Below are positions 1-64,000 of a stretch of 64,000 nt of DNA, piece by piece. The stretch comes from Minisyncoccota bacterium (lineage in GTDB: Bacteria; Patescibacteriota; Minisyncoccia; Phycocordibacterales; UBA918). The position numbers and the translations under genes are program-made. Below the pieces are notes generated by a model. It saw nothing but the letters and a program-made list of their open reading frames with translations, ran no database searches and had not been told where the DNA came from. Position 1 is the first letter of the stretch. Each line of letters starts with the position of its first letter. Where the stretch lies: positions 257,217 through 321,216 of the forward strand of contig JAJOLD010000001.1 in the NCBI GenBank assembly GCA_021129515.1. Direction: 5' to 3'.

Positions 1-616
1 CAAGTACTCGGAGGAGTGAGGTGATTGGGAACTTTCGCTTGCGGTCAATCTTCACATATATTGCACCATCAGCTTCAGATTCAATCTCTACCCATGCACC
101 GCGGGCAGGAATGATTTTTGCGCCAAAATAGGTTCCTCCTTTAATATCAGTGGTCGTGAAGAAAATACCGTAACTTCGTGCAAGCTGCGGCACAATCACA
201 CGTTCAACACCATTGATAATGAAGGTACCCTGGTCCGTCATCACCGGAATGTCGGTCATGAAGATTTCCTGGTCCTTTTCACCACCAAAGGTTTTGTTCT
301 TCAGAATTACCTGTGCGCGAAGTGGCGCTTCGTAGGTAATTTTGTTTTCCTTTGCATACTCCGGAGTCGTCTTCGGAGCACCCATTTCATACTTCTTAAA
401 TACCAACTCAAACTTCTTGTCTGAGTAGTCGCTAATTGGAGAAAATTCTTTAAATACCTCCTTGAGGCCATGTTCTACAAACCAGGTGAATGATTCGCGC
501 TGTGGTTGAATCAGGTCAGGAAGGTCGATACGCGGCTTTGTGAAGTGCCGGAACTCCTTCTTTGGCAGCTGTCCCACTGATGGTGGTGTTGCTGTCTTTG
601 GTGCATTTTTAGACAT
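1..616 (-). CDS. rpoB: DNA-directed RNA polymerase beta subunit, N-terminal part; the gene runs past the window start
   Basis: Not in the ORF track because it runs off the window edge. Reverse-strand translation from the ATG at ~614-616 gives MSKNAPKTATPP...QRESFTWFVEHGLKEVFKEFSPISDYS...ITYEAPLRAQVIL...DQEIFMTDIPVMTDQGTFIINGVERVIVPQLARSYGIFF, the conserved RpoB N-terminus. An in-frame TAA lies two codons upstream of the ATG. Confidence 0.88.
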   Translation of the reverse strand, partial: MSKNAPKTATPPSVGQLPKKEFRHFTKPRIDLPDLIQPQRESFTWFVEHGLKEVFKEFSPISDYSDKKFELVFKKYEMGAPKTTPEYAKENKITYEAPLRAQVILKNKTFGGEKDQEIFMTDIPVMTDQGTFIINGVERVIVPQLARSYGIFFTTTDIKGGTYFGAKIIPARGAWVEIESEADGAIYVKIDRKRKFPITSLLRVL

Positions 617-1082
617 TGATTAGATGTTAGTTAGTAGTACGTAGACGGTAGTAAGAAAATTCCTATGGAATTTTCTTATAACGCCCTCTATTAAAATTTG
701 AATACGTTGGGAAACACGAAAAAACCGCGCTTTGCAGCACGTCAGTAACCTCCCCACCTACTCGGCTTGTAATGCAGTCACGTTGTGTATGTTTTGAAAG
801 AAGCTTTGGAACCAGCCGATTCCACGCCCCACCTACGTTGTTTGAGTATGAGCTCTGTACAAAACTCTCCTCAGACGCCTCCATCCAAAACTCAATCAAG
901 TTAGCGTTGCCCGGCATTGTACCAGAGCCTCAAAAATAGTCAACGGCTATACGAGTATAAGTTATGTAGTATGAGAATGAGTATATATGCATTCGATGCA
1001 TCAAGGGATGCATTTCAATATGACACATAAAAACTGCGTAAGTTTCGTATAGACCTGCGCAGTTCAGATACCGCAAAAATTA

Positions 1083-1391
1083 TTATCTAATCGCAATACT
1101 CTCTCCCAACTGGTTGAGCACTGGCTCACCATTACTTGTATATGGTCGCCAAAATAGTTTGGATGCTTCTTCGTCATCAACGTGCCGTCTGTCACAACAC
1201 CTCCATCGAGGTATTAACTTTTCTTCTAGCATGACACAACGTGCCTGTTTTGAGTGTATGCCAAATAAATGCAACAATCCAGCGCGTATAGCACACGTAC
1301 TTCCACATGGCGCATCGATGAGTTTAAATGCGTGTGTAACACGAATCTTTCCGTAAAAAGGACAATCAGGTTGCCGTAGTACATCTTCCAT
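1083..1391 (-). CDS. hypothetical small Cys-containing protein (CPFYGK...PCGSTC)
   Basis: 102-aa ORF on the same strand as the flanking trmD and rpoB. No confident family match. An overlapping plus-strand 80-aa ORF is judged spurious. Confidence 0.3.
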   Translation of the reverse strand: MEDVLRQPDCPFYGKIRVTHAFKLIDAPCGSTCAIRAGLLHLFGIHSKQARCVMLEEKLIPRWRCCDRRHVDDEEASKLFWRPYTSNGEPVLNQLGESIAIR

Positions 1392-1450
1392 ATAATACCC
1401 CTTAATTACGAACCTATGGTGATGGTATCAAAAAATCGTACTGATGCAAC

Positions 1451-2119
1451 TTACGAATGGTTTTTTCGATACTTCTCAATCTCTGCGTGGTTCCCTGTAG
1501 TAAATACTTTCGGCACAGTGTGCTTTTTCTTCTTGTAGATGATTGTTTCTGGACGAGTATACATCTCACCTGATGAAACACGCTCATCTTCGAGCGATTC
1601 ATAGGTACCAAGGACTCCTGGGACATTCCGCGCAACGCTGTCTACAATAGTGAGCGCGGGGAGGTCGCCTGAGGTGAGTACATAGTCCCCCACTGACACC
1701 TCTTCGGCCTTGAGGATTTTTTGTACCCGTGAGTCGATACCCTCATAGCGCCCTGAGATGAGCACTATGTGCTTATGCTTCTTTGCAAGCTTCTTTGCGT
1801 ACGCCTGGTCAAAAGTTTTTCCACGCGGCGACATCATTAACACTTTCACGTCTTTCTTCCGCCCGATTGCTTTTGCAGCCGCCTTGAGGACTGGCTCCGC
1901 CTGCATCACCATACCGGGACCACCGCCATATGGCTTGTCGTCTACCTTCTTGTGTTTATTCTTTGAAAAATCGCGCGGGTCATAGTAGCTCACCTCAATC
2001 TTCTTGCCTTTATGCTTTGCACCTTTACCCTTCTCAGCCTTCTGAGCACGCCCAAGTACCGACGCATCGGTATACGCCTTACAAACCTCTGGGAACAATG
2101 TGATGATATGGAAATGCAT
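1451..2119 (-). CDS. trmD: tRNA (guanine37-N1)-methyltransferase
   Basis: The N-terminus MHFHIITLFPE and the motifs PYGGGPGMVM, ISGRYEGIDSRV and GDYVLTSGDLPALTIVDSVAR...PGVLG are classic TrmD (SPOUT fold) signatures. Confidence 0.95.
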   Translation of the reverse strand: MHFHIITLFPEVCKAYTDASVLGRAQKAEKGKGAKHKGKKIEVSYYDPRDFSKNKHKKVDDKPYGGGPGMVMQAEPVLKAAAKAIGRKKDVKVLMMSPRGKTFDQAYAKKLAKKHKHIVLISGRYEGIDSRVQKILKAEEVSVGDYVLTSGDLPALTIVDSVARNVPGVLGTYESLEDERVSSGEMYTRPETIIYKKKKHTVPKVFTTGNHAEIEKYRKNHS

Positions 2120-2138
2120 GTTTTAGCTCTTAGTATTG

Positions 2139-2573
2139 TTATATTAGTTTATCTTTGTATTTTTCTAGAAAAGTTGGGAATTGAGAATGCATTGGTTCTG
2201 GGAGTGCGTCGAGTGTATACCACTCAAGCGCTAAACATTTTTCAGGTTCCATTATTCGCACCTGGTCAGGATTCACTTGCACTTTAAAGTCAAACTGTAT
2301 CCAATGGGTCTTTGTACCATTCTGTTCACGAAACACCTCTCGGTGTCCTAAAAATTCCATGGCAACAACTTCTGAACCGCACTCCTCTTTTACTTCTCGA
2401 TGTACGGTGTCTTCAATAGTATCACCAACTTCAATACCTCCACTCCCTATTGGATCCCATCTACCATGTTCGTCGCGGCATTTGTCGCTCCGTAAACCTA
2501 AAAGGCACCGACCATTCCCATCATGACAAAAAGTAGTGACCGCATTACCAATATAGTCATATCCTTGTTGCAT
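2139..2573 (-). CDS. NUDIX family hydrolase
   Basis: Carries a Nudix box: GGIEVGDTIEDTVHREVKEECG, matching the Gx5Ex7REVxEExG pattern. Confidence 0.88.
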   Translation of the reverse strand: MQQGYDYIGNAVTTFCHDGNGRCLLGLRSDKCRDEHGRWDPIGSGGIEVGDTIEDTVHREVKEECGSEVVAMEFLGHREVFREQNGTKTHWIQFDFKVQVNPDQVRIMEPEKCLALEWYTLDALPEPMHSQFPTFLEKYKDKLI

Positions 2574-2587
2574 ACAGGAATCCTAGC

Positions 2588-2626
2588 ACAGAAGAAGCAC
2601 ATGGCTACGCCATGTGCTTCTTCTGT
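2588..2626. other. perfect 18-bp stem hairpin (ACAGAAGAAGCACATGGC / GCCATGTGCTTCTTCTGT) in the noncoding gap between the NUDIX and KH genes
   Basis: Seen directly. No flanking U-tract on either strand, so it is not a canonical intrinsic terminator. Confidence 0.6.
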
Positions 2627-2700
2627 AGTTTCCGTGACTTATTTGAAAACTAGAAATGGGATGGAGTGCAAGGCGTGAGAAGAAAATAATATGAGTCTTA

Positions 2701-2817
2701 ATTGACGCAAGATATACCTAACCTAAAGACCTTAAACCGAGTAACGTATCAATATAGTACAAAATCTACATTGACTGAGTGCCTTATACCTAAAGATCTT
2801 AAACTGAATGAAGTACG
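2701..2817. repeat. two ~48-nt imperfect direct repeats (ATTGAC....TATACCTAAAGAyCTTAAACyGA...GTA) inside a 330-nt noncoding insert
   Basis: Copy 1 lies at ~2701-2748 and copy 2 at ~2770-2817, aligned by eye. Confidence 0.55.
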
Positions 2818-2901
2818 CGGAACAGCAAAGCCGCGACGGAAGACGTACTTAGTGGTACGGCGCCTGTCGCGGCTGTAGCTGTGACAAAGTAATTCGTCAG
2901 T

Positions 2902-3267
2902 TTAAATCTTTAGGTCGTCGATAGCTTCGTCGAGCGTCTTCTCTTCCATAGGCTCATCACCCCCCATCTCCACAACTTCTGTTGCATCGCCTCCCTGTTC
3001 CATTGCAGCTGGTGGGCGACCTCCTTCTGGTTCATTAATCTTAAGGTTGACCCGTGCATCGTTCTTCATACCAACCACGCGGAGCAATGTTCGAATTGCC
3101 TTTGCAGTGTTACCTGAACGACCGATAATCTTCCCCATGTCGTCAGCATGGACATCGAGTGTAAGGAGTACCCCCATCTCATCGACAGTACGACTACACG
3201 TTACATCCTCTGGGTGATCTACAAGCGCTTTCACAAGCGTCTCGAGAAACTGCTGATCTGATTCCAT
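2902..3267 (-). CDS. KH-domain RNA-binding protein (YlqC/KhpA-like) with an acidic C-terminal extension
   Basis: Shows the GKIIGRSGNTAKAIRTLL KH/GXXG motif. It sits downstream of rpsP, as KhpA does in the rpsP operon of other bacteria. Confidence 0.85.
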   Translation of the reverse strand: MESDQQFLETLVKALVDHPEDVTCSRTVDEMGVLLTLDVHADDMGKIIGRSGNTAKAIRTLLRVVGMKNDARVNLKINEPEGGRPPAAMEQGGDATEVVEMGGDEPMEEKTLDEAIDDLKI

Positions 3268-3404
3268 AAATTTCTAGATATATATCTGTTAAGCGTCCGT
3301 TTCACTCTTACAGAAACGTCCTATAGTAATGGTAGCAAGTGACTCTGATACGTCAACACTCCCGCGTGGGTGTGGGAGTGTGAGATACTTCTTGTTTTAA
3401 AGAC

Positions 3405-3920
3405 TTATGCCTTTGCTTCTTCGTCTTCAGTAGTTTCCCCGCCTGCCTCATCGGCGCGGTCAGGTTCGGTCGCAGGAGCCTCCTCTGAAGCTGCTTCTGT
3501 TGATTCCTCTGCTGGTGCTTCCGCCTCCTCAGCAGGAGTCTCATCAGCTTCTGCTGGAGTATCAACTGCCTCAGCTTCAGCAGCTTTCGCTTCTTCCGCC
3601 GCCTTAGCCTCTTCTTCAGCTTTCTTGATAGCTTCTTCGTCAACAATAGGAGATTTCTTTGGGAGGACATTTACCTTCTTCCCGTCGATAATCTTCTCGC
3701 TTACGAGCATATTGTGGACCGTATCTGACACCTGTACCCCTTTTGAGATCCAGTCTTTCGCCTTATCGCCATCGATAACAAGCTTGCCCATTTTAGGATC
3801 AAATGAACCCAACAGGTCTACATGCTTGCCGCTTTTTGGACCTCGACGAGAATCAGTAACCACCACACGATATGATGGGTTATTTCTTCGACCGATTCGT
3901 TGTAAACGCATTTTTAACAT
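3405..3920 (-). CDS. rpsP: 30S ribosomal protein S16 with a ~90-aa Ala/Glu-rich C-terminal extension
   Basis: The N-terminus MLKMRLQRIGRRNNPSYRVVVTDSRRGPKSGKHVDLLGSFDP is canonical S16. The tail is low-complexity AEEAKAAE repeats. Confidence 0.95.
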   Translation of the reverse strand: MLKMRLQRIGRRNNPSYRVVVTDSRRGPKSGKHVDLLGSFDPKMGKLVIDGDKAKDWISKGVQVSDTVHNMLVSEKIIDGKKVNVLPKKSPIVDEEAIKKAEEEAKAAEEAKAAEAEAVDTPAEADETPAEEAEAPAEESTEAASEEAPATEPDRADEAGGETTEDEEAKA

Positions 3921-4012
3921 GACGGGAGAACAATACCAGAATGCACGAATAAGGTCAATATAGGCAGACGCACCTATGCTAACAACCGGATTATATATTG
4001 CAAAATACTAGA

Positions 4013-4085
4013 TTGCCTGCCTGTTTGCCTGTGCGTATACTTACGCAAACAGATGCGTGACGCACAGGCAGGCAATCCAGAAATG
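4013..4085. repeat. imperfect palindromic element ending in ACGCACAGGCAGGCAATCCAGAAAT; the same 25-nt motif recurs at 47677-47701
   Basis: GATTGCCTGCCTG...TGTGCGT pairs with ACGCACAGGCAGGCAATC. It lies directly downstream of the stop of the minus-strand gene 4164-4520. Confidence 0.7.
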
Positions 4086-4163
4086 TAATGAGCATAGGTG
4101 CCGCAGAAGAAAAGGCTCAACACACGAGTAGTGTGCTCAGCCCTCAAAGATGCCAATCTATAA

Positions 4164-4520
4164 CTATCCTCCATGTCTGCTGAATTGGAATGTATGTTGC
4201 AAACGATTCGTTGACTCCGTCAGCGATGTCAATATAAGCACATACACATTCGCCAACACAAACAACAGTATGTGCACCAACACCATGCGGTCAAATAGCG
4301 CTACCTGCATTCCATCCGCTACTTGATACATAGCTGCCACACACACCATCCATAAAAGTACTATCACCAGAAAAACCATTACCTCACCAAAATTAAAATT
4401 GGGTGACTTATCGGCTTGTGTGGGATTCCACAGGTATTCTTTTATAAATACCACAGCCATGTAAACCGCCAATACAAAAGGTATGCCAAACTGAACTTGT
4501 GCCACGTAATCCACTGTCAT
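4164..4520 (-). CDS. hypothetical small integral membrane protein
   Basis: 118 aa with 3-4 hydrophobic helices. Its own promoter-like motif lies upstream. Confidence 0.6.
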   Translation of the reverse strand: MTVDYVAQVQFGIPFVLAVYMAVVFIKEYLWNPTQADKSPNFNFGEVMVFLVIVLLWMVCVAAMYQVADGMQVALFDRMVLVHILLFVLANVYVLILTSLTESTNRLQHTFQFSRHGG

Positions 4521-4553
4521 TAACTTTCTCCAAGTGACCTATATTCCGAGAGG

Positions 4554-4590
4554 CACAGTACCGACCACGCAATAGTTTGTCAATATAAAA
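4554..4590 (-). promoter_or_regulatory. putative promoter (minus-strand -35 TTGACA, 17-nt spacer, -10 TACTGT) for gene 4164-4520
   Basis: The minus-strand sequence is TTTTATATTGACAAACTATTGCGTGGTCGGTACTGTG. It is nearly duplicated at 4950-4985, including the conserved spacer GTGGTCGG. Confidence 0.55.
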
Positions 4591-4614
4591 ACCGGCGACT
4601 ATGCGCCGGGTTTT
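4587..4614. terminator. bidirectional rho-independent terminator (AAAACCGGCG-ACTAT-GCGCCGGGTTTT)
   Basis: A GC-rich stem flanked by an A-run and a T-run. It lies downstream of the minus-strand gene 4634-4927. Confidence 0.7.
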
Positions 4615-4633
4615 CAGATTTTTGACATTGTTT

Positions 4634-4927
4634 TCATCCTTTCAGAAGACGACTACAAGATACTATGGAGAAAATGCTATTGAGTATCATACCCAGCAGC
4701 AGCAACATCACAACAGCTATTGTAGCAGGATTTGCATCATCAGGTATCAAGAAAAGCAACGGAAAGGACACAAATATAAGCACTGTGTATGCGCTTATAA
4801 CAATTCTATCACTTACGATACTACGACCGTATATACGACGTACTGCTGCAAGAGCAAGCCTCACAACAATGTATGCTAGACCATAGCATGTTGCCAACAG
4901 AAAAAAACTATCATCCATCAGGAACAC
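4634..4927 (-). CDS. hypothetical small integral membrane protein
   Basis: 97 aa with 3 hydrophobic helices. The conserved promoter motif lies immediately upstream. Confidence 0.55.
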   Translation of the reverse strand: MFLMDDSFFLLATCYGLAYIVVRLALAAVRRIYGRSIVSDRIVISAYTVLIFVSFPLLFLIPDDANPATIAVVMLLLLGMILNSIFSIVSCSRLLKG

Positions 4928-4949
4928 TCCAAAAGGTGGCTACCAAAAT

Positions 4950-4985
4950 CACAGTACCGACCACAAATTCGTTTGTCAACATACC
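4950..4985 (-). promoter_or_regulatory. putative promoter (TTGACA, 17 nt, TACTGT), a paralogous copy of the 4554-4590 motif
   Basis: The minus-strand sequence is GGTATGTTGACAAACGAATTTGTGGTCGGTACTGTG. It overlaps the first codons of the track's rnr ORF, so the true rnr start is probably the downstream Met at ~5015. Confidence 0.55.
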
Positions 4986-7033
4986 CTCCCCCGTGTATAC
5001 TCACGAAACTAATTATGACTCAAAATAACAATACAACATATGAAGGCACCCTCCTTGTGCGCGGGAAAGGCATAGGATTTGTTTCTATTCCCGACCACGA
5101 GGAGGATATTGTGATTCCAACCGAATCACTTAATTTCGGACTGGATGGCGACAGAGTCGAAATCGAACTCCTCGACCCGAGAGCAGCTCACGCTGCACGG
5201 GCAGGAAAAAAGCCCGGCGAACGACAAGAAGGGCGCGTAGTGCGTGTTATCGAACCCGCACGTAGTGAGTTTGTGGGGCTTGTTGAAATGAAACCTACTC
5301 CCACAAGTGGGTCGGGCGGGAAAGAAAACTGGCGACTCCTCCCAGACAACCGCCGTATCCATATTCGCCCAGTACTTCCCGAGGCAACTGATACCCACAA
5401 AGGCATGAAGGTGGTGGTAACCATTGACGCATGGCAGAATCCCCATGTAGATCCTGTTGGTAGTATCACTGAAGTGCTCGGTCCTGCAGGCAACCATGAG
5501 ACTGAAATGCAAGCCATCATCCGCAGCGGCGGATTCTCAGAAAACTTCCCCGAACACATCGCTCGCGCCGGGCAAGAACTCTACGAGCAGCGTGAGGACA
5601 TTTTTACAAAAGCCATCGAAGACACCAAAGGTGACAATCCTCGCCGTCGTGATATGCGCCATGCGCCTACCTGTACCATTGACCCGGCTGACGCAAAAGA
5701 CTTTGACGACGCTATTTCGCTTGAGCTTTTAGAAAATGGACATGTGTCAGTCGGTATTCATATTGCTGACGTATCGCACTATGTGCAAGACGGCGACGAT
5801 ATCGACATGGAAGCACGTGAGCGTGGTACCTCTATATACCTTGTAGACCGTGTCATTCCGATGCTTCCTGAGGTACTTTCAAACGATCTCTGTTCACTGC
5901 GACCCCACGAAGACCGGCTCGCCTTCTCTGCCGTATTTGAAATGAATGAAAAGGGAGAGATTTTTGACGAATGGTACGGACAAACCATCATCCACTCCGA
6001 TAAACGCTTTAGCTACGAGGAAGCACAAACTGTGCTCGACAACCAAGATGGCGAGATGCTCACTGAACTCAATAGCATCATGACCATCTCCCGAGCACTC
6101 AGGAAACAACGATATAAAAATGGTGCAATTGCCTTTGAACAACCAGAGGTGCGCTTCGAACTCGATGACGACGGCAAACCAATACGTGCATACACCAAAG
6201 TACGCACTGAAACCATGCTTATGATTGAGGACCTCATGCTCCTTGCAAACCGCAAGGTCGCCGAGTATGTACACCAGTTGAGCAAAAAGCACAATCACGA
6301 AGCAGCATTCGTGTATCGTATTCACGACGAACCAAACCAGGAGAGAATTGAAGACCTCGCAACCTTCTTGCACGCACTCGGGCACGAATTTAAGACACAC
6401 CAAGGCATCGTCAGCTCAAAAGAAATCAACAAAATGCTCAAAGGGATTGAAGGTAAACCCGAAGAAGAGCTCATCAAGACTGCCACTATTCGCTCAATGG
6501 CAAAAGCAATCTACACCACCAAGAATATTGGACACTTTGGACTTGCGTTTAAGTTCTACACCCACTTCACCTCACCTATTCGTCGCTATCCTGACCTCAT
6601 GGTGCATCGTATGCTACGCAGGCACTTAGACCAATCTCCAATCAGCAAGAAGGAGCTCACTAAGTATGAGAACCTCTCTGCACAATCTTCAGAACGTGAA
6701 ATGACCGCCGTGCGTGCAGAACGTGACTCTATCAAGTACAAGCAAGTGGAATATATGCAGGGCAAGGTAGACCAAGAATTCGACGGCACCGTAACCGGCG
6801 TCACCGACTGGGGCGTATATGTTGAGGATAAAGAATCACGCGCCGAGGGTATGGTACGCCTCGCGAGTATCAAAGGTGATTATTACGAACACGATGCGAA
6901 AAAGTATCGCATCAAAGGGCAACGTACCGGACGCACCCTCTCACTCGGTGCAGACGTCCGCATCAAGCTCGTCCGTGCAGACATGGAAGAGCGACAGCTT
7001 GATTTTGAGTTAGTGGAAAAAAAGAAGAAATAA
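4973..7033 (+). CDS. rnr: ribonuclease R (RNB exoribonuclease with a C-terminal S1 domain)
   Basis: The RNB catalytic core is present, including the FTSPIRRYPDLMVHR motif. The C-terminal S1 domain reads EFDGTVTGVTDWGVYVE. The real start is probably MTQNNN at ~5015. Confidence 0.93.
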   Translation: MSTYPPPCILTKLIMTQNNNTTYEGTLLVRGKGIGFVSIPDHEEDIVIPTESLNFGLDGDRVEIELLDPRAAHAARAGKKPGERQEGRVVRVIEPARSEFVGLVEMKPTPTSGSGGKENWRLLPDNRRIHIRPVLPEATDTHKGMKVVVTIDAWQNPHVDPVGSITEVLGPAGNHETEMQAIIRSGGFSENFPEHIARAGQELYEQREDIFTKAIEDTKGDNPRRRDMRHAPTCTIDPADAKDFDDAISLELLENGHVSVGIHIADVSHYVQDGDDIDMEARERGTSIYLVDRVIPMLPEVLSNDLCSLRPHEDRLAFSAVFEMNEKGEIFDEWYGQTIIHSDKRFSYEEAQTVLDNQDGEMLTELNSIMTISRALRKQRYKNGAIAFEQPEVRFELDDDGKPIRAYTKVRTETMLMIEDLMLLANRKVAEYVHQLSKKHNHEAAFVYRIHDEPNQERIEDLATFLHALGHEFKTHQGIVSSKEINKMLKGIEGKPEEELIKTATIRSMAKAIYTTKNIGHFGLAFKFYTHFTSPIRRYPDLMVHRMLRRHLDQSPISKKELTKYENLSAQSSEREMTAVRAERDSIKYKQVEYMQGKVDQEFDGTVTGVTDWGVYVEDKESRAEGMVRLASIKGDYYEHDAKKYRIKGQRTGRTLSLGADVRIKLVRADMEERQLDFELVEKKKK

Positions 7034-7049
7034 AACAAACACCCAAAAA

Positions 7050-7086
7050 GCCTCACAAGTCGCCTACGGCAACTTGTGAGGCTTTC
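7050..7086 (+). terminator. rho-independent terminator after rnr
   Basis: GCCTCACAAGT...ACTTGTGAGGC stem followed by TTTCAC. Confidence 0.7.
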
Positions 7087-7351
7087 ACATACCATATGTA
7101 GTGTATCCCGATACCAGTATCGGTGTTACATTATATCATACTATTGTGCTGTTGATGGAGTCGTGTGTGAAAGAAAGCCCATACTCACCCGTCATCACTA
7201 CTAATGGAAAAGAAACGACACAATCCAAATACAGGAAATTTTATGGATGCGCTCTTGCTTATCGCAGCGTTACTCTTTCTGATTGTGCCGTGGCTTCGGT
7301 TCTGAACATACTCTCCAGCCCCTCCTAATACATAGAGAGACCGAGAGCAAC

Positions 7352-7552
7352 ATGCGTGCAACAGTTATTTCCATTAACCAACTCTACACACGCTTTATTT
7401 TTTCTGTTTTTTCACCATTTCTTGTATGGATTGTAGACGTGTGGTCATTTGAGATCGCCTTTTACGCTTCAGCGCTGATTTTAGGAGGACTCGCAGTGCT
7501 TGCACTTGTCTCATTACTGCATGCAATACACATTCGAGAGCAGTACGTGTAG
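7352..7552 (+). CDS. possible small 2-TM membrane protein (66 aa)
   Basis: The internal Met of ORF 7283-7552 gives MRATVISINQLYTRFIFSVFSPFLVWIV...ALILGGLAVLALVSLL. A strong terminator follows immediately. No homology support. Confidence 0.35.
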   Translation: MRATVISINQLYTRFIFSVFSPFLVWIVDVWSFEIAFYASALILGGLAVLALVSLLHAIHIREQYV

Positions 7553-7554
7553 GA

Positions 7555-7590
7555 AAAGCGCTGTGAATCAACAACGATTCACAGCGCTTT
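7555..7590. terminator. bidirectional terminator (AAAGCGCTGTGAATC-AACAACG-GATTCACAGCGCTTT) between the convergent small ORF and smc
   Basis: Perfect 15-bp stem with A/T runs on both sides. Confidence 0.8.
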
Positions 7591-7615
7591 AATATTTAGT
7601 GAGCATTTATTCATT

Positions 7616-9913
7616 TCATTTAGCAACTGCAACTGCCTCATCAAGCTTAATCGAAAGCAGTGTACTTGCGCCGTCGCCGCTCATGGTGACACCGTAGAGT
7701 ACGCCTGCGCGGCTCATGGTCTCGCGGTTGTGGGTAATGAGAATGAGCTGTGAGCGTTCTGAGAGTGCAGTAATCATATCGCCATATCGGCGGCTATTAG
7801 CTTCGTCGAGTGCAGCATCGGTCTCATCGAGAATGACAAACAGTGGCGGATTCACCTGACTCATTGCAAAGATGAGTGCAATACTGGTGAGCGCACGCTC
7901 CCCTCCTGAAAGCATGTCGAGCCCCTGCACACGTTTGTTCGGCAGCTTTACATCAACCTCAATACCCTCTTCGAGTTCTTCCTCCTCCTCTTCTGGTTCC
8001 GGAACTTCCTCTATGTCTTCGAGGTCTGCATCTTTTTTCTTGCGGACCTTTAGCTTTACACGCTTGAGTGCCGCATTTCCACCACCAAACATGAGCGTAA
8101 AGAATTTTTGGAATTCAGAGTCAATTTTTTCAATACCCACAACAAACTGCTCATTGAGTTGCTTGGTGAGGTCGGCAATAAGCTCCTCAAGCTTTCCAAC
8201 TGACGCTTCAAGATCTGCAATCTCACGTACTAAAAACTCATCCCGTTCCTTTACGTCCTTGTATTCTTTCAGAATATCTTCACCAGTCCCCTGACCCAAC
8301 TCTTCAAGGCGAATTTTCATTTTCTCCAATGCACGACGGCGTTCCACCTGCACCCCACGGGTTTCGGTTACTATCTGTTCTCGGGTCAGCACCTTCCCCT
8401 GCGTGTCGATCACTTCATAGTCAAAGTAGCGCGAGAGTGCTTGTCCCATGAGTGACACAGCTTCTTGCAGTTCTCGTTTAAACTCCATACGGTCGCGCTC
8501 AAGCACTGAAAGTTCGCGGGTGATTTTTTCAAGTACCTGCTCAGTTTCCCGCTGTTCATTCATAATACGAAATACTTCACGCTCGGCTTCCCGACTTTCT
8601 GCGCCTTCAGATTCAATTGCTTGTTTGAGTGCCGTGTATGATTCCTGTAATGTTTGTTCGCCCGCTTCAATCTCTCCAAGGAGTGCGTCTGCCTTTTCTT
8701 TTTCACGCTCGAGTGATGCAAGTTCTTGTTCTTCTCCCTTGGTATCGATGGTGAGTCCCATGGTGCGGGCATTCTTCAGCAGCACCTTAAGCGGCGCGAG
8801 CACATCACCTAATGCACGCTGCAACACCGACACATCTTCGCTTGGTGACGCCTTTTCTACGGTCTTCTCAATACTCGTTGCGACTTTTTCAAACTCACTA
8901 AACGGAATTGCCGACTCAGTGACCTTCTCAGAACGCTTCTGTTGTTCTGCAATACGACGCTTGAGGTACGCAATTTGTCCTTCAAGCTGACCGATGGTAC
9001 GCGTGGTCTCCTGACGATGATTGCGATGGTCGGTAATTTTTTGCTCGAGCGCAACGAGTTCTTTGGACTTCTCGTCCTGCTTCTTGTCTTTTTCAAGTTT
9101 TTCTTTTGCATCATTGAGTGCCTTTGCAAGCTCCTCGAGGGTTGCTTCGGGTGCAATCTTTTCCTGCTGCAACCTATCATGATGATGTGCAATGTATGTA
9201 TCCTCACGTTTGAGATACTCGGCGTATACCGCTTTGAGTTCCTCTCGCAGTGCGAGCGATTTCTCAAGCTTTTTTACCTGCCGCTCAAGAAATTTCAGGT
9301 GCGGTGCCACCTCGCGACGGAGCGATTCCACCTTTGCGATATTTTCAAGTGTTTTTTTGAGCTTCTTCTCACTTTCAACTTTTTTGTATTGAAATACTTT
9401 GAGTCCCAAGGCATCTTCTACCATCTCGCGACGTTCCTTTGCTGATGCTGTGAGAATCCGGTCCGCTTCCCCTTGGGAAATAATGTGGTGCCCGGTCGAG
9501 CCAATATTTGCTGCTGCCAAGAGCTCTTGCACGTCTTTCAAGCGTGTTTTGCTCCCATTGATGGAGTATTCATTGACACCATCTCGAAGCACAACACGCT
9601 CAATGGCAATTTCATCAAATTCTACTGGGAACGGGCGCGTACCACCACGCTCTTCGTTATCAAGTGCAATACGCACTGATGCACGGTTTGAGCGTGAGAC
9701 ACTTTCTGAACCATTGAAAATGAGGTCCTCACCACGCTTCCCACGCATCGACTTTACCGACTGCTCACCGAGCACAAACCGAAACGCTTCAGCAACATTC
9801 GACTTCCCCGACCCATTGGGGCCAACAATTGCGGTAATGGGGGTCGAGAAATCGAGTTCGCCTTTCCGAGCGAATGACTTAAATCCATTGATGTGCAGAC
9901 TCTTTAAATGCAT
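7616..9913 (-). CDS. smc: SMC-family chromosome segregation ATPase, unusually short (765 aa) with no recognizable hinge
   Basis: Walker A GPNGSGKSN at the N-terminus. The C-terminus carries LSGGERALTSIALIFA and Walker B/D-loop FVILDETDAALD. The middle is coiled-coil-rich. The rnc-smc neighbourhood is conserved. The stop codon is TGA. Confidence 0.8.
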   Translation of the reverse strand: MHLKSLHINGFKSFARKGELDFSTPITAIVGPNGSGKSNVAEAFRFVLGEQSVKSMRGKRGEDLIFNGSESVSRSNRASVRIALDNEERGGTRPFPVEFDEIAIERVVLRDGVNEYSINGSKTRLKDVQELLAAANIGSTGHHIISQGEADRILTASAKERREMVEDALGLKVFQYKKVESEKKLKKTLENIAKVESLRREVAPHLKFLERQVKKLEKSLALREELKAVYAEYLKREDTYIAHHHDRLQQEKIAPEATLEELAKALNDAKEKLEKDKKQDEKSKELVALEQKITDHRNHRQETTRTIGQLEGQIAYLKRRIAEQQKRSEKVTESAIPFSEFEKVATSIEKTVEKASPSEDVSVLQRALGDVLAPLKVLLKNARTMGLTIDTKGEEQELASLEREKEKADALLGEIEAGEQTLQESYTALKQAIESEGAESREAEREVFRIMNEQRETEQVLEKITRELSVLERDRMEFKRELQEAVSLMGQALSRYFDYEVIDTQGKVLTREQIVTETRGVQVERRRALEKMKIRLEELGQGTGEDILKEYKDVKERDEFLVREIADLEASVGKLEELIADLTKQLNEQFVVGIEKIDSEFQKFFTLMFGGGNAALKRVKLKVRKKKDADLEDIEEVPEPEEEEEELEEGIEVDVKLPNKRVQGLDMLSGGERALTSIALIFAMSQVNPPLFVILDETDAALDEANSRRYGDMITALSERSQLILITHNRETMSRAGVLYGVTMSGDGASTLLSIKLDEAVAVAK

Positions 9914-9918
9914 TGTGT

Positions 9919-10428
9919 CTATCCCGATGATTTCCCAAGTATAACGATATATGCATTCGTATCCTCCGTACCACCTGCACCACCCCAGCTACTGCAGATT
10001 AATTCTGTATTATTACCCAGCGCATCATTTTCCATATGCGCAACTAAGATTGCTTGGGTGTCATGCCCGCCACATACTTGTGAACCATCATAATAGTAGA
10101 TGTAATCTGTAGTGGTAGTTATTGGGTCACGAGGCACTTCCGTGATAAATGAGGAAAGTAATGTGGTTATATCGTTGTTGTTTTCACCAACATAACCACT
10201 ATATCCGTCACTCTCTCGTGGATAATGTCCATGAATATCAAAATATACTTCCAATGCGAGTTGGATTTGTGCCAAATCAGCAATGCGTTTCTTATCGCGA
10301 GCGTTTTGTCGTGCATCACCAAAGGATGGCAGCACAATCGCCAACAATACAATAACAATTGCCAACACCACAAGCATTTCTACGAGCGTAAAGCCCTGTG
10401 CACGCGTGTTATATCTCATACGGTACAT
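9919..10428 (-). CDS. type IV pilin / pseudopilin (prepilin-type N-terminal cleavage/methylation domain)
   Basis: The N-terminus ...AQGFTLVEMLVVLAIVIVLLAIVLPSF is the class III signal peptide (G|FTLVE) plus the hydrophobic alpha-1 helix. Confidence 0.85.
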   Translation of the reverse strand: MYRMRYNTRAQGFTLVEMLVVLAIVIVLLAIVLPSFGDARQNARDKKRIADLAQIQLALEVYFDIHGHYPRESDGYSGYVGENNNDITTLLSSFITEVPRDPITTTTDYIYYYDGSQVCGGHDTQAILVAHMENDALGNNTELICSSWGGAGGTEDTNAYIVILGKSSG

Positions 10429-10448
10429 GATACCAAGCCTGCTACCGC

Positions 10449-10467
10449 AGAACCAGTCTCAAAACCC
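10449..10467 (-). promoter_or_regulatory. conserved upstream motif GGGTTTTGAGACTGGTTCT (minus-strand sense), ~20 nt before the pilin start codon
   Basis: Near-identical 19-mers occur upstream of the sortase gene (24158-24177), the CARDB-protein gene (24251-24271) and the kinase gene (41709-41727, variant). Confidence 0.6.
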
Positions 10468-10475
10468 ACACGCTC

Positions 10476-11186
10476 TTACCATCCTTTTTTCTCAATCGCT
10501 GCGGCTGCAGCATTTTGCTCTGCTTCTTGTTTTGCGCGCCCTTGCCCTTCTGCAATTTGTTCCTCTCCAAGAAAGACACCAACGGTAAAAACTCGGTCAT
10601 GGTCAGGACCTTCTTGATTTAATACTGCGTAGCTCGGGGTAATATTGACATGCTCCTGTGCAACTTCCTGGAAGCGACTTTTTGCGTCTTGCCACAGACG
10701 TTTTTCAACGATGTTTTCAGTTTGTGCAAACAGGTACTCAGCAATAAATGCTTTTGCAGCTGCATACCCTTGATCGAGATACAACGCACCAACAAGTGCC
10801 TCAAACGCATTTGCAAGAATATACTGTCGGGCACGCCCAGTATCTTTTGCCTCGCCTTTAGAAAGGAGCAAATACTCATTAACACCCATTTTTCCTGATG
10901 CTTCAGCAAGTGACACCGTATTCACCAGTGCAGCACGAATTGCAGTCAGCTCGCCTTCAGGCTTATCTGCATATTTTTCAAAAAGAAAATCAGTGACCAC
11001 AAGCTCGAGGACGGCGTCCCCTAAAAACTCATAGCGTTCGTTATGATCCTGAGTTGCTTCTCGATGTTCGTTTAAATATGAGCGATGCGTCAATGCTACC
11101 AAGAGGTGTTTTTTTTCGGTAAAGGTCACACTAATAACATCCTCAAAACGAGCAAGATGCGCATCAATATCTACAGTTTCAGTCAT
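10476..11186 (-). CDS. rnc: ribonuclease III
   Basis: Shows the RNase III signature ERYEFLGDAVLELVVTDFLF and a C-terminal dsRBD. Confidence 0.95.
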   Translation of the reverse strand: MTETVDIDAHLARFEDVISVTFTEKKHLLVALTHRSYLNEHREATQDHNERYEFLGDAVLELVVTDFLFEKYADKPEGELTAIRAALVNTVSLAEASGKMGVNEYLLLSKGEAKDTGRARQYILANAFEALVGALYLDQGYAAAKAFIAEYLFAQTENIVEKRLWQDAKSRFQEVAQEHVNITPSYAVLNQEGPDHDRVFTVGVFLGEEQIAEGQGRAKQEAEQNAAAAAIEKKGW

Positions 11187-11337
11187 AATTGTAATCTATA
11201 TCAATAATTACAGCACCCTATCACGAATGTATGTGTGATACTAGGGGATGGGTTAGTATGTAGTCCTCAGTACATAGTACTCTCACAATTTCGTCTACGA
11301 CGAAACAGCTACGTACTAGGTAACTCACCACTAACCA

Positions 11338-12264
11338 CTATTTCGATCCTCTTCCTACCAACATCGTCACTGCCTTCGTCACAATTGGGAGGATATCCTC
11401 GTAAAAGTTGAGTTCGAGAATATCAGCAACTTTAAACCATTGTGCATCATCAAGCCCTCCCTTCTTCTCAAGCTCCAAATCTTTAAATGCAGCTCGCGCA
11501 AGGACATAGTGTACTTGTTTTCGAACTTTACCTTTTTCGGGTTGTGAGGCAACGTATTCATTCATACCCAGCTCATCCTCAACTTCAATATCGAGTCCAA
11601 TTTCTTCTTTGATTTTTCGTTTTGCGCCCTCGTGGAGGTCTTCATTTTCATCAATACCACCTTTTGAGAGGGTCCAATGTCCAAATATATCGTGCACCAA
11701 AGCAAGATACATTTCACCATCTTCTTCCGCATAGATAACACCACCAGCAAGACGCTCAATAGGCATATCCTCAAACTTCACCACTTTCTTTTTATGCTTT
11801 GAACTTTCCTCCTTGCCTGGCTCACCAATTTCCTTGTATACCGCCCCCAATACGCCGTTTACAAAACGGCTGGAGTTATCGCCCCCAAACTGCTTTGCAA
11901 GCTCAATTGCCTCGTTGATGGCAACTTTTGCAGGCACTTCTGAACGGTCAGCAAACAGCAACTCATAGAGCCCTAAGCGTAAAATGTTTCTATCAACTGG
12001 AGAAATTCGATCAATAGGCCACTCAGGTGCAGCCTTTTCAATCACTAAATCAAGCTCACTTTGTTTTCCAAGTACCCCATCGAGCAATTTCTCCATAAAG
12101 GGCATATCTGTTTTGTTGGGCGCAAATTCCTCAACATTTCGTTTTAAAACTTCGACGACTTCATTCTTCTCTACACCATTTAAATCCCACTCGAAGAGTG
12201 ATTGAAGAACAATTGAACGCGATAGGTGCCTGTTTGCCATATTCGTATGAAAAATAATGAACAC
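11338..12264 (-). CDS. nusB: NusB (transcription antitermination factor) fused to a C-terminal NUDIX hydrolase domain
   Basis: The N-terminal ~150 aa is NusB-like (RHLSRSIVLQSLFEWDL ... FVNGVLGAVYKEI). The C-terminal ~140 aa carries a Nudix box (GHWTLSKGGIDENEDLHEGAKRKIKEEIGL). Confidence 0.85.
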   Translation of the reverse strand: MFIIFHTNMANRHLSRSIVLQSLFEWDLNGVEKNEVVEVLKRNVEEFAPNKTDMPFMEKLLDGVLGKQSELDLVIEKAAPEWPIDRISPVDRNILRLGLYELLFADRSEVPAKVAINEAIELAKQFGGDNSSRFVNGVLGAVYKEIGEPGKEESSKHKKKVVKFEDMPIERLAGGVIYAEEDGEMYLALVHDIFGHWTLSKGGIDENEDLHEGAKRKIKEEIGLDIEVEDELGMNEYVASQPEKGKVRKQVHYVLARAAFKDLELEKKGGLDDAQWFKVADILELNFYEDILPIVTKAVTMLVGRGSK

Positions 12265-12329
12265 TACTGTATTAATGAACTACCTACTATAGTAGCAGAT
12301 TCACAGCATGCCGTGTATCACCTAATCCC

Positions 12330-12357
12330 CAAACGTCCCGCAAAAGCGGGACGTTTG
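12330..12357. other. hairpin (CAAACGTCCCGC-AAAA-GCGGGACGTTTG) downstream of rpmF; possible terminator lacking a clear U-tract
   Basis: Perfect 12-bp stem. Confidence 0.45.
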
Positions 12358-12380
12358 AAAATGAGTGTCGGTGTATACCA

Positions 12381-12707
12381 TTATGCCTCTTTCTTCTCAT
12401 CAGCAGTTGCTACTGCCTCGGTTGTAGTTTCTGTGCCTTGTGTCGCTGCATCTGCTTCAGCTTGCTCAGTACCAGCCTCAGCACTGATTCGCTCTCGCTT
12501 TGCCTGCATGCGTGCTTCACGCTTTGCCTTCTGTGCCTCAATATCAAGTACCTGACGTCCTTTATAGAAGCCACATTCAAGACACATGTGGTGCGGGCGA
12601 GTAAGCGCATCACAATCCTGACACTTTGAAAGTGCCGGCTGCTTCAGTGCATGATGTGAGCGGCGGTTCTTTGTGTGAGACCGCGTATGTCGCATTCGAA
12701 TTACCAT
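12381..12707 (-). CDS. rpmF: 50S ribosomal protein L32 with a C-terminal extension
   Basis: RHTRSHTKNRRSHHALKQPALSKCQDCDALTRPHHMCLECGFYKGRQV matches the L32 consensus, including the C-x2-C...C-x2-C zinc ribbon. Confidence 0.9.
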   Translation of the reverse strand: MVIRMRHTRSHTKNRRSHHALKQPALSKCQDCDALTRPHHMCLECGFYKGRQVLDIEAQKAKREARMQAKRERISAEAGTEQAEADAATQGTETTTEAVATADEKKEA

Positions 12708-12801
12708 AGTGGCAGAACTATATCAGATTTGCATAAAAAAGCAATGGTTTTGTATCTAAAAACCTGAGCACGAAACGTGCCCAGGTGGTTGTGCATCCAT
12801 C

Positions 12802-13425
12802 CTAAGATACTCTTCTATATATTGCTGCATCTACAGCTGAGAGGCACTGCCGTATGTCAAAGTAGTACCAGCCCGCACAGTATAAGCCAAATACATTGAC
12901 CGTATGACCATTTGCCGTTTCAAACTTACCAGACTGTTCAGGAAACACCACTGATTTTTTTTGGGGGTCAGCGGTCATACTCTGAACTACAGCCTCCAAC
13001 CCCGCATTCGCGTCTGACTGTGTATCAGCCATATGCCGTGTGTACACTGCTTGGAGTGTTCCTCCAAGCAATATATTCCGTTCTTGACAAACTTCAGCAA
13101 ACGCCTCAGACAATTGGCAGGTAGGCATGGGTGCTTCAAGTGATGCATATATTACACCACTCGATTCTTGAGTCTCAGTGTATACACGACGCAGGTGTAC
13201 ATAACAGCACCACCACTGATCCAACGGTACAGGCACCTTAAGCGACACCGGTCCCCCCGCGCACATAAGCTTATCCCGAGCAGCTTCTACCATCGTGTTC
13301 ACCACAGGAGTACCACATTTTGGATGCGCGATAATATCCCATGTTATGCATCCTTGAGCATGCTCCTGCACAACGCGCATATTTAAGGACTCTAGAAATT
13401 GTACAACTGGTGTATCGGTCTGCAT
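12802..13425 (-). CDS. hypothetical Cys/His-rich protein; a YceD/DUF177-like role is suggested by position upstream of rpmF only
   Basis: 207-aa ORF directly upstream of rpmF on the same strand. No motif-level confirmation. Confidence 0.45.
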   Translation of the reverse strand: MQTDTPVVQFLESLNMRVVQEHAQGCITWDIIAHPKCGTPVVNTMVEAARDKLMCAGGPVSLKVPVPLDQWWCCYVHLRRVYTETQESSGVIYASLEAPMPTCQLSEAFAEVCQERNILLGGTLQAVYTRHMADTQSDANAGLEAVVQSMTADPQKKSVVFPEQSGKFETANGHTVNVFGLYCAGWYYFDIRQCLSAVDAAIYRRVS

Positions 13426-13444
13426 GGGTCTAAAACCCTCCTAG

Positions 13445-14101
13445 TTACGATATTGAGACAAATTCTGCAGGCACGGTACCATATGTATATTTGGTAGTAA
13501 AGCACTTTCGATGGAGTACGCAGCGACCATATTGTTGTAACGCTGCTTGATGTCTTTTGGTGCCATACCCTTTATGTATCTCAAATCCATACTGCGGATA
13601 CTGCGTTGCCACTCGTACCATATAGCGGTCACGGGTTACCTTTGCCATAATCGACGCAAGCCCTATCACTCGTTCCTTGCTATCGCCTTTGATAATGGTT
13701 TTTTGATGTATATATTCCTTAGGAGCGTAGAGCGAGCCATCAAGCTTTACCTGCACCGCCTGAGGAGACACTCCCAATCGCTGCAGTGCACGCTGCAGTG
13801 CGAGTCGCACCGCAGGCACAATACCAATGTCGTCTATCACCTTCGCTGAAACCATCGACACTGCATACTCTAGTTTCCCCTCTTTTTTAAGCCCTCGAGC
13901 ACACTCAAAAATTGCTTCTCGTTTCTTTCCCGTGAGTTTTTTTGAGTCAGTCACCCCCGGCAGTTGTCTCCAATTGAAGCCCTTGGGCACACAGGCAACA
14001 CCGACGGCAACTGGACCAGCGAGGGGACCGCGACCGGCCTCGTCAATACCGATTATATGGGTAATTTTTTTCACGTTTATCATCATACAACATGTCATCA
14101 T
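13445..14101 (-). CDS. rnhB: ribonuclease HII
   Basis: IIGIDEAGRGPLAGPVAVGVACV is the RNase HII active-site region. The true start is probably an internal Met. Confidence 0.95.
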   Translation of the reverse strand: MMTCCMMINVKKITHIIGIDEAGRGPLAGPVAVGVACVPKGFNWRQLPGVTDSKKLTGKKREAIFECARGLKKEGKLEYAVSMVSAKVIDDIGIVPAVRLALQRALQRLGVSPQAVQVKLDGSLYAPKEYIHQKTIIKGDSKERVIGLASIMAKVTRDRYMVRVATQYPQYGFEIHKGYGTKRHQAALQQYGRCVLHRKCFTTKYTYGTVPAEFVSIS

Positions 14102-14160
14102 GTTACCTCTGTGGTCTAATGGTTATGTAGAAATAATCGTCGTGTATAATATCTCCACCT

Positions 14161-17100
14161 ATGGCAGATACGAAACTCAATGCAGACTTCATTCACCTCC
14201 ACACCCACGGACACTACTCTCTTTTAAACGCGCTTCCAACCTCCTCTGAGCTTGTCGATGCTGCGAATGCAGATACTATGCCCGCACTCGCACTGACCGA
14301 TGCTGGGGCTCTCTATGGTGCCGTTGATTTCTACAAAGCATGCACCAAGGGCGGTATCAAAGCTATTATTGGTGTTGATGCATACCTTGCACCACGTACT
14401 CGACACGATAAGGATGGACGCCTCGACAAACCACGTGGACGCGTCGTATTCCTCGCCAAAAATAATGACGGATATGTAAACCTCATCAAGATGGTCACGG
14501 AGTCATGGGTGAACGGCTTCTACTACAAACCTCGTATTGACCATGAGCTCATCGAGCAATACCACCAGGACCTCATTTGTATTATTCCTTCCTTCAGCGG
14601 CGAAAGCACCCTTGCGCTCAAAGACGGCGACACCGAAAAAGCAGGCGAAGTACTCGATTGGTACAAGAGTATCTTTAAAGACGACTGCCACCTTGAAGTG
14701 ACGCACCACCCAGAAATTGGAGACCATGAGGAACTCCAGGAAAAAATTATTGCACTCGGAAAAGCGTCAAACACACCACTGGTTGCCGCACACGACGTGT
14801 ACTACCTCAAACCCGAAGATGCACTCGCTCGAGACGTCGTCATGAAAATCCAAAACGGCGGTGTGGTTGATACCCTCGGCGGCGCAGGCGAAGAGGACTT
14901 CTCATTCATTACGCAAGCAAAAGCAAAAGAACTCTTTGCAAACACGCCTGAAGCACTCGCAAATACCGTCAAAATCGCCGAGCAGTGTAATGTCACCATG
15001 ACGCCGGGAGAAGTATGGCACTTCCCCAACTACATCATTGAGAGCGGTCGTGAACCAGACGATGAGCTGCGTATCACCTCGTACGAAGGCATGGCGTGGC
15101 GTGGACTTGATCCAGAAGACCCAGAGGTGAAAGCACGACTCGACTATGAGCTTGATGTCATTAAGACCAAGGGATACGCAAAATATTTCCTCGTGGTGGG
15201 AGACCTCATTCGTGAAGCGCGTGAGCGCGGTATTTTGACGACTATTCGAGGTTCGGTCGCGGGATCACTCACCACCTACGTACTTGGTATTACCAATGTA
15301 GACCCGCTCGACTACAAACTTCCCTTTGAGCGCTTTCTCAACCCAGAACGACCATCAGCTCCTGATATCGATATGGACTTCGCCGATAATCGCCGCGACG
15401 AGATTATTGCGTATGCACGAGAGAAGTATGGCGACGATAAAGTAGCACAGATTGGTACCTTTGGAACCATGATGGCACGCGCTGCGGTGCGTGATACTGC
15501 GCGCGCCTTAGGGCACCCGTATGCAACCGGAGACCGCATTGCAAAACTCATTCCTATGGGGAGCCAAGGATTTGCAATGACCATCGACCGCGCACTCGAT
15601 ATGGAGCCAGAACTTGCAGAACTCTATAAAAAAGATGCAGAAACGCGTGAAGTTATTGATCTTGCAAAGCAAATAGAGGGACGTGCGCGTCACCTTGGGG
15701 TACACGCAGCCGGTGTGGTGATTGCACCCGAACCCCTCGGCGAGTTTACTCCCGTACAGATTGATACCAAATCAGGCAAGATCATTACCCAATACGAAAT
15801 GCATAGTGTAGGTGAAGATGGTGTGGGACTTTTGAAATTCGACTTCCTCGGCATCAAAAACCTTGCCATCCTTGCAGACGCCGTGAAGCGGGTAAAGAAA
15901 ATCCGTGACATTGATATCGATATTGAAAACATTCCACTTGATGACCAAAAGACCTTCGACATGCTCGCACGCGGTGAAACCATGGGGCTCTTCCAGCTCA
16001 ATGGGTCCGGCATGACTGCCTTCCTGAAACAACTCCGCCCAACCACCATTCACGACATCAACGCGATGGTTGCACTCTATCGCCCAGGACCGATGGAATC
16101 TATTCCACAGTATATTGAGCGTAAACATAATCCCACACTCGTGACCTACCTCGACCCGCGACTTGAGGAGGTTCTCGACCGTTCCTATGGGGTGATTACC
16201 TACCAAGACGATGTTATGATGATTTCTATCAAGCTCGCAGGCTACTCATGGCTCGATGCCGACAAACTCCGTAAAGCGATGGGTAAGAAGGTGCCTGAGA
16301 TTATGGAAGCGGAAAAGGAGAAGCTCATGGTTGGTTTTGCTGACCATGGCAAAATCTCCCCGACCATCGCTAACAAGCTCTGGGCGCTCATTGAGCCATT
16401 TGCTGCATACGGGTTCAACAAGGCGCATGCGGCGAGTTATGGGCGTGTTGCGTACCAAACCTCATATATGAAGGCAAACTTCCCTGAGGAGTATATGTCT
16501 GCCGTCCTCACTGCTGACTCTGGTGACACGGAAAAAATTTCTGAAATCATCCATGAGTGTGAACGTATGGGTATCGAGGTACTGCCACCAGACATTAACG
16601 AAAGTTTCGGACCGTTCTCTGTCGTACCCGCTAGTAAAACAGTAATTCAAGCCAGCGCTACAGAACCTGATGTAGGTAATCCTGGCACTGATTCACAGGT
16701 TGAGGCTACTAGTTCGACTACTGATTCTCCTGAAAAATCCCAGATGCGAGGCTCTGACGAGAATCGTAGTGAGCCATATCAAGTATATGGTGAAGGAGAC
16801 TCGGAGTCAGGAACGAAGCAGGTGGGAGAATTTCAGGAGAATCAGGCAAGGATTCGATTTGGTTTGACTACCATTAAAAATTTTGGAGAAGGTATCACCG
16901 AAGCCATCATCGACGAACGCAAAGCGAACGGACCATTTACCTCCCTCACCGACTTCCTCACTCGCGTTATCGATAAAAATCTCAACAAAAAATCCCTCGA
17001 GGCACTCATTATGGCAGGTGCACTCGATAGTATTGGTGATGAGCGTGGCAAAATGCTCCACAACCTCGACACCATGCTTGCCTTTAATAAAGAAAAAAGC

Positions 17101-17589
17101 ACCGCAGCCGAATCGTCGCAAGATTCGCTCTTTGGCATGATGAATGACGCAACCTTGCACGAAGTGACCCTTGAAGACGCAGCACCCGCAAGCAAACGCG
17201 ATATGCTCATTTGGGAAAAAGAGCTACTTGGTGTGTACGTATCAGGGCACCCGCTCGACGAGTATCCCGACGAACTCAAAAAGCGTCCCAGCATTGCACA
17301 AACCTTAGAGAGCTACAAAGGCGCCTCGGTCGTGACCGCCGGCATGATTGAGTCGGTACGCGAGCTGCTTACCAAGAAAGGTGACCATATGGCATTTGTT
17401 GTACTCGGTGACCAAACACACACCATTGAAATGGTCACTTTCCCTGAGACCTACAAAACCCACAAGGAACTCCTCGAACCAGGCACCTGTGTTGCCGTCA
17501 AAGGCAAATTCACCGTCCGTAATGATGAGCCCGGTATTATGGTAGATAAAATCAAAAAGCTTGTGCCGAGTTCTATTGAAACTAAGTAG
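14161..17589 (+). CDS. dnaE: DNA polymerase III alpha subunit
   Basis: Begins with the PHP domain (FIHLHTHGHYSLLNA), then the polymerase core, and ends with an OB-fold C-terminus. A low-complexity insertion lies at ~16620-16870. Confidence 0.97.
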   Translation: MADTKLNADFIHLHTHGHYSLLNALPTSSELVDAANADTMPALALTDAGALYGAVDFYKACTKGGIKAIIGVDAYLAPRTRHDKDGRLDKPRGRVVFLAKNNDGYVNLIKMVTESWVNGFYYKPRIDHELIEQYHQDLICIIPSFSGESTLALKDGDTEKAGEVLDWYKSIFKDDCHLEVTHHPEIGDHEELQEKIIALGKASNTPLVAAHDVYYLKPEDALARDVVMKIQNGGVVDTLGGAGEEDFSFITQAKAKELFANTPEALANTVKIAEQCNVTMTPGEVWHFPNYIIESGREPDDELRITSYEGMAWRGLDPEDPEVKARLDYELDVIKTKGYAKYFLVVGDLIREARERGILTTIRGSVAGSLTTYVLGITNVDPLDYKLPFERFLNPERPSAPDIDMDFADNRRDEIIAYAREKYGDDKVAQIGTFGTMMARAAVRDTARALGHPYATGDRIAKLIPMGSQGFAMTIDRALDMEPELAELYKKDAETREVIDLAKQIEGRARHLGVHAAGVVIAPEPLGEFTPVQIDTKSGKIITQYEMHSVGEDGVGLLKFDFLGIKNLAILADAVKRVKKIRDIDIDIENIPLDDQKTFDMLARGETMGLFQLNGSGMTAFLKQLRPTTIHDINAMVALYRPGPMESIPQYIERKHNPTLVTYLDPRLEEVLDRSYGVITYQDDVMMISIKLAGYSWLDADKLRKAMGKKVPEIMEAEKEKLMVGFADHGKISPTIANKLWALIEPFAAYGFNKAHAASYGRVAYQTSYMKANFPEEYMSAVLTADSGDTEKISEIIHECERMGIEVLPPDINESFGPFSVVPASKTVIQASATEPDVGNPGTDSQVEATSSTTDSPEKSQMRGSDENRSEPYQVYGEGDSESGTKQVGEFQENQARIRFGLTTIKNFGEGITEAIIDERKANGPFTSLTDFLTRVIDKNLNKKSLEALIMAGALDSIGDERGKMLHNLDTMLAFNKEKSTAAESSQDSLFGMMNDATLHEVTLEDAAPASKRDMLIWEKELLGVYVSGHPLDEYPDELKKRPSIAQTLESYKGASVVTAGMIESVRELLTKKGDHMAFVVLGDQTHTIEMVTFPETYKTHKELLEPGTCVAVKGKFTVRNDEPGIMVDKIKKLVPSSIETK

Positions 17590-17599
17590 AATTGACAAC

Positions 17600-17822
17600 G
17601 CTATAATAAAAACGGTAGGATAAGAGTCCGTCAGAGATTGCTGCGCTTACCAACCGCAGGTACACATGTGCTGTACGTATACACCTAATCTGACGCAAAT
17701 AACAAAGAGCCAAGTCGTCCTGATTTGGAAGCCCGGTGGAACCGCGGATAAGATAGTCATCTTAATCGTCCGAGTGAGTGTATGAAGCAACAATTTCATA
17801 CTTTCACCTGGGCGTTTTTTAC
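17600..17822 (+). promoter_or_regulatory. T-box leader (tRNA-sensing riboswitch) upstream of thrS
   Basis: T-box consensus AGCCCGGTGGAACCGCGG at 17731-17747. Candidate specifier region CTTACCAACC with ACC (Thr) followed by a purine. AGAGA motif at ~17631. U-run GGGCGTTTTTT at ~17810-17820. Confidence 0.7.
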
Positions 17823-17834
17823 TTTATAAGTACC

Positions 17835-17909
17835 GTCATCGCGAGGGACGAAGCGATCCAGAGTATAGGCGCCAAACTCCTGGATTGCTTTGCATCCGCT
17901 CGCAATGAC
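17835..17909. repeat. imperfect palindromic repeat element (GTCATCGCGAGGGACGAAGCGATCCAG ... CTGGATTGCTTTGCATCCGCTCGCAATGAC) lying between the T-box and the thrS start codon
   Basis: It is a member of the same family as the elements at 31535-31609, 47553-47701 and 4013-4085. Confidence 0.7.
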
Positions 17910-17929
17910 ACCCTAATTAACATACAACA

Positions 17930-19717
17930 GTGATTATGAGTAACTTAGAACAAAAACGACACACCCTCGCACACCTTCTCGCCGACGCGGTGCGCAAGGA
18001 ATACCCCCACGCGAAACCAACCATCGGCCCTGCAATCGAGAATGGCTTTTATTATGACTTTGATTTCTCTGGAGGTCCTAATCCTTCGGACGGACAAGCG
18101 AATGCACCCGGCGATGGAGACCTGAAGAAAATCCAAAAGCACATGAAGAAGACATTGTCTTCGTGGACAGCATTTTCCCACAAAGAAGTATCTGCAGACG
18201 ATGCTCGTGCATACTTCAAAGACAATCCGTACAAAATCGAGCTCATTGATGAACTTGAGAAAGCGGGTGAAGCAATTACGTTCTATACAGTTGGCAAAGA
18301 AGGTGCCGAATTTACCGACCTCTGCGGTGGTGGCCACGCTGAGAATCCTGCAGCAGACATTCCCACTGACAGCTTCAAGCTCGACAAAATCGCCGGTGCG
18401 TACTGGCGGGGTGACGAGAAGAACGCAATGCTCACGCGCATCTACGGTGTCGCCTTTGATACAAAAGAAGACCTCGAAGCATACGAAGTACAGCTCGAGG
18501 AAGCAAAGAAGCGCGACCACCGGAAGCTCGGCAAAGAGCTCGACCTATTCACCTTTTCAGAACTGGTCGGTTCGGGGCTGCCGCTCTTTACCCCAAAAGG
18601 AACCCTGATGCGTGACTTAATCGTTGAGAAAATCATGCACATTCAGGCAAAATATGGGTATGAAAAGGTAACGATTCCACACATTACGAAATGTGACCTA
18701 TACAAAACCTCAGGACATTGGGAGAAATTTGGAGATGAATTATTTAAAGTGAAAGGAAAGTCGGACGCTGAGTTTGTGATGAAGCCGATGAATTGCCCGC
18801 ACCATACACAAATTTTTGCGAGTAAGCCACGCTCATACAAAGAACTCCCCATCCGATACGCGGAAGCAACCATGGTGTACCGCGATGAGCAGCAGGGTGA
18901 GCTAATTGGACTTGGGCGTGTCCGTTCCATTACGCAAGATGATGGACATGTCTTTTGTACCACTGACCAAATTGAACAAGAAGTCGAAAATATTGTGCAT
19001 GTGATTAGTGAGTTTTACCAAAGCCTCGGCATGTTTACCGAAGGCAATTATTGGGTATCCCTTTCAGTACGTGACCCAGAGGAGCCTGACAAGTCCCTTG
19101 GTGGTACAGAAGTATGGGACAAAGCGGAAGCAACACTCGCTGCGATTGCAGAAAAGCTCTCACTTCCCTACACACGCGTTGAAGGAGAAGCTGCATTTTA
19201 TGGACCAAAACTCGACTTTATGTTTAAAGACGCACTGGGTCGTGAGCGGCAGCTTGCAACTGCACAGCTCGATTTTGTGATGCCGGGACGGTTTAACCTA
19301 GAATACACCGACAATGAAGGCAATAAACAGACACCGGTCATGATTCATCGCGCAATTGCCGGCTCACTTGAGCGATTCATGGCAATTATGATTGAGCATT
19401 TTGCGGGGGCCTTTCCACTCTGGCTCTCCCCTGTACAAGTTGCGGTGATTCCGGTTTCAGATGCACACAACGAATACGCACAGAGCGTCTACGATGCGCT
19501 CAAGGCTGCCGGTATTCGTACCGAGCTCGATACCTCAAATGAGTCAATGGGCAAGAAGATTCGGAATGCAAAGAAAGAGAAGCTGCCATACTTTGTTGTT
19601 ATCGGCGACAAGGAAGTCGGGGGGAAAACGATTACGGTTGAATCACGCGATGGCGAATCAACTGCAATGACTTTGAGTGCATTTACGAATCATCTTCTGA
19701 GCGAGATTGATACCTAG
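17930..19717 (+). CDS. thrS: threonyl-tRNA synthetase, short form without an N-terminal TGS domain
   Basis: Class II aaRS core with motifs CGGGHAENP and MNCPHH and a C-terminal anticodon-binding domain. Confidence 0.96.
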   Translation: MIMSNLEQKRHTLAHLLADAVRKEYPHAKPTIGPAIENGFYYDFDFSGGPNPSDGQANAPGDGDLKKIQKHMKKTLSSWTAFSHKEVSADDARAYFKDNPYKIELIDELEKAGEAITFYTVGKEGAEFTDLCGGGHAENPAADIPTDSFKLDKIAGAYWRGDEKNAMLTRIYGVAFDTKEDLEAYEVQLEEAKKRDHRKLGKELDLFTFSELVGSGLPLFTPKGTLMRDLIVEKIMHIQAKYGYEKVTIPHITKCDLYKTSGHWEKFGDELFKVKGKSDAEFVMKPMNCPHHTQIFASKPRSYKELPIRYAEATMVYRDEQQGELIGLGRVRSITQDDGHVFCTTDQIEQEVENIVHVISEFYQSLGMFTEGNYWVSLSVRDPEEPDKSLGGTEVWDKAEATLAAIAEKLSLPYTRVEGEAAFYGPKLDFMFKDALGRERQLATAQLDFVMPGRFNLEYTDNEGNKQTPVMIHRAIAGSLERFMAIMIEHFAGAFPLWLSPVQVAVIPVSDAHNEYAQSVYDALKAAGIRTELDTSNESMGKKIRNAKKEKLPYFVVIGDKEVGGKTITVESRDGESTAMTLSAFTNHLLSEIDT

Positions 19718-19728
19718 ACACCTTCACA

Positions 19729-19768
19729 GGCAACAAAAAAATCCCCTTGCGGGGATTTTTTTGTTGCC
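19729..19768. terminator. bidirectional terminator (GGCAACAAAAAAATCCCC-TTGC-GGGGATTTTTTTGTTGCC) between thrS and the convergent surface-protein gene
   Basis: Perfect long stem with A/T runs. Confidence 0.85.
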
Positions 19769-19783
19769 TCTATGAAAGGAAGT

Positions 19784-22700
19784 TTAGCCAATAGCTTTCA
19801 CTGCCTTCATCACAGCCAACTTAACGGAAGCTGTTTCGTTAGAGTACGTACCATCAATTGCTGAGGTAAGCGCTCCGATAGCTGCTTCGTACTTCGCGTC
19901 GAGGTCGGCATTTTGACCCTTCGTCGCTCGGTACTGTGCATCAAGGTCTGCTGCTGCAGTCGCAAGTGTCGCAAGTGGGTTTTCACCAAGTGTTGCGTAT
20001 GCAGCTACTACGTCACCCTTCATGATTGCTGCCGCAAGTGCGTCAGTTGACGCTGGAGTGGCAACGGGTGCTGGAGTTGGTGCTGCGGTCATCTGCACAC
20101 CTGCAGCATGCATAAGTGCTACTGCACGTTCTTTGTTGATGACTGCCCATCCATCTTCAAGTGGATGTGCTTCTTTCACTTTGTTAATAAGTGTATCCAA
20201 GAGTGCAAATCGCGCTTCAGTAGTATCAGCTTGTTCGATAATGAATCGAATTGCGTTACTTGAAAGTAGACAATTTGCTTCGTTTGCTCGGTTTTCGAGT
20301 GCTGCGATTTCGTCGGCATCCTGACCGTTGTCTGCAAATGCCACATCCTCTGTTGCCACCTCTTCTGTGTCCGCTGCATATCCAACAACTGGATTGTATG
20401 TTGCAGTTGGCAGATTTGATGGAATGTCAGTCGCTGCAGGAATCGTGTGCTTGGTCACCTCAGGAACAGTTACGCTCTGTGGCATAAATGTCTGTTCTGT
20501 TGCCGTATCATTTGGAAGTTCGATACCAAGTACTGAACTCTTTCGAATCACGAGTACGTATGCAACACCAAGACTCCAGACAATAAGCAGTGTGTAGAAG
20601 ATTGCGGTCAATGTTGGACCTGCTTCAAAACCAGTGTATGGCACGCTTCCGAGGGACACCACGAGTGGCTGTTGGTCACGTACAACACTCAAGGTTACAT
20701 CATCTTCAATTTCTACCTCGACTTTACAGTCACGATCCCTACTTCCACGGAATACGGTCATCGTATACTCAGTATCTCGCGTTGGCTTGAGGGTAATAGA
20801 ACCGTCATCCTCGTCAACATCTTTATCTTCTGATCGTTCGGTGTCGATAATCACGTTTCCGCGGTTATCTTCAATCTTCATGTCATTTGTTCGGGCGTTG
20901 TCCCAGGTAAGGGTAATTTCTTCACCCTTGGTAATCTTGGTGTCTGAAATTTCAAGTTCACAACGAGGTGAGCTTGAACCACCACCGCCACCACCAGAAG
21001 TGGTATCAACTGATACGGTACACGTCACTTCATCGGTACCATCGGTAGCAGTAAGCGTGTAGGTGGTATCGCTGTTTACGGTAACGGTTTCATCACCATC
21101 AACAGCTACCGCACCAATACCTTGGTCAATAGACACACTCGTTGCACCAGTTGTGTTCCACTTGAGTTCTACTGATGAACCTTCATGAACACTGCTGTCA
21201 CTCACCGTAAATGCATCACAACGTAGTTCTGAAACCGGTTCATCTTCAATAGTTACCGTATCATCACAGGTCACAGTCTTACCATGTCCTGTTGCAGTCA
21301 ATGTATATGTTGTATCGGTAGTTGGTGCAGATGTAGTAGAACCATCAGTTGTGACAGAACCAATACCTTGGTCAATAGATACCGTATCAGCATTTACCGT
21401 TGACCACGTGAGCGTCACGTCGTCACCCTTGGTAATCGTGTCGGGAGTCACGGCAAGTGTACACTGTGGTTCAGGATTTGGCGTTGCAACAATAATTTTT
21501 TCTTCACATGTTACCTGACCGCCAGCGCCCGTTGCAGTAAGGGTATAGGTTTTTGTTTCTGTTACGTTGAGTACCTTGCTTCCATCGGGATCTACCGTAC
21601 CAACCCCTTGGTCAATAGAGACATCAGTAGCGTTTGTTGTTTCCCACGTGAAGGTCACGTCGCCACCACCAATAGGAAGTGATGCTGGAATACCAGCAAA
21701 TGCATCACAGGTAGGTGCAGGTACTTCGATTTTTTCAAACATCGCACATACTGGTTCTACGCTGTTTGCTGATGTGGTGTCTGGGTATTTTGCATGTATT
21801 GCTTTAATACCAGTAATTGGCTGTGTGAGCATATACTTTGTTTCGACAACCTGCTCACGCTGTGCTTCACGCACAGTATCAGCAAGATCACCAATTGCAT
21901 CAGATGCTTGTACACGAGTACCGTTCACAAAGAATCCAAGGTACCACCGTTCATCTGGCTGTGAGACTTGCTCACGACCGTTGTACCCATCCCATGAGAA
22001 GAGGGTAATTTTGTAGCTCCCAGCATCAAGATTCACATTTCGAAGCACAGTTGTCGCTTGTGAAGAATCTTGGTCGCTGCGGATGCGATTATTAAATGAA
22101 ACAACAGTTCGGTCAGCATTGCCCGCAAATGGACATGCTGGACGTACCGGATTTTCTGGCACCTCGACAACCACCTCAGTTGTACAGGTTTTGCTTCCTG
22201 CTGCATTTTTTGCAGTGAGAGTGTACGTTGTGTCGGTTGTTGGTGCTACGGTTGTCGTACCGTCTTCAGCAACAACACCAACGCCATTATCAATCATAAC
22301 TTCGGTTGCGTCGGTAGTCTCCCAAGTCAACGTTGCTGACGCACCTTTCGTAATTTTTGATGGCTGTGCGTCAAATGCATCACATGTTGGCAATGGATCT
22401 GGAATGCGTTCAACCATTGCACACACTGGCCAAAGACTATTTGGACTTGTGTTGTCTACCCATGCTGCATGTACTGCTTTTACACCGGTAATTGTGTCGG
22501 TAATAGTAAGTGCATTGTTCACCTTTTGCTTTCGCTGTGCAGTTTCTACACCATCAGCAAGATCAGCTGTTGAACCAGACTCAGCAAGTACGTTTGCACC
22601 ATTGAGGAACACCAAACGGTATTGCTCTCGATTCTGTCCAGTTACTGCTGTGCGCCCAACATACCCGTCGTACGCAAAGAGGTGTACTTTGTAGTCTCCC

Positions 22701-23041
22701 GCAGGAAGATTGGTTGACTCAACATCAGTTTCAGGATTATTGAAATTCTTTGAGCTGTAAATACGGTCAGTGAATTCAAAAACTGTTTTAGTATCACTAT
22801 CCTTAAATGGACATGCCGGAGGATCAATAAATTGTGTTGATGCAGATGCAACTGCCACCTCCATGGTCAATCCAGTTGTGTCAGTGCCCACATTTCCTAG
22901 TGATGGTAGCATCACAAAAACCGCAAGCAATGCACTGATAAGCGCAATAGCGGTAAATGCAACAGTACCAATATGTGTGTGTTTGATAATTGTATTCATG
23001 ATAATGTTTGTTGTTTCTAAATAATCCCACCTGCAATGCAC
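19784..23041 (-). CDS. giant repeat-containing surface protein (1085 aa) with an LPXTG-like sorting segment in mid-protein
   Basis: N-terminal signal/TM, then two tandem ~230-aa repeats (ACPF...YK..LF..DGY.GR...PVCAM.E.I..P.PTCDAF), then five Ig-like ~90-aa repeats (TLTW.T.NA..V.ID.G.G.V...TTDTTYTLTA). It continues with a Gly/Ser stretch, the segment SLGSVPYTGFEAG, a TM helix PTLTAIFYTLLIVWSLGVAYVLVI, then RK, and a ~290-aa tail. The likely start is the Met at ~22999 (MNTIIKH...). Confidence 0.85.
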   Translation of the reverse strand: MHCRWDYLETTNIIMNTIIKHTHIGTVAFTAIALISALLAVFVMLPSLGNVGTDTTGLTMEVAVASASTQFIDPPACPFKDSDTKTVFEFTDRIYSSKNFNNPETDVESTNLPAGDYKVHLFAYDGYVGRTAVTGQNREQYRLVFLNGANVLAESGSTADLADGVETAQRKQKVNNALTITDTITGVKAVHAAWVDNTSPNSLWPVCAMVERIPDPLPTCDAFDAQPSKITKGASATLTWETTDATEVMIDNGVGVVAEDGTTTVAPTTDTTYTLTAKNAAGSKTCTTEVVVEVPENPVRPACPFAGNADRTVVSFNNRIRSDQDSSQATTVLRNVNLDAGSYKITLFSWDGYNGREQVSQPDERWYLGFFVNGTRVQASDAIGDLADTVREAQREQVVETKYMLTQPITGIKAIHAKYPDTTSANSVEPVCAMFEKIEVPAPTCDAFAGIPASLPIGGGDVTFTWETTNATDVSIDQGVGTVDPDGSKVLNVTETKTYTLTATGAGGQVTCEEKIIVATPNPEPQCTLAVTPDTITKGDDVTLTWSTVNADTVSIDQGIGSVTTDGSTTSAPTTDTTYTLTATGHGKTVTCDDTVTIEDEPVSELRCDAFTVSDSSVHEGSSVELKWNTTGATSVSIDQGIGAVAVDGDETVTVNSDTTYTLTATDGTDEVTCTVSVDTTSGGGGGGSSSPRCELEISDTKITKGEEITLTWDNARTNDMKIEDNRGNVIIDTERSEDKDVDEDDGSITLKPTRDTEYTMTVFRGSRDRDCKVEVEIEDDVTLSVVRDQQPLVVSLGSVPYTGFEAGPTLTAIFYTLLIVWSLGVAYVLVIRKSSVLGIELPNDTATEQTFMPQSVTVPEVTKHTIPAATDIPSNLPTATYNPVVGYAADTEEVATEDVAFADNGQDADEIAALENRANEANCLLSSNAIRFIIEQADTTEARFALLDTLINKVKEAHPLEDGWAVINKERAVALMHAAGVQMTAAPTPAPVATPASTDALAAAIMKGDVVAAYATLGENPLATLATAAADLDAQYRATKGQNADLDAKYEAAIGALTSAIDGTYSNETASVKLAVMKAVKAIG

Positions 23042-23287
23042 GCGAGAATATCAAAAATAACAAATATGATACGCACCATCACCACATGCAGACGATTGCT
23101 GTGGTAGACGATACTAGTAGGTTGTAAAAGAGGTTATTTGGGTCGCACCCAAAGAACAAGTAATAGTAAAATTGTATACTATTTTTAATATTTTGTCAAG
23201 TATCATACCTACTCCATCAGGCTACCAAAGGTATACACCGAAATGGACGGTTTTTCACCCTTTACAACAATGCAGATATACTGCCAA

Positions 23288-24106
23288 CTATACATCTGCA
23301 TTTAATGCTCGTTTTTCAACAAGCGTTGCTTCGACAATATAGCGATCATCTTTTGAACCAAATGAGTTACAAGTCGCAAGTGTCAGTTTTGCTTCCCCAT
23401 ATTCAATTGCGACATCAGCACTGCTTGCCTTTACTTCGTAGACACGGTCTACACGATATACATACTCCATATCTGCTGAGTGGAGGCGCACGGTATCACC
23501 CCAAGTGAGTTTCTGGATACCGTTAAATGCTTGAAAATTCTTATTGATGACATTAGGCAGATAGCTTGAGTGCCCAAAGAGAAACAACGTACCATCTTGC
23601 ATGAGGTTCGCTGAATCAGGGTGTCGCACTACACCTGAAAGCAACGCATGGTCAAGGTCAGCAATACTGGTTGATTGCGGATTACGCACTGACACGATGC
23701 GATTATCAAGCGAATCAAAGATAATCTGGAGTGGCAGTGCTGCCGTTGCGGCAGGCGCATCCGCAGAAGAAGACGTGTATACTTCTTCTGTACGAACTGG
23801 CTCAGACGCAGCACGGAGCGTATCTGTACGTAACACTTCAGTATCAGCATCAATTTCAGCGCTCTGTTCAGCGATGGTAGGGCTATCTGGTACCGGAGTA
23901 GCAAACGTAGGCTCGTCAATCACCACAGCAGCTTTGGTCTCAGATGCATCGTGAGTTGGTTTCTCCGGCAAAAAATCAATAACGAATAGAAGCCCATACG
24001 TTACCGTAATAACACCCATAAATACCAAGAAAAAGAGTACCTTTTCCTCCCAAAAAATATCCCAGATGTCAGGTGTATTGTTGTCGTGTGTAATCTTTGT
24101 AGTCAT
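23288..24106 (-). CDS. sortase family transpeptidase, membrane-anchored
   Basis: N-terminal TM segment. Catalytic His in FLFGHSSY and catalytic Cys in LTLATCNSF (TLxTC motif). It is adjacent to the candidate substrate. Confidence 0.85.
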   Translation of the reverse strand: MTTKITHDNNTPDIWDIFWEEKVLFFLVFMGVITVTYGLLFVIDFLPEKPTHDASETKAAVVIDEPTFATPVPDSPTIAEQSAEIDADTEVLRTDTLRAASEPVRTEEVYTSSSADAPAATAALPLQIIFDSLDNRIVSVRNPQSTSIADLDHALLSGVVRHPDSANLMQDGTLFLFGHSSYLPNVINKNFQAFNGIQKLTWGDTVRLHSADMEYVYRVDRVYEVKASSADVAIEYGEAKLTLATCNSFGSKDDRYIVEATLVEKRALNADV

Positions 24107-24157
24107 AACTTATGTAAATATATAATACATTATTTATACTTATTTGTCAACATCACT

Positions 24158-24177
24158 TAGAACCAGTCTCAAACCCC
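24158..24177 (-). promoter_or_regulatory. conserved motif GGGGGTTTGAGACTGGTTCT (minus-strand sense) upstream of the sortase gene; a TTGACA-17-TATTAT promoter follows on the minus strand
   Basis: It forms an inverted pair with 24251-24271 in the divergent intergenic region. Confidence 0.6.
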
Positions 24178-24250
24178 CTGGAGCACTAAGATTTTCAAAA
24201 TGTGTTGAGAATCGACTGCCCAGAACAGTTTTTTAGAATATCTTTTACGT

Positions 24251-24271
24251 GGGAGTTTTGAGACTGGTTCT
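24251..24271 (+). promoter_or_regulatory. conserved motif GGGAGTTTTGAGACTGGTTCT upstream of gene 24365-25459
   Basis: Plus-strand copy of the shared motif. A larger ~90-nt block (24207-24271) is conserved with 41663-41727. Confidence 0.6.
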
Positions 24272-24364
24272 TATGTACGGCGATACATACATAGGGCTAT
24301 ATAGTGTATGCGTACACAATACCATATTGACAAAAGACTTCTTGGATGGTAGTATCCCCGCACT

Positions 24365-25459
24365 ATGAATCAGGTATCAGAAAAATCAAAAAACGGAGCC
24401 ATTAAGACCTTAGCAATTATTGGCTTTGTTGCCATGGTGGTACTTGTGGTGTGGCTATTTATACAAGTAATTCGTGTTGTGCCAACCGCATTCTCTTCCC
24501 TCGCCTCTTTGGCTGATAGTGTCTACAACAATCGACCTATCAATACACTCGATGTCGCTCTTGAAAAAAGCATTGTCAATGCAGGTGATGATTTCACCGT
24601 ATCATGGACCAATCTTAATCGTGAAGGTATCTACACCTTCCAGTACGAGTGTGTCGATGGTGTATCGGTTGATGTCCGTACTGCAGCTGGTGTAAACGCA
24701 GTACCCTGTGAGCACGGACTTGCACTTCCAGGAAGTACAAACCAAATGGACATGCTTATCTCATCAGAAAAACGACGATTTACTGATGTACCCTTCACCC
24801 TCACTTTCACCGAGATAAACGAGGTAGAACCACTCTTCACTCGTGACGGTAAAGTAACCATCATCAATGCTACTATCCCGCAAAACGTAGATCTTGCTGA
24901 ACACACTGATGACGATACCGACACCACCACTGATACCACACCTGACACTGCTCACGGTACGGTTGCTGGTGAACGTACAACTACCGAAGAAAGCACCGAA
25001 GTTGCAACACGACCAACACCAACACAAACAACAGGCACGACCCCGGCGCCACGTACTCCCACACCAACAACCTACTCATACATCCCGGTATCATATGAAA
25101 ATGGTTTTACCGACCTTCGGGTAACCTTCCTCGGTATCGGTGTGTTGAGCGGTGGCACCTTTACACCAAAGGCGGCACTCGACACTGACGAAGATAATGG
25201 TGCATTCCAGTTTGAGGTAAAGAACATTGGTACCAAAACTTCAGAAAAGTGGTCATTTGAGGCAATACTACCATCAGGCCAGGAATTCGACTCAGAAAGC
25301 CAGACCGCACTCAAGCCAAACGAACGAGCAGTATTTACGTTAGGATTTGAAGATATTGGAGATACTGGTTCAAAAGAAATTTCTGTTGCACTTGACGTCG
25401 ACAATGACTCTAAGAAAAGTAACAACTCCTTTGACTGGAGCGTGAAAGTGACTGACTAG
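24365..25459 (+). CDS. membrane-anchored cell-surface protein with a Thr/Pro-rich linker and a CARDB-like C-terminal domain
   Basis: N-terminal TM. TTTDTTPDT...PTPTQTTGTTPAPRTPTPTT linker. The C-terminal FQFEVKNIGTKTSEKWSFEAILPSG pattern resembles CARDB/DUF11 beta-sandwich domains. Confidence 0.7.
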   Translation: MNQVSEKSKNGAIKTLAIIGFVAMVVLVVWLFIQVIRVVPTAFSSLASLADSVYNNRPINTLDVALEKSIVNAGDDFTVSWTNLNREGIYTFQYECVDGVSVDVRTAAGVNAVPCEHGLALPGSTNQMDMLISSEKRRFTDVPFTLTFTEINEVEPLFTRDGKVTIINATIPQNVDLAEHTDDDTDTTTDTTPDTAHGTVAGERTTTEESTEVATRPTPTQTTGTTPAPRTPTPTTYSYIPVSYENGFTDLRVTFLGIGVLSGGTFTPKAALDTDEDNGAFQFEVKNIGTKTSEKWSFEAILPSGQEFDSESQTALKPNERAVFTLGFEDIGDTGSKEISVALDVDNDSKKSNNSFDWSVKVTD

Positions 25460-25476
25460 TAGTTAGTACTTAGTCA

Positions 25477-25516
25477 ACAAGAAACCCGCGGCCTCCGGCT
25501 GCGGGTTTCTTGTTGT
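25477..25516 (+). terminator. rho-independent terminator after gene 24365-25459
   Basis: ACAAGAAACCCGC...GCGGGTTTCTTGT followed by a T-rich run. It is preceded by a three-frame stop cluster, TGACTGACTAGTAGTTAGTACTTAG. Confidence 0.85.
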
Positions 25517-25621
25517 AATTTTAAATTTTGAATTATACATTTGACCAATATTTTAATCATCAATTTAGTCAAATCGATACCAACCCATGGCAATCAAATA
25601 ACGAACCACACACCTCATGCG

Positions 25622-25957
25622 TTAGTGCCTAGACCGCTTAATCTCATGGAAAATTTCCTCATAGAATCTTTCACATTCTGTGTACGTCATAAAAAGACTC
25701 TCAATTACATGTCCACCAGCATGAGCAACAAATTTTTCATACAGCTCCTCACGTTCTGGGGTGTCTAGATATCGAGTGATAGTATATTTTATAGCGTTAT
25801 CACTCCAGAATTGTATATAGAAAATATCATATTCCTTTTCTTCTGCGTATGGTGAGCTCTTTATGTACTCTATTCCACATGAAAATATTTTAGCTTCATA
25901 ATCAAGTGCCTGTTTTATATGTTCTGAATTGAGAAGATTATTCTCTGCTAAGTACAT
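25622..25957 (-). CDS. hypothetical cytoplasmic protein in a low-GC islet; its size and context suggest an immunity protein
   Basis: 111 aa. Markedly AT-rich relative to its neighbours. The start codon overlaps the stop of the upstream secreted-protein gene (ATGTACTTAG). Confidence 0.5.
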   Translation of the reverse strand: MYLAENNLLNSEHIKQALDYEAKIFSCGIEYIKSSPYAEEKEYDIFYIQFWSDNAIKYTITRYLDTPEREELYEKFVAHAGGHVIESLFMTYTECERFYEEIFHEIKRSRH

Positions 25958-26319
25958 TTGATATTCAGTGACTTGGGTACCAGCAAAAAACTCTCCACCA
26001 CCTGCCGGTCGCGATGAAACACTTCAACAATAGCGATTTCAATGTCATCCCTCACTCCGTTGTCATTCGTGTCCACAAAAGACCGCTTTGCTTCACGAGG
26101 AGTTGGAACGGCTGGAAGTACATCGGTGTAGAATTTTGATTCCTTTACTACACTATCACTGTCTGCATATTTTTGGTTATGCTCCGCTATAAAAGCTTTC
26201 TGCTTTTGGTATGTTGTCTGTTCATCATATAGTTTAAAAATTTGCACTAGTGCAAAAGCTGCCAGAAGCACTGCCAAAATTGCGTACCGTTTCTTCATAT
26301 GACTAATTGTACCAAACAA
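25948..26319 (-). CDS. hypothetical small secreted protein (signal peptide MKKRYAILAVLLAAFALVQ)
   Basis: Likely start at ~26298. Translationally coupled to the 25622-25957 gene. Confidence 0.5.
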   Translation of the reverse strand: MFGTISHMKKRYAILAVLLAAFALVQIFKLYDEQTTYQKQKAFIAEHNQKYADSDSVVKESKFYTDVLPAVPTPREAKRSFVDTNDNGVRDDIEIAIVEVFHRDRQVVESFLLVPKSLNIKCT

Positions 26320-26396
26320 AACCCCGCAGGCTTCGCCTGCGGGGTTTTGTTTCCATATACTTATACTAAATACTTATTCTATATACTGAGCGCCAG

Positions 26397-28502
26397 CTAT
26401 ACATCAATCTCAGCATTGAGTGCATTTGTCTGAATGAATGACTTACGGCTCGACACATCGGTACCCATGAGAATATCGAAGACTTTATCAGCACCTTGCG
26501 CATCTTCGATAGTCACCTGCTTCAAGATACGATTCTCAGGATTCATAGAGGTCTCCCAGAGCTCTTCGGGGTTCATTTCACCAAGACCCTTGTAGCGCTG
26601 AATACGAAACTTTGATGATTTCTTTGCAGCCTCTTCTTCATTCGCGTCTTCTTCAGGAGTTTCATCATCATCTGCAGATGGCTCTTCCTCTCCTACAATG
26701 GCAAGTTTCTCAGCTTCGGTATACGCATACCAGATTTCCTTCCCTTTTTGAATCTTATACAGCGGCGGTTGCGCAATATAGAGATAGCCGCCATCGATAA
26801 TTGGTCTAAAGTAGCGGTAGAACAGCGTGAGCAAGAGCGTGGTAATATGTGCGCCGTCAACGTCAGCATCGGTCGCAATAATAACCTTGTGGTAGCGGAG
26901 CTTTTCCATATCAAACACATCCCCAATTGCAGTACCCATGGCAATCACGAGGTTCTTGATTTGCTCTGACGCGAGCATTTTATCGAGTCGTGCACGCTCC
27001 ACGTTCAGAATCTTACCGCGCAGTGGCAAAATCGCCTGTGTACGTCTATCGCGCCCCATCTTCGCTGAACCACCCGCAGAGTCTCCCTCTACAATAAAGA
27101 TTTCAGATTCCTCGGCACTCTTGGTCTGACAGTCAGCGAGCTTGCCCGGCAGGGTCATACCCTCAAGCGCACCTTTACGAAGTACTGAGTCTTTTGCAGC
27201 CTTCGCAGCCTTGCGCGCCTTCACCGCAATGATGACCTTATTAATCATCTGCTTTGCATCATCAGGATGTTCTTCGAGAAATTCCTGAAATGCCTCACTA
27301 AAGACCGATTCCACCGCACCACGTGCTTCGACCGAACCAAGCTTCGCCTTTGTTTGTCCCTCAAACTGAATCTCAGGCATTTTTATTGATATCACCGCAG
27401 TGATACCCTCAAGCACATCGTCTCCAGTAAAGGTACCATCTTTTTCTTTGATGAGATTATTTTTCTTTCCGTATGAGTTAAGCGTTCGCGTGAGTGCTGT
27501 TTTAAAACCAGTGACATGCGTACCGTGTTCTGGGTTGTAGATATTGTTTGCAAACGCACTGATACGTGCAGAAATATCATCAACATACTGTAGTGCAATT
27601 TCAACACCAAGTACCTTTTCATCGATATCTTTGCGTTCAACATAAAAGATATTTTTATGCACTGCTTTTTGATGTTGGTTATTGAATGCCACCAGTGACC
27701 GCAACCCCCCTTCAAAGTAGAAGGTCATTGTAGGTGCTTCAATACGGAGGTCGTCAATGTAGACAGTGTCCTGGAGTGACTTTGGATCGAGTTTCACATC
27801 ACTCTCCCGAGCATCAATCACGGTGAGCCGCATTCCCTTCACCAAGTATGCCTGCTGCCGAAGATGGTTCACAATTTTTTTCCAGCTATAGGTAATCTCT
27901 GGGAAAATATCAGGATCAGCTTGAAATGCCACAATAGTGCCCTGGAATTTTGTCTTACCTAGCTTCTTTACTTTTGCTTTTGCCTTTCCAATATTGTATT
28001 CCTGCATGTACTGGAAGCCGTCTTTGTGGACATCAACACGCGTATGTGTCGATAGTGCATTCACCACAGACACACCCACACCATGGAGTCCACCAGACAC
28101 CTTATACCCGGAGTCCTCACCACCGAATTTACCTCCAGCGTGGAGTGTTGTCATAATGGTCTCAAGCGCAGACACCTTTGTCTGTTTGTGTATATCAACC
28201 GGAATACCTCGACCGTTATCGACAACCCGAATGTAGTTGTCGGGCAAGAGCGTCACTTCAACCGTATCGGCAAAACCACCCATGGCTTCATCGCGAGCAT
28301 TATCAAAAATCTCCCAAATCATGTGGTGGAGACCTTCAGGACCCGTCGTACCGATGTACATCCCCGGACGCTTTCGTACCGGCTCCAACCCCTCAAGGAC
28401 TGAAATAGCTGATGCGTCGTATCCTTTCTTTTTACTTGCCCGTGCGTTTTTAGGCGCTTTAGGGGTTGCTTTCTTTGCTGTTTTTGTGGCTTTTTTAGGC
28501 AT
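26397..28502 (-). CDS. gyrB: DNA gyrase subunit B (or topoisomerase IV ParE) with a Lys-rich N-terminal extension
   Basis: GHKL ATPase region (GLHHMIWEIFDNARDE, GGLHGVGVSVVNALS) and TOPRIM (EGDSAGGSAKMGRDRRTQAILPLRGKILNV). No gyrA is adjacent. Confidence 0.92.
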   Translation of the reverse strand: MPKKATKTAKKATPKAPKNARASKKKGYDASAISVLEGLEPVRKRPGMYIGTTGPEGLHHMIWEIFDNARDEAMGGFADTVEVTLLPDNYIRVVDNGRGIPVDIHKQTKVSALETIMTTLHAGGKFGGEDSGYKVSGGLHGVGVSVVNALSTHTRVDVHKDGFQYMQEYNIGKAKAKVKKLGKTKFQGTIVAFQADPDIFPEITYSWKKIVNHLRQQAYLVKGMRLTVIDARESDVKLDPKSLQDTVYIDDLRIEAPTMTFYFEGGLRSLVAFNNQHQKAVHKNIFYVERKDIDEKVLGVEIALQYVDDISARISAFANNIYNPEHGTHVTGFKTALTRTLNSYGKKNNLIKEKDGTFTGDDVLEGITAVISIKMPEIQFEGQTKAKLGSVEARGAVESVFSEAFQEFLEEHPDDAKQMINKVIIAVKARKAAKAAKDSVLRKGALEGMTLPGKLADCQTKSAEESEIFIVEGDSAGGSAKMGRDRRTQAILPLRGKILNVERARLDKMLASEQIKNLVIAMGTAIGDVFDMEKLRYHKVIIATDADVDGAHITTLLLTLFYRYFRPIIDGGYLYIAQPPLYKIQKGKEIWYAYTEAEKLAIVGEEEPSADDDETPEEDANEEEAAKKSSKFRIQRYKGLGEMNPEELWETSMNPENRILKQVTIEDAQGADKVFDILMGTDVSSRKSFIQTNALNAEIDV

Positions 28503-28622
28503 ATCGTATAGGCATAAATAAAACGAGCTCTAGAGCTCAACAAACGCACCCCACAACAAACCAATCAAGAGTGCTTTCCAAAGTGGTTTCTTGTGGGAGT
28601 GCTTTTCGAGACCAATTATACC

Positions 28623-28650
28623 AAAAAAACAGGCAATTTGCCTGTTTTAT
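28623..28650 (-). terminator. terminator (AAACAGGC-AATT-TGCCTGTTT) downstream of gene 28678-29889
   Basis: Hairpin with an A-run and a T-run. Confidence 0.65.
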
Positions 28651-28677
28651 TTGTGGGATAATACGTATAAAACAAGC

Positions 28678-29889
28678 TTATTCTTCAAGAATCATTTGAT
28701 AGATAAGTGTCCCGTCATACACATACACCGAACCATTTTCAATACGTGCATCAAGTCCTGCACCACGCACTAACGGCTGCATGTTTTGCCATGCACGATT
28801 ATCAACTTCAACCACATAGACACCACTATTCAGAACAAGCAACACAAGGTTGGTGTTCCCCAAGAAAAAGTCAAAGTAGCGGACAGGTTCATAGTGTGGA
28901 CCAATTTCAATAATAGGCTCACACGTACTATCATCTGCCACCGTTTGTATTGGGTGTATAAACTCAACCACCTCGGGCTCTTCAGGAACTTGCTCAAGTG
29001 AAATCAACGATGGCGCTACTATATCTCCTTCTGCAACACTGGTGGTAGTGCTATAGCGTGCAAAGGGTTCAGCACAGTAGTAATAGGGCATTTGCTCACC
29101 AGCGCCAACCCATCGAGCAAAGAGTCGATTATCAGATTCATAGAGCCGCACACCACGACTTTCTTTTGTTGTCGTCGCGACCGTGTCGGTACTAGTTGCC
29201 GTTGTGGTCGCAGGCTGCAGTAGTGGCAAATTGATACCCGGAATTCCCACATCAGCATCGGTCGTTGATGTAGCAAACAAGGCAATCAACGCACCAAACT
29301 CCTGATTACGCTCAGTCTGTTCGGTAATTGTGGTGGTTGTTGCTATATACAGTGGGTTTGTGGTCGACGCAACAAGGAGTGACGATGTCGCAACCGGTAG
29401 GCCGGTATCATTGTCCGGAGTGGTAATGAGCAACGGCGTAATCACACGCGCCCGAGGCACCAGCGGCAAGTTAAATGCTTCTGCCTCGGTCACAATATGC
29501 GCATACACTGGCAACTCCTTTACCCACGTATGAAACCCTTCCCGCTGTACAGTCACTCGATGTGTCTTTGGGACCAAACTTTGGGCATAAAACGCTTGTC
29601 GGAATACTCGTGACTCTGGCACAATCTCATCATCAATATAAATGGCGGTTCCTTCTCGCTCCGCAGCAATATACATACCGCCCGTGCTCACAATATTAGT
29701 TGTCCCTCCTAACTGGATACGATATCCCGTTGCATACAGATACAAAAATGGAATCAGCACAACAAATAACGTCACCAACGCAAGGAACGCTGTATGTCGG
29801 TGCCGAATAGAGAGTGGTTCTTGAGGTTCTGTGTGCATATGTATATACAGCCTATCACTTTTTATGCGCGATGTTTTGGTGTTACCCAA
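28678..29889 (-). CDS. hypothetical membrane-anchored protein with a PEGA-like domain
   Basis: N-terminal TM. SLVPKTHRVTVQREGFHTWVKEL resembles a PEGA domain. A Thr-rich segment is present. Confidence 0.6.
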   Translation of the reverse strand: MGNTKTSRIKSDRLYIHMHTEPQEPLSIRHRHTAFLALVTLFVVLIPFLYLYATGYRIQLGGTTNIVSTGGMYIAAEREGTAIYIDDEIVPESRVFRQAFYAQSLVPKTHRVTVQREGFHTWVKELPVYAHIVTEAEAFNLPLVPRARVITPLLITTPDNDTGLPVATSSLLVASTTNPLYIATTTTITEQTERNQEFGALIALFATSTTDADVGIPGINLPLLQPATTTATSTDTVATTTKESRGVRLYESDNRLFARWVGAGEQMPYYYCAEPFARYSTTTSVAEGDIVAPSLISLEQVPEEPEVVEFIHPIQTVADDSTCEPIIEIGPHYEPVRYFDFFLGNTNLVLLVLNSGVYVVEVDNRAWQNMQPLVRGAGLDARIENGSVYVYDGTLIYQMILEE

Positions 29890-31430
29890 AATCCCATGTA
29901 TTTTCCAAACATAAGGCGCGTCTGCGCATCAAGACCTGGAATAGCACTAAAGACAATCATAGTAAATGGTACCAATATCCACTGCAGCATAAGGACAATA
30001 TACATAAATCGACTTTTTTCTTTAGGGCGCGGTGGCAAGAGTGTCAACGAAATCATGGAGGATACCACCAACCCAAACATAGAAATAGTCAGCAGGTCAC
30101 GCACCATGAGTGGCAGGTTGTACGACAAGACGGTCTCATGAAAGACGCGCCCGCCGAAGAAAATCGGTGTCCATCCCAAAATAAAGAGCATAATCGGATT
30201 GGTCACCAGGGACCAATATCCTTCTGCTTGCTGCAGACCAATTTTAATACGTGTACCGAGTGGAATATTTTTGTTCTTGGTGAAGTGATACACAATGTAT
30301 ACAAAATTCTCCACTCCATAGGTCCAACGGCGATGTTGTTTGTAGATATTTTTTACCGTTCCCCACAACGTTGGCGCAACGTTTGCGTCCATCGATACGG
30401 GATACGAAAGAGGCACCACATCATACTCCCCATCATTTGCCATCAGCAGATTCCAAAAAATACGTGAGTCTTCACTCACCATGTTTGTTTGCCAATACCC
30501 AATCTCATAGAGTGCTTGAAAACTCACTGAGTGTGAGGAGAACGTCGCCATACGTTCGGGGCGTTCCTGTTGCACCATCTCCCAAAATGTACTCGACATA
30601 CCGACCACACGACCAAATGCAGACGCTTCCCATATGTTGTTGTTGAAGAGTGGTACTGGCTGGAATGAGGTCTTGAGCGGACGCTTTGCCGTCATAAAGT
30701 GCCAAATGAGACAGTTGAAATAATCAGGATACACCACACTATCAATATCAAAAATAGACACCAATGCATGATTGTACCGGATACCATGTGGATCCAACAC
30801 CTTCCGTCTCAGCTGCTCAATGGCATAGGTAGCATTTGCACCTTTTCCTGCAAGCTCTCCAACTGTATCAGCGGGGTGTGTCGTAATAAGGAAATACGCA
30901 AACATATCACCCCACTTCTCTTTCATTGCAGCCGCAACCGCTTGTGCCGATTCACCCGCGCGAGCTTCCGCTGCTAAGACCACAATGACATTCTTTTTGT
31001 CATATTTAATCTTTGCAAGTGCGGTAAGTGTGGCATCAACTACTTCTTCTGACTCCTGATAAAACGGTAAAATAACAATCTGATACAGATGCCCATATTC
31101 AAAGCGAGCAACCATGTGCTCCCAGTCAAGTGACATGTGGTACCGCAGTCGTTTCCAGTTATATCGAAGATGATAGGAAAGAAACGCAGTCTTCAAAACC
31201 CAAAAGACCGCGAAGGCAATAATGAAATACGCCGCAATAAATGGTGCGTAGATAGAAAGCAGCACCACACCAATAAGTGTGGTCCATGAGGCTACACCGG
31301 GAAGCATTTCGAGCGCTCGATAAAAAACACGGTCCCTACCAGAAAGATCCGTAGCACGACCCACCTTAAAATCCTCCCGCTGTGCATACGGAAGCAATTG
31401 TGGTTTTGATACCTTTTTACGCGACGCCAT
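29862..31430 (-). CDS. family 2 glycosyltransferase, integral membrane, processive-synthase-like (QxxRW motif)
   Basis: Multiple TM helices flank a GT-A domain. The QHRRWTYG (Q-x-x-R-W) motif is typical of cellulose/chitin/hyaluronan-synthase-like GT2 enzymes. Confidence 0.82.
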   Translation of the reverse strand: MASRKKVSKPQLLPYAQREDFKVGRATDLSGRDRVFYRALEMLPGVASWTTLIGVVLLSIYAPFIAAYFIIAFAVFWVLKTAFLSYHLRYNWKRLRYHMSLDWEHMVARFEYGHLYQIVILPFYQESEEVVDATLTALAKIKYDKKNVIVVLAAEARAGESAQAVAAAMKEKWGDMFAYFLITTHPADTVGELAGKGANATYAIEQLRRKVLDPHGIRYNHALVSIFDIDSVVYPDYFNCLIWHFMTAKRPLKTSFQPVPLFNNNIWEASAFGRVVGMSSTFWEMVQQERPERMATFSSHSVSFQALYEIGYWQTNMVSEDSRIFWNLLMANDGEYDVVPLSYPVSMDANVAPTLWGTVKNIYKQHRRWTYGVENFVYIVYHFTKNKNIPLGTRIKIGLQQAEGYWSLVTNPIMLFILGWTPIFFGGRVFHETVLSYNLPLMVRDLLTISMFGLVVSSMISLTLLPPRPKEKSRFMYIVLMLQWILVPFTMIVFSAIPGLDAQTRLMFGKYMGFWVTPKHRA

Positions 31431-31534
31431 AATGGAGTGAGTATAGCCCTATTTTACGTAAATACAAGAGTGTATACGCATTAGTCCAAATGGTCTTAGG
31501 GAGTCTCTGAATATTACGTCCTCTGGGTATACCT

Positions 31535-31609
31535 CTGGATTGCTTCGGCTCTACCCGCAATGACGGACGCCCGAAGGGCGTCATTGCGAGTGGATGCGAA
31601 GCAATCCAG
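31535..31609. repeat. nested long imperfect palindromic element (CTGGATTGCTTCG ... GACGCCC-GAA-GGGCGTC ... CGAAGCAATCCAG)
   Basis: Outer 13-bp perfect inverted repeat, an inner GTCATTGCGAG/CGCAATGAC pair, and an innermost 7-bp stem. It is homologous to the elements at 17835-17909 and 47611-47660. Confidence 0.75.
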
Positions 31610-31802
31610 GGTCATGTTGCCTTGCTCAACTTTTTGTCACAGTGGATTCGGCGTCCAACTTTAGTTCACTATTCTGAGCGTCACGGATTGCTAAGCACTC
31701 TCTAGATTCGGCGTCCGCCAGTAATTCGCTGACGCTCATAACTAGCACCTGCCCAGGTTCACTGGTTCGGCGCTATAGGTAAGCGCCTCACATCGTGAAC
31801 CT

Positions 31803-31827
31803 TTCGAATCTGAGAGGTGGCTCAGAG
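31803..31827 (+). other. 25-nt inverted copy of the tRNA-Thr 3' end (T-loop through acceptor and discriminator: TTCGAATCTGAGAGGTGGCTCAGAG)
   Basis: Identical to the reverse complement of 31879-31903. The two copies flank the tRNA terminator hairpin. Confidence 0.8.
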
Positions 31828-31848
31828 GTATGCGAATACCTTCGCATA

Positions 31849-31878
31849 CAAAAAAGACAGCTGGCGCTGTCTTTTTTA
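31849..31878 (-). terminator. bidirectional terminator (AAAAAAGACAGC-TGGC-GCTGTCTTTTTT) immediately 3' of tRNA-Thr
   Basis: Perfect stem with A/T runs. Confidence 0.85.
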
Positions 31879-31883
31879 CTCTG

Positions 31884-31957
31884 AGCCACCTCTCAGATTC
31901 GAACTGAGGACCTACGGTTTACAAAACCGTTGCTCTAACCAACTGAGCTAAGGTGGC
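31884..31957 (-). tRNA. tRNA-Thr (anticodon UGU); CCA is not encoded
   Basis: Manual fold: acceptor GCCACCT/AGGTGGC, D-arm GCTC-AGTTGGTTA-GAGC, anticodon arm ACGGT-TTTGTAA-ACCGT, variable loop AGGTC, T-arm CTCAG-TTCGAAT-CTGAG, discriminator U. Confidence 0.88.
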
Positions 31958-32006
31958 GTATGAAATTGTGACTACTTACTTATTATCAAGTGGTCAAAGC
32001 GATTTT

Positions 32007-32019
32007 GCAACGGTTTTGT
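32007..32019 (+). other. plus-strand copy of the tRNA-Thr D-stem/anticodon-stem 13-mer GCAACGGTTTTGT
   Basis: The tRNA itself is on the minus strand. A further GCAACGGTT copy lies at 32127-32135. Confidence 0.7.
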
Positions 32020-32055
32020 AACAAAACTTTAAAAGAATATCCCATATTCTTTTAA

Positions 32056-32080
32056 CTCTAACCAACTGAGCTAAGCTGGC
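32056..32080 (-). other. tRNA 5'-half fragment (GCCAGCTTAGCTCAGTTGGTTAGAG: acceptor 5' strand plus D-arm) with no cognate 3' half
   Basis: It matches positions 1-25 of the neighbouring tRNA-Thr except at 1-2 bases. It is followed by unrelated hairpin sequence. Confidence 0.7.
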
Positions 32081-32212
32081 AATATTTTATTTTACATACT
32101 TCTACACTTTGCAGACGGTTTTGAATGCAACGGTTCAGGTATAAAAAATGCGCGAAAGCGCTCCGCTATTATGCGAAAAAATGAGTAAAAATGCAACCCA
32201 TATATGAATATG

Positions 32213-32240
32213 AAAAATGCCGCTTACTCAGCGGCATTTT
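32213..32240 (-). terminator. terminator (AAAAATGCCGC-TTACTCA-GCGGCATTTT) downstream of gene 32246-32638
   Basis: Stem with an A-run and a T-run. Confidence 0.8.
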
Positions 32241-32245
32241 GAGTA

Positions 32246-32638
32246 TTACTCAGTATCAGCAAATGCAGACTCAACGGTATTCGACCAACGAGCCTCCACA
32301 TCAGTGCCACTAAAATATTGATGTTTGATTGTGAATATAAACCAAAGCAATGATTGCATACCGCAATCAGCTATAGTGTAGCTTGATGTTCCTCTAGATA
32401 GTCGTAATACGGTATACACCATACAGGCATATCCAACCCCTAAAACATACACCGCAAGCCACGTATATACCACAACGGGCGTATAGTTAGCTCCAATCAA
32501 ATGCACATCAAAGTTAAAAAATGGCTCAGCCACAAATATAATTACACCAATCCCAATCATTCCGATAACCGGCATACACTGAGCAACAAATACATTACAT
32601 CGAACGAACAGATCTCTCATCGATTCCTCCTCAGACAC
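32246..32638 (-). CDS. hypothetical integral membrane protein (3-4 TM)
   Basis: Hydrophobic segments only; no family assignment. Confidence 0.5.
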   Translation of the reverse strand: MSEEESMRDLFVRCNVFVAQCMPVIGMIGIGVIIFVAEPFFNFDVHLIGANYTPVVVYTWLAVYVLGVGYACMVYTVLRLSRGTSSYTIADCGMQSLLWFIFTIKHQYFSGTDVEARWSNTVESAFADTE

Positions 32639-32700
32639 TCGATGGGTTAGAAAACAGCCCGCATCATAGCGTATTGCTGCGGGCTGTCAATGATTGCTAT

Positions 32701-33084
32701 TCAGTATAGCTGTGCATCCAAAAACTCCTTCACACTTTCAATATCCTTCTCCTCTGGATCGAAGTAGTGCGTCAAAATCCCCGCATCTTCTGCTGCTTGC
32801 GCCGCAGTCGGACTATGTTCAATATAGACCACTTGTTCAGGAGTCAGTTTGTAATGCTCGAGCACACCCTCATAATACTCTGGCTCTGATTTCGGATATA
32901 CCTTTCGCGTGTATACCTCATATGGCATTTCATCGAGGTGGAGTGATGGTGCTTTTGCGTCATCAGCGTTGGTCAAAATAATTTTTGTATTCTCGTACTC
33001 ATCGAGCAATTCATGCAGCGGACCTGAAATACCCTCTGTTTCAGTCACAAATGTTTGTAGTGCATCTACCAAAATTGTTTTCAT
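32701..33084 (-). CDS. small HAD-superfamily hydrolase-like protein, possibly degenerate
   Basis: The N-terminus MKTILVDALQTFV resembles HAD motif I. The C-terminus VVYIEHSPTAAQAAEDAGILTHYFD resembles HAD motifs III/IV. Confidence 0.5.
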   Translation of the reverse strand: MKTILVDALQTFVTETEGISGPLHELLDEYENTKIILTNADDAKAPSLHLDEMPYEVYTRKVYPKSEPEYYEGVLEHYKLTPEQVVYIEHSPTAAQAAEDAGILTHYFDPEEKDIESVKEFLDAQLY

Positions 33085-33235
33085 CCCGTTAAAGTTTATT
33101 GATTAATAAATATTACTTTTACAGTACCACCTCAACATCTTTGTTCCTGATTCACATCCCAGTATTTTTTATAAACTCTAACGGGATTCATATACTTCTA
33201 GTATACAAAATAATCGAACAGGAGTCTCCGTTCGA

Positions 33236-33667
33236 TTATGTTTTACCCAGCAAGGCGTCTTCTTTATGTTTTTGTTTTTCTTCCTCAGTGAGCGCCACCG
33301 ACTGTTTGTGTGCCTGTATCTCATCAAGCTTATTACGTGCTGTTCGCTCCTCTGTAGCAATCCGATGTGCCGTCTCTTTGTTGCGCACTAATGCTGTTTT
33401 TATCCATTGCTCAAATCCACGCACCAGTGATAATATCAGCACAAGTACCTTATGAAAGAGATAGTGTAGCGAACCTCGGAGTGCATCACGACGTACATAC
33501 GCAAATACCCCATCAAGATATTGAGCAGCCGCGATAATGACACGATCAAAAAACATGCGGGGCGTCTTCAGGAACCGTGTACCACGACGCGCTTCTAGTC
33601 GATACAAAAGTACAAGCAGTATGATACTGCTTGTACTTGCAATCATGCCAATGACCGGAGCTATCAT
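33236..33667 (-). CDS. hypothetical membrane-anchored coiled-coil protein
   Basis: N-terminal TM. The C-terminal half is charged and helical. Confidence 0.45.
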   Translation of the reverse strand: MIAPVIGMIASTSSIILLVLLYRLEARRGTRFLKTPRMFFDRVIIAAAQYLDGVFAYVRRDALRGSLHYLFHKVLVLILSLVRGFEQWIKTALVRNKETAHRIATEERTARNKLDEIQAHKQSVALTEEEKQKHKEDALLGKT

Positions 33668-33671
33668 GCTG

Positions 33672-34256
33672 TTATTTTACCGAAACTCGTGAGATTTCTG
33701 AAATAACAACATTCTCACCAAACTTTTGAACTGCACCAGTGACGAGGTCACCGATGGTTTTGTCAGGATCTTTGATGAATGGCTGCTCCATGAGCACAAA
33801 TTCTTTGAAGTATGAGCCAAGCTTTCCTTCGAGGATTTTTTCCTGCATTTCTGCCGGCTTATCCTGTACTTCTTCTGCAAACACTTCGCGTGCTTTTGCC
33901 ATAGCGGCTTCATCCACATCGTCGCGCGAGATGAACTTTGGCGCCTGTGCTGCGACATGCATAGCAATGTCACGTGAGAGTGCAATAAATTCCTCATTCT
34001 TCGCCACAAAGTCAGTCTCACATGCAAGGTTTACAAGCGCAGCAACTTCGTTAGTAGTGTGCACATATGCGCCAATCGCACCCGCGCCGAGTTCGCGGTC
34101 CGATTTCTTTGCTGCAGCTTCTCCACTTTTTTTGCTGAGAAGAATTTTTGCTTTTGCCATGTCTCCCTCAGCCTCTTCGAGTGCCTTCTTGCACTGCATC
34201 ACTGAGATACCAGTTTCATCACGAAGTGATTTTATCTGTTCTGATGTAATTTCCAT
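33672..34256 (-). CDS. tsf: elongation factor Ts, short form
   Basis: N-terminal UBA-like EITSEQIKSLRDETGISVMQCKKALEEAEGDMAKAKILL. Located downstream of rpsB. Confidence 0.93.
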   Translation of the reverse strand: MEITSEQIKSLRDETGISVMQCKKALEEAEGDMAKAKILLSKKSGEAAAKKSDRELGAGAIGAYVHTTNEVAALVNLACETDFVAKNEEFIALSRDIAMHVAAQAPKFISRDDVDEAAMAKAREVFAEEVQDKPAEMQEKILEGKLGSYFKEFVLMEQPFIKDPDKTIGDLVTGAVQKFGENVVISEISRVSVK

Positions 34257-34297
34257 AGTAAATAAGAACGAGTTAATACGTATAGATGTTGGGTAGA

Positions 34298-35062
34298 TTA
34301 CCCACGAGTGTGCCGACGGTTGTCTTCACGCTTTGGAGGTACATACTCTGCTTTCCCTGCAGTGTATGCAGCGGTCAATTCTTCAAGTACGAGCGTTACA
34401 CTTGACTGGAGTGCATCGTTTACCACCACTGGGTGCTTAAGGTTCCGTAGGTTGTAGTCCGAGCTGGTAACACCAACAACAGGGATGTTGAGATCGTTTG
34501 CTTCCTGCACCGCAATTTCGTTGTGACGTGGATCTACCACAAGGAGCATTTGTGGAAGCCGTTCGAGTGTCTTCATGCCACCAAAGTTGAAGTTAAGCTT
34601 TTCAAGTTCGCGACCAATCACCACACGCTCTTTCTTAGTGTATTTGCGTTCAAGCTCTCCCTGCTCACCCTGCTCGGTCAAATCAGTTAAACGAGCAATA
34701 CGACGCTTGATTTCAGAGAAGTTGGTGAGCATACCACCAATCCATCGGTTGGTTACGTATGGCATCTCAGCCTGCTCAGCAAACTGCTTTACAATGGTTG
34801 CTACTTCATCTTTTGAACCCACAAAAAGGACAGTTTTTCCTGCCTTTCCAGCTTCATTGAGGGCAGCTTTTGCCTCTTCGAGCAATACACTAGTCTTTTC
34901 GAGATCGAAAATATCAGTACCCTGCTTACTCCCAAATAGGTATGGAACAACGGTTGGGTGCCGTCGTGACTTAGTGAAGCCAAAGTGTGCTCCAGCAGCA
35001 AACAAGCGCTCAATAAGCGATTGATTTCCGGTTGTGTTATTAGTTTTTGTCTCGGTATTCAT
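34298..35062 (-). CDS. rpsB: 30S ribosomal protein S2
   Basis: LFAAGAHFGFTKSRRHPTVVPYLFG and downstream S2 motifs. Confidence 0.95.
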   Translation of the reverse strand: MNTETKTNNTTGNQSLIERLFAAGAHFGFTKSRRHPTVVPYLFGSKQGTDIFDLEKTSVLLEEAKAALNEAGKAGKTVLFVGSKDEVATIVKQFAEQAEMPYVTNRWIGGMLTNFSEIKRRIARLTDLTEQGEQGELERKYTKKERVVIGRELEKLNFNFGGMKTLERLPQMLLVVDPRHNEIAVQEANDLNIPVVGVTSSDYNLRNLKHPVVVNDALQSSVTLVLEELTAAYTAGKAEYVPPKREDNRRHTRG

Positions 35063-35174
35063 AATTTAAAAAATGCGCGCATGCGCAGCAATTGGCACAA
35101 ATGTAGCACAGCAAACCTTATTCTGCAACAACATTTTAGGATACGCACTAGATTTAGAACTGGACGCAATGCCT

Positions 35175-35220
35175 CTATATTATCCGAATCATTAGGTACC
35201 TAATGATTCGGATAATATAG
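35175..35220. repeat. 46-nt perfect palindrome (CTATATTATCCGAATCATTAGGT | ACCTAATGATTCGGATAATATAG) between the rpsB start and the yafQ stop
   Basis: Both 23-nt arms are exact reverse complements. No U-tract is present. Confidence 0.8.
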
Positions 35221-35305
35221 ATGCGTACTTTGAGAAGCAATTAAAGTAACAAACACCACCTGCAGAAAAGATATGTACCACCCGCAGGGTTTTAATACTG
35301 TATTT

Positions 35306-35587
35306 TTAGTTAAATAGTTGACTGTGATTACCAATATTAACCAAGGTAAGTAGCAAAAAACCATCATCAATTTGATACACGAGCAAAATATCTGGAGCCA
35401 AATGACACTCGCGGTGACCAGCAAGGTTACCGGTCAGCTTATGGTCATGATACTCCTTCGGTAACTCCTTTCCTTCAGACAAAACTGTAATAGCAAGCTT
35501 CAGTCTATCTGCCTTGAAAGACGCATGCTGCTTGATTCTTTTTAAGGATTTTTTAAATCTACTAGATTTATGAACCGTGTACTTCAT
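35306..35587 (-). CDS. yafQ: type II toxin, YafQ/RelE-family mRNA interferase
   Basis: HKLTGNLAGHRECHLAPDILLVYQIDDGFLLLTLVNIGNHSQLF matches the YafQ family. Confidence 0.85.
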   Translation of the reverse strand: MKYTVHKSSRFKKSLKRIKQHASFKADRLKLAITVLSEGKELPKEYHDHKLTGNLAGHRECHLAPDILLVYQIDDGFLLLTLVNIGNHSQLFN

Positions 35588-35589
35588 GT

Positions 35590-35862
35590 CTATAAATCAA
35601 GATCCGCATATAACTCATCAAGATTGTTATACCCTTTTGACTGCTTTGCCTCCTCTGTTTCCCGCACCATAGCCAACTCTTCAGCTATCGTATAGCCATT
35701 CTCTGTCTTGAGATCAAAAGGAATACCCTGCCTGTTTACCACATTAGTTAAAAACAACTTAACCGCGCTCGACATATCAAGACCAAGCTCTTCAAGGGTT
35801 TTACGTGCTTTTGCCTTTGTCTCGGCGTCTATTCTAATTTGTATTGTTTCTTGTGCACTCAT
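35590..35862 (-). CDS. dinJ: type II antitoxin, DinJ/RelB family
   Basis: IQIRIDAETKAKARKTLEELGLDMSSAVKLFLTNVVNRQGIPFDL is DinJ-like (RHH fold). It lies immediately upstream of yafQ. Confidence 0.8.
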   Translation of the reverse strand: MSAQETIQIRIDAETKAKARKTLEELGLDMSSAVKLFLTNVVNRQGIPFDLKTENGYTIAEELAMVRETEEAKQSKGYNNLDELYADLDL

Positions 35863-35951
35863 ACAGGTATTGTATACAGTGTAATGACAATGTCAATACA
35901 CAAAATTTACATCTTAGAAACAGTATTAAAACGTGTTCACCTACCACCTAA

Positions 35952-35989
35952 GTCATCCAACTAATTACGTGCATGACTAGTTGGATGAC
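35952..35989. promoter_or_regulatory. 12-bp inverted repeat (GTCATCCAACTA-n14-TAGTTGGATGAC) ~90 nt upstream of dinJ and just after the prfA stop
   Basis: Seen directly. It is a candidate TA operator or a prfA terminator stem. Confidence 0.4.
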
Positions 35990-36014
35990 GTAGCGTCAGT
36001 TTCAGAATTAGATA

Positions 36015-36998
36015 TTATTCACCACTTTCAGCCTTCTCCTCAGCGGCACGATGGAGGGCATCCACAATAGCGGTGATGTCGCCTCCCAAGGTCTGCTCAA
36101 TAGTGTGCCACGATTCCTTAATGCGGTGGTCAGTAATGCGGTTTTGTGGGAAGTTGTAGGTGCGAATCTTTTCAGAACGGTCTCCGGTACCAATTTGGCC
36201 GCTCCTCGTATCAGCATGCTTTTTTGCTTCTTCTTCCTCGTGTATCATTTCAAGCTTTGCAGTCAACATACTCATCGCCATTTCACGGTTTTTGAGTTGG
36301 CTGCGGGCTGACGAGCAGCGAACACTGAGCCCGGTTGGCTTATGAATCAGTCGCACGGCGGTTTCAACCTTGTTTACGTTTTGCCCACCAGCGCCACTTG
36401 ATCGTGAAAATTCCATATCAATGTCACCCTGATTGATTTCAATCGATGGCTTTTTGCGCATTGGAAGGATAGCCACTGATGCCGTCGAGGTATGAATACG
36501 TCCAGACTTCTCGGTTGCAGGAATACGCTGTACTCGATGCACGCCAGTTTCATAGCGAAGCGTTTCATACACATCAGCCCCCAAAATTTCAAAGGAAGCT
36601 TCTTTGTATCCACCCTGCCCTGCGCGCGATTCTGAAGTCACGGCATTGCTCCAACCTTTTGTCTCGGCATATCGCAAGTACATTTGTGCAAGCTCTTCAG
36701 CAAAGAGCGCGGCTTCTTCACCACCAGCACCAGCCCGTACTTCAAGCACCACACCATAGGGCTTTGCTTCCTCCTCCTTAGACGCTTCAAGAATTCTATC
36801 CATCTCGGTATACAACCCCTCCATTTGCTCCATGAGTGCTGCAGCCTCTTCTTCTGCAAGCTCGCGCATACTCTCGTCACCCTCTGCCATTTCGAGTGCC
36901 TCTGTGTGCTTTGTTTCAAAATCACTAAACTGGCTCGCCAAAAATTGCGTTTTATGATTTTCCTTAAATGCTGTTAGTTTTTCTTGGTCGAATTCCAT
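36015..36998 (-). CDS. prfA: peptide chain release factor 1
   Basis: GGQ motif ([19 protein letters not shown]) and the RF1-specific tripeptide P-A-T ([17 protein letters not shown]), as opposed to SPF in RF2. Confidence 0.9.
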
Positions 36999-37064
36999 AG
37001 TGACTCTATTATTACATACGAAAAACCACCCCGAGGGACTCGAAGTGGTTTTTCATTTGCGTCG

Positions 37065-37340
37065 TTACGCAGCAGCTTTTTTCTTTCGTCCAGCAGCTTT
37101 CTCAGCACGAGCCTTAAAGCGCTCAACACGTCCTGCGGTGTCCATAACCTTCTCGGTACCGGTATAAAACGGATGAGAAGCACTCGACACATCAACGTAC
37201 GCAATTGGGTATTCCTTACCATCGGTCCATTTCTCTGTTGCTTCAGTTGCAATAGTTGAACCAACAAGAAAACGCTCTCCACTTGAGTTGTCGTGGAAAA
37301 TCACCATGCGGTAGGTATCTGGATGTATATCTTTTTTCAT
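37065..37340 (-). CDS. rpmE: 50S ribosomal protein L31
   Basis: [17 protein letters not shown]...[24 protein letters not shown] matches L31. Confidence 0.9.
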
Positions 37341-37480
37341 TGCCGAAACACTATACCAGAACGCATGTATTTGGCAATAGTGGGTTAGTGCTTAGCAACA
37401 ACGACGGAGGCGAAGCCTCCGTCGTTGTCAAAGGCAGCGAAGCTGCCAAAGCTATGTGCCAAGTACTAGGAGCTAGGTGC

Positions 37481-38887
37481 TCATCCACCTCGGAGAATTC
37501 TGATTTCATTTTCTAAGCGCGCCTTCCGCTTCATCACTCCATCACCATACGGTGCATTAACCGGGTTTGAGGCACCACCCCAGCCTGCAAAGTACCGCAG
37601 CGCCGCGAGTCGCTCTGCTGCATAGGTCCCTGCAGCTGCGCCATTGTCGCGCATCAAGAGTGCAGTTGCCATGAAGGCGTCCTGATTATTAAATGGATTT
37701 GATGGGCTTGCCTTACCCGTTCGACTGCGAATCATGTCGCTCCCCTTTTCATACACCCAACCTCCACTGCCATCACGCACAATACCGCCGTACATTGCCC
37801 AGGTTGATGGAATAAATTGCGATGGTCCCATAGCGCCACCCCAGCCGAGACGCTCGCCACTTCGAATCCATGGACACGAGACTTGCTGTGAACGTGGGTC
37901 AAATCCAAGAATTTTTGCAATCTCTATAAACACGGGCTGGTCACGGTCAGGCTTCATAACCGCACGTCCTTGCACAATATCATCATAGACACACGAACCG
38001 ATATTCGAACCGTACGCTGACTCTTGTTCGAGAATTGCGAGCACCAATGCAGGTGCGACCCCTGTTTGTCCACCAGCGAACTCTGCAAGTCCTACCGCCT
38101 CTGGAAATGGAATTGCCCCACCACCACCAGAAAGGTCGAAGAGTGCTGCCCTAAGCTGTGACGCGGTCTTCTGTTGTGACTCCAAAAGCTGTTTGTATTC
38201 CGATTCTTGCCCGCGTGTCACGGTGAGAATTTCTTCCTTTTTTGCTTCCTGTACTTCAATCTCCTTTTTTTCAACTTCTTGCAGTCGCTTCATTTCAGCT
38301 TCTGAAAGCTGTTTATCCTCAAGCGCATCGCGTTGCTCCTTCGTATCGATGCGTATTTCCTTGAGCAGGTGCACCGACTCATTGAGTGATGACTTAATCG
38401 ACTGAAAGCTCTCCAAATCTTCAAAAAACTCAGAAAACTTCTCTTTTCCCAAAATTACTTCAGCAAGGGAATAATCATCAATCTCTTGTGTTTTTCGAAT
38501 AAGCTGTGCAAGCGATTGGCGCTGTTTATCGAGTCGATCGTTAAGTTCCACAATCACCCCTTCCTTATCAACAATTTGGTCACCCAGCTGCGCAATAGCT
38601 ACATTACGTGCCTTAATACCGAGACGTGCTTTTTCAATTTCCGCATCAAGAAGTGCAACATCGCGCTCAAGCGACTGTCGCTCACGGGTGGTATCCTCCA
38701 CCAATACCTGCTGTTTGAGAATTTGCCGCTCTACATTTTGAAGCTCAAGCTCAAGTCGAGCCTTTCGTTCTTCTGCTGTTTCAGCATAGACAAAGTCAAC
38801 TGACAACATCAGCAAAGCAGCGAGGGTGAGTAATGCAAATCCGTTTCTCATACGTGTTATGAGGGATATTATACCGTGGTTTAGCAC
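37481..38887 (-). CDS. membrane-anchored coiled-coil protein with a C-terminal lytic-transglycosylase-like (SLT) domain
   Basis: N-terminal TM, a ~250-aa heptad-rich region, then LVLAILEQESAYGSN ... GAMGPSQFIPSTW, which fits the SLT ES...GLMQ pattern. Confidence 0.7.
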   Translation of the reverse strand: MLNHGIISLITRMRNGFALLTLAALLMLSVDFVYAETAEERKARLELELQNVERQILKQQVLVEDTTRERQSLERDVALLDAEIEKARLGIKARNVAIAQLGDQIVDKEGVIVELNDRLDKQRQSLAQLIRKTQEIDDYSLAEVILGKEKFSEFFEDLESFQSIKSSLNESVHLLKEIRIDTKEQRDALEDKQLSEAEMKRLQEVEKKEIEVQEAKKEEILTVTRGQESEYKQLLESQQKTASQLRAALFDLSGGGGAIPFPEAVGLAEFAGGQTGVAPALVLAILEQESAYGSNIGSCVYDDIVQGRAVMKPDRDQPVFIEIAKILGFDPRSQQVSCPWIRSGERLGWGGAMGPSQFIPSTWAMYGGIVRDGSGGWVYEKGSDMIRSRTGKASPSNPFNNQDAFMATALLMRDNGAAAGTYAAERLAALRYFAGWGGASNPVNAPYGDGVMKRKARLENEIRILRGG

Positions 38888-38987
38888 TTAGTACACAGCG
38901 CTTAGTACTCAATACGAAACAACTCCAAGGACAAATGTCCTTGGAGTTGTTTCTCAGTGCTAGAAGCTCAAGACTCGGTGCCAAAAA

Positions 38988-39635
38988 CTATTCAGCTGCA
39001 GCCTCTCCTTCAGCATCCTCACCTTTTCCTTTCTGTTCTACTTCGATAGCATCCATATCTACTGCTGCGGTTTCTTCTTCCGCTTCTTCAACCGCCTGTA
39101 CAACTGAAGCAACTGTATCGTCAGGACTGTTGTTCACGGTTACCCCTTCACCAATTGGGAGATCTTTTACGTGGATTGCCGCACCATAATCCTCAAGTAC
39201 TGACACATCAACCGTGATATGCGCAGGAAGATTACTCGGCCGACAGGTCACCTCAACATCATGGAGCACTTTCACCAAACTACCACCCTGCTTCACTGCA
39301 GGTGCTTCACCCACAAACTCAAGTGGTACATTTGTGGTGAGTTCCTTACCACGCTCAATCGCGTAGAAGTCTACGTGTGATACACCGCCCTTCACCGGGT
39401 CAAATGCAACATCCTGGATGAGCACTTCTTTGTCTTCATCAAGTCCCTTGAGGGTGATGATGCTTGCTTCTCCGGCAGTACGGAGTAGTTTTTCAAATGT
39501 CAGTGCATCAATCGCAATCTTGGTACTTTCTTCTTTTGCACCATAGAGTACTGCAGGCACGTTACCCTCTGCACGAAGTGCTGCATTCGCTTTTCCTGTA
39601 GTTTCACGCTTTGTTACTGCAAGTGTGGTTGTCAT
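38988..39635 (-). CDS. rplY: 50S ribosomal protein L25 / general stress protein Ctc with an acidic C-terminal tail
   Basis: KRETTGKANAALRAEGNVPAVLYG ... matches L25/Ctc. Confidence 0.9.
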   Translation of the reverse strand: MTTTLAVTKRETTGKANAALRAEGNVPAVLYGAKEESTKIAIDALTFEKLLRTAGEASIITLKGLDEDKEVLIQDVAFDPVKGGVSHVDFYAIERGKELTTNVPLEFVGEAPAVKQGGSLVKVLHDVEVTCRPSNLPAHITVDVSVLEDYGAAIHVKDLPIGEGVTVNNSPDDTVASVVQAVEEAEEETAAVDMDAIEVEQKGKGEDAEGEAAAE

Positions 39636-39901
39636 AATAAAATTATTAATATCTTTGGGCTAAAAGCCTTGTTTGGTAAGTCAACTCCTTATAATAGAAA
39701 CACTGAACTTCTTTCAAAAGTAGCGCATTTGCACTAGTTTCAAAATTTTTTTCCATCGCCGTATGGCAAAGATACGTCTTAGTCGCAAAATCTTTCCAAC
39801 CAGCACACCTGCATCAACTTTTGAAAGAAGTCTAAACGTCAGCGGTATAGAGTCGCGGACTACAATACCACACATATATGATTTCTCAACTCCTGAGAGC
39901 G

Positions 39902-39929
39902 GTTGACATGTCATCAAGTTGTTGTATTA
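39902..39929 (+). promoter_or_regulatory. sigma70-like promoter (TTGACA-16nt-TATTAT) ~30 nt upstream of the small secreted-peptide gene
   Basis: Consensus -35 and a near-consensus -10. Confidence 0.6.
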
Positions 39930-39958
39930 TTTCTCCACCTTAACGAAACGGGAGTTCT

Positions 39959-40189
39959 TTGATGGCAATACCGAAGCATATAATACGCAAAGTACTTGCA
40001 TTGATACTGTCAATGTTTTTCTTGAGTACACTAGCCGTTTCAATAGCCCTAGTCTGGCCTCAACAAGCTACTGCCGATCCTCTGGATGCATATCGCTGCT
40101 CAGACAAAGACGGTCAAGTTCGATACAGCAGTGATTGCCCAGGGATAGACAAACGAAAGCAAGCAGCTGCAAAACAAAAAAAGAAGTAG
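39959..40189 (+). CDS. small secreted, Lys-rich protein (~75 aa) with a signal peptide and two Cys
   Basis: MAIPKHIIRKVLALILSMFFLSTLAVSIALV signal peptide. The mature part is ~45 aa ending in KRKQAAAKQKKK. A strong promoter lies upstream. Confidence 0.45.
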   Translation: MMAIPKHIIRKVLALILSMFFLSTLAVSIALVWPQQATADPLDAYRCSDKDGQVRYSSDCPGIDKRKQAAAKQKKK

Positions 40190-40260
40190 CACCATACCCC
40201 GAAAAAGGCCCGCACAAGCGGGCCTTCCTTATACTCTATGCGCATTCTAAAGACGCACAC

Positions 40261-41241
40261 TTACGACACCACATTCTGTGGCGTATCCCCTGCCAAATGG
40301 TCAATAACATTTTGCGCAGCCATTTCAGACATCTTGCCTCGCGTCTCTTCTGTTGCTGAGGCAATATGCGGTGTGATAACCACATTGTCGAGGTCTGCAA
40401 GCCCCTTTGCAAGCGCCGGTTCGTCTTCATACACATCGAGCCCCGCCGCACGAATTACTTTGTCTTTCAATGCTTTCACGAGCGCCTTTTCGTCAACCAC
40501 TGGACCACGTGAGGTGTTAATCAAAATCGCACCTTCTTTCATCATTGCGAGTCGGTCCTCATTAATGAGGTGTGTAGTTGATTCAAGGAGTGGTACATGC
40601 ACCGTCACAATATCCGCTTCTTTAAGCACCTCATCTACCGTTTCTTTAAACGTACAATCAATTTCTTTTTCAAGATGCTCATTCGGCTTGATGTCGTAGT
40701 AGATAACATCCATATCAAATGCTTTCTTTGCACGTGTTGCCACACCAGAACCAATACGCCCAGCACCCAAGACACCAAGTGTCTTGCCTTTCATATCGCT
40801 ACCAAGCAGCAATTCAGGTGCCCAGCCATCGTACTTCCCCGCGCGTGTGAACCGATCTGCTTCTGGAATACACTTTGCCGTTGCAAGGATAAGCGAAAGC
40901 GCATACTCAGCGACCGTATCCGTGAGTACGCCTGGTGTGTTGGTGATGGTCACCCCACGCTCACGCGCTGCATCAAGATCAATGTTGTTATACCCCACTG
41001 CATAGTTTGCAAAAATCTTTGCGCTAGGTGCTGCATCAAATACGTCTCCATCAATCGTGTCAGTCAGGAGTGAGAGCACCGCGTCATACGGTTTCGTATC
41101 AAGCGCGGTCAACAATTCATCACGAGTGAGCACGCCATCTTTCTGACTCACATCTACTTCATGTCCCGCTGCACGCAACAGGTTAATACCAATATCAGGA
41201 ATTTTCCGCGTTACAAAAACAAGTGCCATATACAATATCAA
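40261..41241 (-). CDS. D-isomer-specific 2-hydroxyacid dehydrogenase family (glyoxylate/hydroxypyruvate reductase or phosphoglycerate dehydrogenase-like)
   Basis: NAD-binding GVLGAGRIGSGVATRA and the catalytic region ...SRGPVVDEKALVKALKDKVIRAAGLDVYEDEP. Confidence 0.85.
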   Translation of the reverse strand: MILYMALVFVTRKIPDIGINLLRAAGHEVDVSQKDGVLTRDELLTALDTKPYDAVLSLLTDTIDGDVFDAAPSAKIFANYAVGYNNIDLDAARERGVTITNTPGVLTDTVAEYALSLILATAKCIPEADRFTRAGKYDGWAPELLLGSDMKGKTLGVLGAGRIGSGVATRAKKAFDMDVIYYDIKPNEHLEKEIDCTFKETVDEVLKEADIVTVHVPLLESTTHLINEDRLAMMKEGAILINTSRGPVVDEKALVKALKDKVIRAAGLDVYEDEPALAKGLADLDNVVITPHIASATEETRGKMSEMAAQNVIDHLAGDTPQNVVS

Positions 41242-41708
41242 TAATTATCTGATTACACCCAATAATACCATGCACACGCAGCAAAATAGGCGAGAACCAG
41301 TTTGAAAAGACTCGGAGTACAAAGATTTCAAAAATTCGAGCAGAAAAACATATAAAATTTCGTCTCTTACTGAGACCGTTTAGGTTGACGCCGCTCACGC
41401 GGCTGGCAACCTCTTGCGCCAGTACGTAGGTACTGGCTCACCATATCGAGATACAGTGATAAGTTCCGAGGGAACTTTGCAAGACCTTTAGAGATATTTT
41501 GACGAAGGAGAAATATCCTAAAGGTGTACCGCTTCCGTAGGAAGAGAAGATTTTAGAAGTTTTATCTCTTACAGATACTGTGCAGGTCGTATGATAATGT
41601 TCGTTCCTCACACTATCGACGACCTCTTGCGAACGTGTCTGTACACGTTTTCACCGAATTTTGGGAATCGACTACCCGAAACAGTTCTTCACTTAAATTT
41701 CACTGTAT

Positions 41709-41727
41709 GGGTTTTTAAACTGGTTCT
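41709..41727 (+). promoter_or_regulatory. variant of the shared motif (GGGTTTTTAAACTGGTTCT) directly upstream of the kinase gene
   Basis: It ends a ~65-nt block (41663-41727) conserved with 24207-24271. Confidence 0.5.
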
Positions 41728-41729
41728 CA

Positions 41730-42749
41730 GTGCTATACTTTGTGCATATGTCACAACAATATGATTTTGTCGCACTTGGCGATATCGTTGTCGATGCGTT
41801 TATCGAACTCGACAAAGATCAGGCTGATGTCTCAGTCGACCTCGATACTGGTCGAAAGACCCTCGAAATGTCTTTTGGAAATAAACTACCCTATAAGGAT
41901 GTCACCGTCGTAAATGCAGTGGGCAACTCACCAAATGCCTCAATCTCTGCATATCGACTCGGACTGCGCTCAGCGCTCGTTACTAACCTTGGACACAATC
42001 GCAATGGGAGGGACTGTCTCGACCAACTCCGCAGTGAAGGTGTTGATACAGACTATGTCAAAGTGCATGAAGGTAAAGAAACCAATTACCACTATGTACT
42101 TCGCTACGGTCCCGAGCGAACCATCCTTATCAATCATGAGACCTATCCGTACCTGCTCCCCGATTTTGGCGTTGCACCGAAGTTTATGTACTTCTCCTCT
42201 ATTGGTGAGAATGGTGTTGATTTCCATCACGACGTCGCAGACTTCATACGCGACAACGAAACCAAGCTCGCCTTCCAACCCGGAACCTTCCAAATTCGCC
42301 TCGGGTACGAAAAAATAAAAGACCTCTACGAACAAACTGAAATCTTCTTCTGCAACAAAGAAGAGGCGCAGAGTATCCTAAAGACTGAAGAGCAGAGTAT
42401 TCCGGTACTCCTTCGAGAATTCAAAAAACTCGGTCCAAATATTCCAGTGATTACCGACGGACCAAACGGTGCGTTTGCGCTTGATGGTGAAGAAATCTGG
42501 TTCATGCCTATGCACCCAGACCCAGCTCCACCAGTCGACCGCACTGGTGCAGGTGACTCATTCTCGTCTACCTTCACTGCAGCGATTATCCGTGGCGAGG
42601 ATGTAAAGACCGCACTCTCATGGGGACCAATCAACTCCATGTCAGTGGTACAACACATCGGTGCACAAAAGGGTCTCGTCACCAAAGACCAACTCGATGA
42701 ATACCTTAAAGTCGCACCACCCGAATACAAATTGCAGCAGGTTGAATAA
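41730..42749 (+). CDS. PfkB-family carbohydrate kinase (ribokinase/fructokinase-like)
   Basis: DRTGAGDSFSSTFTAAIIRG matches the PfkB DTxGAGD motif. The track ORF starts at GTG 41730; the probable ATG start is at 41748 (MSQQYDF). Confidence 0.85.
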   Translation: MLYFVHMSQQYDFVALGDIVVDAFIELDKDQADVSVDLDTGRKTLEMSFGNKLPYKDVTVVNAVGNSPNASISAYRLGLRSALVTNLGHNRNGRDCLDQLRSEGVDTDYVKVHEGKETNYHYVLRYGPERTILINHETYPYLLPDFGVAPKFMYFSSIGENGVDFHHDVADFIRDNETKLAFQPGTFQIRLGYEKIKDLYEQTEIFFCNKEEAQSILKTEEQSIPVLLREFKKLGPNIPVITDGPNGAFALDGEEIWFMPMHPDPAPPVDRTGAGDSFSSTFTAAIIRGEDVKTALSWGPINSMSVVQHIGAQKGLVTKDQLDEYLKVAPPEYKLQQVE

Positions 42750-42932
42750 CCACACAAAAAGCACCCGATTCAATCGGGTGCTTTTTGTGTTATGTAAACT
42801 ACCCTGTCCCAAGAGCACAAAGCATTTGCCGTTGTATTCTTGGGACAGGGTAGTTTGCGAACTGTAGATGTCGCCTCCTCGACAGCTATTTAATCAGCCT
42901 GATTCATCTCCGATCACAAGCTCGGGGCGTTC

Positions 42933-43440
42933 TTAGGCAGTACTCGTAAACATTCTCCGCAAGAAAACCTCTACCTGTTCTTTTAAGCAATCAAACTCAA
43001 CCTCAACAGCACGTGGTCGTGCAGTAATTAACGCAAGGTTGTACATTGCAAATTCTTGAGGCGTAAAACTCTCATAATCATCTAGTTGCTGTTCACCAAA
43101 TATATCAAGAAGCCACTCAGCATATACGTGCTTCTCAGTAGGCGTTGGATGCAAACCATTGTTTTCTATAAAAAATGTGAGGCTGAATGTTGCAAGACGT
43201 TTATTTCCATTAAAAAAATAATGTCCGCTGTTCACATATAGGAAGAGGGCTGTAGCTTTTGCATATATCAGGATAAAATGAGTCATCTTTTATCCGCTCG
43301 ATAAGCGTCAAATAATCATCGATACCACCTTCTTCTTCGTCGTATCGAGGCACTTCCTCATCATGCACATACTCAAAGTTCTGAATGATGTCGACAATGA
43401 CAATAAGGTCTTCAGGAGTGATGTATTTAATGTCGGACAT
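42933..43440 (-). pseudogene. doc: Doc (death-on-curing) / Fic-family toxin gene split by a frameshift into two overlapping ORFs
   Basis: ORF 43210-43440 encodes the Doc N-terminus (MSDIKYITPEDLIVIVDII...). ORF 42933-43286 encodes ...YAKATALFLYVNSGHYFFNGNKRLA with the Doc motif HxFx(D/N)GNKR. The frames switch inside CCTGATATATGC, consistent with loss of 2 nt from an (AT)n run. Confidence 0.7.
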
Positions 43441-43443
43441 ATA

Positions 43444-43599
43444 CTAGGTGCTGCCAAGACGCTTAATAGCGTTACCATAGTTTTTCTTCACACGCTTATA
43501 TACACCGGCAATCTGCCCTTTGCGGTTTTGTTTCGTTGTACGCTGTCTGATTGCGTAATATTTATCGGTTGCCGGGTTGTGAATTCGCTTCCGAGTCAT
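43444..43599 (-). CDS. hypothetical 51-aa basic protein immediately upstream of doc; possible cognate antitoxin
   Basis: Absent from the track (under 60 aa). It translates as MTRKRIHNPATDKYYAIRQRTTKQNRKGQIAGVYKRVKKNYGNAIKRLGST. Its stop abuts the doc start. No similarity to Phd was recognized. Confidence 0.3.
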   Translation of the reverse strand: MTRKRIHNPATDKYYAIRQRTTKQNRKGQIAGVYKRVKKNYGNAIKRLGST

Positions 43600-43796
43600 A
43601 CATAAACTGCATCAAAATTGTATAGTGAAGCAAAGTATCCTTGTGAAAATATCAAAGTAATAGTATGAAGTTACATTATATCATACCACTGCTCAGGCAC
43701 TGTGCGGTCTGTTACTCCAATAAAAAGCAGCGGTGGAGACACCGCTGCTTTTTCATAATCTGTTTTTATCTAAATACTCATTCTGAATACTCCTCA

Positions 43797-44783
43797 CTAC
43801 CCTGCTACTTTCTTCACCGTTTCAATAATGGTCTTTGTATCCATGCCATAGTGCGCAATAAGTTCATCAGGGTCTCCCGATTGTCCGAACTTATCATGAA
43901 CACCAAGCTTCACCACGCGGGTTGGGCGTTCCTCTGAGAGGTATTCAGACACTGCTGACCCCACACCACCTGCAACCTGATGTTCTTCTACCGTCACTAA
44001 TGCATCGTGCTCTTCTGCAAAGGCTTTGATTGCTTCCGTATCAAGTGGCTTAATCGTCGCAAGGTTCATCACTGACACGCCAATACCCTGTTCATTGAGT
44101 TGCTTACCTGCCATGAGTGCATTATGGAGTACCACTCCACAAGAAATAATACCCACTTTCTTTGCATGTGTACCATCACGCCGCATATACACCTCAGCTT
44201 TGCCAATAGCAAACGGTGAACCTGGTGTCGTCACCACCGGCACTCCCTCACGTGCGAGGCGAATATATACCGGTCCTTCATGCTCAGCAGCTGCGAGTGT
44301 AGCTCTCCGTGCTTCATGCACATCACACGGTACCAAGACAGTCATACGTGGTACCACACGCATAATTGCAATGTCCTCAATCGCCTGGTGCGTTGCTCCA
44401 TCAGGACCAACCGACACCCCCGAGTGTGCACCAATAATCTTCACATTCGCATTGTTATACGCAATCGTGGTGCGTACTTGCTCCCAGCTACGCCCTGGAG
44501 AAAACATCGCATACGACGCAATAAACGGAATCTTGCCCATGGCAGCCATACCCGACGCCACCGACGCCATAGACTGCTCACCAATACCTACCTGCACAAA
44601 TCGATCAGGGAAGGCGTCTGCAAAAATGTTTGTGCGTGTTGAACCAGTGAGGTCAGCAGAGAGCGCCACGACACGCTCGTCCTTCTCACCCGCTTCTTTG
44701 AGCCCCTCACCATACCCGTTACGGTTTGGTACCCGCTCAATGTTGTCATCAAAAATATTTGGATTTATATGGTCTGGTGTCAT
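43797..44783 (-). CDS. transketolase, C-terminal subunit (split transketolase)
   Basis: Pyrimidine-binding and C-terminal domains of transketolase. It lies adjacent to the N-terminal-subunit gene. Confidence 0.92.
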   Translation of the reverse strand: MTPDHINPNIFDDNIERVPNRNGYGEGLKEAGEKDERVVALSADLTGSTRTNIFADAFPDRFVQVGIGEQSMASVASGMAAMGKIPFIASYAMFSPGRSWEQVRTTIAYNNANVKIIGAHSGVSVGPDGATHQAIEDIAIMRVVPRMTVLVPCDVHEARRATLAAAEHEGPVYIRLAREGVPVVTTPGSPFAIGKAEVYMRRDGTHAKKVGIISCGVVLHNALMAGKQLNEQGIGVSVMNLATIKPLDTEAIKAFAEEHDALVTVEEHQVAGGVGSAVSEYLSEERPTRVVKLGVHDKFGQSGDPDELIAHYGMDTKTIIETVKKVAG

Positions 44784-44784
44784 A

Positions 44785-45771
44785 TTATGCTCCTGGCTTA
44801 ATCTGGCCTCCTAACGTACGAAGTCGACGCAATGCTTCGTCTGCCTGTTCTCCCTTTGGCACTCGTTCTTCAGGCCCCTTGCCCGGAGGATTACCGTGCC
44901 ACCTAAAGTCGCGCTCAAAAACATCAACCCCCTTCGATGGGATCGTGTGTGCAATAATCACCGAGGGTTGACTATATACCGCTTGTGCCTTTCCGATCGC
45001 ATCGTTTACCGACCGAATGTTGTGTCCATCTACCTCCTGCACATCCCAGTTAAAGGCAGCCAGCTTTTCCGCGAGTGGTTCAAGCGGCATCACATCTTTC
45101 GTGTATCCATCAATCTGAATACCGTTGCGGTCTACTATCACAATAAGGTTATGGAGCTTCTCCTTGCCGGCATGCATAAACGCCTCCCACATCTGCCCAG
45201 CATTGATTTCCCCATCACCCGTGAGGCAGTAGAAATACCTTGAGGAGTACGGATTCTCCATACGCTCCGCAATCGCCATACCGACGGCTTGTGAGAGTCC
45301 TGAGCCCAAGGGACCAGAACTTGTTTCAATACCCGGCAATACTTCTCGGTGTGGATGTCCCTGAAGACGCGTACCAAACTTGCGCAAGGTCAACAACTCT
45401 TCTTCCGGGAAATACCCTGCATGTGCCATAGTAGCGTAAAGCACCGGGCAAATATGCCCGTTTGAGAGAATCAGCCGGTCACGCTCTTCCCAAAAGGGAT
45501 TCTTAGGGTCGTGTTTTAATACTTCAAAATAGAGGAGGGTAAAGATATCTGCCATGCCCAAAGGCCCAGCGGTGTGTCCACTTTTAGCCTCAAAGAGCAT
45601 CTCGATAATACTTTGACGAATCTCATTCGCTTTCGCTTCAAGCTCATGAACCTCCGCGTCGGTAAGATAGTGCATATGCCTTAAGTATATAGTATGAGAA
45701 GCAAGTATGAGTATGATGATGTTAAAAACACAAGACCGGTCAACTGGACCGGTCTTCATCAGATGTGTCAT
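44785..45771 (-). CDS. transketolase, N-terminal (TPP-binding) subunit
   Basis: TPP-binding motifs GHTAGPLGMAD... and GDGEINAGQMWEA. Confidence 0.92.
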   Translation of the reverse strand: MTHLMKTGPVDRSCVFNIIILILASHTIYLRHMHYLTDAEVHELEAKANEIRQSIIEMLFEAKSGHTAGPLGMADIFTLLYFEVLKHDPKNPFWEERDRLILSNGHICPVLYATMAHAGYFPEEELLTLRKFGTRLQGHPHREVLPGIETSSGPLGSGLSQAVGMAIAERMENPYSSRYFYCLTGDGEINAGQMWEAFMHAGKEKLHNLIVIVDRNGIQIDGYTKDVMPLEPLAEKLAAFNWDVQEVDGHNIRSVNDAIGKAQAVYSQPSVIIAHTIPSKGVDVFERDFRWHGNPPGKGPEERVPKGEQADEALRRLRTLGGQIKPGA

Positions 45772-46253
45772 ACACCATATTTATGCTGCCCAGCAATAGT
45801 GGGTGCCCACGCAACTGATTCTATTGGAGTAGTTGCCACTTCCACTGACTTTTCGAGTAAGCGTATTAATACATATGCAATCGAAGTACAGAATAAAGCA
45901 AAATTCGGATTCTCTCTGTCATACTGTTCTACACACACTTCAACATAAATAACATCATCTTGTTGTAACATACTCGCATTGACGACCCAAATTTTATCTG
46001 GGTCATCATACCCAATCTTCTTTCCCTTGGATTTGATCGTCTCTACAAGTGACTTGGGTATGGGCTTATCTGAGTAGACCTTCACTACAGGCATTGCTAT
46101 ATCCTCAAGAACAATTCTTTTCGACCATAGCACATACTGTTGTATATGGATAGATGTTTTATTAAAATCGTACGAGGTAATCAAATTCTCGATATACCTC
46201 TTGTGGATCGCTTGCTTTGAGGATTGCTGAGCCTGAGACGAAGTGCTGTGCAC
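45768..46253 (-). CDS. hypothetical protein; the true start is probably the internal Met at ~46094
   Basis: As given, the track ORF would overlap rpe by ~90 nt. Starting at MPVVKVYSD... removes the overlap. Confidence 0.4.
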   Translation of the reverse strand: MHSTSSQAQQSSKQAIHKRYIENLITSYDFNKTSIHIQQYVLWSKRIVLEDIAMPVVKVYSDKPIPKSLVETIKSKGKKIGYDDPDKIWVVNASMLQQDDVIYVEVCVEQYDRENPNFALFCTSIAYVLIRLLEKSVEVATTPIESVAWAPTIAGQHKYGV

Positions 46254-46830
46254 CTGCTTCGTAGAGGCGTGGAAGTGTGTCTTTGTTTACCGAGCCATCG
46301 ATACTAATCTGAAGGTCGGGGTGCGCAGCAAGCAATGTCTTGATACGATCAATCACTCGCTCGTCAAACGGTTGCCCTTGTGAACCAATCTGAGCAATGC
46401 CCATAAGTTGTACGAAGTCGATTCGGTCGAGGTACTGGATGAGTTCCTCAAGCAGCGTGTCGTTGTTTATTGAAAAGCCAAGCCCATAGTTGTGGGCGGC
46501 GTGGTGTTCAAGGATTGTCTCGATAGCTGCTTCGTCCTTCACACTTTCAAGATGCACCACCATGCGTTCTACACCCGCGCCGTAATACGCCGCAATCACT
46601 TCTTCCGGATGTTCTATCATGAGGTCAATTTCGACATCAAACTTCTCAGTTATCTCAGCAAGCTGCGCAATGTCTTCACCCGCGCCATAGGGCCATGAGG
46701 TAAAGGGTACAAACTTTCCATCGACAACATCGATTTGCACCGCTTCTGCAAATGGCTCAACGACTTTGAGTGTCTCCTTGAGATGCTCAAATGTTTTGGG
46801 AATGATTGCTGGAAGTATTTTCTGTTTCAT
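46162..46830 (-). CDS. rpe: ribulose-phosphate 3-epimerase
   Basis: IDVVDGKFVP, DLMIEHPEE, MGIAQIGSQGQPF and SIDGSVN motifs. Confidence 0.93.
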   Translation of the reverse strand: MKQKILPAIIPKTFEHLKETLKVVEPFAEAVQIDVVDGKFVPFTSWPYGAGEDIAQLAEITEKFDVEIDLMIEHPEEVIAAYYGAGVERMVVHLESVKDEAAIETILEHHAAHNYGLGFSINNDTLLEELIQYLDRIDFVQLMGIAQIGSQGQPFDERVIDRIKTLLAAHPDLQISIDGSVNKDTLPRLYEAGAQHFVSGSAILKASDPQEVYREFDYLVRF

Positions 46831-46857
46831 AGACGTTATGCGTTATATGCAGAGATA

Positions 46858-47298
46858 CTAAAACTTATTGATGCGGCGCACATGCCGTTCATCACCAGGA
46901 AACTGGATAGTGAGCCACACGCGGACGACTTCTTTTGCTTCCTCGGGAGTCACAAAGCGCGCACCAAGCGAAAGAACGTTTGCATTGTTGTGTTCACGCG
47001 AGAGTGTGATTATTTCTGGTTGTCCACCGTAGTACACAGTTGCCCGCACACCAGGTACTCGATTTGCAACCATTGCCTCACCCTGTCCTGAGCCACCAAG
47101 CACAAGAGCTCGGTCTTCTTCTGGATTTGCGGCAACTTTTGTTGCAGCAATACTGACAAAATCGGGATAATCATCAACGGCGTTAAACGAATGTGCACCA
47201 CAGTCCTCTGCCACAAGTCCAAGCTCAGTCACCACAAAATCCTTAAGTATATTCTTAAGTTCAAATCCTGCGTGGTCGGTGGCGAAATAAATCTTCAT
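46858..47298 (-). CDS. rpiB: ribose-5-phosphate isomerase B
   Basis: MKIYFATDHAGFELK ... CGAHSF ... matches RpiB/LacAB. Confidence 0.93.
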   Translation of the reverse strand: MKIYFATDHAGFELKNILKDFVVTELGLVAEDCGAHSFNAVDDYPDFVSIAATKVAANPEEDRALVLGGSGQGEAMVANRVPGVRATVYYGGQPEIITLSREHNNANVLSLGARFVTPEEAKEVVRVWLTIQFPGDERHVRRINKF

Positions 47299-47552
47299 AT
47301 ATTAGAAGGTAGTGCGTAGTTAGTAGTACGTAGAACCTACTTGTTAATCATAACATTTTTGTCACCAATGCTGTCATGATGAATTTAGTTCAACATCTTA
47401 AGAGATTCTGAAACACACCACAAGGGCATTACCATTATTTCTGCTGCGCTCTAAATTCAGAATAGTCGTTCCACTCCTTTCTTCATTCATAATTCCCTCC
47501 GGTCATAAGAAAAATGGGTCAGTCCAGAATGACCGATGCTTTGATTGCCCAT

Positions 47553-47701
47553 ACCTGGATTGCTTTGTCATTCCACTCCGTTTCATTCCTCGCAATAACG
47601 CTCTTTCAGAACGAAAGACGCCGCCCGTAGGGCGGCGTCTTTGCGAGTGCTTGCGCGAAGCCTGTCTGCGTACGGACACGCACAGGCAGGCAATCCAGAA
47701 A
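47553..47701. repeat. composite palindromic-repeat region downstream of gap
   Basis: Contains CCTGGATTGCTTTGTCATTCC...CCTCGCAATAACG, a perfect terminator hairpin (47615-47639), GTCTTTGCGAGTGCTTGCGCGAAGC (homologous to 31585-31605), and ACGCACAGGCAGGCAATCCAGAAAT (identical to 4061-4085). Confidence 0.7.
47615..47639 (-). terminator. terminator hairpin (AGACGCCGCCC-GTA-GGGCGGCGTCT) downstream of gap
   Basis: Perfect 11-bp GC-rich stem. Confidence 0.75.
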
Positions 47702-47702
47702 T

Positions 47703-48749
47703 CTACTTCCCTTTATTGAAAAATCCTGCAATAGCCGCTACGTGTTCGACTAATGTGTGCGTATAGCTGGTCTCGTTGTCGTACCACGCGAGCACTTTCA
47801 CAAGGTTACCACCGACCACGCGCGTGAATGCAAGATCAGCAATTGATGCGTAGCGAGCACCAATAATGTCCGAAGAAACAATCGGCTCATTGGTCACGGC
47901 AAAGAGGTTTTTCCAGCGGTCGGTTGCTGCAGCTTCAGTAAGTACTTTGTTCACCTCTTCTACCGTTGTCTCTCGATTTGCCACAAAGGTAACATCAACA
48001 ATAGACCCAACCGGCACGGGCACACGCATGGCAATACCATCGAACTGTCCATCGAGTTCAGTATGCACCTTGGTCGTTGCGACCGCAGCACCGGTTGAGG
48101 TTGGAATGATGTTTTGTGCAGCTGAACGCCCCTTACGAAAGTCTTTTGCGTTTGGTCTATCCACCAATGCCTGCGTTGAGGTGTATGCATGTACGGTGTT
48201 GAGGAGTGCTTTTTCGATACCAATATCTTCCTTCAAAATTGCAATCAATGGACTCGTCGCGTTTGTTGTACACGACGCGTTTGAACTCACACTGCAGGTC
48301 TCGAGCACGCTTTCGTTAGCACCCATAAGCACGGTTGCGCCTTCAATACCTGCAGCGACTGGATCGTCTTTGACCGGCGCTGAGATTACCACCCGCTTTG
48401 CACCAGCCTCAAGATGCACCTTTGCTTTCTCATAGCTCGCAAAGAAACCGGTTGCCTCAACCACAATATCAATATCTGTATCCTTCCACGGAAGGTTGAG
48501 GGGATCCCGCTCTGCATGACACGCGATGGTCTTGCCATCGACTACGAGGTTGCCGTCTTTGGTAGACACGTCGTGCGTACCACGACCATAGGCAGTATCG
48601 TACTTAAGGAGGTAGGCGAGGTTTTCAATATCGCCAAGATCATTGATAGCAACAATTTCAAATGAAGGGTTGTCGAGTGCCATACGGAAAAACGTTCTTC
48701 CAATACGACCAAATCCATTGATAGCTACACGTGTCATAACAAGGTGCAA
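47703..48749 (-). CDS. gap: glyceraldehyde-3-phosphate dehydrogenase
   Basis: VAINGFGRIGR and the active-site sequence SNASCTTN. Confidence 0.95.
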   Translation of the reverse strand: MHLVMTRVAINGFGRIGRTFFRMALDNPSFEIVAINDLGDIENLAYLLKYDTAYGRGTHDVSTKDGNLVVDGKTIACHAERDPLNLPWKDTDIDIVVEATGFFASYEKAKVHLEAGAKRVVISAPVKDDPVAAGIEGATVLMGANESVLETCSVSSNASCTTNATSPLIAILKEDIGIEKALLNTVHAYTSTQALVDRPNAKDFRKGRSAAQNIIPTSTGAAVATTKVHTELDGQFDGIAMRVPVPVGSIVDVTFVANRETTVEEVNKVLTEAAATDRWKNLFAVTNEPIVSSDIIGARYASIADLAFTRVVGGNLVKVLAWYDNETSYTHTLVEHVAAIAGFFNKGK

Positions 48750-48799
48750 AATTTAGAACTAAAAAGTAATACTTCCATTATACCGTACCCAGGTATATA

Positions 48800-50371
48800 T
48801 CAGCGTGCCGATTTGATAAGTGTTCTCGCAATAAGAAGCAGTATGATGAGCAAAAGAACAAACCATGGAAACAAATTCCAGAACAAAAAACCAAAACGTT
48901 CAATGAGTAGTGCCCATACACCCTCTGATGTTTCTGTGACGGAGGGAAAACTGATGGTAGCGCGCAGTGTACCGGTGAGTGTGCCACGCTGTTGCGTTTT
49001 GTAGTCATAGAGTGACACTACGAACGGAAACACTCCCGCAGTCCCAAGTGGCGCGAGCACGGCAACATATGCATCTTTTTCAGCATTAGCGCGCAACAAA
49101 AACGCAAAACGCTGCGTACTATCGGTTGCATCGTAGAGTGTGACCACAATGCTTTTAAGATGTTGTGGCACCGCATCAGCAGGCATAGACACAATAAGCT
49201 GCTTGGCACCGTCTATAGGAATAGTGGCATCATCAGCATGTATGGCGTGTCCATCTTGTATAAACGATAGCGTATCAAAAGAGAGTGGTATCTGCTGCGC
49301 GATTGGGACTGTTGGTGTTGCTGAAGGGATTAGTATCTCCGTATCTTCTGGTATGTGAGGTGGTACGTACGCAGTGAGTGCTCCCGATGAGACATTTCCT
49401 GCAGCATCGTATGCAAAGACACCATAGTATTGCACCTCAGTGGTCTGCCCCCTCTGCGCATCAATTGCCATGGTACTCGCGCCTTCATGTACGAGCCATC
49501 CGTCTGCAGCATCACTTGGATAGAATCGGTCGTTACGCAACACACGCACCTTCTCAATAGCACTCCCTGGTGGAATATCCCATTGAATAATCAAATGTGG
49601 ACCATCGCGATGTACTCGTACATTACGAACGTTCGTGGGTGGGTACTGTATGTCAAGCGGGAGTGTGGTAAAGGTGCTGGTGGTCAACACACCATGCGCA
49701 CCCACCTTATTCACTCCATGAATAGTGAATGCATAGGGGGTATTGGGAGTGAGCCCGGTAATCACCGTCTCGTGAGTTTTGCTATAGGAATGTGCCGCAA
49801 TAGAACCGAGTTCATAGGATGCTGTTTCACCCCAGTGCACCGTTGGGCGCACATACCCTTGTGTTTCATATCGAATACGTACCGCGTCCTGCATCGGAAT
49901 AATTTCAAGTGCGGTCAACACAATCGGTATGGGCTGCAAGGTAGTACTAGATCCACCGCCACCGCCGCTACTGCTCGTTGTTGTTGCAACGGCAAGTGTT
50001 GTCGTTGCAACCGACGCTGATGAGCTTGAAATATTATTTGAGGTATCAAACGCACGGATGAAGTAGGTATAGAGTGTCTCTGCAGTAAGTCCTGTATCTA
50101 CATATGTAGCGGTGGTGGCGGTTGCTATCTGGAGTGCATCACGAAACACCTGATACGCAACTGTACTCATGGCGTCGGTTGACGACGACCACGATACATT
50201 TATTTGTGACGTTGCTACCGGCACTGCCACCACATTGGTGGGTATCGATGGCGGAGTAGTATCACTGCCAAAAACAGTACGGACCGTGACCGTGTCAGAC
50301 ACTGCGTGTGCGTGGAATGCAACAACACAATATCCAATGAGTGCTATTGAAACAAGTCGTACATATGACAT
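48800..50371 (-). CDS. secreted fibronectin-type-III repeat protein with a C-terminal TM anchor
   Basis: Signal peptide. At least 3 FN3 modules, e.g. PPSIPTNVVAVPVATSQINVSWSSSTD...YQVFRD...LYTYFIRAFDTSNN. A Ser/Thr/Gly linker. The C-terminus is LFPWFVLLLIILLLIARTLIKSAR. Confidence 0.8.
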   Translation of the reverse strand: MSYVRLVSIALIGYCVVAFHAHAVSDTVTVRTVFGSDTTPPSIPTNVVAVPVATSQINVSWSSSTDAMSTVAYQVFRDALQIATATTATYVDTGLTAETLYTYFIRAFDTSNNISSSSASVATTTLAVATTTSSSGGGGGSSTTLQPIPIVLTALEIIPMQDAVRIRYETQGYVRPTVHWGETASYELGSIAAHSYSKTHETVITGLTPNTPYAFTIHGVNKVGAHGVLTTSTFTTLPLDIQYPPTNVRNVRVHRDGPHLIIQWDIPPGSAIEKVRVLRNDRFYPSDAADGWLVHEGASTMAIDAQRGQTTEVQYYGVFAYDAAGNVSSGALTAYVPPHIPEDTEILIPSATPTVPIAQQIPLSFDTLSFIQDGHAIHADDATIPIDGAKQLIVSMPADAVPQHLKSIVVTLYDATDSTQRFAFLLRANAEKDAYVAVLAPLGTAGVFPFVVSLYDYKTQQRGTLTGTLRATISFPSVTETSEGVWALLIERFGFLFWNLFPWFVLLLIILLLIARTLIKSAR

Positions 50372-50383
50372 ATCGATACGCTA

Positions 50384-51163
50384 TTACAACGGCAATGCCG
50401 TAATAGTAGTAGTAGCAGTATACACCCCTGGTGCCTGCAATACTGACCCGCCAACCCCAACACGGAAGTGAATAGTCGTCGTTGCACCGTTTGGATGGTT
50501 GGCATTTGTATTGGCAGCAATTTGTACCGCCGTGGTACTCAACCCATCCCAACACGCAAACGCAGAGTCAGTGGTATCGACATTACAGGTGTCGGAGCCA
50601 TTGTCTTTAAAGCGTTGTACGATATCGACCCCTTCTGGAGTATAGCCTAAGTGACTATCAGCAGTGCTCGTGATAAATGCAAAATCAGGCACTGCGCCTA
50701 CCGGCGTATAATCAGCAATGGTGTCAGACCCTTTTTGCATTGCCGGACTGTTTGCAGCTGCAATAGTGAGCTCGTACCCTGATGGACTATCAGTGGTGAC
50801 GGTGACCGTGGTTGAGCCATTTGAAATACCACCCGTGACACCTGCAATTGAAGGACTCATGGTCACATTGCCTGCTCCAGTGAGCGCAATATATACTTCC
50901 TGCATCTGCTGGTATCCTGCCTTGAGTGCATACGATGCGCTCGACGACTCACCCGTTGCAACCTCGCCAACGGTGGATTCTTGTACATAACTTGTCGATG
51001 ATGAAAGCCCTCCACCGGCATTGATGCTGTCACTTTGTATTGCATAGTTACTACTCTGCATGACCTGTGCATACAGCGTATTTCCGTACACACATCCGAA
51101 ACCGAGTATTGCAGAGAGCACTACTATGGGTATGAAATCACTGCGCATACCTTTTTTCATCAC
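50384..51163 (-). CDS. secreted beta-rich Ser/Thr/Gly-rich protein (259 aa), paralog of 52199-52912
   Basis: Signal peptide. Shared blocks with the paralog: VTMSP.I.G..GG..NG..TV.V.T...SGY..TI and TTTIHFRV...YTAT. Possibly WxL-like (CWDGL); not confirmed. Confidence 0.65.
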   Translation of the reverse strand: MMKKGMRSDFIPIVVLSAILGFGCVYGNTLYAQVMQSSNYAIQSDSINAGGGLSSSTSYVQESTVGEVATGESSSASYALKAGYQQMQEVYIALTGAGNVTMSPSIAGVTGGISNGSTTVTVTTDSPSGYELTIAAANSPAMQKGSDTIADYTPVGAVPDFAFITSTADSHLGYTPEGVDIVQRFKDNGSDTCNVDTTDSAFACWDGLSTTAVQIAANTNANHPNGATTTIHFRVGVGGSVLQAPGVYTATTTITALPL

Positions 51164-52182
51164 ACTTTTCTCTTAAATTCAAAGGTGGTAAAGAACATGC
51201 GTATCAAGAACACAATCATAAACACCACTACACACACCATGAGGAGCACCTTCCATGGAAGCACCCAGAAGGTCACGTCCATTTCATCAATAATATCGTC
51301 GTAGCCTCGATTAATACGAGCGGTTGCCGTGTACTTACCAAACAAAAATTCTCGCGACCATACAACCTCACGGAACCGCAATGACTGTGGCAGTGCGAAC
51401 CATGGTTCTATTTCAATAAAACCTACTTCCTCACCAAACATATTGGTGATGGAGAGTTCTCCATAGGGGTTTACGTGTACCGAGCCGGTGTTTGCATACA
51501 GTAATTCAAAATGAATGGGACCGCCGTCGAACCACGACGCATCCGGAATGGTAGCAAATTTCTGCAATGCGCCTTCGTATGCAATAGCACCTGGTACTGT
51601 AATGAAAAACAATGTACCAATACGACTCACAATAGGAGACTTTGGTACCGCATTTGTACTGGAGGTATCAGCAACATCTTTCGTCACCGTTGTCACCAGC
51701 ACACTTCCGTAGAGTCCTCCTGGTTCGGCATCAGCAGGAATAGATACCGTCACTGGTACCCGTGCCCGCTCTGCATGTTTAAGTGGAATTCCCTCGGTGG
51801 GCACCTCAAGGTAATCACGCAACGAATAAGGACCGCGGTCATCACCGAGCAATTTAACCGCAATATCACCTCCTGTAGTACCAACGACATCTTCTGTTTC
51901 AAAATTAAAGACACGTGATTCACCAGTACGGTTTGTGATGAGAATTTCGGTAGTCACCGTCTCTCCAGGCTGCAGACGCAATTCCGTTTTGCCTGGTCCT
52001 ACCACAAAGTCACCAAGCACTTCATCGCCAGGAATTGTTTCAAGACGATACGCAGGTTTTTGCTGTATCTCAGCGGCTTCTGTTGCTGCTTCTTGCGCAA
52101 AAACACTCATGGGGAGCCCCATGAGCGCAAGCGCGCAGACCCACATAGACACACCATATTGCATGCGATCTGCTTGTATCAT
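51160..52182 (-). CDS. cell-surface protein with an N-terminal signal peptide and a C-terminal TM anchor (340 aa); architecture like CscA/DUF916 proteins
   Basis: Signal peptide MWVCALALMGLPMSVFAQE. Predicted extracellular beta-rich domain. C-terminal VLPWKVLLMVCVVVFMIVFLIRMFF followed by basic residues. Confidence 0.65.
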   Translation of the reverse strand: MIQADRMQYGVSMWVCALALMGLPMSVFAQEAATEAAEIQQKPAYRLETIPGDEVLGDFVVGPGKTELRLQPGETVTTEILITNRTGESRVFNFETEDVVGTTGGDIAVKLLGDDRGPYSLRDYLEVPTEGIPLKHAERARVPVTVSIPADAEPGGLYGSVLVTTVTKDVADTSSTNAVPKSPIVSRIGTLFFITVPGAIAYEGALQKFATIPDASWFDGGPIHFELLYANTGSVHVNPYGELSITNMFGEEVGFIEIEPWFALPQSLRFREVVWSREFLFGKYTATARINRGYDDIIDEMDVTFWVLPWKVLLMVCVVVFMIVFLIRMFFTTFEFKRKV

Positions 52183-52198
52183 AGTAGTCGAATGTAAG

Positions 52199-52912
52199 TT
52201 AATTAGTAGTTGCGGTCAACGTAGCCGTTGCGGTGTAAGTGTCCGCCTGTAAGAGTGGTGATGGGTTTGATGGTACTGAAACACGGAAATGAATAGTGGT
52301 TGTTGAACCACTTGCTGGAGTTTCGGTACTTCGGTTAATTATGGTTTCTGCAATTGGAGTACTCCCATCGGTAGTACTTGCATTGAACCAACACCGATCA
52401 AACGTATTGTTCGAACCAGCACCACACGCAGCACCATTATCGAGGAACGTTGGGTCTACATCACTTGAGGTTGATGCCTGCACTGAGTATGCAAACTCAC
52501 CCGGGGTACCCGAACCACCAATGCTAAAGTTGTAGTCAGGAACGCTTGCGGATGCTGGAGAGTAGTTGTTGATGACACCACCTTCACTATCACCCTGCAT
52601 CGCCGTCCCCGTCGCGAACTGGATAGTCATGTTATAGCCCGATGTGTTGTTGGTTGATACCACTACGGTTGCGTTACCATTTGCAGTACCTCCAGAGATA
52701 CCAGGAATAGTTGGACTCATGGTTACGTCAGTTGCTGTGGTGTCGAAAGAAATTTCAGCAGTGATTGATTGCGTAATCTCAAAGAAATCAGAATCTGCAG
52801 CTGCACGACCAACAACCGGCTCAAGTACCACGTACGAGGTGATACCAATTACTGCCACTATCAGCGTAGTGACGAACGACATTTTTGCGGAATACAACGC
52901 TTGTAAAAACAT
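52199..52912 (-). CDS. secreted beta-rich protein (237 aa), paralog of 50384-51163
   Basis: N-terminal TM/signal segment. Conserved blocks are shared with 50384-51163. Confidence 0.65.
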   Translation of the reverse strand: MFLQALYSAKMSFVTTLIVAVIGITSYVVLEPVVGRAAADSDFFEITQSITAEISFDTTATDVTMSPTIPGISGGTANGNATVVVSTNNTSGYNMTIQFATGTAMQGDSEGGVINNYSPASASVPDYNFSIGGSGTPGEFAYSVQASTSSDVDPTFLDNGAACGAGSNNTFDRCWFNASTTDGSTPIAETIINRSTETPASGSTTTIHFRVSVPSNPSPLLQADTYTATATLTATTN

Positions 52913-53027
52913 ACAATTAGATACGACTGCAATTACAGATTAATGTAGAGCCATTATAGCCTTAAAATACCTACGAGGTGATACCGAACGTATATATATG
53001 TGTATAACTACACGCTACCTCCACCAC

Positions 53028-53876
53028 TTATTGTGTCTCTGTAGCTGGTACGGGTACGAGTATAAATTGATACGCATCTCCTGTGGCATCTTTGAATTCA
53101 GGCACAAGAGCACCCTGCTGCATATCTTTCGAATCAAATATAATATGCACATCATCAGAAAATGAATTGCGCAATGCATCCAACTGTTCCATGGTCTGTA
53201 CATCCATATGTGGCGACATAACCAAGACACCAGTATTTGTCGTGGTCGCCACGACTGCATGTGGGTGCGGTGTCGGTGTTTCAGTGTGTGTCGATACCTG
53301 CCCTACACGCTCGTACTCATGAGACACCACTGTTGGCTGATGTGCGATACGCCTGTCTTTGGAAATAAAGGTGTACCAACGCACCGCTACCTGTTCAAAA
53401 AAACCCCAATCGGCATGCGCAACAAGCGCCACTTGTGAGTTGGACATGGTATATCCACCAAGACCAAAGAGCACACCAATCAATGCAATAATAGTTGCCT
53501 GCGCAAGTGCATGTCGCTTTTGTGTACCAACCTTTGTATGGAGCGATGCGGTGGCTTCGTATACCGGCATCGGTTGTGCAGCAAAGACTCGTTTACGCTC
53601 AATACTCGTTTGCTTACTGGTGCGCACTTTATTGTTCTCGAGCTGCACGACCGTATCTTCAACAGAATCAAGCGACACAAACCAACGACCGTTAATCTTA
53701 CTTGCCGCAATTCTTTTTTCTCGCGCCAACTTGGTGAGGTAGTCTGAGGTGTATCCAAACTTTTTTGCTGCCACACTGACGGGCACGTATTGTGTGCCAT
53801 GTATTTCTAAATATTCGCTCATACCTGCATCCTCGCTCATGGTCTCAGTGTATCGCTCCACACCGTCTACGACCAT
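53028..53876 (-). CDS. membrane protein with an N-terminal excisionase-type HTH_17 DNA-binding domain
   Basis: YVPVSVAAKKFGYTSDYLTKLAREKRIAASKINGRWFVSLDSVE fits the HTH_17 pattern (..s..eaA..lG.s...l.rl...g.i.a.k.gGrW.i). One TM helix (IIALIGVLFGLGGYT). A ~150-aa C-terminal domain. Confidence 0.65.
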   Translation of the reverse strand: MVVDGVERYTETMSEDAGMSEYLEIHGTQYVPVSVAAKKFGYTSDYLTKLAREKRIAASKINGRWFVSLDSVEDTVVQLENNKVRTSKQTSIERKRVFAAQPMPVYEATASLHTKVGTQKRHALAQATIIALIGVLFGLGGYTMSNSQVALVAHADWGFFEQVAVRWYTFISKDRRIAHQPTVVSHEYERVGQVSTHTETPTPHPHAVVATTTNTGVLVMSPHMDVQTMEQLDALRNSFSDDVHIIFDSKDMQQGALVPEFKDATGDAYQFILVPVPATETQ

Positions 53877-53907
53877 ACGTCATATACACACTGCGTATGC
53901 GCATGTT

Positions 53908-54993
53908 CTATCGCAGCGTATCAATAATGTATGCCTTGAGCGCGCTTGTCTGTACACCGAAGTGTGACTCAAACACATATGCGTCTTCATACTGTCCGCT
54001 TGCAGCATAGTATGTCCAACGTGTCTCTGGAAGAAGCGACAGCGCAGTGAGTACCGCACAAAAGCATGCTGTCAGAATGACAAACCCAAACCCTGCAGGT
54101 TGTGGCTCTGCCTCGACTACCGGCACACGAGATCCACGCTTCGTAACCGAAGCGACTTGTGCTTCATCATCAGCGCCTGCTTCTTGCGTAGTAGCGCTGT
54201 CATGCACTGGTGTCTGAGTAGTTGCTGGCGTAGCAGCAACATCGTACTGCTCGAGCTTATCAGAAAATGGCACCGGTGCATCTGCGTCAACACCCTCATG
54301 ATGTTCGGGAACCTCGTCATGCATTACATGCACTGGCACCGCATTAGTATCTGCCGATTTTGACTGCTTCTTTTTTTTATGGGTGTGTCGTTTTTTGGCA
54401 GCATGCGCTTCTGCGCGTTCAAGTGCTGCAATTTCTTTTTCAGTGAGCACATCAGCATGCAACAGCACCGCATCTGCATCATGGTATTCTTCATCGCCCA
54501 CATCAACGACATCAAGCGTCCCTGACATGAGCACCTTTTCACCTTCGTGTTCAATGGTGTAGTCTGGCTCTGAGTCTGCGGGTGCTGTCGCTGTGTGTTT
54601 TGCACGATTGGCTGGAGGTGCCTCACTCGTGATGCTGAGCTTGCGCACATTTGGGATGAGCGCCTCAGTGTCTTCTTCGTAGTGCACTGTGGTGAGGTGT
54701 CGGGTCATAAAATGTCTATTGGTCTGTGGCGCAGTATGTTTTTGTACTGTGCGTTTTTGTGTTGCAACCGCAGCACGCACTTGCTCTCGTGATTTTGTTT
54801 TTGCTGTTCTGTTTGCGGTTGAGCGGTATGCACGCAAATCATTCTGATCAACATACCAACTCCGCCCTACTAGTTGCGCATCAACTTTCCCACCACGACA
54901 AAGCTGCCCCACATAGTCTGGAGTGTACCCAGCATCCTTTGCTGCTTCAGATGCTTTTACATATGTTTTTCCATCAAGAACAACAGACTTCAT
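53908..54993 (-). CDS. paralogous HTH_17-domain membrane protein with a long His/Lys/acidic linker
   Basis: YVKASEAAKDAGYTPDYVGQLCRGGKVDAQLVGRSWYVDQNDL N-terminal HTH. TM helix GFGFVILTACFCAVLTALSLL near the C-terminus. Confidence 0.65.
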   Translation of the reverse strand: MKSVVLDGKTYVKASEAAKDAGYTPDYVGQLCRGGKVDAQLVGRSWYVDQNDLRAYRSTANRTAKTKSREQVRAAVATQKRTVQKHTAPQTNRHFMTRHLTTVHYEEDTEALIPNVRKLSITSEAPPANRAKHTATAPADSEPDYTIEHEGEKVLMSGTLDVVDVGDEEYHDADAVLLHADVLTEKEIAALERAEAHAAKKRHTHKKKKQSKSADTNAVPVHVMHDEVPEHHEGVDADAPVPFSDKLEQYDVAATPATTQTPVHDSATTQEAGADDEAQVASVTKRGSRVPVVEAEPQPAGFGFVILTACFCAVLTALSLLPETRWTYYAASGQYEDAYVFESHFGVQTSALKAYIIDTLR

Positions 54994-55069
54994 AACGTGT
55001 ACAAATTATACACCGTCAAGACGAGATGTATAGTCCGAGATACGTATATCTCTGCGAGACGATATAGCT

Positions 55070-56512
55070 TTATTTTAAAGCTTCAATGTGCTCTTTTAAG
55101 AGCTTTGCCAAGATTCCTGGGTTAGCAGCACCTTTTGTTGCCTTCATACCTTGTCCAATCAAAAACTGTAACGATGCCTCTTTACCTCCCCGAAATTCCT
55201 CCACCACCGAGGTGTGTTCAGCAATGACAGCCTGAACCACTGGGAGCAGTGCCTCGTCAGAGCTGTCTTGTAGCAACCCACGCTCTTTTGCAACGGCATG
55301 TACATCAATATCTGCAAAGAGCACTTCTTCGAGTAAATCCTTTGCTATACGTGAATTTAGGGTACCCGCTTTCAGCAGTTTAAGTAGTGTAATAAACCCA
55401 GTATGTGATGCTTCAGTCAGTGAACGAGACTCGGTGATCAGTGGCGGTACATCGGTCGTGAGATAGTTTGCAGCAGATTTAGCAAGTACTGGTTCAAAGG
55501 CAGCATCAGTAATCATCCGATCAAAGAAGGTTACCAGTGCTTTATTTACGAGAATGACATCAGTCTGTTCTCTCGTTAATCCGAGATTAGCATAGTTAGT
55601 ACGCTTTATATCCGGTGTTTCTTCCATATTCTCCTTTAAACGAGATAGTGAAAATTCTTCAATTTCTCGGAGGTCTAACTTCGGCAAATCAGGATCAGGG
55701 AAATACCGATACTCATCCGCAGATTCCTTTACTCGCTGCGTGAATGTTTTAGCACGGTTCTCATCCCATCCACGTGTTTCCTGAATGATTTTGTCACCCT
55801 TTTCTAACAATTTTGTTTGACGTTTTATCTCGTAGGTAATTGCCGACTCAACCGCTTTAAATGAGTTGAGGTTTTTGACTTCAACCTTCGTACCAAGTTC
55901 GTCAGTATCACTGATTGAAATGTTTGCCTCTACACGCATTTCCCCACGTTCCATATTCGCATCAGACACACCCAACGTTCGGAGCAGTAGTTGTAACTCC
56001 CGCGCAAAGTGTCCGGCAGTTTTTGCATCATGTATAACTGGCTCGGTGACCAACTCCATAAGCGGCACCCCTGCTCGATTGTAGTCGACAACACTTCCTT
56101 CAGTCTGGTCATGCAGTGACCGTGCAGTGTCTTCTTCTAGGTGCACTCGGGTGATTGCCACATCGGCAAGCTCGCCGCCTTTCACAAATGGAAATTCATA
56201 CTGACTAATTTGATACCCTTTTGGAATGTCAGGATAGAAATAATTTTTTCTATCAAACTCAGTGTATGTTGCAATGTCTGCATTCAGTGCAACACCAACA
56301 GTGAGTACATGTTCGACTGCCGCTTTATTAATGACCGGAAGTGTCCCTGGGTGTGCCATACACACCGGGCACACATGTGCATTGGGTGCTGCGCCATGTG
56401 GTTGGTTCACACAGTTACAAAACATTTTTGTTTTTGTTTTTAATTCTGCGTGCACTTCAATACCGATGGTGGGTTTATACGTTGTCATGACGAGTATAGT
56501 ACCTTTTGTCAC
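55070..56512 (-). CDS. gatB: aspartyl/glutamyl-tRNA(Asn/Gln) amidotransferase subunit B
   Basis: YKPTIGIEVHAELKTKTKMFCNC ... with the GatB/YqeY C-terminal domain. The likely start is MTTYKP at ~56488. Confidence 0.95.
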   Translation of the reverse strand: MTKGTILVMTTYKPTIGIEVHAELKTKTKMFCNCVNQPHGAAPNAHVCPVCMAHPGTLPVINKAAVEHVLTVGVALNADIATYTEFDRKNYFYPDIPKGYQISQYEFPFVKGGELADVAITRVHLEEDTARSLHDQTEGSVVDYNRAGVPLMELVTEPVIHDAKTAGHFARELQLLLRTLGVSDANMERGEMRVEANISISDTDELGTKVEVKNLNSFKAVESAITYEIKRQTKLLEKGDKIIQETRGWDENRAKTFTQRVKESADEYRYFPDPDLPKLDLREIEEFSLSRLKENMEETPDIKRTNYANLGLTREQTDVILVNKALVTFFDRMITDAAFEPVLAKSAANYLTTDVPPLITESRSLTEASHTGFITLLKLLKAGTLNSRIAKDLLEEVLFADIDVHAVAKERGLLQDSSDEALLPVVQAVIAEHTSVVEEFRGGKEASLQFLIGQGMKATKGAANPGILAKLLKEHIEALK

Positions 56513-56717
56513 CCTTCCTTACAAGCGAACATACCGATGTACGCACCAACATATGTGGTATCAATGCACTGCTCACATGCCCATGAACGCCCCTAGCGTG
56601 CTTTTTATATACTTTCAATCACACATTTCTCAATTTTGTCAACAGTATTATATGATATATAAAAAATACCCTTATAATAAAGGGTATTTTAGCCATGCGT
56701 ATATGTATACTAGTATA

Positions 56718-57701
56718 TTATTCCGATTCATTTTCAGAGCTAATATGCTTTGTGAGGGCATCTGAGAGAGTTTTTATACCCTCCCCCGTGTGTGCTGAAA
56801 CGACAAATACCCGTGCTGCGTGCGCGGCAAACGTGTCTATGAGTTGCTGCACAACTGTTTCATCAGTATTGATATCTGTCTTAGTGAGCACAATCCACTC
56901 TGGTTTTTTTGCAAGACTCTTGTCGTAGGCAACAAGTTCTTCACGTACTGCGGTGTATACCGCAACTGGATCTTGATTTTCGAGCGACACACAATGCAGT
57001 ACCATTTTGGTGCGAGTCACGTGCCGCAAAAATTTATGGCCCAATCCTTTTCCATCTGATGCCCCTTCGATGAGCCCTGGGATATCCGCAAGCAATACAC
57101 CATAGAGGTCACCAAGATGTGGTTCAAGTGTCGTAAATGGATATGCCCCGACTGCAGCCTTGGCATTGGTCAGTGTATTGAGCAAGGTTGATTTACCAGC
57201 ATTCGGAAGCCCAATAAGCCCCACATCAACCAAGAGTGCTAACTCAATCATAAACGCACCAGACTCCCCCTGCTTACCAGGTGTTGCTTTTTCTGGAGCT
57301 CGATTAGTTGATGACTTAAAGTACTCATTTCCAAGTCCACCATGCCCCCCTAAGAGAATTTTTTCAGTGGCACCCACCGTATCAAGAGTATACGTTCTAT
57401 CCCGAGCAATATCACGCACCGTGGCACCGACAGGCACATCAATATAGCAGTCAGCACCATCATGCCCGTGTTGACTTTGGTTCCTACCAGCCTCGCCATC
57501 TTCTGCAGCAAATGCTTTGCTTCCAGTATATTTACTCAAAATACTGAGGTCATGTACGGCACGAATATAGACATCGCCACCCCTGCCGCCATTTCCGCCT
57601 GCAGGACCACCCATGGGCTTAAATTTCTCACGACGCCACCTGACGACACCGTCGCCTCCATTTCCTGCTTTTGCGGTTATTTCTAATTCGTCTACAAACA
57701 T
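56718..57701 (-). CDS. obg: GTPase Obg/CgtA
   Basis: N-terminal Gly-rich Obg fold (GGDGGDG-like: AGNGGDGVVRWRREKFKPMGGPAGGNGGRGGDVYI) followed by a GTPase domain (GLIGLPNAGKSTLL). Confidence 0.95.
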   Translation of the reverse strand: MFVDELEITAKAGNGGDGVVRWRREKFKPMGGPAGGNGGRGGDVYIRAVHDLSILSKYTGSKAFAAEDGEAGRNQSQHGHDGADCYIDVPVGATVRDIARDRTYTLDTVGATEKILLGGHGGLGNEYFKSSTNRAPEKATPGKQGESGAFMIELALLVDVGLIGLPNAGKSTLLNTLTNAKAAVGAYPFTTLEPHLGDLYGVLLADIPGLIEGASDGKGLGHKFLRHVTRTKMVLHCVSLENQDPVAVYTAVREELVAYDKSLAKKPEWIVLTKTDINTDETVVQQLIDTFAAHAARVFVVSAHTGEGIKTLSDALTKHISSENESE

Positions 57702-57756
57702 TAACTGAAAAAAGGAGCGTAAGCGACTATTCTGAAATTACGTCCCGATTTGTTCT

Positions 57757-58030
57757 GCCCTTGGGCAAATCGCTGGACGAGCAAATGTAGTATGTCACTA
57801 TACGCACTCCATTGTTTATATATTGATAATTCTTTTGACCTTTTATTATACCTCTTCCCTAGGAAAAATTGCTGGACAAGGAACTGTGGCATGTCGCCTG
57901 TTCCCATTACTTATAAATGACTTATTTACAATTCGTCTTCCCTTACAGGGACTGTTCAGGTTGTCGCTGCTTACGCAGCTGGCAACCTCTTGCGAAATGA
58001 CAGTAAGTCATTTCTCACCCAGAGCGAATT
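57757..58030. repeat. three degenerate tandem ~90-100-nt repeat units inside a 490-nt noncoding region
   Basis: Each unit opens with CT(T/G)CCCTT..GG and contains AAAT(C/T)GCTGGAC(G/A)AG(C/G)AA(A/C)TGT(A/G)G(T/C)ATGTC(A/G)C. The third unit carries AGGTTGTCGCTGCTTACGCAGCTGGCAACCTCTTGCG, ~80% identical to 41385-41425. Confidence 0.55.
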
Positions 58031-58194
58031 CCTGGAACACATAGTCATAGTCCAAGCTACCCTACTTGTGATTACATACCAATAAATACTCGGCTTGTTC
58101 GTTACACTTGATTTTGTATACCCCCTTCCACCTCTCTCGCACCACATACCACCATACATCTTCCAACAATACAAACACTTCTGCGCTCAACCAC

Positions 58195-58527
58195 CTATAC
58201 CAATTTGTTCCCAATGGCACTCACAACACTGACAATCAATGAGCCAATGAGTGCCGCGAGGAATCCTTGTACCGCAAAGCCATCAACAAAAGAAGCGACA
58301 AACAAGAAGAGCGCGGCATTGATAACAAACATAAAGAGTCCAAGTGTCAGAATGGTAATTGGCAGGGTAAGTACCACTAACACTGGACGCACAATGAGAT
58401 TAAGCAATCCTAATATAATTGCTGCAATAATTGCAATATAAAGGTTTGCAATGGCAATACCAGGCACCACATATGCAGCAATGAGTAATCCGAGTGCGGT
58501 TATCAATACTCGTACAAGAATAGTCAT
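58195..58527 (-). CDS. DUF360 / phage-holin-family-IV-like small membrane protein
   Basis: Four TM helices with VVPGI...VRPVL..LTLPITILTLGLF, typical of COG1950/holin_4. Confidence 0.65.
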   Translation of the reverse strand: MTILVRVLITALGLLIAAYVVPGIAIANLYIAIIAAIILGLLNLIVRPVLVVLTLPITILTLGLFMFVINAALFLFVASFVDGFAVQGFLAALIGSLIVSVVSAIGNKLV

Positions 58528-58558
58528 AGGCGTAGTATACCGTAGAACGTCACGATTG

Positions 58559-61084
58559 CTATGTGCGCAATTGCCATTCTCCTGAGGTGATTAATGGTTC
58601 TGCTTTTTTGTACTTCATCTCTTTTGTGTCGGTTCCATTGGTGATGGTTACCATTTCATTTCGAGCAGGTGTTGCATCTTTAACTACTGGTGTATTCCGC
58701 GGTGGTGCCGTATGTGCAGTCCTTGCACCACCCGAGCGCTTGGCTGCTTCTTGCGCTTTACGCAGCTCGGCCTCTTCTTTATTGAGTGCTTCAACCTGCA
58801 TATTTGGAATAAGTTCTGCAAGGCGATGCACTGCGGCTTCTTGCATTTCGCTAAAGAGCCGCAAGCCTTCTTTGCGATACTCAATCAGTGGATTCTGTTG
58901 TCCATAGGCACGCAAACTCACACTCGAGCGTGTGTACTGCATCACCTCAAGATGCTCGACCCACAAGATGTCATGTACTTGCACCAAGAGTCGCCGTGCT
59001 GTTTCATACCACTGCGTTTCACCCATTTCCTGGATACGTTTTTCAATTGCATCTGCGACCGTTGGTGCAATAGCCACCACTTCATCCAGGAGCTCTTTGA
59101 TGTCTGCGTGACTCCCGGTGAGCATCTTCATACGTCGCTCGTAGACCACCTGCCGCTGCTGGTTCAGCACGTCATCATATGCCAGTACTTGTTTACGTGC
59201 ATCAAAGTTGAAGCCTTCAATCTTCTTTTGTGCTGACTCAAGTGAACGAGTCACCATTGCGTTTTCGATTGGTTGGTCTTCGGGGATGCCGAGCTTGCCC
59301 ATCATGTTTTTAACGGTATCAGTTGCAAAGACACGCAATAAGGTATCTTCCATAGACACAAAAAACTGTGTGGTGCCTGGATCACCCTGTCGTCCAGAAC
59401 GACCACGGAGCTGGTTGTCGATACGACGTGCCTCGTGTCGCTCGGTACCAAGCACAAAGAGTCCACCAAGTTCGAGTACTTTTTGTGTTTGTTCCTCAGT
59501 TGCATTGATGCCACCGAGCTTAATGTCAACACCTCGCCCTGCCATATTGGTTGCCAATGTCACGTTGCCGAGTTCACCCGCACCTGCAATAATCTCACCC
59601 TCATTTTCATGGTTTTTTGCATTCAAGACCTTATGTGGGATTTTGGCTTTGGTAAGTTCCTGGCTTAGCTCCTCATTCTTATCAATAGACGCGGTACCAA
59701 TGAGTATCGGCTGTCCGGTTTCATGCACCTCCTTCACTTTGCGGATGATAGCAGTGTACTTCCCTTTTTCGGTCTGGAAGATTTGGTCGTTGAGGTCCGC
59801 ACGCTTTACCTCGCAATGTGTGGGTACTGGAATCACATCGAGCTTATACACGGTATAGAATTCTTCTTGTGAGGTTAGTCCGGTACCGGTCATACCTGCG
59901 AGCTTGTCGTACATGCGGAAGTAATTTTGGAAGGTAATCGACGCATAGGTGCGAGATTCCTTTTGGATGGTGATACCTTCTTTTGCTTCTACTGCTTGAT
60001 GCAAACCATCTGACCATCGTCGACCTGGCTGGAGACGCCCCGTGAATTCATCGACAATCACTGCCTCACCATCGCGCACCACATACTCCTTGTCACGCGT
60101 ATAGAGTGCTTGCGCACGTACGGCGGTTTCTAAATGATGTACATACTTAATACCTTTGTCGGTATAGATATTTTCAATACCCAGTATCTGCTCGGCAGCC
60201 TCGATACCAGTGTCGGTAAGTGTTGCTGACTTTAGTTTTTCATCGATGGTGTAGTGCTCTTCTGTTTTGAGTTTTTGCGCCACCTTTGCAAAAAGCTCGT
60301 AGAGGTTTTCTGAATCTTGTGCTGGTGCAGAAATAATAAGTGGTGTCCGCGCCTCATCAATAAGAATAGAGTCGACCTCGTCGATGATGGCGTAGGAATG
60401 CGACCGCTGCCTGATCTTTTCTGTATCAAACTCAATATTATCGCGCAGGTAATCAAAGCCAAACTCATTATTCGTGCCATAGGTAATGTCTGCGGCATAG
60501 GCTTCGGTACGGGTACACGGTCGCAAAAACTCATACCGAATGGCATGCGCACCCTCAGCATCACGCGCTTCATCTGCTTCACCATGCCCTGCATCATAGA
60601 GATATGATGCATTTTGGTTGATGACACCAACAGTCAAACCAAGTGCATGATAGATTTGTCCCATCCATACCGCGTCACGACGCGCGAGGTAATCGTTAAC
60701 CGTAATCACGTGTACGCCCTGTTTGGTCAATGCATTGAGGTAGGCAGGAAGCGTCCCCACCAAGGTTTTTCCCTCTCCAGTACGCATCTCCGTGATTTTT
60801 CCGCGATGCAGAATAATACCACCAATAAGCTGCACATCGTAATGGCGCTGATTGAGCGTTCGTCGTGCTGCTTCGCGCACCAGAGCAAATGCTTCGGGCA
60901 ATACTGTATCAAGGTCTTTCCCGTCTGTTATTTCTTGCTTGAGTTCGTCCGTACGTGCACGTAACGCCTCATCAGTATGTGTTTCTACGTTGGATTCAAG
61001 TGCATTGATTTCGTCTACAATTGGTCGGATTTGCTTCAATTCTTTTTCATAGGTTGGACCAAAAAATCTATCTAAAAATGACAT
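58559..61084 (-). CDS. secA: preprotein translocase ATPase SecA
   Basis: DEAD-like motor (GEGKTLV, DEVDSILIDEARTPLIIS) with preprotein-binding and helical scaffold domains. Confidence 0.97.
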   Translation of the reverse strand: MSFLDRFFGPTYEKELKQIRPIVDEINALESNVETHTDEALRARTDELKQEITDGKDLDTVLPEAFALVREAARRTLNQRHYDVQLIGGIILHRGKITEMRTGEGKTLVGTLPAYLNALTKQGVHVITVNDYLARRDAVWMGQIYHALGLTVGVINQNASYLYDAGHGEADEARDAEGAHAIRYEFLRPCTRTEAYAADITYGTNNEFGFDYLRDNIEFDTEKIRQRSHSYAIIDEVDSILIDEARTPLIISAPAQDSENLYELFAKVAQKLKTEEHYTIDEKLKSATLTDTGIEAAEQILGIENIYTDKGIKYVHHLETAVRAQALYTRDKEYVVRDGEAVIVDEFTGRLQPGRRWSDGLHQAVEAKEGITIQKESRTYASITFQNYFRMYDKLAGMTGTGLTSQEEFYTVYKLDVIPVPTHCEVKRADLNDQIFQTEKGKYTAIIRKVKEVHETGQPILIGTASIDKNEELSQELTKAKIPHKVLNAKNHENEGEIIAGAGELGNVTLATNMAGRGVDIKLGGINATEEQTQKVLELGGLFVLGTERHEARRIDNQLRGRSGRQGDPGTTQFFVSMEDTLLRVFATDTVKNMMGKLGIPEDQPIENAMVTRSLESAQKKIEGFNFDARKQVLAYDDVLNQQRQVVYERRMKMLTGSHADIKELLDEVVAIAPTVADAIEKRIQEMGETQWYETARRLLVQVHDILWVEHLEVMQYTRSSVSLRAYGQQNPLIEYRKEGLRLFSEMQEAAVHRLAELIPNMQVEALNKEEAELRKAQEAAKRSGGARTAHTAPPRNTPVVKDATPARNEMVTITNGTDTKEMKYKKAEPLITSGEWQLRT

Positions 61085-61135
61085 ATGGGCTCATGATTTA
61101 TTCGAATTCACACAGCATAGCATAAATACAGATAC

Positions 61136-61171
61136 CAAAAAACATAACACCTCCTGGTGGAGGTGTTATGT
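61136..61171 (-). terminator. terminator (ACATAACACCTCC-TGGT-GGAGGTGTTATGT) downstream of the basic-protein gene
   Basis: 13-bp perfect stem with an A-run and a T-run. Confidence 0.8.
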
Positions 61172-61215
61172 GATACTTATGACGCGAAGGTGCCGTACTC
61201 GTCCGGTTACTCGTG

Positions 61216-61506
61216 TTACTTTCGACGTCGAGTTGACTTTTTTGCAACCTTTCGCTTTGTGGCTTTTTTAGCCGACTTTCGTTTAGTTGCCGCTTTTCGC
61301 GTAGTCTTACGCTTCGCTGTCTTCTTTGCTGGCTTTCGCTTTACGGTCTTCTTTGCAGCTTTTCGCTTCGTTGCTTTTTTCGTCGCTTTTCTCGCTGTAC
61401 GCTTTGCTGGCTTTCGCTTTGCAACCTTGCGCTTTGCAGCAGTCTTTCGTGCTGGCTTTCGCTTGGTAGCAGCTTTGCGAGTTGCTTTCTTCTTTTTTGC
61501 TGGCAT
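61216..61506 (-). CDS. histone H1-like Lys/Ala/Thr-rich basic protein (~97 aa)
   Basis: From the internal Met: MPAKKKKATRKAATKRKPARKTAAKRKVAKRKPAKR..., i.e. KRK/AAK repeats throughout. The track ORF extends further 5' but would overlap murB. Confidence 0.7.
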   Translation of the reverse strand: MPAKKKKATRKAATKRKPARKTAAKRKVAKRKPAKRTARKATKKATKRKAAKKTVKRKPAKKTAKRKTTRKAATKRKSAKKATKRKVAKKSTRRRK

Positions 61507-61655
61507 GAATAGAAGTTGTTGAATGTCTAACAAATTCGACCGCATTATTCTCTTTTCAAAGAGCAGGTATAGAGAGAATGTCTGCTTAGCTTCATTATCA
61601 AGCAAATAGTTTGCTACGACAATAAAAAATAAAAATGTTTTTGTGGATAAACATG

Positions 61656-62675
61656 CTATATCTGAGTCACCTCCCACTCAAGTGCAATGCCACAACATTC
61701 CTGTACCCTATCAGCAATCGACTGTGCGAATCCTGCCACCTCTGTTGCGGTTGCACCACCACAATTCACGAGCACGAGTGGTTGCCGTTCGTATAACCGC
61801 ACGCTACCCTCCTGCACTCCCTTGCTATGCAGTATATGGTCAAGTATCCACGCGGTTGATGTTTTTATATGTCCATCATCAGTTGGAAATCCTGGCATAT
61901 CTGGATACCGCTCGATAAGTTCCGCATACTGCACGCGGGGGATAACGGGGTTTTTAAAAAATGATCCTGCATTCCCTTCTGTGGACCAGTCGGGAAATTT
62001 TTGCGAACGAATAGCAATCACTGCATCGCGCACGTGAGCACACGTAGGCATGTCGTTGCCATCGAAATGATGCGCAAGGTCTTTGTACGCGATATTTGGA
62101 CCACCTTCTGTGTGAAGCAAAAAGGTAACCTGCGTCACCACCCATGATGCCGCTACTTCCTTTTTAAAAATTGAATCACGATACCCAAACGCACATTCAT
62201 GACCCGACAAGCGACGCGTCTCATTGGTGGCATAGTCATAGATTGCAACTTCAGTAATCATGGTTGCAACCTCAGCTCCATATGCGCCAATATTCTGTAC
62301 TGGCGCTGCACCAACTGAACTCGGGATTGCTGAGAGATTCTCCAACCCCCACAGCCCACGCGCAACCGTGTCAGCAACCAAGTCGTCAAACACCACACCA
62401 GCGCCAGCAGTCACCAACACACCCGCTGGTGTATCCGTATAGGTCACCCCGTGCACTGCCATATGTATCACCAACCCACGCACACCCTCGTCGGATATGA
62501 GCACGTTTGAACCATGCCCTAAAATCTGTATTGGTTGATTGTTCGCTTGCGCCCACTGACACGCTTCGCGCACTGCGTCGAATGAATCAACCGAGACAAA
62601 AAAATCCGCCACGCCACCAATACCAAAGGTGGTATACGGTGCAAGCGGAATATCTTTCTGTATCGTATCAGTCAT
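61656..62675 (-). CDS. murB: UDP-N-acetylenolpyruvoylglucosamine reductase
   Basis: FAD-binding YTTFGIGGVADFFV... and the C-terminal MurB domain. Confidence 0.93.
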   Translation of the reverse strand: MTDTIQKDIPLAPYTTFGIGGVADFFVSVDSFDAVREACQWAQANNQPIQILGHGSNVLISDEGVRGLVIHMAVHGVTYTDTPAGVLVTAGAGVVFDDLVADTVARGLWGLENLSAIPSSVGAAPVQNIGAYGAEVATMITEVAIYDYATNETRRLSGHECAFGYRDSIFKKEVAASWVVTQVTFLLHTEGGPNIAYKDLAHHFDGNDMPTCAHVRDAVIAIRSQKFPDWSTEGNAGSFFKNPVIPRVQYAELIERYPDMPGFPTDDGHIKTSTAWILDHILHSKGVQEGSVRLYERQPLVLVNCGGATATEVAGFAQSIADRVQECCGIALEWEVTQI

Positions 62676-62993
62676 ATAAAAATACTCACCTAAAGATATG
62701 GCCAGCGGGTGCGAGCTCCAAATATAATTGAAAGTTTAAAAGTGAGTGCCGCCGCTAGCCACGTCTGTAGACGAGCTCTGTTTATGGTAGCACACACAAC
62801 GTGCGTCATGTACTGAGAAGCTGCGTACAATACCCTAGTCAAAGAGTACTACGACAGCCGTTGACAACCTATCAGCACACCCATAACGTAAAAATCCCCA
62901 CCCCAGGGATTTTTACGTAAACTTTCATTTGAGTCTCCAACTGTGACACTCCCCAACAGTATAGATGCTCACCCCCCTATGCTGCAAGCGTGC

Positions 62994-63944
62994 TTATTGC
63001 ATAGTCGCATCAACCGTCTCTCCATCTACCTGCACACGTGGTGCACCAGGCGTACGACCTGCTTCTATATCTTCAATAAAGGTTTCTGCTTGCGCAGCAA
63101 ATGTCGGAATCTGTGCAGCGGCATCCTGCAAAATCTGTATTGCACCAGCACTATCACCCTGTTCATACGCAACAACGGCAAGATGTACATGGTTTTGTGG
63201 ATCCAGTGGCTTCCGTGCGACACGAGATGCGTATACATCGGTGAGCACATCATATGCTTGTGCAGCATAGATTGCTTGTATCACCATATTATTGTCAGAA
63301 ATGGTTCGAATAACACGTTTTGTATCTGCCGCATCATCGTAAATCAATGCACGCGCTTCATCGGCAGCGCCGGTCTGGAAGAGTGCCATAGCATAGAATA
63401 CACGAGCAAGTTCATACTGTGTCTCAAGCATATATGCTTCTTTAAACAATGCTTGTGATGACGATGCATTACCCAATTGCATCTGGGTCAATGCCTGCTC
63501 AAAAATAATTTGCTGTTTTTGCGGTGAGAGTGACCGAGCGATGGCAAGTTGTTCAACCGCTTTTTCAAGCTGTCCCGTTGTGCGATAGAACGAACTAATA
63601 AACACATGAATACGCGCATCGTTTGGTTTTTCTATAGCCTGTTGCAGCAACGCTTCTTCTGTTTTTATAAAGAAGACCTCTTTGAACGTATCTGGTACGT
63701 GTTGTGCCCGCATGATAACACCCATCTGACGCATCATTTGTTCACGAATTTCTTGATCCGCAAAGGAACCACGCGCCAATGCCTCTTCAAATTCAGTAAG
63801 CATCGCCTCCGGGGACTGGCTTGTAAATGCTTGAATGATATCTCGTGCCGCTTGTATATGCGGCACATTCACAAAATATACGGTACCGACCAACACCACT
63901 CCCACCACAGGCGCTACGACCTGACTTATAAGTCTTGCGTCCAT
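62994..63944 (-). CDS. membrane-anchored TPR-like repeat protein
   Basis: N-terminal TM. Helical-repeat character in the rest (AxxAxxYxxxG-like units). Confidence 0.55.
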   Translation of the reverse strand: MDARLISQVVAPVVGVVLVGTVYFVNVPHIQAARDIIQAFTSQSPEAMLTEFEEALARGSFADQEIREQMMRQMGVIMRAQHVPDTFKEVFFIKTEEALLQQAIEKPNDARIHVFISSFYRTTGQLEKAVEQLAIARSLSPQKQQIIFEQALTQMQLGNASSSQALFKEAYMLETQYELARVFYAMALFQTGAADEARALIYDDAADTKRVIRTISDNNMVIQAIYAAQAYDVLTDVYASRVARKPLDPQNHVHLAVVAYEQGDSAGAIQILQDAAAQIPTFAAQAETFIEDIEAGRTPGAPRVQVDGETVDATMQ

Positions 63945-64000
63945 AGGTTTTGTTTGTTTGGGCGCACTATCTGCCGTTACATGTGCATGAATAAATGCAA

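Follow-up and report, generated by a model that had tools for sequence, protein, structure and literature searches.

The window analyzed here, a 64,000-nucleotide stretch of DNA from a Minisyncoccota bacterium, contains a single tRNA gene: a functional tRNA-Thr(UGU) on the minus strand at 31884-31957, called by ARAGORN and scoring 72.7 bits against Rfam. No tRNA gene was found in the 10 kb of the same genome past the left window edge. The locus was compared with 80 species-level loci of related Paceibacteria/Kaiserbacteria (Patescibacteria; candidate phyla radiation, CPR), which carry labels of the form L001. The tRNA-Thr(UGU) gene was present at 72 of the 80 fetched loci, and the gene order RpsB, EF-Ts (Tsf), mem143, tRNA-Thr(UGU), GT, PEGA was kept across relatives. 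The GT gene, which adjoins the tRNA-Thr region, encodes a 522-aa GT2 glycosyltransferase that shares approximately 80% identity with that of many relatives and places the organism among the Kaiserbacteria-like Paceibacteria, and the gap between the tRNA and GT genes ranged from 17 to >1700 nt across relatives. The genes neighboring the repeat region are GT2, PEGA, HAD-like, and EF-Ts.

Within 31440-32245, no credible gene was found, the sole ORF of at least 50 aa being one of 55 aa on the minus strand (31417-31584). The left limit of the repeat region is a putative promoter of the glycosyltransferase gene, read from the sequence at 31440-31467 on the minus strand (-35 TTGTAT, -10 TATACT, 9 nt before the ATG). 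The TATACT motif also occurs just ahead of the ATG in L002 and L009. Three ENA assemblies of the same population showed no difference throughout the region. Logan contigs break at 32046 and at 31935/31962.

An earlier, sequence-only reading had listed several tRNA-derived pieces around the gene. These repeats are all present where that reading placed them, and they exceed chance by far. Specifically, a 25-nt inverted copy at 31803-31827 (minus strand) matches 31879-31903 at 25/25 positions, corresponding to tRNA nucleotides 54-73 plus 5 nt of genomic trailer; such a match was obtained in 0 of 100 shuffles. The segment 32056-32080, on the minus strand, is a direct copy of tRNA nucleotides 1-25 with 24/25 identity. 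This 5' fragment is indeed an orphan, as had been claimed, with no partner half in the window. The sequence GCAACGGTTTTGT proved to be part of a perfect 15-mer at 32007-32021, inverted relative to tRNA nucleotides 25-39 (31919-31933). Two weaker copies, GCAACGGTT at 32127-32135 and GCAGACGGTTTTG at 32111-32123, are both present as well. They correspond to GAACCGTTGCA and CAAAACCGTCTGCAA, the degenerate remains of an older repeat unit at 32108-32135 on the minus strand, in which the direct repeats of families D1 and D3 are spaced 120-123 nt apart. The adjoining flank, 32081-32108, is homologous to the sequence directly 5' of the true tRNA in L014 and L016. The mixed orientations that had been noted are thus real, with the correction that the 13/15-mer and the 25-mer are the inverted copies and the 5' fragment is the only direct one.

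No other non-coding RNA accounts for these pieces, in agreement with the sequence-only reading. Searches of the window with Rfam, both at the gathering threshold and at E<=10, returned the tRNA and no other family; at E<=1, the same was true of four relatives. For tmRNA, RNase P, SRP, and 6S RNA, neither Rfam nor ARAGORN gave a match in the window. A T-box or other known tRNA-sensing leader was rejected on the same grounds, as the tRNA was the only Rfam match in the window (E<=10) and in the four relatives (E<=1). A split, permuted, or intron-containing tRNA was also rejected: the pieces are wrongly ordered and oriented, and no partner half is found in the window. Neither ARAGORN nor Rfam called a cloverleaf in the window that included the pseudo-half.

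The pieces on the upstream side of the tRNA form an ordered module on the minus strand, referred to as module 1. Its outer boundary is P1, a putative tRNA promoter at 32168-32196 recognized from a consensus motif (-35 TTGCAT at 32196-32191, a 17-nt spacer, -10 CATAAT at 32173-32168, and then a GC-rich discriminator). The pseudo-5'-half at 32056-32080 follows and lies inside a match to covariance model R1 (32014-32080). In place of tRNA nucleotides 26-30, the pseudo-half continues into hairpin H (32029-32055), a 27-nt element with a 12-bp stem and a GGG loop whose structure is supported by covariation. Next is hairpin P2 (32007-32027), in which a copy of the anticodon loop, GTTTTG (32027-32022), is paired with its reverse complement, CAAAAC (32018-32013), and followed by CGTTGC; P2 and CGTTGC together make up the inverted perfect 15-mer. 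The remaining leader spacer (31958-32006) appears to be in part a decayed antisense copy of the tRNA 5' half, matching the reverse complement of nucleotides 1-15 at approximately 11/15 positions by eye. This antisense copy is clearer in L031, L013, and L080, and the spacer is not conserved over the clade.

When each related locus was compared with its own tRNA, the same layout was observed repeatedly. A direct copy of nucleotides 1-24/25 lies approximately 110-123 nt upstream; a hairpin of approximately 27 nt comes next, then an anticodon-loop copy with its reverse complement behind it, and finally a spacer that leads to the tRNA. Module 1 occupies the same position in 38 of 72 related loci. 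A covariance model of the leader unit yielded 47 matches of at least 44.9 bits in these 38 relatives and the window, all beside tRNA-Thr, with the window unit scoring 83.4 bits (32014-32080). The number of units per locus varied from 0 to 3, and tandem units were sometimes identical. Approximately 25 relatives had no upstream unit and a plain promoter-tRNA arrangement; presence of the unit is scattered across the tree.

Of 73 loci, 50 have a single occurrence of the promoter motif TTGC-N17-19-[ACT]ATAAT, and the other 23 have none. In the 50 loci with the motif, it invariably precedes the outermost pseudo-half unit and in no case separates a unit from the tRNA. As the units lie between promoter motif and tRNA, they are most likely part of the pre-tRNA leader. 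Judged from this placement, module 1 probably belongs to the transcribed leader and is presumably removed by RNase P. An internal promoter between unit and tRNA was rejected as a general feature, with only the window having a weak match (TTGCAA-17-GATAAT).

Hairpin H is conserved in a manner unlike that of its surroundings. All 12 pairs of the stem have changed on both sides among the copies, and 93% of the alignment cells are paired. The covariation score reached 0.547; shuffling gave 0.156 (0/500), and slid controls gave 0.07-0.12. The alignment used (A3) was fitted to the model and so leans towards structure. The loop is GGG in 37 of the 47 copies and GGT in five. Between the window and L032, H is identical at 25 of 27 positions and the two differences are compensatory, whereas the adjacent spacer differs at 39 of 71. 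A loop that is conserved on a stem that turns over points to constraint on H, whether by function or by membership of a repeat family, rather than to plain decay. A run of U follows H only in genomes with a TTTTGT-type anticodon loop and not in those of the CACTTGT type. Because H lies between promoter motif and tRNA, it should not be an efficient terminator. Conserved pairing between the pseudo-half and the spacer was unsupported by the consensus fold. A 15-bp duplex between leader and tRNA, when forced, was predicted to be just 4.5 kcal/mol above the minimum-energy fold; the antisense extension past P2 is not conserved in a large subclade.

The downstream side of the tRNA carries a second module, module 2, made up of h2, the inverted 25-nt copy, and E2. 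It lies just past T1, a predicted bidirectional intrinsic terminator at 31850-31877 with a 12-bp stem between an A run and a T run (inverted repeat I5), and an equivalent hairpin follows the tRNA in relatives. T1 is succeeded on the minus strand by h2 (31828-31849), a small hairpin with a 9-bp stem, and then by the inverted 25-nt copy. A hairpin of the same place and size as h2 was found in L003, L005, L014, L016, and L025, and within the inverted copy in L002. Although the h2 stem sequence varies from species to species, pairing is kept, and six relatives share the loop CTGC. Inverted copies of the tRNA 3' end and trailer lie 46-57 nt downstream, past the terminator, in six relatives (L002, L003, L005, L014, L016, and L025). 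In a read-through RNA, the inverted copy and the tRNA 3' end are predicted to form a 25-bp stem (dG -89.6 kcal/mol, z -11.7). The idea that this copy is a primer-binding site was rejected: it complements the genomic trailer CAGAG rather than an added CCA, and was therefore derived from the gene and not from the mature tRNA.

Further downstream on the minus strand, at 31676-31738, is E2, a degenerate member of a conserved hairpin of approximately 60 nt that lies downstream of the tRNA in relatives (nhmmer E=4.7e-7). Compensatory changes were found at 13 of 21 E2 pairs. All other E2 matches are downstream of tRNA-Thr except for those in stretches upstream of GT for which no tRNA was captured (L022 and L034). 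In 11 of 72 relatives, the tRNA unit is inverted as a whole, from the promoter and leader units through the tRNA and terminator to the 3' module, and the close relatives L014 and L016 have it in opposite orientations.

The copies follow the tRNA of the genome in which they reside. Mismatches in the acceptor strand between unit and local tRNA averaged 0.53, as compared to 1.22 when loci were permuted (0/5000), in permutations that ignore phylogeny. Indeed, the homologous pseudo-half units in the 38 relatives follow the local acceptor-stem variant, the window pseudo-half carrying one acceptor mismatch. The loop copy, whether TTTTGT, ACTTGT, or ATTTGT, was always the variant of the local tRNA. 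In the consensus leader structure, P2 likewise changes from GTTTTG/CAAAAC to CACTTG/CAAGTG where the tRNA of the genome has that variant, so that switches of several nucleotides are tracked between unit and tRNA. On the 3' side, each of the inverted copies in relatives matches its own genomic trailer.

Palindromic repeats are a further component of the region. The nested palindrome reported at 31535-31609 is present, with termini CTGGATTGC...GCAATCCAG and arms that are 87% complementary. Two more members of this dispersed palindrome family lie elsewhere in the window, at 17830-17915 and 47553-47700. The short GATTCGGCGTCC repeats also exist, in two copies at 31645 and 31705, one of which is overlapped by E2. 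Both the palindrome and the H-type hairpins are short imperfect palindromes with dispersed, conserved copies, in the manner of REP or MITE-like elements. The 64-kb window contains one copy of H. Away from tRNA-Thr, 18 hairpins with a GGG loop were found in 1.08 Mb of relatives, a handful of which are H-like. Further settings of H-type hairpins are the T-loop of a tRNA-Leu copy, a tRNA-Ile copy that carries the hairpin inverted, and E2 itself. Within the tRNA fold, hairpin insertions occupy fixed single-stranded sites (25/26, 44/45, the T-loop, and 67/68).

Related arrangements were found at other tRNA genes. Both tRNA-Glu and tRNA-Ile have the leader design, and tRNA-Leu has a related partial copy with H in its T-loop. 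The 3' module, including h2, is present at tRNA-Tyr in L046, where it is made from that tRNA's own 3' end in three tandem copies. The L046 ORFs between tRNA-Thr and GT had no Pfam hit and included no integrase. A scan of metagenomes with an H pattern returned 36 loci, approximately 16 of which are in tRNA-Thr contexts; four matches were chance occurrences inside ORFs. In these metagenomes, H-type hairpins recur in differing contexts, and the 27-mer is often identical. No comparable modules were seen in control tRNA clusters from phages.

The sequence-only reading had interpreted the fragments as scars left by an integrase at the tRNA gene, with neighboring genes as possible cargo remnants. In known cases, att fragments of tRNA genes are repeated in direct orientation, usually as the 3' part, at the two ends of a kb-scale element bearing an integrase, with empty sites in relatives (PMC9897764). 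At this locus, inversion affects two of the three main pieces. The direct copy is of the 5' part and is situated 98 nt upstream, which leaves no room for an element, and no integrase was found. The window has neither a direct 3' repeat nor cargo between repeats. Orthologous loci carried the same fragments at the same positions in dozens of relatives, each tracking its own tRNA, an outcome that the same reading had named as contrary to its proposal. No empty integration site was found in relatives, the unit being at the same position in 38 of 72. In comparisons with phage and plasmid sequences, the tRNA alone matched and the flanking DNA did not. Two H-derived patterns detected no H-module in viral contigs; the five matches returned came from tRNA clusters of phages and did not pass the covariance model.

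The membrane gene mem143 (33236-33667) is syntenic in most relatives and therefore is not cargo. HAD127, a HAD-like gene, and mem130, a 130-aa membrane gene (together 32246-33084), are additions specific to this lineage, but a search for tRNA-derived repeats flanking them found none. A PHROGs search gave a weak HAD hit and nothing else. Judged from these comparisons, the tRNA-like fragments are real but are not scars of a lost integrated element. What does stand of the proposal of repeated insertion and inversion at this site is local duplication, inversion, and insertion of small elements, as seen in the inverted units of the 11 relatives and in the variable copy number; the integrase origin does not. 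A phage or island that once used tRNA-Thr is therefore a very improbable source of the fragments, even though tRNA 3' ends are common att sites (PMC9897764), some relatives have direct copies of nucleotides 30-74 downstream of the tRNA, and HAD127 and mem130 are unique to the lineage.

We consider it somewhat probable that the fragments are the local copy of a clade-wide halo of self-derived modules, generated by tandem and fold-back duplication, palindromic repeats, and gene conversion. A hairpin-rich tRNA gene would duplicate locally, in tandem and by fold-back, to give sense-antisense-sense arrangements. Small palindromic repeats would insert among the tRNA-derived copies, and unequal crossing-over, gene conversion, or template switching would keep these copies matched to the live tRNA, the copy that is under selection. 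The modules would be tolerated because tRNA processing excises the tRNA whatever its surroundings, and we infer that they lack an essential function. The main argument for duplication and repeats is that H occurs elsewhere and in both orientations: its spread to the T-loop of tRNA-Leu, to the tRNA-Ile copy, where it is inverted, and to E2 fits a repeat family. The variable presence and copy number of the modules among species provide additional support. On the other hand, each tRNA at which they recur has modules with a sequence of its own, which could reflect selection for pairing with that tRNA. The constraint on H and its single copy in the 64-kb window also speak against this reading, and no transposase or recombinase able to mobilize the hairpins was identified.

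An alternative reading gives the modules a function in cis, as RNA elements within the tRNA transcription unit. In the leader, the pseudo-half, H, and P2 would together provide both a mimic and an anti-mimic of the tRNA 5' half, influencing pre-tRNA folding, processing, or stability, or giving rise to a stable RNA resembling the 5' half. On the 3' side, the inverted copy would trap read-through transcripts in the 25-bp duplex, which RNase III could cleave, thereby insulating the glycosyltransferase gene; the window encodes an RNase III (10476-11186). The slow change of H in structure and loop, the location of the units within the putative transcript, the customization of the design to each of four tRNAs (Thr, Glu, Ile, and Tyr), the matching of the inverted copy to an unconstrained trailer, the z-score of -11.7 for the predicted read-through fold, and the low cost of the forced leader:tRNA duplex (4.5 kcal/mol) are all consistent with function. 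However, the modules are missing from approximately one-third to one-half of relatives and vary from 0 to 3 copies, H is found at other positions and inverted, and the antisense extension beyond P2 is not kept in a large subclade. In addition, the window pseudo-half has its acceptor mismatch, and H with its U-run resembles a terminator only where the anticodon loop is of the TTTTGT type. We regard a cis-acting role as possible, if on balance doubtful. In its stronger form, the modules would be previously undescribed, self-matching cis-RNA elements of patescibacterial tRNA genes, with a 5'-half-mimic leader bearing the GGG hairpin and a 3'-antisense element past the terminator that control maturation, abundance, or read-through; this we hold to be rather unlikely.

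It is more improbable still that the modules represent a small, non-autonomous class of mobile element, homing to tRNA genes, moved in trans, and duplicating part of the target tRNA. This would account for homologous h2 (CTGC loop) and E2 elements that follow two different tRNAs, that have ends, some inverted and some direct, consisting of the 3' end of the local tRNA, and that occur in tandem arrays. Near-identical H hairpins in many contexts, and hairpins at the fixed single-stranded positions 25/26, 44/45, T-loop, and 67/68, would also be expected of elements that move. However, no transposase or recombinase able to move the hairpins was identified near any copy, and a 120-nt unit is very small for site-specific integration. 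Moreover, an ordinary target-site duplication leaves the inverted copies of the target unexplained, and the conservation of position across species fits inheritance better than repeated insertion.

Duplication with palindromic repeats, the reading we favor, has partial parallels in known systems. Template switching is familiar from laboratory mutation spectra and human structural variants: quasipalindrome mutations and inverted triplications from fork stalling were reportedly treated by Ripley in 1982 and by Dutra and Lovett in 2006. As a proposed mechanism at this locus, it would account for the sense-antisense-sense patterns, for a terminator hairpin extended into tRNA sequence, and for arms that stay identical. 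To our knowledge, no conserved arrangement at bacterial tRNA genes has been described as its product. A second parallel lies in REP elements and the palindromic elements of Rickettsia, the subject of work by Ogata et al. in 2000, which are short, family-conserved palindromes that can reside within structured RNA genes or within copies of genes. This is also the behavior of hairpin H and the CTGGATTGC palindrome, although H is of low copy number (one in 64 kb), is concentrated at fixed positions in tRNA-derived copies, and has no identified RAYT-like enzyme.

Other precedents concern the tRNA gene itself. Chloroplast tRNA pseudogenes were reportedly found at inversion endpoints by Howe in 1985 and Hiratsuka in 1989. 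These too are partial tRNA copies tied to inversions, but the inversions are organellar and large-scale, and there are neither conserved hairpin modules nor tracking of a live tRNA. The 3' ends of tRNA genes are said to be common att sites, as set out by Williams in 2002. The partial tRNA genes of attL and attR resemble the present case in lying beside a complete gene; they differ in that here two pieces are inverted, the direct 5' piece is in the leader, no element is present, and the arrangement is conserved across species. Functional RNAs can also derive from the leader or trailer of a tRNA, as with the 3'ETS-leuZ sponge of E. coli. By analogy, the non-tRNA parts of the present transcript could act as RNAs themselves, with the difference that this leader mimics the tRNA itself. 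In the literature, we did not find a description of such an arrangement of self-derived modules around tRNA genes.

Fragments of tRNA genes are routinely read as footprints of integration, and the same signature appears here to arise from a different, lineage-wide process. The very small CPR genomes thus offer a testable case either of partial gene copies kept matched within their own transcript or of a new, tRNA-matched leader or trailer RNA. Island-finding programs and tRNA annotators would be misled by such copies. At three metagenome tRNA-Thr loci, for example, three identical tandem copies of an H-bearing tRNA-like sequence were called tRNA-Pro(GGG) by ARAGORN. The complete H-bearing copies that receive this call measure 93-97 nt; the tandem copies have degenerate D-arms, and an H-bearing copy in L036 has a degenerate cloverleaf. 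Under the rather unlikely reading of self-matching cis-RNA elements, these complete tRNA-like genes, present as three tandem copies in some genomes, could be processed into a novel tRNA-like RNA.

Downstream of tRNA-Thr in three metagenome-scan loci, we found three identical 118-nt tandem copies of a tRNA-like gene bearing H, the 27-nt hairpin with a conserved GGG loop. The tRNA-Thr and its tandem copies occupied 2519-2945 in L100, 11784-12210 in L109, and 1376-1802 in L124. The D-arm of the copies was degenerate and their acceptor and T arms were intact; ARAGORN labelled them as tRNA-Pro(GGG) of 96-97 nt. An identical H hairpin also bordered an open stretch encoding an RFHIVQHL motif in L104 (9894-9920), L119 (1500-1526), and L131 (7144-7170). 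This motif bears a possible resemblance to ISL3-type transposases.

Modular repeats also followed tRNA-Tyr(GUA) in one relative, L046. Specifically, the tRNA gene and three tandem modules of approximately 200 nt apiece were located at 3520-4182. Each module contained a terminator, the tRNA-Tyr 3' end in inverted orientation and interrupted by a CTGC-loop hairpin, a hairpin resembling E2 (the long hairpin downstream of tRNA-Thr in the window), and the same 3' end again in direct orientation.

Pseudo-tRNA-Thr copies with structured insertions were present downstream of tRNA-Thr in seven relatives (L008, L028, L053, L063, L045, L035, and L044). Within the tRNA fold, the insertion points were fixed: nt 25/26, nt 44/45, the T-stem or T-loop, and nt 67/68. 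One recurring insert began with GTAAGCAAAGCTTCC. In L026, L004, L031, and L023, the immediate leader and trailer of tRNA-Thr were complementary (e.g., GCCTCAGA|tRNA|TCTGAGGC), such that the acceptor stem would be predicted to lengthen in the precursor.

None of the 80 relatives carried the genes for an HAD-like protein of 127 aa and a membrane protein of 130 aa (32246-33084) at this position. The two genes constitute an insertion specific to this lineage, located between the syntenic membrane-protein gene mem143 and the tRNA promoter. No tRNA-derived repeats were found flanking the pair. The window also encodes TrmD (1451-2119, minus strand), an RNase R-like protein, and RNase III (10476-11186, minus strand). 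RNase III is of interest here, as a read-through transcript would offer it a substrate in the form of the 25-bp inverted repeat.

In several samples, Logan contigs from the strain of the window ended exactly at positions 32046, 31935, and 31962; ENA assemblies were continuous across all three with zero differences. The breaks could stem either from low coverage or from heterogeneity concealed within the leader. Finally, nested palindromic repeats sharing the termini CTGGATTGC...GCAATCCAG formed a family of three copies in the 64-kb window (31535-31609, 17830-17915, and 47553-47700), all apparently intergenic.

Follow-up and report, generated by a model that had tools for sequence, protein, structure and literature searches.

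Pam pili were first described in 2026, in the CPR bacterium "Ca. Mycosynbacter amalyticus" (Troman et al., bioRxiv 2026, doi 10.64898/2026.03.03.709456), where the system forms real filaments and the subunits PamA and PamB are made up of an NTD, a donated linker and a truncated Ig CTD. In Lactobacillales and Listeria, WxL/Csc clusters code for CscA, which is a WxLIP (DUF916-DUF3324-TM), for a small and a large WxL protein (CscB and CscC) and for an LPXTG protein, CscD. The WxLIP-WxL complex has been crystallized (9i25), and in AlphaFold models WxLIP completes the beta-sandwich of WxL with a strand of its own (PMC10599100). A third point of reference is provided by the fibrils TLP-1a and TLP-1b from pond water (CryoSeek; PDB 9ikj and 9ikk; PMC11494351). 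Here, we describe a four-gene cassette that, on balance, we are inclined to read as a minimal, usher-less, chaperone-assisted donor-strand system for surface fibers, a relative of the Pam pilus.

Organization and conservation of the cassette

All four genes are located on the minus strand of the window (the whole stretch of DNA analyzed, 64,000 nucleotides), are tightly packed, and code for proteins of 237, 340, 259, and 523 aa (Table 1); the first and third are referred to as p237 and p259. Four consecutive minus-strand genes for exported proteins had already been proposed in a sequence-only reading of this DNA, and both the ORFs found at their coordinates and the N-terminal hydrophobic segment present in each protein (residues 12 to 30 in p237) agree with it. 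The 340- and 523-aa proteins have in addition a C-terminal TM anchor. Gaps of 16 and 12 bp separate p237 from the 340-aa gene and p259 from the 523-aa gene, respectively, while the 340-aa gene overlaps p259, stop on start (TGATG). Probably p259 starts at the next codon, an ATG at position 51160 that overlaps the upstream stop. In the NCBI annotation, p259 has 225 aa, starting at M35, and the signal peptide is lost.

The same order (small paralog, chaperone-like gene, paralog, FN3 anchor) and strand were found in 82 of 82 related loci, spread over many Paceibacteria lineages. In 78 of them p237 was the first gene, in 78 an FN3 homolog came after p259, and the full cassette together with GAPDH was present in 54. 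Given the tight or overlapping junctions and the constant order and strand, the four genes are most likely a single operon, in a tiny, uncultured CPR host of the Paceibacteria type. Among species-representative genomes, a relative of the 340-aa protein was encoded in 205 stretches, retrieved by two motif patterns of its family, GDFVVGPGK and AEPGGxYGSVLV. The two paralogous genes upstream of the cassette (282 and 361 aa) possibly code for membrane-tethered regulators; their homologs appeared upstream in only 17 of the 82 loci, so the association is optional. The best promoter-like site of the region was located directly upstream of the 361-aa gene, in a scan that overall gave fewer sites than shuffled sequence.

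Table 1. Coordinates of the cassette genes, their domains and segments, and the upstream genes (positions in the window)
Feature	Position	Strand	Basis
p237, secreted pilin-fold paralog of 237 aa, cassette gene 1	52199..52912	-	ORF; paralogy to 259-aa protein
p237 N-terminal extension, residues 40-56, DSDFFEITQSITAEISF, candidate donor strand	52745..52795	-	Conserved consensus
340-aa membrane-anchored chaperone-like protein, WxLIP/CscA (DUF916) homolog	51160..52182	-	Profiles, AlphaFold, Foldseek
340-aa N-terminal beta-sandwich, residues 46-166, DUF916/WxLIP_PGBD-like	51685..52047	-	Pfam and PDB alignments; model
340-aa second beta-sandwich, residues 185-307	51262..51630	-	Model; Foldseek
340-aa C-terminal TM helix, residues 312-330, then basic tail FEFKRKV	51193..51249	-	Segment prediction; model
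p259, secreted pilin-fold paralog of 259 aa, distant PamT homolog	50384..51163	-	ORF; PamT profile match
p259 N-terminal extension, residues 33-98, candidate donor or linker segment	50870..51067	-	Conservation; model
p259 Ig-like pilin domain, residues 99-259	50387..50869	-	Invariant Cys pair C193/C204 and invariant Trp W205
523-aa FN3-repeat protein, signal peptide, C-terminal TM anchor	48800..50371	-	ORF, Pfam, homologs
523-aa mature N-terminal beta-strand-like segment, residues 25-36, SDTVTVRTVFGS	50264..50299	-	Before first FN3 domain
523-aa C-terminal TM helix, residues 496-514, then basic tail	48830..48886	-	Segment prediction
Upstream pair of paralogous genes (282 and 361 aa)	53028..54993	-	HTH_17-like N-terminal domain and one TM each

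The chaperone-like protein, its paralogous partners and the FN3 protein

The homology between the 340-aa protein and Firmicute WxLIP/CscA (DUF916) is genuine. Pfam PF06030 (DUF916, WxLIP_PGBD) was matched by 96 of 102 family members (best E = 1.3e-9) and by the protein of the window at 26.9 bits for a cutoff of 27.3 (E = 5.5e-6). The family profile matched EfmWxLIP1 in PDB (E = 1.6e-7) and, by hhalign, eight WxLIP proteins of real WxL clusters (96.6%, E = 6e-10). The AlphaFold model (mean pLDDT of 91.2) has, after a signal peptide, two beta-sandwich domains of the Ig-like type and, at the C terminus, a TM helix. Its best structural match is the E. faecium WxLIP, the top Foldseek matches being WxLIP 9i1y and 9i25 (E = 4e-12, ca. 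274 columns, both domains), followed by the chaperones CfaA, CsuC, Caf1M, FimC, EcpB, DraB, and CupB2 (1e-8 to 1e-6); overall, both WxLIP and the chaperone-usher chaperones align over ca. 250 to 280 columns. As modeled, the protein has the fold of the chaperone-usher chaperones, with two Ig domains, and adds a TM helix to it. The signal peptide, the single TM helix, the basic tail (in which the family consensus conserves FEFKRK) and the length (about 320 to 380 aa) all fit WxLIP. The two motifs used for retrieval are the most conserved of the family and both belong to the N-terminal domain, AEPGGxYGSVLV lying on its last strand in the model. The second domain sits where WxLIP has DUF3324 and where PapD-like chaperones have domain 2, but no Pfam DUF3324 match by sequence was obtained in the 102 family members. 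The signal peptide, the C-terminal TM and the DUF916 relationship put forward from the sequence were all recovered, whereas for DUF3324 the second beta-sandwich appears in the model and the Pfam match does not.

Both p237 and p259 are Thr/Ser/Ala/Gly-rich, and the paralogy suggested earlier is clear, with 38% identity over 157 aa by BLASTP (E = 1e-21), in an alignment that includes the shared blocks quoted then (VTMSP..., TTTIHFRV, and YTAT), and, for the family profiles, an hhalign value of 100% (E = 8e-43). Their best structural matches are polymerizing donor-strand subunits, and their fold appears to be that of a donor-strand pilin. In p237, for which 295 homologs were found, an N-terminal signal/anchor segment is followed by a conserved single beta-strand extension (family consensus D.FTV.Q.IT.EISF) and by the Ig-like domain; by analogy with donor-strand-exchange pilins, the extension is a candidate donor strand. 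The extension of p259 contains three S-x-(N/S)-Y repeats, which end in KAGYQQMQEVYIAL. Few other parts of the family are as well conserved (80 to 99% at many positions), and residues 33 to 85 are disordered in the monomer model (pLDDT of <50). Relatives of 450 to 2187 aa carry the same domain at the C terminus, behind Beta_helix, Laminin_G_3, Cadherin-like or DUF2341 domains. Multi-domain relatives keep a p259-type extension between the passenger domains and the C-terminal domain, and in two-domain relatives, which fill the same cassette slot in other genomes (L092), it occupies the "linker" position. No further copy of these subunits was found in the window.

The NCBIfam PamT profile (NF058579, cutoff of 240 bits) matched p259 at 38.5 bits (E = 8e-10) and only over residues 14 to 151. 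All 66 members of the p259 subfamily matched it (best E = 1.3e-12), every one far below the cutoff, and no match was found in the p237 subfamily. Because the scores are so far under the cutoff, p259 is, judging from the profile, a distant PamT homolog and not an equivalog.

The 523-aa protein had been described as an FN3-repeat protein with a C-terminal TM, and indeed it has one FN3 domain (PF00041, E = 2e-8), a second FN3-like stretch (residues 166 to 236) and the predicted TM helix. The 73 homologs recovered range from 462 to 635 aa, mostly 511 to 568. Their N-terminal segment has a moderately conserved motif, F.IR...G.D, and, following the PamR model, is a candidate to plug the last pilin, which would make the whole protein a candidate stalk or anchor analogous to PamR.

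A possible fiber system and its alternatives

In the fiber system that we favor, all four proteins would be exported by the Sec pathway, as their N-terminal hydrophobic segments suggest. From the computed fold, TM helix and WxLIP homology, the C-terminal helix would keep the 340-aa protein in the membrane, while both its Ig-like domains lie outside. There, it might insert a beta-strand into the incomplete Ig fold of both pilin-fold subunits and so capture them, because its homolog WxLIP is predicted to do so with WxL and the same has been proposed for PamC/D. The subunits would join when the conserved extension at the N terminus of the next one takes the place of the chaperone strand, and the C-terminally anchored FN3 protein, if it behaves like PamR, would use its N-terminal strand to plug the last subunit and would tether the fiber to the cell. 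The presence in the relatives of lectin, beta-helix or cadherin-like domains before the same C-terminal module suggests a system for the display of adhesins, with which the cell probably attaches to host cells or surfaces.

The alternative that survives best, although we regard it as rather unlikely, is a non-filamentous surface complex of the WxL/Csc type, in which the WxLIP-like protein would keep the small proteins, as a platform, on the wall, with the FN3 protein co-anchored and no polymerization. Among the components, only the WxLIP-like protein is solidly homologous in sequence to a characterized family, and the treatment of WxLIP in the literature as a peptidoglycan- or host-binding scaffold, not a pilus chaperone, counts against fibers. 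In gene order and in its "small/large partner" variants the cassette resembles WxL clusters, and the C-terminal hairpin of the paralogs (FRVxVP...TYTATATLTA) resembles that of WxL (LxVP...TYTSTLTWxL). However, the partners fail every sequence-based WxL test. Among 144 paralog family members, there was no match to Pfam WxL at E <= 1, only 3 had one W-x-L motif (the window paralogs had 0) and none had the dual motif that marks the WxL domain of 160 to 190 aa; most real WxL proteins fetched have both copies. Against 12 WxL domains, hhalign gave 0.9%, with negative controls at 0.3 to 1.1%. A WxL-domain identity of the two paralogs was not supported by Pfam, motif count or hhalign. CWDGL and CWFNAS, once offered as weak W-x-L candidates, do not hold up, the Trp belonging to an invariant C-W beside the invariant Cys pair (C193/C204 in p259). 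Both the polymerizing nature of the structures closest to the partners and the homology of one paralog to PamT, from a system with real filaments, speak against such a complex, and a near-invariant, monomer-disordered N-terminal extension is hard to square with a simple wall-docked domain. Of the WxL/Csc interpretation in the sequence-only reading, the CscA/WxLIP type of the 340-aa protein stands and the WxL nature of the paralogs is not supported; its caveat of a "diverged or novel version" was apt, considering the apparent donor-strand pilin fold and the distant homology of one paralog to PamT.

It seems improbable that the paralogs self-polymerize by donor-strand complementation as chaperone-independent fibers of the TasA/TLP/cannula kind, leaving other work, e.g., wall binding, to the 340- and 523-aa proteins. 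In every related locus examined, the chaperone-like gene is found between both paralogs with a translationally coupled junction; a homolog of the 340-aa protein binds its partner directly (9i25), and TasA/camelysin (Peptidase_M73) was matched by none of the 144 family members. A TasA-like fold with no CscA-like partner, the outcome previously named as fatal to the WxL/Csc proposal, is not what we found, because a CscA-like partner is present. That four unrelated exported proteins are merely adjacent, with no functional system, is hardly credible even with promoter and terminator scans that were uninformative, since order and strand are conserved in so many loci and lineages, the junctions are overlapping or nearly contiguous, and Firmicute homologs of the components assemble physically into a complex.

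Comparison with known systems

Like the paralogs of the cassette, the TLP-1 protomer is a secreted protein, of ~237 aa, with an Ig-like head, which in TLP-1 is completed by donor-strand exchange (PMC11494351), and AlphaFold predicts its N-terminal donor strand to be disordered, as in the p259 extension. However, the identity is only 15 to 17%, there is no profile-level sequence match, and the closest predicted homolog of TLP-1 was assigned to a Flavobacteriales MAG (PMC11494351), and TLP-1 is not known to have a chaperone. As for the chaperone-usher systems (archaic/sigma: Csu, CupE, SCPU-domain pilins), the 340-aa fold matches CsuC, CfaA, Caf1M, and FimC, and subunit genes flank the chaperone gene within the operon, but the chaperone of the cassette is membrane tethered, no usher-sized gene was found in the cassette, either in the window or in the 82 related loci, and the sequences of the paralogs are not similar to those of the Fimbrial or SCPU Pfam families. 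The host differs too, since CPR bacteria are known to lack an outer membrane.

With the WxL clusters, the cassette shares a WxLIP homolog of equal size and topology, the order of small partner, WxLIP and second (often larger) partner plus an additional anchored protein (as in the Firmicute clusters fetched), and the existence of "large" forms of both partner families, in which N-terminal binding domains precede the C-terminal module. It departs from them in partners lacking the dual W-x-L and any WxL profile match, in a second domain of the 340-aa protein that is not recognized as DUF3324 by sequence, in an anchored protein that has FN3 repeats and a TM helix where theirs has LPXTG, and in having a CPR host, not a Firmicute.

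Pam differs in several respects. The cassette has two single-domain paralogs in place of the two-domain major pilins PamA/PamB/PamE, one chaperone-like protein instead of two (PamC and PamD), a larger FN3 protein (523 aa, >2 domains), a neighborhood of GAPDH and pentose-phosphate genes and not the ATP synthase reported for pam operons, and a Paceibacteria-type lineage versus Saccharimonadia or Microgenomatia. It is also an awkward fit that PamT was described as having no donor strand (in the Pam paper), whereas its homolog p259 carries a conserved extension. On the other hand, both systems have a CPR host, signal peptides on all components, a two-domain, PapD/FimC-like chaperone that has its TM helix at the C terminus (PamC/PamD were compared by description only), the absence of an usher, and Ig-like subunits with paired cysteines, invariant in p259. 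In both, conservation is highest before the Ig domain, where PamA/B have a conserved donated linker. PamR (RbmA-like, with an extra N-terminal strand; also compared by description only) resembles the 523-aa protein in its FN3 and C-terminal TM; before FN3-1, the 523-aa protein has a short strand-like segment. The cassette forms a link between the Pam pili known from CPR bacteria and the WxL clusters on the surface of lactic acid bacteria.

A four-gene cassette of exported proteins

The four consecutive genes, currently annotated only as "hypothetical" or "DUF916," are best explained as the parts of a chaperone-assisted surface fibre. In this best-supported reading, all four proteins would be exported by Sec, strand-deficient subunits would be captured by the tethered chaperone-like protein, the chaperone would be replaced during polymerisation by exchange with the N-terminal extensions of the subunits, and the FN3 protein would terminate the fibre and anchor it. 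The sequence-only reading had placed here four genes for exported proteins, among them an FN3 protein with a C-terminal transmembrane (TM) segment and two paralogs, and all of this was confirmed. The ORFs are in place, and a hydrophobicity scan detected an N-terminal hydrophobic segment in each product. In two of them it also detected a C-terminal TM helix with basic residues after it: the 340-aa protein (residues 312 to 330) and the 523-aa protein (residues 496 to 514), in which Pfam recognized FN3 domains (PF00041, E = 2e-8). The 237- and 259-aa proteins (p237 and p259), both rich in Thr, Ser, Ala and Gly, share 38% identity (BLASTP, E = 1e-21), and their family profiles align at 100% by hhalign. 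Following the order p237, 340-aa, p259 and 523-aa, the first junction is a gap of 16 bp, the second an overlap of stop and start (TGATG) and the third a gap of 12 bp.

Coordinates of the cassette genes and of other features in the window
Feature	Position	Strand	Basis
p237 gene, 237 aa	52199-52912	-	ORF
Chaperone-like gene, 340 aa	51160-52182	-	ORF
p259 gene, 259 aa	50384-51163	-	ORF
FN3-TM gene, 523 aa	48800-50371	-	ORF
GAPDH side, only 50 bp downstream of the cassette	47703-48749 and downstream	-	
Upstream HTH gene, nearer	53028-53876	-	
Upstream HTH gene, farther	53908-54993	-	
1085-aa protein	19784-23041	-	ORF
Paralog model compared with TLP-1a/b	50387-50869		

Database matches at 100% identity to the window proteins belong to a "Candidatus Pacebacteria" MAG and carry the locus tags LR017_01460 and LR017_01470. 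The first is p259, which in the NCBI annotation has 225 aa and begins at Met35, deleting the signal peptide; p237 is also 10 residues shorter there (227 aa). We keep the long form of p259, with the start ATG at 51160, because its homologs have 252 to 256 aa and because of the TGATG overlap with the upstream gene. The window is a stretch of ordinary chromosome, and a mobile-element origin of the cassette is unlikely since the surrounding genes are housekeeping (DnaE, SMC, SecA, GyrB, ThrRS, GatB and GAPDH) and the composition, GC content included, is unremarkable. No further copy of any component was found in the 64 kb, and scans for promoters and terminators gave no useful information, promoter-like sites being fewer than in shuffled sequence.

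A WxLIP homolog and its proposed pilin-fold partners

The assignment of the 340-aa protein to the CscA/DUF916 type was borne out. It scores 26.9 bits against the Pfam model WxLIP_PGBD (DUF916; cutoff, 27.3), which is matched by 96 of the 102 members of its family. The solved Enterococcus faecium WxLIP1 (9i25 and 9i1y) was matched by the protein at E = 8e-6 and by the family profile at 1.6e-7. Eight genuine WxL clusters were taken from Enterococcus, Lactiplantibacillus, Lactococcus, Listeria and Vagococcus plasmid records, and the family aligned with their WxLIP proteins at 96.6% by hhalign (E = 6e-10). In the AlphaFold model of the 340-aa protein (pLDDT, 91.2), two beta-sandwich domains are followed by a C-terminal helix; the top PDB matches are WxLIP structures (E = 4e-12, about 274 aligned columns), followed by RbmA and then by the chaperone-usher chaperones CfaA, CsuC, Caf1M, FimC, EcpB, DraB and CupB2. 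Given these matches, the protein is a CscA/WxLIP homolog, and by its predicted structure a membrane-tethered PapD-like one. The best-conserved motifs of the family, GDFVVGPGK and AEPGGxYGSVLV, fall on strands of domain 1, its first ones and its last. It is at this region that PapD-like chaperones contact and complement their subunits, and by analogy the motifs probably coincide with it. In AlphaFold models of WxL systems, a WxLIP strand is predicted to fill out the beta-sandwich of WxL (PMC10599100), which is donor-strand complementation in all but name.

The proposal that the paralogs are WxL-domain proteins failed in profile and motif comparisons. None of the 144 members of their family had a Pfam WxL match at E <= 1 or a pair of W-x-L motifs, and alignment with 12 real WxL domains was no better than for negative controls (hhalign, 0.9%). 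Their only Trp belongs to an invariant C-W adjoining an invariant Cys pair. There is a non-significant resemblance between the C-terminal hairpin, FRVxVP...TYTATATLTA, and the LxVP...TYTSTLTWxL of WxL. The main rival, a non-filamentous wall complex of the WxL style, has the ancestry of the 340-aa protein on its side and the absence of WxL profile and motif matches in the paralogs against it, and we consider it rather unlikely. Chaperone-free fibres like those of TasA are improbable, membership of the 144 sequences in TasA/camelysin having been rejected by Pfam. Otherwise, Pfam returned noise for both paralogs and the whole family (single weak matches to Caf1, Fimbrial and others, E > 0.02), and comparison with PDB chains by single sequence and profile gave nothing meaningful, TLP, TasA and pilins included.

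The chaperone-assisted fibre draws instead on the NCBIfam model "CPR-type pilus protein PamT," which matched p259 (E = 8e-10) and every one of the 66 proteins in its subfamily, with scores far below the equivalog cutoff; the 237-aa subfamily gave no match to it. The N-terminal extension of the 259-aa family contains three S-x-(N/S)-Y repeats and then, at its end, KAGYQQMQEVYIAL. It is among the best-conserved parts of p259, yet unstructured in AlphaFold. In the 237-aa family the conserved strand is shorter, D.FTV.Q.IT.EISF. Among the solved structures closest to the paralog model are TLP-1a/b (PDB 9ikj/9ikk; protomers matching in size, 236 to 237 aa), pond-water fibrils obtained by CryoSeek. 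They are not of the same family (15 to 17% identity, no profile match), and they demonstrate that environmental donor-strand fibres of this general design exist.

Conservation, neighbours and long relatives

Word-indexed searches retrieved 1829 relatives of the 340-aa protein, 1860 of p259 and 295 of p237. A relative of the 340-aa protein was encoded in 205 stretches of species-representative genomes, and the best 80 of these carried, with few exceptions, labels of Paceibacteria-type lineages (Kaiserbacteria, Nomurabacteria, Parcubacteria and Paceibacterota). By HMM annotation, the order p237, chaperone, p259 and FN3 on a single strand was found in 82/82 loci, 54 of them with the full cassette plus GAPDH; in the other 28 the order was the same, and either only part of the cassette was present (mostly where the contig was short or cut) or the window's upstream genes had homologs in the locus. 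The closest homologs of the 259-aa subunit share 61 to 75% identity. The cassette is strongly conserved, and that these are four merely adjacent, unrelated genes is unlikely.

In most related genomes, GAPDH, RpiB and Rpe (and transketolase in relatives) come after the cassette on its own strand, so that a surface-structure operon appears conserved beside core carbon metabolism. On the other side, the two upstream genes of the window are paralogous in an N-terminal HTH_17-like domain (E = 2e-8) and, with one internal TM segment each, look like membrane-tethered DNA-binding proteins; they may regulate the cassette, since homologs lie 5' of it in 17 of the 82 loci. A giant protein is encoded directly upstream on the same strand in 25 of the 63 loci with enough upstream sequence (L001, 1-6282; L002, 1-6819; and 23 others), with ORFs of 1,100 to 2,300 aa within the fetched loci and called genes of up to 3,280 aa. 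All belong to a single family, and many end in a conserved tail, "...DAIQVRxYxQAGGGGGGGGGEI," resembling a sorting or processing signal. They contain no pilin module and have no homolog in the window, where a 1085-aa ORF with an N-terminal TM-like segment showed no similarity to them and no Pfam match. A Paceibacteria metatranscriptome paper offered no specific evidence on this cluster.

An exhaustive profile search (E <= 0.001) collected 743 clusters at 50% identity, many of them proteins of 450 to 2187 aa that end in the pilin module; ahead of it lie beta-helix, ConA-like lectin, cadherin-like, DUF2341 or beta-propeller domains. For these long relatives, the names of the cluster members were uninformative. 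In five long relatives, an S-x-x-Y segment sits between passenger domain and module, in the "linker" position. One locus (L092) has a two-domain 453-aa protein in place of the 259-aa gene in an otherwise identical neighbourhood. Elsewhere (L091, 9001-18427), P0468, a 365-aa two-domain relative of the paralogs, adjoins an apparent diversity-generating retroelement (RVT_1 reverse transcriptase, bAvd/23S_rRNA_IVP accessory genes and an FGE-sulfatase-type target), which suggests that the system, in some of its versions, is coupled to hypervariable adhesins. Two metagenomic proteins of 549 to 577 aa look as if the chaperone-like gene had been read through into the pilin gene downstream of it, a fusion that fits the stop/start overlap in the window. 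P0395 runs from a DUF916-like domain through a TM segment and an S-x-x-Y extension to a pilin domain, and P0394 matches both DUF916 and PamT.

Relation to Pam, WxL and TLP-1 systems

Among the uncultured bacteria of groundwater and freshwater, Paceibacteria and their relatives rank with the most abundant, and they are thought to live attached to host cells; to our knowledge, their attachment machinery is largely uncharacterised, type IV pili apart. From the computed folds, topology, WxLIP and distant PamT homologies, paralogy and synteny we infer strand insertion, polymerisation, a role for each paralog, and anchoring. Recognition as a chaperone-assisted donor-strand system would carry the Pam concept, simplified, into another CPR class. 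It would also give the WxLIP/CscA proteins of lactic acid bacteria, enterococci and Listeria, long enigmatic, a mechanistic hypothesis, namely that they are assembly chaperones. The portable C-terminal module could serve to find CPR adhesins in metagenomes.

The Pam system was proposed in a 2026 preprint that solved filaments of the CPR bacterium "Ca. Mycosynbacter amalyticus" (doi 10.64898/2026.03.03.709456). It is described there as usher-less: donor-strand exchange links its Ig-like pilins, PamC/D are PapD-like chaperones that a C-terminal TM helix retains, PamT is a tip pilin of a single domain, and PamR, an RbmA-like FN3 protein, has a C-terminal TM and serves to plug the fibre and anchor it. 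WxL and DUF916 go unmentioned in the preprint, and our literature search found no published link between them and Pam. A WxLIP/DUF916 protein presumably working with PamT-like pilin-fold partners in CPR bacteria is a homology bridge, and it suggests that WxL clusters and Pam pili share an ancestral principle of chaperone-assisted assembly. A bolder reading, possible but somewhat short of an even chance, makes both branches of one ancient system of single-membrane bacteria, in which a membrane-tethered PapD-like chaperone (WxLIP, PamC/D or the 340-aa family) assembles strand-deficient Ig-like modules without an usher. If so, the Paceibacteria cassette would be the minimal form and build the group's main host-attachment fibre, the C-terminal module of roughly 200 aa would be a general "plug-in" mounting diverse adhesin domains on it, and WxLIP would be an assembly chaperone mis-assigned as peptidoglycan/host-binding.

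Pam-type systems were described in 2026 in other CPR classes with a different composition, and the window cassette is best read as a variant of them. It shares their parts list in reduced form, with two subunits of a single domain each, a lone TM-tethered chaperone-like protein and a lone FN3-TM protein; the two-domain PamA/B pilins and the ATP-synthase neighbourhood are missing. The carbon-metabolism genes recall what the Pam authors, with ATP synthase in view, called "metabolic coupling." Conservation in PamA/B is highest in the donated linker, comparable to the p259 extension, which is among the best-conserved parts of its protein yet unstructured; in TLP-1, too, it is the AlphaFold-disordered N-terminus that acts as donor strand. 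The "small, WxLIP, large" pattern of WxL clusters is reproduced by L092.

What the first reader, a model, noticed from the sequence alone, without database searches (positions are those of the whole stretch)
57702..58194. 490-nt noncoding region between obg and the DUF360 gene with three degenerate tandem repeat units and a hairpin motif shared with the 41.4 kb intergenic region
The region contains no credible ORF. It has three ~90-100-nt units beginning CT(T/G)CCCTT..GG and sharing AAAT(C/T)GCTGGAC(G/A)AG...TGT.G.ATGTC.C. The third unit contains AGGTTGTCGCTGCTTACGCAGCTGGCAACCTCTTGCG. That sequence has a nested hairpin (AGGTTG...CAACCT around GCTGC-TTAC-GCAGC) and is ~80% identical to TTTAGGTTGACGCCGCTCACGCGGCTGGCAACCTCTTGCG at 41385-41425, upstream of the dehydrogenase and kinase genes. 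Possible roles: a small RNA gene family, a riboregulatory leader, or iteron-like protein-binding repeats. The repeats are not CRISPR-like, since the units are degenerate and there are no conserved spacers.
Basis: seen in the sequence. Interest (0 to 1): 0.5.

Follow-up and report, generated by a model that had tools for sequence, protein, structure and literature searches.

The report
Conserved structured repeat modules in Patescibacteria
The spacer upstream of obg is not junk: it is a patchwork of two structured, non-coding repeat modules that I could not find described anywhere and that recur in many ultra-small (Patescibacteria) bacteria, although what they do is still unknown.

Summary
Window 57702-58194 is non-coding and lies between a DUF360/holin-like gene and obg, both on the minus strand.

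It contains one full copy ("A", 57933-58024, minus sense) of a ~90-nt three-hairpin element, "E": GGUGAGAA-H3-UCGCAAGA-H2-UGAACAG-H1(GUA loop). The window holds three more copies at 41.4-41.7 kb, in alternating orientation.

E matches no Rfam 15 family. It was absent from 9 non-Patescibacteria loci and from IMG/VR.

Across 89 distinct copies, 96% of helix positions pair and 23 of 26 pairs show compensatory changes. G:U outnumbers A:C 62 to 11, so one strand is under structural selection.

Unit 1 is intact, unit 2 is decayed, and unit 3 is decayed and carries E in its loop.

E has no fixed promoter, terminator or partner gene, and it sits in P1 loops in either orientation. My best reading is a transcribed, structured mosaic repeat of the REP/BIME/BOX type. 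Function is inferred, not shown.

The parts
57933..58024 (-). Element E, copy A: three-hairpin module, 5' GGGUGAGAA-H3-UUCGCAAGA-H2-UGAACAG-H1-AGACGA 3'.
   Evidence: R1 98.9 bits. R3, built only from other genomes, 85.6 bits, E 2.4e-21. Minimum free energy z -3.2 (minus strand) and -4.5 (plus strand).
57991..58017 (-). H3 of copy A. UG/CA base, one A.G mismatch, stem GAAAUGAC/GUCAUUUC, loop UUACU. The base of the helix is conserved in sequence and the upper stem is variable.
   Evidence: Pairs 12-18 of helix 1 show 7 to 48 double changes across 89 copies.
57958..57988 (-). H2 of copy A: AGGUUG..CAACCU enclosing GCUGC-GUAA-GCAGC.
57939..57951 (-). H1 of copy A: UCCC-UGUAA-GGGA, with the conserved GUA(A) loop.
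   Evidence: helix 4: 5 of 6 pairs with double changes.
58025..58037 (-). 5' arm of the host palindrome of unit 3: UUCCAG-GAAUUCG. AAUUCG (58025-58030) pairs with CGAAUU (57930-57935).
   Evidence: Read. Same frame as L072, GUCCAG-GAAUUUG-CCCAAGG-[E]-AGAA-CAAAUUC-GGAC.
57912..57938 (-). 3' arm and decayed M tail of unit 3: AGA-CGAAUUG-UAAAUAAGUCAUUUAUA.
   Evidence: Alignment of units with E removed, z 3.2 against unit 2.
57813..57911 (-). Unit 2: decayed P1-M copy. It has the hairpin GGAAC..GGCGACAUGCC..GUUCC, then GUCCAGCAAUUUUUCCUAGGGAAGAGG, then a degenerate M. It contains a TATAAT at 57845-57850.
   Evidence: 43-nt repeat at 77%. Unit 1 against unit 2: 64/92 identical, z 4.8. Not found by R2 at E<0.01.
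57699..57781 (-). Unit 1: intact P1-M module, GUCCAG-CGAUUUG-CCCAAGGGCAGAA-CAAAUCG-GGAC-GUAAUUUCAGAAUAGUCGCUUACGCUCCUUUUUUCAGUUA. It ends at the obg start codon.
   Evidence: R2 96.7 bits. Homologues in L141, L148, L153, L129, L075, L112, L092 and others.
57701..57907 (-). 68-aa ORF called as a gene in the ENA assembly. Judged spurious.
   Evidence: No Pfam hit on record for the gene called here in the ENA assembly. Other P1-M copies carry stops and frameshifts in this frame.
58038..58194 (-). Unassigned spacer 3' of the DUF360 gene. G/U-rich on the minus strand, C-rich and G-poor on the plus strand.
   Evidence: No terminator or promoter match. No Rfam match.
41357..41447 (-). Element E, copy B.
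   Evidence: R3 72.4 bits.
41450..41550 (+). Element E, copy D. It is inverted relative to B and C, and its H2 stem has an entirely different sequence (CCUUUAG/CUAAAGG).
   Evidence: R1 37.7 bits. R3 67.6 bits.
41559..41660 (-). Element E, copy C.
   Evidence: R3 61.2 bits.

Best explanation
The obg-upstream spacer is a mosaic of two non-coding repeat modules that I could not find in Rfam 15 or in the searched literature and that were found here only in Patescibacteria (Paceibacteria-type). This window comes from such a genome.

Module E is a ~90-nt strand-specific three-hairpin fold with nearly invariant junction nucleotides. Module P1-M is a palindromic stem followed by the motif GGGACAUAAAUUCAGAAUAGUCGCU-CGCUCCUUUCUUCA. 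Here three P1-M units stand in tandem: unit 1 is intact and abuts obg, unit 2 is decayed, and unit 3 is decayed and carries E in its loop.

Shown:
- Family membership.
- The conserved secondary structure.
- The strand bias of wobble pairs.
- Multi-copy, patchy and non-syntenic distribution.
- Nesting of E in P1 loops in both orientations.
- Absence of a fixed promoter, terminator or partner gene.

Inferred. E is co-transcribed as part of intergenic or 3'-UTR RNA; here that would be on the secA-DUF360-obg strand. It acts as a folded RNA module of the REP/BIME/BOX type, that is, a barrier to exonucleases or a binding or processing site for a conserved protein or RNase. It has multiplied by tandem duplication and by insertion into hairpin loops, rather than serving as a gene-specific regulator of obg.
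For: Family and structure:
- No Rfam family matches.
- 92 model hits, of which 89 are distinct. 96.4% of cells are paired, against 76% in shuffles and 31-56% when partners are slid. There are 460 double-change cells against 115.
- RNAalifold finds the same three hairpins, and 23 of 26 pairs show compensatory changes.
- G:U+U:G is 62 and A:C+C:A is 11.
- The model built without any window sequence recovers exactly four window copies.

Repeat behaviour:
- Tandem arrays with a period of 90-108: L030 has four near-identical units, and L028, L094, L110 and L116 also have arrays.
- The window copies B(-), D(+) and C(-) alternate in orientation, 2 and 8 nt apart.
- E lies inside P1-M loops in sense orientation (L072, L076, window unit 3) and antisense orientation (L137/L153, L092, L095).
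- An "empty" apex GCCCAAGGGC is seen in window unit 1 and L141.

Context:
- Downstream genes are diverse housekeeping genes with no transposase among them.
- In spacers between co-directional genes, the sense strand matches the direction of transcription in 43 cases against 15.
- In L009 and L040, E lies between an upstream terminator and a second terminator.
Against: - No expression data, so transcription and any RNA-level role are inferred.
- About a third of copies face away from the next gene (using a crude ORF caller). That is awkward for any purely RNA-level role.
- Copies within one genome are divergent (A, B, C and D are roughly 50-85% alike), and copy number looks low: 3-4 strict-pattern stretches (4-5 copies) on 0.7-1.0 Mb contigs. 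REPs typically occur in high copy number (>100 per genome; PMC2817692).
- The junction nucleotides are conserved over a much greater evolutionary depth than is usual for selfish repeats. This hints at a specific partner or activity that this explanation does not name.
- Flanks do not generally pair to close the element.
Confidence: 0.45

Rival explanations
1. E is a dedicated functional RNA. It could be a protein- or ligand-binding cis-regulatory leader (a global signal controlling growth and translation genes such as obg, nusA, tig, rpsA and tRNAs), or a small self-cleaving ribozyme that processes polycistronic transcripts. On this view its spread is secondary.
For: - Junction nucleotides (GUGAGAA, UCGCAAGA, UGAACAG, GUA loop) are nearly invariant while the stems covary. 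That pattern is typical of riboswitches and ribozymes.
- G:U greatly outnumbers A:C.
- 80 of 122 copies are co-oriented with the downstream gene.
- Many neighbours are translation- or RNA-related genes and tRNAs.
- Head-to-tail arrays, in which H1 of one unit overlaps the GGUGAG of the next, would suit unit-length processing.
Against: - There is no conserved expression platform, and the distance to the next gene runs from 4 to more than 600 nt.
- 42 of 122 copies face away from the next gene.
- E is inserted in either orientation in P1 loops.
- It is present upstream of obg in only 2 of about 40 genomes, and in opposite orientations.
- It matches no known riboswitch or ribozyme model.
Confidence: 0.25
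2. E is a DNA-level mobile element: a non-autonomous derivative of a single-strand transposon (IS200/IS605-type "PATE", or REP/RAYT-like). Its hairpins would be recognised on one DNA strand, and any RNA structure would be incidental.
For: - Filled and empty sites differ without a target duplication. Compare CCCAAGG[E]AGAA in L072 with CCCAAGGGCAGAA in window unit 1.
- The E 5' end abuts CCCAAGG (L072) or CCCTTGG (L095), which is the same position on either strand of a palindrome.
- E is nested in another repeat and in tRNA-derived hairpins.
- The strand-specific wobble bias would also fit single-stranded DNA.
- The orientation bias could reflect the direction of replication.
Against: - No transposase or reverse transcriptase appears among the 47 downstream neighbours scanned. 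The upstream neighbours listed were not scanned.
- There is no conserved target tetranucleotide before the 5' end.
- There are no terminal inverted repeats.
- Copies in one genome are old and divergent, with compensatory changes, rather than near-identical.
- E is absent from IMG/VR.
Confidence: 0.2
3. The region is decaying junk or a pseudogene remnant, or a set of iteron-like protein-binding repeats, with no conserved structure.
For: Units 2 and 3 of the P1-M array are visibly decayed. No Rfam match was found.
Against: - E and P1-M are conserved in many distant genomes with compensatory changes.
- The ORF is not conserved.
- The wobble asymmetry argues against double-strand binding sites.
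Confidence: 0.03

Closest known systems
REP elements and BIMEs (bacterial interspersed mosaic elements) of Enterobacteria and Pseudomonas
   Same: - Intergenic, multi-copy, structured repeats.
- Occur singly, in tandem and in alternating orientation (window copies B/D/C).
- Combined with other motifs into mosaics.
- In E. coli they are transcribed within operons and stabilise upstream mRNA (my own knowledge; see also PMC2817692 and PMC3733652, found).
   Different: - REPs are single 20-40-nt palindromes with a GTAG or CGTC tag, occur in hundreds of copies and are linked to RAYT transposases.
- E is about 90 nt with three distinct hairpins and invariant junction sequence, and its copy number is low.
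- E is conserved across a whole candidate-phylum-level clade, and no RAYT was seen.
BOX elements of Streptococcus pneumoniae (boxA-boxB(n)-boxC)
   Same: Modular build from different sub-elements, a variable number of tandem sub-units, predicted stable RNA folds, and location in intergenic regions near diverse genes (my own knowledge).
   Different: There is no sequence relation and the module architecture differs. BOX elements are species-restricted.
Rickettsia palindromic elements (RPE) and Neisseria Correia elements
   Same: Small structured repeats that persist in reduced or host-dependent genomes, insert into varied hosts including RNA genes, and are co-transcribed (my own knowledge).
   Different: RPEs often insert in frame in coding genes, and Correia elements have terminal inverted repeats and target duplications. 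E is intergenic, has no terminal repeats and shows no duplication.
IS200/IS605-derived PATEs (palindrome-associated transposable elements)
   Same: Strand-specific hairpins, seamless filled and empty sites without target duplication, and orientation bias.
   Different: PATEs need a fixed 4-5-nt target next to the left end and a TnpA partner, and their copies are near-identical. None of this was seen here.

Membership tests
Any Rfam 15 family (riboswitches, ribozymes, sRNAs, leaders) | Match to a curated covariance model. | tested here: not met
   The whole window at gathering score gives only tRNA-Thr. 57600-58300 at E up to 10 gives no match. Eleven related loci give only tRNAs and one group I intron outside the element.
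REP / BIME | Single 20-40-nt imperfect palindrome with a GTAG or CGTC head. | tested here: not met
   E is about 90 nt with three hairpins. The bases before the 5' end are heterogeneous; GTAGA occurs only in the tRNA-derived contexts.
REP / BIME | Many copies, clustered in alternating orientation and mixed with other motifs. | tested here: inconclusive
   Alternating B(-), D(+), C(-) copies and mosaics with P1-M are seen. Copy number appears low: 3-4 strict-pattern stretches (4-5 copies) on 0.7-1.0 Mb contigs.
REP / BIME | Associated RAYT (TnpA-REP) gene in the genome. | not testable with these tools
   Whole genomes of the carriers are not available here. No such gene appears among the 47 downstream neighbour proteins scanned.
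MITE | Terminal inverted repeats and target-site duplication. | tested here: not met
   The 5' end is GUGAGAA and the 3' end is ..CUGUAAGnnn, which are not inverted copies of each other. The filled/empty comparison shows no duplication.
Riboswitch / gene-specific cis-regulatory leader | Consistently in the 5' UTR, co-oriented with a coherent set of downstream genes, and followed by an expression platform. | tested here: not met
   80 copies face the same way as the downstream gene and 42 face the opposite way. Downstream genes are diverse. No T-run at a fixed distance. The copy upstream of obg in L168 is in the opposite orientation.
Stand-alone small-RNA gene | Own promoter at a fixed distance upstream and a terminator at the 3' end. 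| tested here: not met
   No positional peak of -10-like hexamers or T-runs in about 135 copies. No promoter or terminator match in 57600-58300. L009 and L040 do have a terminator after H1.
CRISPR or TIGR array | [quoted passage not shown] | tested here: not met
   Units are 90-108 nt with no spacers. TIGR features were taken from PMC12045711. Neighbouring genes are housekeeping genes.
Group I intron | P3-P9 catalytic core, recognisable by RF00028, inside a host gene. | tested here: not met
   No RF00028 match in the region. A true intron in L136 scores 74.7 bits and lies outside E.
IS200/IS605 PATE | Fixed target tetra- or pentanucleotide 5' of the left end, sub-terminal hairpins, and near-identical copies. 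| tested here: not met
   The 6-mers preceding GUGA are diverse. Copies within the window are roughly 50-85% alike.
New family E (defined here) | GUGAGAA-H3-UCGCAAGA-H2-U(G/A)NAC(A/C)G-H1 with a GUA loop, scoring with model R3. | tested here: met
   Copy A scores 85.6 bits with R3, which was built without any window sequence.
New family P1-M (defined here) | GUCCAG-stem..stem-GGAC followed by AUAAAUUCAGAAUAGUCGCU..CGCUCC/GUUU. | tested here: met
   Window 57699-57781 scores 96.7 bits with R2, but it was one of the six seed sequences. Independent hits occur in L129, L092, L133, L124, L030, L022 and others.

The most novel reading that the evidence does not exclude
E is a new class of small catalytic or protein-recruiting RNA that is also mobile. 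It would be a ~90-nt three-hairpin RNA confined to Patescibacteria that inserts site-specifically into hairpin apices, including P1-M palindromes and the foldback hairpins in tRNA leaders. It would either self-process from polycistronic transcripts or dock a conserved factor on growth-related transcripts in organisms that have very few protein regulators.
Probability: 0.12. Interest if true: 0.85.

Novelty: new variant of a known kind. Interest (0 to 1): 0.55.

Why it matters
Patescibacteria (the candidate phyla radiation) are a large and mostly uncultured part of bacterial diversity. They have tiny genomes and few known regulators, so conserved non-coding structure in them is unexpected baggage and needs an explanation.

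E has more than 90 covariation-supported copies, is in no RNA database and turned up in no paper in my searches. It is therefore a ready-made candidate for the structured-RNA catalogue.

Its nesting in a second conserved module and in tRNA-leader foldbacks gives a concrete handle on how small structured repeats arise and move in reduced genomes.

Practically, it also explains two artefacts: a spurious 68-aa gene call, and assembly breaks at this locus.

Tried and rejected
- Rfam at gathering and permissive thresholds found nothing.
- Tandem Repeats Finder did not detect the array.
- The promoter and terminator scan of the region found nothing.
- Coding hypotheses. The plus-frame reading of units 1 and 2 looked codon-like but contains stops. 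The minus-strand 68-aa ORF and a possible small peptide on the M reverse strand are both broken by stops or 1-nt indels in other copies.
- TIGR and CRISPR arrays were rejected on unit size and the lack of spacers.
- Group I intron remnant. Module M resembles the intron R/S elements only superficially, and no model hit was found.
- A general closing stem around E. Flank duplex energies equal those of mismatched controls (mean -10.8 against -10.5 kcal/mol, p 0.46). Only a subset of copies (L072, L077, L126, L009, L166) is closed.
- Alternative ACAG/CUGU pairing, and T-loop readings of UGAGA and UGUAA, are not supported. There is no covariation for the first, and the H1 closing pair covaries as a Watson-Crick pair.
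- A phage origin is unlikely, with no hit in IMG/VR.
- Literature searches by topic and by sequence string found no description.
- Not used: structure prediction, fold search, and the protein homology searches of the large databases. No credible protein was at stake.

Full report
**Setting**

The window comes from a metagenome-assembled Patescibacteria genome. The Obg protein is found unchanged on ENA scaffold BRAZ22-1 scaffold_14 and on several Logan contigs. The closest species-representative Obg proteins are only 60-67% identical and belong to Paceibacteria, Parcubacteria, Nomurabacteria or Kaiserbacteria MAGs.

The finding lies between a DUF360/Phage_holin_4_2 gene (58195-58527) and obg (56718-57701). 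secA is upstream and gatB downstream, and all four are on the minus strand.

- It is 35/40 identical to 41385-41424.
- Units 1 and 2 share a 43-nt repeat at 77% identity and a spacing of 99 nt.
- Rfam has nothing here, even at E up to 10.

**Element E**

Aligning the 57.9-kb copy with two copies at 41.4 and 41.6 kb showed three hairpins joined by conserved linkers, with one stem changed at every position between copies. A model built from these three copies found a fourth copy at 41450-41550 on the opposite strand. Its middle stem has a completely different sequence but still pairs.

The same model found copies in three related genomes, at non-syntenic places. One of them is a head-to-tail array of four near-identical units in a Nomurabacteria MAG.

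92 of these aligned to the model.

On that alignment, which contains no window sequence:

- 96.4% of helix cells pair, against 76% after shuffling and 31-56% when partners are slid.
- 23 of 27 pairs change on both sides.
- RNAalifold predicts the same three hairpins without help from the model, with 23 of 26 pairs showing compensatory changes.
- The pattern fixed only the linkers, so the covariation in H3, the inner part of H2 and H1 is independent of how the copies were found.
- G:U plus U:G pairs number 62, against 11 A:C plus C:A. The fold is therefore selected on the strand that reads GGUGAGAA...; in the window that is the minus strand for copies A, B and C.

A third model, built only from the metagenome copies, recovers exactly four copies in the 64-kb window at 61-86 bits. 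It finds copies in 4 of 37 Patescibacteria obg loci and in none of 9 loci from other phyla. The pattern is absent from 2.9 million viral contigs.

**What the "three units" are**

Listing the flanks of all copies exposed a second recurrent module, P1-M. It is a palindromic stem, GUCCAG-stem...stem-GGAC, followed by AUAAAUUCAGAAUAGUCGCU-CGCUCCUUUCUUCA.

- Window 57699-57781 is an intact copy that ends at the obg start codon. A model of this module finds about 25 further copies in other genomes, and an M-only fragment at window 47449-47492.
- Unit 2 is a decayed copy: 70% identity to unit 1, z 4.8.
- Unit 3 resembles the others only after E is removed (z 3.2 and 1.8). It keeps a 6-bp remnant of the stem around E.
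- In L072 and L076 the same frame encloses E, and the stem shows compensatory changes.

**Non-coding status**

The 68-aa ORF that spans units 1 and 2 was called as a gene in the ENA assembly. Other P1-M copies carry stops or frameshifts in that frame, and the loop and the M motif vary by single nucleotides. I judge the gene call spurious.

**How E behaves**

- It is almost always intergenic.
- With a crude ORF caller, the downstream gene is co-oriented in 80 of 122 cases. In spacers between co-directional genes, E matches the direction of transcription in 43 cases against 15.
- There is no -10 box or T-run at a fixed distance.
- The flanks do not generally pair.
- Downstream genes are varied housekeeping genes such as nusA, tig, rnhB, rpsA, fba, ssb, rplY, rplC and rnc. 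No transposase was seen among them.
- Tandem arrays have periods of 90-108 nt.
- E lies in P1 loops in sense orientation (L072, L076, window) and antisense orientation (L137/L153, L092, L095).
- In L072 and L095 the E 5' end abuts CCCAAGG and CCCTTGG respectively. That is the same position on either strand of the apex GCCCAAGGGC, which is seen empty in window unit 1. This looks like insertion, with no target duplication.
- In L009 and L040, E lies in the syntenic Wzy_C-murB spacer between two terminators.
- In L168 a copy sits upstream of obg but in the opposite orientation to the window copy.

**Interpretation**

That E and P1-M are real, conserved, structured, non-coding families is well supported; I put this at about 0.9.

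E is not a gene-specific leader of obg, not a classical small-RNA gene, not an iteron set, and not a CRISPR or TIGR array.

The reading that fits the most facts is a transcribed structured mosaic repeat of the REP/BIME/BOX type, spread by duplication and by insertion into hairpins. Its RNA-level effect would be stability, processing or protein docking, and this part is inferred. I give this reading 0.45.

The deep conservation of the junction nucleotides is unusual for selfish repeats. It keeps open a dedicated RNA function or ribozyme (0.25) and a single-strand DNA transposon derivative (0.2).

**Comparison with known families**

E resembles REP/BIME and BOX elements in being mosaic, intergenic and structured. 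It fails their defining features of size, tag and copy number. It also lacks the terminal repeats and target duplication of MITEs, and the fixed target of IS200/IS605 derivatives.

I found no description in Rfam 15 or in the searchable literature.

Noticed in passing
window 41357-41660: Three E copies fill the divergent spacer between a 2-hydroxyacid dehydrogenase gene and a PfkB kinase gene. They are in strictly alternating orientation: B(-) and D(+) are head to head 2 nt apart, and D(+) and C(-) are tail to tail 8 nt apart. An extended -10-like TGGTATTAT for the dehydrogenase gene lies downstream of B (about 41266-41274, minus strand).
   Followed up: partly
window 32002-32080 (minus), upstream of tRNA-Thr 31883-31957: A pseudo 5' half of the tRNA (nt 1-24) is followed by an H3-like hairpin with a GGG loop, then tRNA nt ~32-37, then TACAAAACCGTTGC, the exact antisense of 14 nt of the tRNA's D-stem/anticodon-arm region. 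The same architecture stands before tRNA-Thr in L060 (twice, once with a full E) and before tRNA-Asn in L069, L128 and L136. In L069, L128 and L060 I verified that the antisense part tracks each tRNA's own sequence. Function and origin are unknown.
   Followed up: partly
window 47449-47492 (plus): An M-only fragment of the P1-M module (R2 33 bits) lies in the spacer between genes ending at 47298 and 47703. One Logan contig ends 49 nt from it.
   Followed up: no
window 57749-57771; loci L003-L006 and L174-L176: Logan contigs approach this locus from both sides: four on the obg side (from four sequencing runs) and three on the DUF360 side (from three of those runs). All of them stop inside the unit 1 palindrome. 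This suggests the module is repeated elsewhere in the genome, or is variable between strains.
   Followed up: no
L136 702-939 (minus): A tRNA-Asn gene is interrupted by a group I intron in the anticodon loop (Rfam RF00028, 74.7 bits). This fits the 35/36 insertions reported for Patescibacteria (PMC13011429). ARAGORN missed the tRNA. The E-containing pseudo-tRNA leader lies about 110 nt upstream.
   Followed up: partly
L030 1922-2315: Four near-identical head-to-tail E units with a period of about 94-98 nt. The 3' arm of H1 (CACC UGUAA GGUG) doubles as the GGUGAGAA start of the next unit.
   Followed up: partly
window 58038-58194: The 157 nt after the DUF360 stop codon are strongly C-rich and G-poor on the plus strand, and G/U-rich on the gene strand. 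No terminator was predicted and the stretch is unassigned.
   Followed up: no
L028 3611-3874 (plus): A small lysine/alanine-rich ORF (MPAKKKATRKTPAKRK...), histone-like, lies between murB and secA. Two E copies lie just downstream on the opposite strand, ahead of a bidirectional terminator.
   Followed up: no
many loci (e.g. L056, L078, L135, L147, L149, L160): A further recurrent linker, ..GAGUACUUAG..AGAAU..GAGCG(U/A)AGC, joins successive E units in some arrays. Its 3' part equals the first half of reverse-strand M, which suggests that E also inserts within M.
   Followed up: no
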